Virus record (IMG/VR): IMGVR_UViG_3300045988_031782
Reading direction: 5' to 3' (one strand)
Length of the DNA: 5,758 bases
From: a virus
Shown here: positions 1-5,758 of the stretch, in pieces
How the letters are laid out: each line of letters begins with the position of its first letter
Numbering within the stretch: the stretch's first letter is position 1
The notes under the pieces: model-generated
Databases searched by the model: none
What the model saw: the letters and a program-made list of their open reading frames with translations, nothing else
What the model was told of the DNA's origin: nothing
Translations under genes and position numbers: made by a program

Positions 1-99
1 AAACCACGTTATGCTGTTTGCTGGCCACGACTGGTTTAGGATTATTTTATCTGTTGTTTTGGCGGTATCTTGGATGGTGTTATATCCATATACCGGTGC
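1..99. repeat. Left copy of the 99-nt terminal direct repeat (circular-assembly overlap)
   Basis: Base-for-base identical to 5660..5758 on direct reading. It lies inside the VP1 coding frame. Confidence 0.95.
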
Positions 100-777
100 A
101 TCACCTGCTAGGCTGATTTCCACAGGGTCAGATTTCAACGGACTCGGCAAACAGCTGGTGAAGTAGTCGTGGAACTTTCCGGCTTTTGCCGGTTTTCTTG
201 AGTATAAGGCTGCTTCGTTGGTGCTCGTGGTATTTTTCGGTTCGTTTACGCTTTCGTTTTTCAGCGTTTCCGGATTTTCACCATTTGAGCCTTCATCCGT
301 TTTTTTATAGCCCAGCATCAACGGTGCTTCGAGGTTTTCATCTCGGAACCACTCGTTGTAAATCATGGCGTATGCGCGTGCTGGCAGCGCGTTTACTTTG
401 ATTTTATTTTTTACTCCGGTCGGCAGTCCGAAGTAGTCTCCGAGGCTGCCATTGCTCAGACCGCTGATACCGCCGATCGTGCAAGTCGGTGTGCTGTATT
501 CGGTCTTTTCTGCCCAGTAATTTGTGTCGTTCTCTCCGAACATGTTCTCCCAGTGTTCCCACAGCAGACGGCACGGAACAAAGAAGAAGTAGGTATCCAT
601 GTAGCAGTTATCCATAATCGGATAGATGGGTGTGCTCATACGGATAAGCCCGTTCAGGTGTACTTTTGCTGTATCGCCCGGAAGTACTTCATCGCAGTAG
701 ATAGGCACCAGGTCACCTTCGTTTATGGTCGTCAGGAGCTGATGGCTTCTGTCAAATTTGCTTCGTGGTCGTTCCAT
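1..777 (-). CDS. VP1: Major capsid protein VP1 (F-like), N-terminal 259 codons. It runs off the left edge and continues at 5659.
   Basis: My translation from ATG 777: MERPRSKFDRSHQLLTTINEGDLVPIYCDEVLPGDTAKVHLNGLIRMSTPIYPIMDNCYMDTYFFFVPCRLLWEHWENMFGEND...NALPARAYAMIYNEWFRDENL...HDYFTSCLPSP. These are the hallmark Microviridae VP1 motifs (RSxFD.SH, EVLPGDT, TP..P.MDN, FFVP.R..W, ALP.RAY..I.NEWFRD, HDYFTS). The frame is open to position 1. 777 nt is exactly 259 codons, in phase with 4793..5659. It is not in the ORF track because it is open-ended at the window edge. Confidence 0.95.
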   Translation of the reverse strand, partial: MERPRSKFDRSHQLLTTINEGDLVPIYCDEVLPGDTAKVHLNGLIRMSTPIYPIMDNCYMDTYFFFVPCRLLWEHWENMFGENDTNYWAEKTEYSTPTCTIGGISGLSNGSLGDYFGLPTGVKNKIKVNALPARAYAMIYNEWFRDENLEAPLMLGYKKTDEGSNGENPETLKNESVNEPKNTTSTNEAALYSRKPAKAGKFHDYFTSCLPSPLKSDPVEISLAGDAPVYGYNTIQDTAKTTDKIILNQSWPANSITWF

Positions 778-802
778 TCGCGGCACTTGTGCGAAATGGT
801 TC

Positions 803-1240
803 TCACTGTTTCGGTTCGTTTTCCTTCACCCCTTCCTTTTTTTCGTCCTGCTTCGGCTGTTCGCCCGGCTTCTGTTGCTCGGTCTGCTGCATCTGTTTCA
901 GCTGTTCCATTGTTTCGGCTGCTGCCTCGGCCTTTTCGTGCATCGTCATGATATCCTTCGGTAGATTTTCAAGGTCAGTTCCTTCGGTGTATACCATGCT
1001 CTTTGCCTTGATGCTGGTGTCTCCTGCTTCCAGCCGTGCGATTGCGCTTGCAAGGTCGTAGCCCTCGCCCGCTCGCTGGATTTTCTCGTATGTGTTCTCG
1101 TCCGGCTGCTCGATGTAGTCGGTTGTGCCGTTCGGTCGCTTTACTGCTTTCCACGTTGGCGCGGTCTTGCTGCCCGGATTGTTTACCACTCTCTCGGTCG
1201 GTAGCCCGTAGTATCTTACTAGTGCTTCAGGATTTAGCAT
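803..1240 (-). CDS. VP3: Putative internal scaffolding protein (VP3-like), 145 aa
   Basis: ATG at 1240 is preceded by GAAGGAGA with a 7-nt spacer. The size and position (directly upstream of VP1) fit. The segment YDLASAIARLEAGD...TEGTD...LPKDIMTMHEKAEAAAETMEQL has the same layout I recall for gokushovirus VP3 (D-I-x-x-I-V-x-x-F-x-x-T-G ... Y-x-D ... helical EA-rich part). The C-terminal tail is acidic and Lys/Glu/Gln-rich. Confidence 0.55.
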   Translation of the reverse strand: MLNPEALVRYYGLPTERVVNNPGSKTAPTWKAVKRPNGTTDYIEQPDENTYEKIQRAGEGYDLASAIARLEAGDTSIKAKSMVYTEGTDLENLPKDIMTMHEKAEAAAETMEQLKQMQQTEQQKPGEQPKQDEKKEGVKENEPKQ

Positions 1241-1481
1241 TGGTCGTCTCCTTCAGGTCGATGAGTCGTGCGATGTGTTCAGGCATTGCTTCGCTCATGT
1301 AGCCCGTTTCGGTGTCGAATTCGCCCAGTTCTACGATCGAAATATCTTCGATTTCACTCGGCTTGCTTTCGTTGGCTTTCCAGCGTGCTGTTCGCACTGC
1401 CTGCGCCCTGTTGTTCTGCAGGAATGGTTGCGAGTAGCCGTTGGTCAATGCATCATGGAATGAGTAGAATTTCAGTTTCAT
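1227..1481 (-). CDS. VP5: Small non-structural protein, VP5/ORF5-like (conserved Microviridae family), 84 aa
   Basis: ATG at 1481 is preceded by AAGGAG with a 7-nt spacer. MKLKFYSFHDALTNGYSQPFLQNNRAQAVRTA...ISIVELGEFDTETG matches the remembered ORF5-family pattern (MK.F.V.D.K...Y..PFF......A.R.F ... D..L..IG..DD..). The 14-nt overlap with the next gene suggests translational coupling. Confidence 0.5.
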   Translation of the reverse strand: MKLKFYSFHDALTNGYSQPFLQNNRAQAVRTARWKANESKPSEIEDISIVELGEFDTETGYMSEAMPEHIARLIDLKETTNAKS

Positions 1482-1493
1482 GTTTTTTCTCCT

Positions 1494-1610
1494 TTATTCT
1501 TTGTCTTTGCTTGCGTCCTTCAGTGCGTGGTAGATTTCATCGAGCTTTTCAAGGATGCTCATCATCAGCGCAATTGCTTCCTTAACGTCCTTGACCTTAA
1601 TCAATGCCAT
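1494..1610 (-). CDS. Hypothetical 38-aa protein (below the ORF-track cutoff), predicted soluble amphipathic helix
   Basis: ATG at 1610 is preceded by a near-perfect SD, AAAGGAGGTG, with a 7-nt spacer. Translation: MALIKVKDVKEAIALMMSILEKLDEIYHALKDASKDKE. Its TAA stop is embedded in the SD (TAAAGGAG) of the next gene. It fills an otherwise unexplained gap in a tightly packed operon. Confidence 0.45.
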   Translation of the reverse strand: MALIKVKDVKEAIALMMSILEKLDEIYHALKDASKDKE

Positions 1611-1641
1611 TAAGTCACCTCCTTTCTTTGGTTTGTATTGC

Positions 1642-1758
1642 TTACAGTCGGATGCCGCCGCGCGAGACCTTCGGTCTGACGTTGATGTTTTTTACCCGCT
1701 TTGCAGTCTGGGTAAAGCGTTTCTGGTCGCCTTGACCTGCTCCGCTTCTGTGTGCCAT
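1642..1758 (-). CDS. Small basic DNA-binding/packaging protein (phiX174 J / chlamydiaphage ORF8-like), 38 aa, below the ORF-track cutoff
   Basis: ATG at 1758 is 2 nt after the M15 stop and is preceded by AAGGGGGTG. Translation: MAHRSGAGQGDQKRFTQTAKRVKNINVRPKVSRGGIRL. It has 10 Arg/Lys against 1 acidic residue. The C-terminal RGGIRL resembles the RGGIR[FL] ending I recall for gokushovirus ORF8-type proteins. Confidence 0.6.
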   Translation of the reverse strand: MAHRSGAGQGDQKRFTQTAKRVKNINVRPKVSRGGIRL

Positions 1759-1760
1759 TG

Positions 1761-2153
1761 TTACACCCCCTTTCTGTATTTTTTTCCGGTTCGCACATCA
1801 AAGTGCACCCAAGTGTTGTATACGATAATGCCGCATCCATCCGGTACGATTTCATTCAGTTTGTTGGCGAGTTCTTTTGTGCTCATGCCATCGACCCGGA
1901 TATCTGCTGCCATACCGCGCATATGGTAGCTGTATTTTGCTCCGTTGCATTTTTTGTTCCACTCTGGTGTTCTGTATCCGCTGGTAATGATTACCGGCTT
2001 TCCTAGCTTATGTCGGAGGATGTCCAGAACGGAATATAAGTAGTCGTCTATGAATACTACCGGACTGCCGTCTTTGCAAGCAAATTCTTTTACTTTGAAG
2101 TGTCTTGCAAGTTGTACGTTTCCGTCTGTGTTCATGATATAGCTTTTAAGCAT
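1761..2153 (-). CDS. Peptidase M15 family (Peptidase_M15_3 / YcbK-like zinc D,D- or L,D-peptidase), candidate endolysin, 130 aa
   Basis: FKVKEFACKDGS...LGKPVIITSGYRTPEWNKKCNGAKYSYHMRGMAADIRV...YNTWVHFDVR carries the family signature (EF.C ... SGYR....N...G...S.H..G.A.D ... VH.D), giving the H/D/H zinc ligands. I prefer ATG 2153 (AAGGAG 10 nt upstream) to the track's TTG at 2162, which sits only 1 nt after the SD. Confidence 0.88.
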   Translation of the reverse strand: MLKSYIMNTDGNVQLARHFKVKEFACKDGSPVVFIDDYLYSVLDILRHKLGKPVIITSGYRTPEWNKKCNGAKYSYHMRGMAADIRVDGMSTKELANKLNEIVPDGCGIIVYNTWVHFDVRTGKKYRKGV

Positions 2154-2379
2154 CTTTGTCAATCTCCTTTTTTAAGAATTTCCATATTCCTTCTGGTGCA
2201 GTGAGTGTGAATTGGTCAACGTCTCCTGTGTGAATGTTTACTCTGTATAGAACATCCTCGTAGGTGCCTTGTTCTTCATTCCATCTCGTTTCTATGTTGA
2301 ATTGGTGGTCTTTGCTTTCTACGTACTCGCCTTTTAGCAGCCATTTGATAGTTCTTTTGGATAGTCTAGGTTTTCTCAT
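2146..2379 (-). CDS. Hypothetical protein, 77 aa, first gene after the promoter. No family recognised.
   Basis: ATG 2379 is preceded by AAGAGAGGTG with an ~8-nt spacer, so I prefer it to the track's GTG at 2388. Translation: MRKPRLSKRTIKWLLKGEYVESKDHQFNIETRWNEEQGTYEDVLYRVNIHTGDVDQFTLTAPEGIWKFLKKEIDKDA. There is no hydrophobic segment. Its stop overlaps the M15 start (ATGCTTAA, 8-nt overlap). Confidence 0.6.
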   Translation of the reverse strand: MRKPRLSKRTIKWLLKGEYVESKDHQFNIETRWNEEQGTYEDVLYRVNIHTGDVDQFTLTAPEGIWKFLKKEIDKDA

Positions 2380-2411
2380 TTTGAGCACCTCTCTTTCTTT
2401 TCTGTGATTTA

Positions 2412-2440
2412 ATTATATCATTTGTCAATAGCTTTTTCAA
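2412..2440 (-). promoter_or_regulatory. Near-consensus sigma70/sigmaA promoter with extended -10, driving the 77aa-M15-J-38aa-VP5-VP3-VP1(-VP2) operon
   Basis: The minus strand reads TTGAAA (2440..2435) - 17 nt - TATAAT (2417..2412), with TG one base upstream of the -10 (TGATATAAT). There is an A/T-rich tract upstream. It lies ~33 nt before the first ATG, in the only sizeable gap besides the large non-coding region. Confidence 0.75.
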
Positions 2441-2494
2441 TGATTTTTGATGATTGTAATAATTTTGTAACCCTTTCTTTTGCTCCTTTGTTTT

Positions 2495-2513
2495 GAAAGG
2501 CGCTTTAGCGCCC
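2495..2513 (-). terminator. Weak hairpin downstream of Rep, a possible leaky terminator
   Basis: The minus strand reads GGGCGC-TAAA-GCGCCT followed by TTCAAAA. That is 5 G:C pairs plus a G:U, but only a short T tract. Confidence 0.3.
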
Positions 2514-2570
2514 TGCTGTATGGAGCGTAGCGGAATTCAGCTAATCCATTCCTTTTTAGCGCTGTGCGCG

Positions 2571-3560
2571 TCAAACTTTCGGTTCACGCCACTTTTGCTT
2601 TAGCTTGTCTTTTTCTTTCTGAATGTTGAGGTAAGTCTCGTAATCCACGCTTGTAGACTGTTCTAGATTGACCAAACTTTGTATTGCGCTGCGTCTGCGT
2701 CTGGCTCTAACCTCTCTCAGCTCGTCAGAATGTGCCTTAAAATAGCTTTCAGTGTCTTGGCTGGTGTCCTTATCTAGAATCTTATCAAAATAGCGTGGAG
2801 GCCTTTTCTCGCGTCCTCCTGCGCATATGATGCTATCTGTCTTTAAGATTTCATCTTTGTGTTCGTTTAGATACTTTTCGCCAATGCCTTTCGACATGAT
2901 TCGGAACTCTGGCTCTCTGCCTTCCATCCAGTATTTTGCCGCTTGCTCTGCACCTATGGCTTTCTTGTTGACGTATTGCGCCACGTATGCAAAGCTTCCC
3001 GGTTGTGCTGGTGAAAAGTCTATCATGCCCTTGCCCCAGATTTTTTGTAGCCACTCGCTTTTGAAATAGCTGTTGCCTTTTTGGTTTTTATACCATTGTG
3101 CATCCGGTGGCTTTAATCCGAATACTATGGCATGATAGTGTGGTCTTTTTGTTCTGTCGCCATATTCTGCCGCTAAAAAGTATTTTATCGGCTTCTTGTA
3201 TGCTTTCCGTAGACGTTTTAGAAATAGCTGCACGTCTCGCTTGCTTACTGTTTGACTTTGAATGCTTCTGTAGCCTTTGATGATTTCTCCGTACGGAATA
3301 TGTTCATCGTCATACGTCAGTGTTAGAAAAATCACATCGTCCCACTCTTTTGCCTCCAGCTCTATTCTTGTTGCCCATTGGTCTGCCATCTGTTTGCGGC
3401 AGTACTCGCATTTACCGCATGGTAACAATGCGAATTTTCCTTTTTTGATTCCGTCCATGATGTCCGTTTGAAGTCCTTGCTTTGTTAGGTTCTCCAGACT
3501 TCCCCACAGCTGCGGTTTTTTCGTGTCCATCTGGAATACTAATGGTTTTGTACATGGCAT
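2571..3560 (-). CDS. VP4: Replication initiation protein VP4 (HUH rolling-circle endonuclease, phiX174 A-like), 329 aa
   Basis: FLTLTY (motif I), RPHYHAIVFG (HUH motif II) and FAYVAQYVNKK (catalytic Tyr motif III) are in the canonical order, with CGKCEYCR upstream. I prefer ATG 3560 (N-terminus MPCTKPL, typical of Microviridae Rep). The track's GTG 3575 lies inside a hairpin stem. Confidence 0.93.
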   Translation of the reverse strand: MPCTKPLVFQMDTKKPQLWGSLENLTKQGLQTDIMDGIKKGKFALLPCGKCEYCRKQMADQWATRIELEAKEWDDVIFLTLTYDDEHIPYGEIIKGYRSIQSQTVSKRDVQLFLKRLRKAYKKPIKYFLAAEYGDRTKRPHYHAIVFGLKPPDAQWYKNQKGNSYFKSEWLQKIWGKGMIDFSPAQPGSFAYVAQYVNKKAIGAEQAAKYWMEGREPEFRIMSKGIGEKYLNEHKDEILKTDSIICAGGREKRPPRYFDKILDKDTSQDTESYFKAHSDELREVRARRRRSAIQSLVNLEQSTSVDYETYLNIQKEKDKLKQKWREPKV

Positions 3561-3567
3561 TTTTGTT

Positions 3568-3602
3568 ACCGGCACAAGCTTCCTTGTCTATCTTGTGCCG
3601 GT
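3568..3602 (-). promoter_or_regulatory. Perfect 11-bp inverted repeat (13-nt loop), 7 nt upstream of the Rep ATG
   Basis: The minus strand reads ACCGGCACAAG-ATAGACAAGGAAG-CTTGTGCCGGT-AACAAAA-ATG. A GAGGTG Shine-Dalgarno-like element sits 3 nt upstream of the 5' arm, and an AAGGAAG sits in the loop. Confidence 0.7.
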
Positions 3603-3635
3603 TGACACCTCGCTTCCTTTATATATTAACTTGTT

Positions 3636-3653
3636 GTAGTAGTAGTAGTAGTA
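3636..3653. repeat. Trinucleotide microsatellite (GTA)6 on plus, (TAC)6 on the coding strand
   Basis: Six perfect tandem GTA units read directly. They are flanked on both sides by TGTTG (TTGTTG-(TAG)6-TGTTGAAAC). Confidence 0.95.
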
Positions 3654-3654
3654 G

Positions 3655-3673
3655 TGTTGAAACTGTTGAAAAC
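3655..3673 (+). repeat. Iteron cluster A: 2 tandem copies of TGTTGAAA(A)C
   Basis: TGTTGAAAC at 3655 and TGTTGAAAAC at 3664, read directly. Confidence 0.85.
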
Positions 3674-3716
3674 TCGTTTTTTTAACGTTTCTACGTTTAT
3701 TTATTGCCTTTTTGCT

Positions 3717-3756
3717 TGTTGAAAACTTTGTTGAAAACTTGTTGAATTGTTGAATG
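3717..3756 (+). repeat. Iteron cluster B: 4 tandem copies (TGTTGAAAAC x2, TGTTGAATT, TGTTGAATG)
   Basis: Copies start at 3717, 3729, 3740 and 3748 (spacing 12, 11, 8 nt). The cluster abuts the 17-nt palindrome. Confidence 0.85.
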
Positions 3757-3773
3757 TTCGTCATTATGACGAA
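3757..3773. promoter_or_regulatory. 17-nt palindrome TTCGTCAT-T-ATGACGAA between iteron clusters B and C. Candidate origin stem-loop or operator.
   Basis: The arms TTCGTCAT and ATGACGAA are perfect reverse complements around a single T. As a hairpin this gives a 6-bp stem with an A/T loop (ATTAT on plus, ATAAT on minus). Confidence 0.6.
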
Positions 3774-3791
3774 TTTCTTTGTGCAACTTGT

Positions 3792-3821
3792 TGTTGAAAA
3801 CCTGTTGAAAGTGTTGAAAAC
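3792..3821 (+). repeat. Iteron cluster C: 3 tandem copies (TGTTGAAAAC, TGTTGAAAG, TGTTGAAAAC)
   Basis: Copies start at 3792, 3803 and 3812. The last copy is half of a small hairpin, GAAAAC-TCAA-GTTTTC (3816..3831). Confidence 0.85.
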
Positions 3822-3861
3822 TCAAGTTTTCCACATTCTTTATTTTTTGGATTATTGTTAC

Positions 3862-3888
3862 AAAAAAGGGGGATGTTTTCCATCCCCC
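3862..3888 (-). terminator. Strong rho-independent terminator after VP2
   Basis: The minus strand reads GGGGGATG-GAAAA-CATCCCCC followed by TTTTTTG. That is an 8-bp G:C-rich stem and a 6-T tract, starting 8 nt after the VP2 stop. Confidence 0.85.
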
Positions 3889-3896
3889 TTCCTTTC

Positions 3897-4754
3897 TTAG
3901 TCTCCTCTGTATGCGTTGAATGCGTCCATGTTTGGCATGATTGGCACTCTCTGGTTGTATTTTTTGAAGTTTCCTGCTGTGTCTTTGGCTGCTTTGCCAG
4001 CCTTTTCTGCTGCTTTTTTGGCTGCTTTACCAGCTCCCGCAAGGCCTGCACCTAATTTGCTAGCTGCATAGGTGTACTGTTGTGCCTGTTTTGCGCTCGA
4101 GGTTGCCAGCTCGCTCGCTGCCTGTTCCCAGCTTTTTGCACTCTTAAGCTGTTTTGCGCTGGTGGCTTGTTTTGCTAGCTGTAAGTATTTGTCTGCTAGC
4201 TCTGCCGTGTTGTTGCCGTATTCGTACATTGCGCTTACGCTTGCAGCCTGTGCGCTCTGCTGGTTATAACGTTGGCTTCCAATGCTTGCAGATGCTCCCG
4301 ATGGTGCGCTTGTTGCGCCGTTGGTCGCTGCTAAGATAGGATTGATGCCCGCTGCGATCATGTCCTTTACGGTGTCCTGATAGGCTGTCCCGCGCATTTC
4401 CTTTTGAAACGCTCGTTCTGCTGCTGCTTCTGCGCTGTTGTACTTCTTGGCGCTTGCTTGGCTTCCAGCATTTGCGAGGTTGCTCAGCAGTCCGCTCATC
4501 ATTTGCAGTGTGTTTGCGGTGTTTACACTGCTCTGATTTCCGAACATTGTGACGCCTGTTGGCGTGCTGATTTGTGTTGCTCCGATTTGCTGCGGTCCTG
4601 TTATGCTGCCTGTTGTGGTCTCGCTGCCTGTGCTGCTTTCGCTGCCGGCTCCTTGGCTGTTCTTGGCGCCGCTCTGGTTACTGCTTGTTATGATGCTTGT
4701 TAGCATGCCTAGTCCTTGCATGAGGGATGGCAAAAGCTTTAATAACGTCTCCAT
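3897..4754 (-). CDS. VP2: Minor capsid / DNA pilot protein VP2 (H-like), 285 aa
   Basis: NSAEAAAERAFQKEMRGTAYQDTVKDMIAAGINPILA matches the VP2 hallmark (A...R.F...M..TAYQ..V.DM..AG.NP.L). The flanks are long Ser/Thr/Gln/Ala-rich low-complexity sequence. The N-terminus is hydrophobic (METLLKLLPSLMQGLGMLTSIITS). It lies directly downstream of VP1. Confidence 0.85.
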   Translation of the reverse strand: METLLKLLPSLMQGLGMLTSIITSSNQSGAKNSQGAGSESSTGSETTTGSITGPQQIGATQISTPTGVTMFGNQSSVNTANTLQMMSGLLSNLANAGSQASAKKYNSAEAAAERAFQKEMRGTAYQDTVKDMIAAGINPILAATNGATSAPSGASASIGSQRYNQQSAQAASVSAMYEYGNNTAELADKYLQLAKQATSAKQLKSAKSWEQAASELATSSAKQAQQYTYAASKLGAGLAGAGKAAKKAAEKAGKAAKDTAGNFKKYNQRVPIMPNMDAFNAYRGD

Positions 4755-4782
4755 TCAAAAATAGCCCCGCTTTTGCGGGGCT
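4755..4782 (-). terminator. Rho-independent terminator/attenuator between VP1 and VP2, placed between the VP2 SD and its ATG
   Basis: The minus strand after the VP1 TAA reads GGAAGGAGGA-AGCCCCGC-AAAA-GCGGGGCT-ATTTTTGA-ATG. That is an 8-bp stem, a 4-nt loop and a T5 tract ending at the VP2 start codon. Confidence 0.75.
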
Positions 4783-4792
4783 TCCTCCTTCC

Positions 4793-5758
4793 TTAAATTC
4801 TTTCGATGCCCGGGATGCTGTAGATAGGCATTTCGCGGTACCAATCTTCTGTGAAGTAGAAGTCACATAAGAACTGGTGCGATTTGGCGCTTGTTACTGC
4901 GATCGTTCTGTCAATGTTCTGCGTTCCTTCTTGGATCCACTCTGCCGAGAGGCGCGGAAGTTTGTCATAATCGTCTGCATAGTGCCATGCATCCAAACTT
5001 GTCTGGTAGTTAGACCGCATTTCTCCGGTTACGTAAGAAGGCTTGTAGCGGTAGTCCGCCCAGGCCTCTTGGTAGCCAAAGATTTCGTCATCTTCGGCTG
5101 TGCCCTGTGCATAGATTTCACGGTTGTACACCGGTTGTTCGCCTAGTGCTGCCAGACGTGGGTCGTAGTATGTGAACCGCCCGCCGCGTGTCCACTTGGT
5201 CGCAAGTCCCTGCTGGTAGCTGTGTTCTACTCGTACTACTGCCAGGCCGATGATGTAGCCGTATTCAGTTGCTGCATAGTCCACCATCTGCTTGCTGCAT
5301 GTGGTCAGGCTGTATGCTGCCGTATTGCCTAGTGCCTGTCCGGTCGTCGGGTCCGTTTGGCTTGTCTGTACAACCTGATTTACGTTGATTGGGATGCGCT
5401 GTCCGCCGATGTACTCAGGAATTTGCAGACGGCTGTCCGGGCTTGTCACGCCCCACGTACCGGAAAGGAACTCGCGATAGCGTGTGCCGTTGCGTGCATC
5501 AGCTTCAAAGATGTGCTGCAGTGCGATGCTCATGCGCAAGTCTGCAATGCTGATTCCTGTAATGTTGCTGAGGTCTGCTTTTAGAAACGCGTCTGCGATG
5601 TAGGAACTTGTACCATCTGTGCCTTTTCCTGTCAGCTTTCCCCCTTTTTCTGTGTTTTCAAACCACGTTATGCTGTTTGCTGGCCACGACTGGTTTAGGA
5701 TTATTTTATCTGTTGTTTTGGCGGTATCTTGGATGGTGTTATATCCATATACCGGTGC
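4793..5758 (-). CDS. VP1: Major capsid protein VP1, C-terminal part. 4793..5659 is unique (288 codons plus stop); 5660..5758 duplicates 1..99.
   Basis: The frame is open from 5758 down to the TAA at 4793 and in phase with 1..777. My translation: ...ENTEKGGKLTGKGTDGTSSYIADAFLKADLSNITGISIADLRMSIALQHIFEADARNGTRYREFLSGTWGV.SPDSRLQIPEYIGG.... These are the conserved VP1 C-terminal motifs (ARgGtRY.E....FGV...D.RLQ.PEY.GG). The track's Met at 5539 is internal. The joined protein is 547 aa. Confidence 0.95.
   Translation of the reverse strand, partial: APVYGYNTIQDTAKTTDKIILNQSWPANSITWFENTEKGGKLTGKGTDGTSSYIADAFLKADLSNITGISIADLRMSIALQHIFEADARNGTRYREFLSGTWGVTSPDSRLQIPEYIGGQRIPINVNQVVQTSQTDPTTGQALGNTAAYSLTTCSKQMVDYAATEYGYIIGLAVVRVEHSYQQGLATKWTRGGRFTYYDPRLAALGEQPVYNREIYAQGTAEDDEIFGYQEAWADYRYKPSYVTGEMRSNYQTSLDAWHYADDYDKLPRLSAEWIQEGTQNIDRTIAVTSAKSHQFLCDFYFTEDWYREMPIYSIPGIERI
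5660..5758. repeat. Right copy of the 99-nt terminal direct repeat (circular-assembly overlap)
   Basis: Identical to 1..99. The repeat runs to the last base of the window. Confidence 0.95.

Follow-up and report, generated by a model that had tools for sequence, protein, structure and literature searches.

How does a soluble peptidase, apparently directed at peptidoglycan and encoded by a very small phage, reach the cell wall when it is accompanied neither by a recognizable holin nor by a signal peptide? This exit-route question, which is a real one and has already been recognised in the field, is raised by a zinc peptidase gene in the genome of a gokushovirus, a member of a phage group that, in abundance and persistence, ranks among the foremost in the human gut. 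The window analysed here is the whole 5,758-base stretch of DNA in the IMG/VR record IMGVR_UViG_3300045988_031782, which carries an exact 99-bp terminal direct repeat. Since bases 5660-5758 copy bases 1-99 exactly, the true genome is a circle of 5,659 nt. Scans for ORFs, Pfam and PHROG matches and hydrophobicity place all convincing genes on the minus strand (Table 1).

The circular genomes of Gokushovirinae, about 4.5-6 kb in size, characteristically encode VP1, VP2, VP3, VP4, VP5 and a VP8-like protein, all from a single strand. The whole of this gene set, with a VP1 of the Phage_F family, is found on one strand of the circular molecule, and the genome is a complete circular gokushovirus of the family Microviridae; an earlier sequence-only reading of the same DNA had correctly called it a microvirus. 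In the circularised sequence VP1 is a 550-aa ORF that starts at GTG 786 and crosses the circular junction through coordinate 1, and VP4 may alternatively start at ATG 3560. A basic 45-aa ORF at 2437-2574 was considered as VP8 and set aside in favour of the true VP8 homologue at 1642-1758, which is related to a Dulem virus 195 protein annotated as 'DNA binding protein' (57%), has equivalents in the related genomes L010, L011 and L024-L029, and is preceded by the Shine-Dalgarno sequence GGGGGTG. A promoter scan of the genome returned no more matches than the shuffled expectation. The nearest GenBank genome is that of Human gut gokushovirus SH-CHD13 (KX513876; 89% nucleotide identity over 91% of the length), which is classified in Gokushovirinae and already has a CDS annotated as "peptidase M15".

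Table 1. Features of the gokushovirus genome in window coordinates.
Feature	Position	Strand	Evidence or remark
VP1 major capsid protein, N-terminal part	1..786	-	circular reconstruction
VP3 internal scaffold	803..1240	-	Chlamy_scaf 22.9 bits, just below cutoff; position conserved in relatives
VP5	1227..1481	-	Phage_ORF5, Pfam E=4e-13
ORF38, 38-aa amphipathic-helix protein	1494..1610	-	conserved in relatives
VP8/J-like basic DNA-binding miniprotein, 38 aa	1642..1758	-	directly downstream of peptidase; C-terminus RGGIRL
M15_3 peptidase CDS, 130 aa + stop	1761..2153	-	Pfam, PHROG, conserved residues, model, dN/dS
Predicted zinc-ligand codon H117	1803-1805	-	
Predicted zinc-ligand codon D84	1902-1904	-	
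Predicted zinc-ligand codon H77	1923-1925	-	
ORF80, function not assigned	2146..2388	-	GTG 2388, or 77-aa form from ATG 2379
Shine-Dalgarno AAGGAG	2164..2169	-	read directly; 10 nt upstream of peptidase ATG
VP4 replication initiator	2571..3575	-	Pfam REP_ORF2-G2P, PHROG 942
Intergenic region, 320 nt	between VP2 and VP4		
VP2 DNA pilot protein	3897..4754	-	PHROG 18604 + pilot-protein families
VP1 major capsid protein, C-terminal part	4793..5659	-	Phage_F E=9.5e-88
Assembly overlap	5660..5758	none	exact copy of bases 1-99

The peptidase ORF on the minus strand can be read either from a TTG (1761-2162) or from an ATG (1761-2153). The TTG at 2162 was rejected on account of its Shine-Dalgarno spacing, 1 nt as against 10 nt for the ATG at 2153, and of the length of the homologues, most of which, among those listed, are called at 130 aa; the ATG start assumed in the sequence-only reading is thus the better one. 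It lies within the last codons of ORF80, whose stop is at 2146-2148, and because of this overlap the two genes may be translationally coupled. The protein matches Pfam Peptidase_M15_3 (PF08291) over profile positions 2-108 of 108 with 80 bits (E=1.7e-22; cutoff 23.2), Peptidase_M15_2 with 35.7 bits and PHROG 894 'endolysin' with E=2.9e-43; the match to NCBIfam MepK, with 47 bits, falls well short of the 185-bit cutoff. Its motif residues are SGYR (58-61), N66, S75-x-H77-xx-G-x-A-x-D84 and W115-V-H117-x-D119. In an alignment of 45 microviral and tailed-phage or prophage homologues S58, R61, N66, S75, H77, D84, W115, H117 and D119 are invariant. The complete M15 zinc-peptidase signature claimed from the sequence, including the triad H77/D84/H117, is therefore genuine. 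The SxHxxGxAxD segment that contains H77 and D84 aligns with the SRHMYGHAAD zinc-site segment of the Streptomyces albus Zn DD-peptidase 1lbu, in which the aligned residues act as zinc ligands.

The HMM search proposed in the sequence-only reading gave the Peptidase_M15_3 match described above, and the structure prediction that it also proposed yielded an AF2 model (pLDDT 69.6, pTM 0.70) with a good core and a poor N-terminus (residues 6-27). Foldseek matched this model in the PDB to VanY, 1lbu, VanXY and Hedgehog-N at E-values of about 2e-3, and in BFVD to viral M15 peptidases (TMq about 0.8, E=4e-13), several "Microvirus mar" peptidases among them. The SxHxxGxAxD...H zinc site and the core fold are shared with solved LAS/M15 structures (1lbu, for which the rmsd is 2.6 A over 90 columns, VanY/VanXY, LdcB, ChiX and the T5 L-Ala-D-Glu endolysin); these are only 15-27% identical to the peptidase, and their bond specificity is not transferable. 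With a dN/dS of 0.11-0.24 against nine relatives, the gene is real, intact and under purifying selection. Together the profile matches and the model indicate that it encodes a soluble, single-domain LAS/M15 zinc peptidase with the Hedgehog/DD-peptidase fold, and peptidoglycan is its probable substrate.

The closest non-microviral homologues (44-46% identity) are 138-aa single-domain proteins of the Faecalibacterium phages FP_oengus, FP_Toutatis and Lelie. In the isolated phages FP_oengus and FP_Toutatis these homologues are the sole annotated endolysins, and that of Lelie is annotated as a peptidase. Beside the FP_oengus gene lie those of an annotated holin and of a TM protein; in FP_Toutatis and Lelie the flanking ORFs have no annotation, and homologues in prophages are flanked by Holin_SPP1 and serine recombinases. 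The tailed-phage endolysins, single M15_3 domains of about 137 aa, have every invariant active-site residue in common with the microviral protein and differ from it in a 7-aa loop, PPGLGRA, that is missing from the microviral clade; further, FP_oengus and the prophages have holin neighbours at this gene, whereas the microviral copy has none. These relationships would be best explained if gokushoviruses had acquired the peptidase from tailed phages of Clostridia with Faecalibacterium-type hosts.

Within Gokushovirinae the gene moves from one backbone to another. The peptidases of other gut members (KX513876, KT264791, MT121961 and the MG945xxx Microviridae of pig faeces) belong to the same family (64-89% amino acid identity), likewise lie between VP4 and VP5, likewise come from gut sources and likewise have Faecalibacterium phages and prophages as their nearest non-microviral kin; what sets the present genome apart is its unique ORF80 and a peptidase allele of the KT264791/MT121961 type on a backbone of the KX513876 type. 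In a sliding identity profile the peptidase region shares 79-92% identity with KT264791, against only about 50% for the backbone, and only 69-76% with KX513876, against about 90% for the backbone. This discordance between peptidase and backbone identities shows the peptidase to be a mobile cassette that recombines between backbones. It is also accessory, since six related genomes of 5.2-5.5 kb share ORF38 and VP8 and lack the peptidase. The existence of these relatives implies that the lineage must have another means to complete its cycle. At E<=1e-10 the peptidase has more than 1,381 homologue clusters, and among the 120 matches listed most of those on longer contigs sit on contigs of 5.3-6.2 kb. 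A 17.4-kb contig with the peptidase, considered as a prophage, proved to be a trimeric assembly concatemer; contigs of 5.4 kb with FP_oengus-like peptidases were considered as microviruses, and the single one examined is a fragment of a tailed phage.

A cassette so mobile and so patchily present might add little to the lysis of its own host and persist by recombination, or, on monoderm hosts only, attack nearby cells from the outside once the first bursts have occurred, much as externally applied endolysins lyse Gram-positive cells. We regard this as highly improbable: the gene is under strong purifying selection, and its catalytic residues are strictly kept across many lineages that are under a severe constraint on genome size. 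Moreover, killing uninfected neighbours would destroy potential hosts.

The gene class itself is not new. M15_3 peptidases have been known in gokushoviruses since 2012 and are annotated in GenBank genomes nearly identical to this one. Roux et al. 2012 (PMC3394797) described 11 such genes in human-associated Gokushovirinae and Alpavirinae, affiliated four of the five gokushoviral copies to Faecalibacterium prausnitzii and inferred horizontal transfer; they noted a holin-linked prophage context, proposed an endolysin role and speculated on Gram-positive, Faecalibacterium-like hosts, and the absence of a holin beside the gut gokushoviral peptidases is not discussed there. Their account was restated in the literature of 2020 and 2022, and in Kirchberger et al. 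2022 peptidases figure as accessory genes that are associated with lysis and exchanged between families by recombination. The sequence-only reading was thus right that M15 peptidases occur in metagenomic Microviridae, and its description of this occurrence as sporadic was an understatement in view of the 2012 publication, its restatements and the GenBank annotations. What is new here is the mobility of the cassette, its accessory status, its holin-adjoined tailed-phage kin and the TM miniproteins of distant relatives; the contrast between the lack of a holin in the present clade and these miniproteins is not explicitly covered in the searchable literature.

A further accessory microviral peptidoglycan hydrolase related to tailed-phage enzymes is Gp7 of Ebor (PMC11980548, 2025), which is active as a purified protein. 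Ebor differs from the present phage in belonging to another subfamily ('Tainavirinae') and in infecting an alphaproteobacterial, that is diderm, host; the reported closest HHpred match of its Gp7 is 6SSC, which is not the same family assignment, and a membrane protein of 45 aa is also predicted in Ebor (PMC11980548).

Membrane-targeting segments were sought with 1) 19-aa Kyte-Doolittle windows at a threshold of 1.6, applied to coding-strand ORFs of at least 25 aa in three frames of the circularised genome; and 2) the Hessa scale, applied to all stop-to-stop frames of at least 20 aa; both scales are crude predictors of TM and signal segments. Neither a signal peptide nor a SAR segment was detected in the peptidase, in agreement with what had been read from the sequence: its N-terminus, MLKSYIMNTDGNVQLARHFKVKEF, is polar, and its best Kyte-Doolittle window (0.87) covers residues 105-123. 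No coding-strand ORF of at least 25 aa reaches 1.6. The highest value, 1.44, belongs to the N-terminus of VP2, LLKLLPSLMQGLGMLTSII, at residues 4-22 (positions 4689-4745; Hessa +5.7), and this is the sole near-TM hydrophobic stretch among the coding-strand ORFs. The Hessa scan, with a best value in the window of +4.2 for a frame inside VP1, agrees, and the earlier claim that no TM-length segment besides the VP2 N-terminus is encoded on the coding strand holds. Positive controls scored -3.4 (phiX174 E) and -1.6 (the TM protein adjoining the FP_oengus endolysin). An annotated FP_oengus holin (3.9) and phiX174 H (3.8) score about the same as the best value in the window, so weakly hydrophobic TM proteins could be missed. 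Of the canonical holin-endolysin cassette, then, the gene for the muralytic enzyme is present and a holin was not detected with these scans.

The same picture extends to most of the relatives: a TM-grade coding-strand ORF is absent from 14 of the 16 peptidase-bearing genomes and from all six that lack the peptidase. The two exceptions are KT264793 (peptidase 71% identical), which has a 39-aa single-TM ORF with the Shine-Dalgarno sequence GAGGAGG between VP8 and VP5, and Dulem virus 195 (peptidase 48% identical), which has an annotated 35-aa TM CDS after VP2. Holin-like miniproteins are thus found in some peptidase-bearing gokushoviruses and are absent from the present clade.

These miniproteins, convincing single-TM proteins with good ribosome-binding sites, and the small membrane protein of Ebor (PMC11980548) are among the reasons for asking whether a holin-like or E-like gene has been overlooked in the window, for instance one that is very short or weak in hydrophobicity, one that is overprinted and begins at a non-canonical start, or one on the antisense strand. 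The sequence-only reading had named a hidden overlapping membrane-protein gene as an alternative route to lysis. The best frame of the Hessa scan, an off-frame stretch inside VP1 (404-607, minus strand), reads LLHGYLLLLCSVPSAVGTL followed by a very basic tail, a layout superficially like that of phiX174 E. The comparison with phiX174 is apt in that this too is a small phage that lyses its host with minimal coding capacity; E, however, a TM protein encoded by an overprinted frame, acts by inhibiting MraY and is not muralytic, and no surviving E-like frame is found in the present genome. Ahead of its hydrophobic part the frame inside VP1 lacks both a start codon (ATG, GTG or TTG) and a Shine-Dalgarno sequence, and genomes about 90% identical keep only 27-51 aa of it, so that it was rejected; no overprinted ORF in the window combines an N-terminal TM helix with a usable start. 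More generally, no coding-strand frame of at least 20 aa comes near the strongly hydrophobic controls.

The antisense ORFs are uniformly hydrophobic because the antisense strand is T-rich. They were dismissed as genes and attributed to this compositional artefact: a few are open in close relatives, but most are interrupted by stops there, including those over the peptidase region. Microviruses, moreover, transcribe one strand. A complementary-strand ORF was termed 'highly unusual' by Roux et al. 2012 (PMC3394797). On balance we consider an overlooked membrane protein improbable.

Two small ORFs near the peptidase were examined as possible partners in export. ORF80, which has no match in Pfam, PHROG or NCBIfam, was considered as an export chaperone like Gp1 of Ms6 and discarded, despite its overlap with the peptidase start. 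The slot that it occupies between VP4 and the peptidase is hypervariable, being 20-50% identical in genomes that are otherwise about 90% identical, and weak homologues of ORF80 occur only in L004 and L013; a specific partnership with the peptidase is unlikely because the slot is non-homologous in genomes with nearly the same peptidase. ORF38 shows the opposite behaviour. It is present with a strong Shine-Dalgarno sequence in every relative examined, lies downstream of the peptidase in every peptidase-bearing one and has a dN/dS of 0.05-0.14. As it is equally present in the six genomes that lack the peptidase, it is a backbone gene, and the possibility that this acidic to neutral protein, amphipathic rather than hydrophobic, is a peptidase-specific holin substitute was rejected.

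In light of these observations we favour, with moderate confidence, the view that the peptidase is an endolysin acting at exit and that it gains access to the wall by a non-classical breach of the membrane. The enzyme would build up in the cytoplasm during late infection; when the membrane barrier gives way, it would degrade the wall by cutting peptide stems or cross-links of peptidoglycan, so that the release of progeny is sped up or completed. This reading depends on a membrane-breaching step, because an enzyme without an export route cannot reach the wall, and the breach would need an agent that is not a classical holin. The foremost candidate would be the abundant pilot protein VP2, inserting via its hydrophobic N-terminus, and VP2 may thus double as a membrane-breaching factor that replaces the holin. 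Its N-terminus is below the TM thresholds, which counts against such a role. Similar VP2 N-termini occur in relatives with and without the peptidase, and since they are equally hydrophobic in the latter, this feature is not tied to the peptidase. Alternatively, the membrane could be breached by a lysis function that the relatives without a peptidase must also possess. Because these relatives complete their cycle, the contribution of the peptidase to lysis may be small.

That the clade has no holin, signal peptide or TM ORF would also suit an enzyme that never leaves the cytoplasm. Such an enzyme would hydrolyse peptidoglycan precursors, namely UDP-MurNAc-peptides, D-Ala-D-Ala or lipid II, and so starve wall synthesis until growing cells lyse without a holin. 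In that case a classical endolysin would have been re-purposed for an enzymatic 'protein antibiotic' strategy, for which VanX, VanY and VanXY offer models. Small phages typically lyse by blocking wall synthesis; phiX174 E, Qbeta A2 and LysM do so at the level of making or exporting precursors, and the outcome here would be parallel. The precursor-acting VanY and VanXY are also among the best PDB matches of the model, though their high rank is due in part to the small number of solved M15_3 structures, and the matches have E-values of only about 2e-3. The nearest homologues, however, are canonical endolysins, those of FP_oengus and the prophages beside annotated holins, and the active site of the microviral protein is undistinctive, the loop deletion being its sole difference from the tailed-phage copies. 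We know of no phage enzyme of the precursor-attacking M15 kind, and we judge this course of events unlikely.

The nature of the host bears on any role at the wall. On one contig of a Clostridia MAG, gokushovirus VP8-VP5-VP3-VP1 (VP1 59% identical) come after a set of housekeeping genes, among them alaS and ruvX, with genes for a HAD hydrolase and an amidohydrolase; the contig is a candidate integrated prophage, which could be chimeric. In the present genome most genes are preceded by strong GGAGG-type ribosome-binding sites. CRISPR-spacer networks tie some gut Microviridae to Clostridiales (10.1101/657528), and the first microvirus prophages in Gram-positive isolates have been reported (Kirchberger et al. 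2022). Taken together, the MAG contig, the type of ribosome-binding site, the CRISPR links and these prophages suggest that the host is likely to be a monoderm of the class Clostridia.

A probable Gram-positive host also poses a problem of wall penetration at entry. A peptidase that travels inside the virion or on its surface, or is released together with VP2, might open the thick monoderm wall locally for the 25-30 nm particle or its pilot tube, and M15 domains do occur inside large tail or baseplate proteins of tailed phages (BFVD entries of 800-1,191 aa; Gp5-OB fusions). The T=1 capsids of gokushoviruses, on the other hand, have little spare volume. The present protein is a free-standing chain of 130 aa with no fusion or docking extension relative to the tailed-phage endolysins, and, outside the longer calls of 140-200 aa, whose extra length may come from upstream starts, no fusion with VP2 or VP1 is seen among the 120 top homologues. 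Relatives without the peptidase, if they live on similar hosts, must enter without the enzyme. Ebor Gp7 has been detected in virions, but only in trace amounts (PMC11980548). A role at entry thus appears unlikely to us, and release of progeny remains the preferred function.

The practical value of the gene is modest, that of a compact candidate lysin against Faecalibacterium-type walls. The contrast between the lack of a holin here and the TM miniproteins elsewhere is a useful experimental framing rather than a discovery. It is a three-way contrast, between a large, well-sampled clade with the enzyme and no recognisable export device, genomes with ORF38 and VP8 and no peptidase, and distant relatives with a small TM protein. 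Once a host, likely Faecalibacterium or other Clostridia, is cultured, this contrast would make the question of what replaces the holin testable. More broadly, the genome lends support to the view that monoderm bacteria are hosts of some microviruses.

One conserved small gene in this region is ORF38, which encodes 38 aa, is present in 31 GenBank gokushovirus records and has its own annotated feature in almost none of these. Its dN/dS values are 0.05-0.14, its product is predicted to form an amphipathic helix (muH 0.5-0.7), and it is carried both by genomes with the M15 peptidase and by genomes without it. The neighboring VP8-like protein, a J-like basic miniprotein, has no annotated feature of its own in those GenBank relatives checked. 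The order of these two genes in the window is reversed relative to the six peptidase-less relatives that share both of them.

Coordinates of the features in the window and in related loci (positions refer to the window unless a locus is named)
Feature	Location	Strand	Remarks
ORF38	1494-1610	-	conserved, 38 aa, MALIKVKDVKEAIALMMSILEKLDEIYHALKDASKDKE; strong SD AAAGGAGGTG
VP8/J-like basic protein	1642-1758	-	38 aa, C-terminal end RGGIRL; homology to gokushovirus 'DNA binding protein'
Hypervariable slot	~2150-2450	-	upstream of peptidase; contains ORF80 (2146-2388)
45-aa basic ORF	2437-2574	-	TTG start; overlaps VP4 stop; partial conservation in relatives
VP1-embedded frame	404-607	-	frame other than that of VP1; LLHGYLLLLCSVPSAVGTL then highly basic tail
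VP2-VP4 intergenic region	3576-3896		repeat array at 3655-3818
(GTA)6.7 microsatellite	3636-3655		in VP2-VP4 intergenic region
Terminator-like hairpin	3866-3890		GGGGGATG...CATCCCCC then T-run; directly after VP2
Perfect 10-bp hairpin			CCGGCACAAG/CTTGTGCCGG; overlaps VP4 start
Single-TM ORF, 39 aa	L021 (KT264793) 5057-5176		good ribosome-binding site; not annotated in GenBank
Single-TM ORF, 35 aa	L020 (PP511409) 2593-2700		good ribosome-binding site
Housekeeping and gokushovirus genes on one contig	L011 (CANEEC010000048.1) 705-11275		uncultured Clostridia MAG

The slot between VP4 and the peptidase is non-homologous (20-50% identity) even in comparisons with genomes that are ~90% identical elsewhere. 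ORF80, the ORF occupying it, matched no family, and the ATG of the peptidase gene falls within its final codons. At the N-terminus ORF80 reads MRKPRLSK, similar to the MRKPRFTREEL with which unrelated slot ORFs in peptidase-less genomes begin. The basic 45-aa ORF shows 47-91% identity in relatives across ~30 aa, which may reflect either a coding sequence or mere conservation at the DNA level.

The layout of the frame embedded in VP1, the major capsid protein gene, is like that of phiX174 E; neither a canonical start codon nor an SD was found upstream of it, and in close relatives it is cut off at differing lengths. At the VP3/VP1 junction (803-825, minus strand) the window has ACG where relatives have the ATG that starts VP1 (MNRN...); hence the likely VP1 start in this genome is GTG 786, further downstream, matching the annotations of the closest GenBank genome, KX513876, and of the relative MT121961. 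The exact 99-bp terminal duplication (1-99 and 5660-5758), straight read-through of which would repeat 33 VP1 codons, is a product of assembling a circular genome.

Between VP2 and VP4, the heptamer TGTTGAA (TTCAACA on the coding strand) occurs nine times within 165 nt, always in one orientation; the whole window contains 10 copies against 0.93 expected, a count reached in none of 200 shuffles. In more distant relatives a similar repeat element lies after VP4 in the opposite orientation. The repeats may act as iterons, mark an origin or form an array of promoters.

Two related loci, L021 and L020, are peptidase-bearing gokushoviruses that also encode small single-TM ORFs, which might serve as holins or as single-gene lysis proteins. 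Finally, on the Clostridia contig L011, alaS, ruvX and genes for a HAD hydrolase and an amidohydrolase occur together with the gokushovirus genes VP8-VP5-VP3-VP1-VP2, with the junction at about 7800-8050; the locus may be a microvirus that has integrated into the genome of a Gram-positive lineage.

Follow-up and report, generated by a model that had tools for sequence, protein, structure and literature searches.

A predicted oriC-like module of DnaA boxes and DnaA-trios in the VP2-VP4 intergenic region of a gokushovirus genome

The window, i.e., the whole stretch of 5,758 nucleotides that was analysed, is a complete-looking gokushovirus genome encoding VP1, VP2, VP4, VP5, VP3 and an M15 endolysin, all on the minus strand. 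Gene and domain annotation of this gene set includes neither dnaA nor dnaN, and a comparison with Rfam matches no known RNA family in the window. The intergenic space between VP2 and VP4, upstream of the HUH Rep gene (VP4), contains a repeat array that had been proposed, from the sequence, to be a Rep-binding origin (Table 1). The array itself is as described in that original prediction, and so are the palindrome and the location upstream of the Rep gene: nine copies of TGTTGAA in the same orientation, starting at 3655, 3664, 3717, 3729, 3740, 3748, 3792, 3803 and 3812 on the plus strand, fall within 3655-3818, and five of them (3664, 3717, 3729, 3792 and 3812) are exact copies of the 10-mer TGTTGAAAAC. 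With a further plus-strand copy at 2295, the whole window holds ten matches compared to 0.93 expected, and none of 200 dinucleotide shuffles of the window reaches ten; the lone copy at 2295 is at the chance level (about 0.9 expected per genome). Because all genes are on the minus strand, the repeats read GTTTTCAACA on the coding strand. The minus-strand orientation of the genes, the inverted TTTTCCACA, the (TAG)6 tract and the AT-only run at 3618-3629 had gone unnoticed before.

Table 1. Annotated features of the VP2-VP4 region and the two flanking genes
Feature	Position	Strand	Basis
VP4, HUH replication initiation protein	2571..3575	-	Pfam REP_ORF2-G2P 1e-20; phrog_942 replication initiation protein 3e-108
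Perfect 11-bp hairpin ACCGGCACAAG/CTTGTGCCGGT over VP4 start and ribosome-binding region	3568..3602		inverted-repeat scan
AT-only run TTTATATATTAA, candidate DNA-unwinding element, beyond the trios as seen from the boxes	3618..3629		sequence
Phage-specific near-invariant motif (T)AACTTGTTG, joins AT run to trios	3628..3636	+	sequence and relatives
(TAG)6, six perfect DnaA-trios (5'-TAG-3'; literature form 3'-GAT-5')	3637..3654	+	sequence
Boxes 1 and 2, tandem, trio-proximal: TGTTGAAAC, TGTTGAAAA	3655..3672	+	sequence
44-nt spacer, variable except AACG/ACG islands	3673..3716		conservation profile
Cluster B, boxes 3-6: TGTTGAAAA, TGTTGAAAA, TGTTGAATT, TGTTGAATG	3717-3725, 3729-3737, 3740-3748, 3748-3756	+	sequence
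Palindrome TTCGTCAT-T-ATGACGAA in the 35-nt spacer between clusters B and C	3757..3773		inverted-repeat scan
Cluster C, boxes 7-9: TGTTGAAAA, TGTTGAAAG, TGTTGAAAA	3792-3800, 3803-3811, 3812-3820	+	sequence
Inverted box, plus-strand reading TTTTCCACA (tenth copy)	3827..3835	-	inverted-repeat scan
GC-rich hairpin AAGGGGGATG/CATCCCCCTT, T-runs on both sides, terminator-like	3866..3890		inverted-repeat and terminator scans
VP2, DNA pilot protein; bounds the intergenic region	3897..4754	-	PHROGs pilot/minor tail protein families; annotated VP2 in relatives

Read along the plus strand, the module consists of the AT-only run, (TAG)6, TGTTGAAAC and TGTTGAAAA abutting each other, four boxes after a 44-nt spacer, three more after a 35-nt spacer, and the inverted TTTTCCACA. 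The lowest GC content of the window (0.32) is found at the AT-only run, and an AT-only stretch of about 10-14 nt occupies the same place in all relatives compared. No part of the region is better conserved than the (TAG)6 tract, directly next to the first repeat; the tract is present in all relatives, with the number of trios varying from 3 to 6. The prevailing form of box 1 in relatives is GTGGAAAA (66 of 119), and that of box 2 is GTTGAAAA (110 of 119); the columns of cluster B are at least 90% conserved in 114 unique related modules, and cluster C is strongly conserved as well. Together with box 9, the inverted box makes up an 11-nt inverted repeat, and it fits the relaxed DnaA-box consensus TTWTNCACA without mismatch; its 9-mer is found in 97 of 121 genomes. 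The palindrome, flagged as terminator-like on the plus strand, is poorly conserved among the 114 modules, in contrast to the boxes (at least 90% of columns); it has no counterpart in the compared host oriCs and is lineage-specific. The hairpin at 3866-3890, just past the VP2 stop, marks the outer edge of the module, and the one at 3568-3602 lies on its AT-rich side and is kept in close relatives; relatives with the other module position (see below) have GC-rich (CG/CA)n tracts in its place.

The module is common to at least 121 microvirus genomes, at 73-83% DNA identity; against the proteins of this window, their VP4 is 33-42% and their VP1 35-57% identical, and no other part of the genomes aligns at the DNA level. 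An assembly chimera was rejected because more than 120 independent contigs of circular length, drawn from several studies and animal hosts, contain the module. The trios read along the coding strand in 85 of the 121 genomes and along the other strand in 36, including this window, and the module sits on either side of VP4. The occurrence of both orientations and both positions suits an element that acts on double-stranded DNA. A rule by which the AT-rich end always faces VP4 was considered and dropped, the distances in the downstream group being 120-695 nt. The classical gokushoviruses phiMH2K, Chp2 and SpV4 contain no trio and box module, and because they replicate without one, the module seems to be an add-on to microvirus replication rather than a core part of it.

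The original prediction takes the repeats for iterons to which the HUH Rep of the phage (VP4) binds, so that VP4 would be placed at a nearby nick site for rolling-circle replication. The repeats do adjoin the Rep gene, same-orientation repeats beside a palindrome recall CRESS origins, and the conserved AACTTG resembles the phiX174 origin core. This reading is nonetheless very unlikely. In geminiviruses and CRESS viruses, Rep-specific iterons co-vary with Rep, yet here the repeats stay constant across the divergent VP4 proteins, and the same box words recur in host chromosomes. At homologous positions in relatives, the repeats interchange with TGTGGAAAA or TGTGGATAA, the canonical DnaA boxes, and both their sequence and their layout are those of the DnaA-box arrays at the dnaA-dnaN origins of Oscillospiraceae and Ruminococcus, described below. 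The notion of iterons beside a stem-loop, as in CRESS-type and rolling-circle origins, fails on the lack of conservation of the palindrome, which was for the same reason rejected as a nick hairpin. Nor is the orientation of the module fixed relative to the coding strand (85 vs 36 genomes), as a Rep-bound origin would require if the coding strand is the packaged one, as it is in known Microviridae. Four-fold-site composition on the coding strand is also the same in both orientation groups, although as a test of packaged-strand flipping this comparison is low-powered, because skew varies between gokushovirus lineages anyway. What stands of the earlier claim is a DNA-level, non-coding, conserved module of the origin type, and a host regulator had been named among the alternatives; binding by Rep does not stand.

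A phage-specific element is the motif between the AT run and the trios. Of 118 phage modules, 112 have CTTGTTGTAG beside the trios, as do none of 118 host oriCs, and it is among the most widely shared k-mers of the genome. The motif at 3628-3636 is a candidate site for a phage factor, e.g., a nick or recognition site of VP4. The origin of phiX174 and G4 is a 30-nt site, CAACTTG^ATATTAATAAC..., located inside gene A. Of such a CAACTTGATATTAATAACACTATAGACCAC-like 30-nt site, which Rep would nick within its own gene, the window shares just AACTTG, apparently positions 2-7 of the phiX174 origin core, at 3628-3633, outside VP4. This match may be incidental because the motif recurs at box junctions (3736 and 3785); classical gokushoviruses have no consistent counterpart. 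The AACTTG-containing 9-mer is also missing from CA82. A phiX-like origin reading of AACTTG is offered as a lead only.

The arrangement of trios and boxes corresponds to a known bacterial system. The basal unwinding system (BUS) of the Bacillus subtilis oriC was reportedly described by Richardson in 2016. In bacterial oriC (incC of B. subtilis), the BUS includes DnaA boxes 6 and 7, a GC spacer, DnaA-trios and an AT-rich DNA-unwinding element, DUE (PMC6669920; PMC8287927); both papers give the trio consensus and the minimum of three trios, and the rules for the spacer and the requirement for a 5' tail come from the latter (PMC8287927). The published search criteria are at least three consecutive DnaA-trios (NAN; consensus 5'-TAG-3' / 3'-GAT-5') (PMC8287927) and, 0-16 bp from these, a box with at most two mismatches to TTATCCACA or to the species motif, optionally with a second box of at most four mismatches. 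The window is recovered under these rules and none of 2000 shuffles is. It contains six perfect TAG trios at 3637-3654; box 2 (reverse complement TTTTCAACA) has two mismatches to TTATCCACA and lies 9 bp from the trios, and box 1 (reverse complement GTTTCAACA) has three. On the trio strand of a BUS, TGTGGATAA-type boxes follow the trios in the 5' to 3' direction, with or without a spacer, and the AT-rich DUE precedes the trios. The window has this polarity, in agreement with the B. subtilis oligo oHM558, and so do 15 of 15 aligned relatives and the host origins, which are ordered dnaA-boxes-trios-AT-dnaN. Trio strand and order agree with the B. subtilis scaffold oligo TAGTAGAAGTAATAGTAGGGCCTGTGGATTTGTGGATAAGT, and the plus-strand (TAG)6-TGTTGAAAC-TGTTGAAAA of the window compares with the B. 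subtilis BUS oligo TAGTAGAAGTAATAGTAG-GGCC-TGTGGATTT-GTGGATAA. The GC-rich spacer of about 4 bp is missing from the window, where 0-1 nt, depending on the box start, separates (TAG)6 from TGTTGAAAC; relatives contain it, e.g., (TAG)5-GGGC-TGTGGAAAA-GTTGAAAAC in L061, and a trio-box spacer of 4-5 nt (e.g., GGGCT) is found in 92 of 119 related modules and 113 of 119 hosts. The published BUS tables include CAACA-type boxes with (GAT)6 in Clostridium botulinum and TTTTCAACA boxes in Ruminococcus albus.

A search of bacterial genomes with the phage-derived pattern TAGTAGTAG-N0-6-GTKGAAA-N1-2-GTTGAAA matches at least 120 genomes, mostly of Oscillospiraceae, Ruminococcus and other Clostridia. Among the 120 matches listed, 111 lie beside dnaA and/or dnaN (both genes within 1.5 kb in 82 cases, one in 29), and in five of the matched loci DnaA and DnaN were confirmed by Pfam. 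The phage module is collinear with these host origins over about 200 nt, with the same order of clusters and spacers, at 64-68% identity compared to the 73-83% among phage modules. Within the host loci, the density of TGTKGAAA rises 29-fold at the origin (15.5 vs 0.54 per kb), with most copies in one orientation. Part by part, host oriCs have the same pair of boxes 1 and 2 as the phage relatives, a spacer of about 33-50 nt at the position of 3673-3716, 3-4 direct boxes in place of cluster B and 3-5 boxes in the second cluster; inverted boxes occur there, too (167 inverted vs 521 direct). At the position of the AT run, hosts have a longer AT-rich stretch (83% AT over 30 nt), the run being 12 nt in the window vs about 30 or more in hosts. 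The only one of the 120 bacterial matches listed that has microvirus genes is L254, a free 5.7-kb contig in a MAG bin, and these matches show no sign of integration (prophage forms). A blastn search of PLSDB plasmids with the module gives no match, and no microvirus-sized contig matches the canonical-box version of the pattern; a 39-kb siphovirus-like contig also shows origin mimicry. Collinearity with host origins is what would be expected if the module were a functionless relic, host origin DNA gained by illegitimate recombination and passively carried, but this is barely credible given that at least 121 genomes keep the module despite their small size (5-6 kb) and deeply diverged proteins, that boxes and trios are conserved while spacers drift, and that phage-specific invariant additions are present.

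Taken together, these comparisons suggest that the module at 3618-3835 is probably oriC-like, either imitating the dnaA-dnaN origin of the host or derived from it by capture, and recruits host DnaA. The supposed iterons look like a host-type DnaA box, TGTTGAAAA (reverse complement TTTTCAACA), and because the chromosomal origins of Oscillospiraceae, Ruminococcus and other Clostridia use this variant, these bacteria are the likely hosts. Hominimerdicola aceti, Ruminococcus flavefaciens and Selenomonas ruminis are cultured candidate hosts with an origin of this type. In most boxes, A replaces C at position 6 of the Escherichia coli consensus; that host DnaA would accept this A is argued solely by the comparison with host origins. 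Given the observed sequence identity, architecture, strand geometry, conservation and host-origin match, we infer DnaA binding, melting and all later steps as follows. On the double-stranded replicative form, host DnaA-ATP would fill the box arrays and, starting at boxes 1 and 2, oligomerise along the (TAG)6 strand, melting the adjoining AT-rich stretch in the manner of a BUS, and the opened bubble would be used for phage replication. The host helicase might be loaded so that the replicative form replicates as an oriC minichromosome; alternatively or in addition, single-stranded DNA at the phage-specific TAACTTGTTG might be passed to VP4. Against this reading, DnaA leaves unexplained the invariant TAACTTGTTG and the conserved AACG islands, the AT-only run is short and the window lacks the usual GC-rich spacer. 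Also against it, the dnaA-dnaN half-origin of B. subtilis by itself is insufficient for origin function. For Clostridioides difficile, insufficiency of this half-origin by itself is documented in the literature (PMC7561715).

Two other roles of DnaA-type boxes compete with origin unwinding. The module could be a DnaA sink, titrating DnaA off the host origin from a multicopy replicative form, in a datA-like fashion, and shutting off host initiation, or a DnaA-ATP-responsive operator for VP4 or downstream genes. DnaA is indeed a transcription factor and datA a sink, each genome carries ten boxes and is amplified to high copy number, and the module lies in the sole large intergenic, promoter-bearing region. 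However, conservation is highest in the trios and the AT run, and neither a sink nor an operator needs six perfect trios or an AT run placed exactly in the BUS register; the orientation of the module to the genes under its supposed control is not constant; and no sigma-70-like promoter is detected in 3450-3950, in a scan that is weak for Clostridia. We consider such a role unlikely. It is still harder to see the module as a complementary-strand (ssDNA to dsDNA) origin, at which inverted boxes of the incoming single strand would pair into a double-stranded DnaA box beside single-stranded trios and let DnaA nucleate a primosome; plasmid R6K has a hairpin of this kind, the DnaA-dependent 'ABC primosome'. 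In favour, replication of single-stranded DNA phages depends on a priming signal, the 11-nt hairpin can form between box 9 and the inverted box, and 3664-3686 can pair with 3813-3835 (23 nt, 78% complementary); but such a signal must be on the packaged strand and both module orientations occur, the inverted box is absent from many relatives, and a stable, orientation-dependent single-stranded structure is not seen, folding being only marginally better than shuffles (z about -2) on either strand. These observations make a complementary-strand origin highly improbable.

For the DnaA-recruiting module, a more specific scenario can be put forward tentatively, as a possibility that we consider less likely than not: a widespread gut gokushovirus clade would have grafted the complete trio and box module of the chromosome origin of its host Clostridia onto a HUH-Rep rolling-circle genome, such that the replicative form could fire like oriC (DnaA-dependent helicase loading, theta replication), with the bubble exposing TAACTTGTTG to VP4. 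If so, plasmid-like carriage in dividing hosts would be possible without integration; and should the nick site move together with the module, packaging of the antisense strand would be expected in the 36 genomes, this window among them, in which the module is inverted. Microviridae are the textbook case of Rep-nickase rolling-circle replication. The searchable literature contains no report linking Microviridae or gokushoviruses with DnaA, a DnaA box or an oriC module, and the motif TTTTCAACA appears in full-text literature in primer lists only. If correct, recruitment of the host master initiator DnaA via a full origin-unwinding module would be the first indication of this kind for Microviridae. 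It may explain how gut microviruses could persist over long periods without integrating. It would also allow Oscillospiraceae, Ruminococcus and related Clostridia to be assigned, from sequence, as hosts of an abundant group of uncultured gokushoviruses of the human and animal gut, because the phage copies the host-specific dialect of DnaA boxes and the origin layout, and the idea of origin mimicry could be extended to other phages. As a natural BUS variant of minimal size (about 220 bp) on which selection acts independently, the module would further help to define what DnaA needs to open DNA in Clostridia.

Among known systems, the origins of CRESS-DNA viruses and rolling-circle plasmids share with the module direct repeats near an inverted repeat and a Rep gene; unlike these, its repeats show no co-variation with Rep, its stem-loop is unconserved and its orientation is not fixed. 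The phiX174/G4 origin has in common a related Rep family and AACTTG, here within a phage-specific motif beside an AT-rich run, but the site is outside the Rep gene and the match is limited to 6 nt. At the origins of P1 (oriR), F, pSC101, RK2 and R6K, a small number of DnaA boxes accompany iterons to which the element's own Rep binds, and a DnaA-trio array is not known there. Like the phage, these mobile elements recruit host DnaA via DnaA boxes at the origin; the array in the window differs from such plasmid and phage theta origins in being wholly of the DnaA type, with a HUH nickase as the element's own initiator. E. coli datA, a DnaA-titrating cluster of boxes, is likewise located outside oriC but has no trios or DUE, both of which the phage module keeps. 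With the BUS, the module shares an AT-rich run, at least three 5'-TAG-3' trios, two abutting TGTGGA-type boxes and further boxes, in the same order and on the same strand; it differs in its location on a 5.8-kb ssDNA phage rather than between dnaA and dnaN, in the short AT run, in the phage-specific TAACTTGTTG between this run and the trios and, in the window, in the absence of the 4-5 nt GC spacer. On a phage genome and away from dnaA and dnaN, the module appears origin-like without being a member of the bacterial chromosomal oriC class, and the dnaA-dnaN origins of Oscillospiraceae, Ruminococcus and Acutalibacteraceae (e.g., loci L206, L185, L222, L228, L295 and Hominimerdicola aceti L247) differ from phage modules in having an inverted box before cluster B and no TAACTTGTTG. 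These same origins use the box word TGTTGAAAA, sometimes TGTGGAAAA, and share with the phage the succession of (TAG)n, two boxes, a spacer of about 45 nt, 3-4 boxes, a spacer of about 35 nt and 3-5 boxes.

The 5758-nt window has the appearance of a complete gokushovirus genome with all recognisable genes on the minus strand, and the repeats occupy its sole large intergenic region (VP2-VP4, 3576-3896). The nine TGTTGAA copies of the original prediction are all present, every one on the plus strand, with one more at 2295; these 10 matches compare with 0.93 expected, and none of 200 shuffles reaches 10. The five exact copies of a 10-mer (TGTTGAAAAC) and the palindrome are likewise in place. The additional TGTTGAATTG at 2295-2304 within the 80-aa ORF exists but is single, with ~0.9 per genome expected by chance, and is not among the k-mers widely shared by the relatives.

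Genes and sequence elements of the window
Feature	Coordinates	Strand	Remarks
VP1 capsid	wraps window ends	minus	
VP5 and VP3		minus	
M15 endolysin	1761-2162	minus	Pfam 2e-22; phrog_894
80-aa ORF		minus	
VP4 HUH Rep	2571-3575	minus	
VP2 pilot protein	3897-4754	minus	
AT-only run	3618-3629		overlooked by the original prediction
9-mer AACTTGTTG	3628-3636; also 3736-3744 and 3785-3793		the latter two at box junctions inside the module
(TAG)6 tract	3637-3654		adjoins first repeat; overlooked by the original prediction
Palindrome	3757-3773		
Inverted copy TTTTCCACA	3827-3835		overlooked by the original prediction

Read on the coding strand, the repeat is TTTTCAACA, which differs at a single position from the relaxed DnaA-box consensus TTWTNCACA; at homologous positions the relatives carry TGTGGAAAA (reverse complement TTTTCCACA) or TGTGGATAA (reverse complement TTATCCACA, the canonical box). 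[quoted passage not shown] The (TAG)n tract adjoining the boxes is, as judged from sequence, the DnaA-trio motif. The B. subtilis scaffold strand reads 5'-TAGTAGAAGTAATAGTAG-GGCC-TGTGGATTT-GTGGATAA-3' (PMC8287927 supplement), the plus strand of the window 5'-(TAG)6-TGTTGAAAC-TGTTGAAAA-3', and a relative (L061) has (TAG)5-GGGC-TGTGGAAAA-GTTGAAAAC; all three agree in strand, order and box spacing. CAACA-type boxes next to (GAT)6 in Clostridium botulinum and TTTTCAACA boxes in Ruminococcus albus are also on record (PMC8287927 supplement). The published BUS search rules pick out the window and none of 2000 shuffles. The AT run of the window is short.

Viral contigs and bacterial contigs (one genome per species) were scanned with a phage-derived pattern, TAGTAGTAG-N0-6-GTKGAAA-N1-2-GTTGAAA. 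It matches at least 120 viral stretches, nearly all of those listed being contigs of 5.3-6.2 kb, and at least 120 bacterial loci. The bacterial matches listed belong overwhelmingly to Oscillospiraceae, Ruminococcus, Acutalibacteraceae and other Clostridia, and also to Selenomonas; among them, dnaA and dnaN both lie within 1.5 kb in 82/120 and one of the two in 29/120, and no prophage copies of a microvirus were seen. At five loci, DnaA and the beta clamp (Pfam) flank the site; the arrangement, dnaA-boxes-trios-AT-dnaN, is that of B. subtilis. Phage module and host origins run collinear for ~200 nt, with 64-68% identity. In the host loci TGTKGAAA, mostly in a single orientation, reaches 15.5 per kb next to the BUS versus 0.54 per kb elsewhere. 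Because of this match to bacterial dnaA/dnaN origins, the repeats are predicted to be DnaA boxes in the dialect of Oscillospirales-type origins, which makes the module a putative origin mimic or captured origin. The likely hosts are named by origin mimicry only. The phage has an M15 peptidase endolysin and not merely a single-gene lysis protein, which may reflect a thick-walled host, consistent with the inferred Clostridia host. A close relative (L254, CAVKUS010000079.1, 5739 nt; VP4 95% and module 93% identical) sits as a contig in the bin of a 'Bacteroides sp. CAG:545' genome; since the mimicry is of a Clostridia-type origin, this placement is probably erroneous and no sign of a host.

Queried by blastn, the intergenic region matches 37 GenBank gokushovirus records, from the gut of human, pig, mink, raccoon, monkey and turkey; most of the matches are confined to window positions 3618-3820 at 73-83% identity. 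In alignments of 15 relatives and later of 114 unique modules, conservation tracks boxes and trios: TAACTTGTTG, the TAG repeats and every repeat cluster are kept, while the spacers and the palindrome drift. The k-mers most widely shared in the whole genome fall inside the module; the classical gokushoviruses examined lack it. Among 121 classified genomes, the TAG strand is the coding strand and the module lies downstream of VP4 in 85; in 34, including the window, the TAG strand is non-coding and the module lies between VP2 and VP4, and two combine the non-coding TAG strand with the downstream position. VP4 and VP1 of the 85 are 33-42% and 35-57% identical to those of the window, and the repeat words are the same. 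Two positions and both orientations, with the same words despite diverged VP4, count against a Rep-specific, strand-specific origin. The original reading of the repeats as iterons bound by VP4 is therefore disfavoured: they do not co-vary with Rep, are identical to those of host origins and are free in orientation, and the palindrome is unconserved. The occurrence of both orientations and the weak ssDNA structure (z ~ -2) speak against a complementary-strand origin, and conservation specific to the boxes in a genome of 5-6 kb speaks against a functionless relic. A strand-asymmetry test for a flip of packaging polarity is negative, with little power.

Several further features accompany the module. 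GC-rich alternating purine-pyrimidine tracts (e.g., CGCGCGCACGCGCGCG) flank it in many aligned relatives (L057, L062-L068, L070); they have the potential to adopt Z-DNA or hairpin structures and might serve as joints at which a movable module recombines. The window instead has discrete hairpins (3568-3602, 3866-3890), the first being a perfect 11-bp inverted repeat, ACCGGCACAAG...CTTGTGCCGGT, that encloses the VP4 GTG start and, in its loop, a likely ribosome-binding site (AAGGAAG), and that might control Rep translation. Small conserved islands, AACG ... ACG (3684-3695), stand in the spacer that separates boxes 1-2 from cluster B and is variable elsewhere; they have no counterpart in host origins. 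Microvirus CA82 (NC_015785, 3680-3830) carries the same module with canonical distal boxes (TGTGGATAA / TTATCCACA), a box type that suggests a different host; the annotated 'p4 non-structural protein' CDS overlying it is probably not a gene.

Host DnaA-ATP would bind the box arrays on the double-stranded replicative form, spread along the TAG strand starting at boxes 1 and 2, and open the AT-rich stretch; action on double-stranded DNA would explain the free orientation and position of the module. The boxes may alternatively titrate host DnaA or regulate through it, but this leaves the conserved trios and AT run unexplained. Opening by DnaA could load a helicase, leading to theta-type replication or replicative-form maintenance, or could present single-stranded DNA to VP4. 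The latter idea rests on the phage-specific, near-invariant TAACTTGTTG where trios meet the AT run, found in 112/118 phage modules and 0/118 host origins. It contains AACTTG, as does the phiX174 origin core; given that the 9-mer also arises at box junctions, this likeness is a lead, not evidence. The dnaA-dnaN half-origin alone is insufficient in B. subtilis. The same holds for C. difficile (PMC7561715).

The same oriC-like module is present at ~1750-2060 of a 39-kb siphovirus-like contig (L100, IMGVR_UViG_3300045988_134603; tail genes Dit, Gp37-like) as (TAG)3-GGGCG-GTTGAAAC-T-GTTGAAAA, after which come at least 12 further GTTGAAA boxes; neither dnaA nor dnaN is nearby. A 23.6-kb viral contig (L115, ~2000-2313) resembles it. 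Phages of Oscillospiraceae/Ruminococcus-type hosts may commonly mimic origins. The finding alters how a major group of gut phages is expected to replicate, names likely hosts of the gut gokushovirus group and is directly testable.

The virion strand of ssDNA phages is usually quoted as T-rich. Four-fold degenerate sites on the coding strand of the window and relatives L057-L070 are the opposite, strongly A-rich (0.34-0.56) and T-poor (0.09-0.14); phiMH2K and CA82 resemble the window, and Chp2 and SpV4 are T-rich. DnaA boxes are known from theta origins of plasmids and phages, and the BUS from chromosomes; the open-access papers and preprints searched yielded no microvirus with a DnaA-trio/DnaA-box module, and an earlier report elsewhere is possible. 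The host origins and the phage module follow one plan, namely two trio-proximal boxes, a ~45 nt spacer, 3-4 direct boxes, a ~35 nt spacer and a second cluster, and the 4-5 nt GC spacer present in most relatives and hosts is absent from the window.
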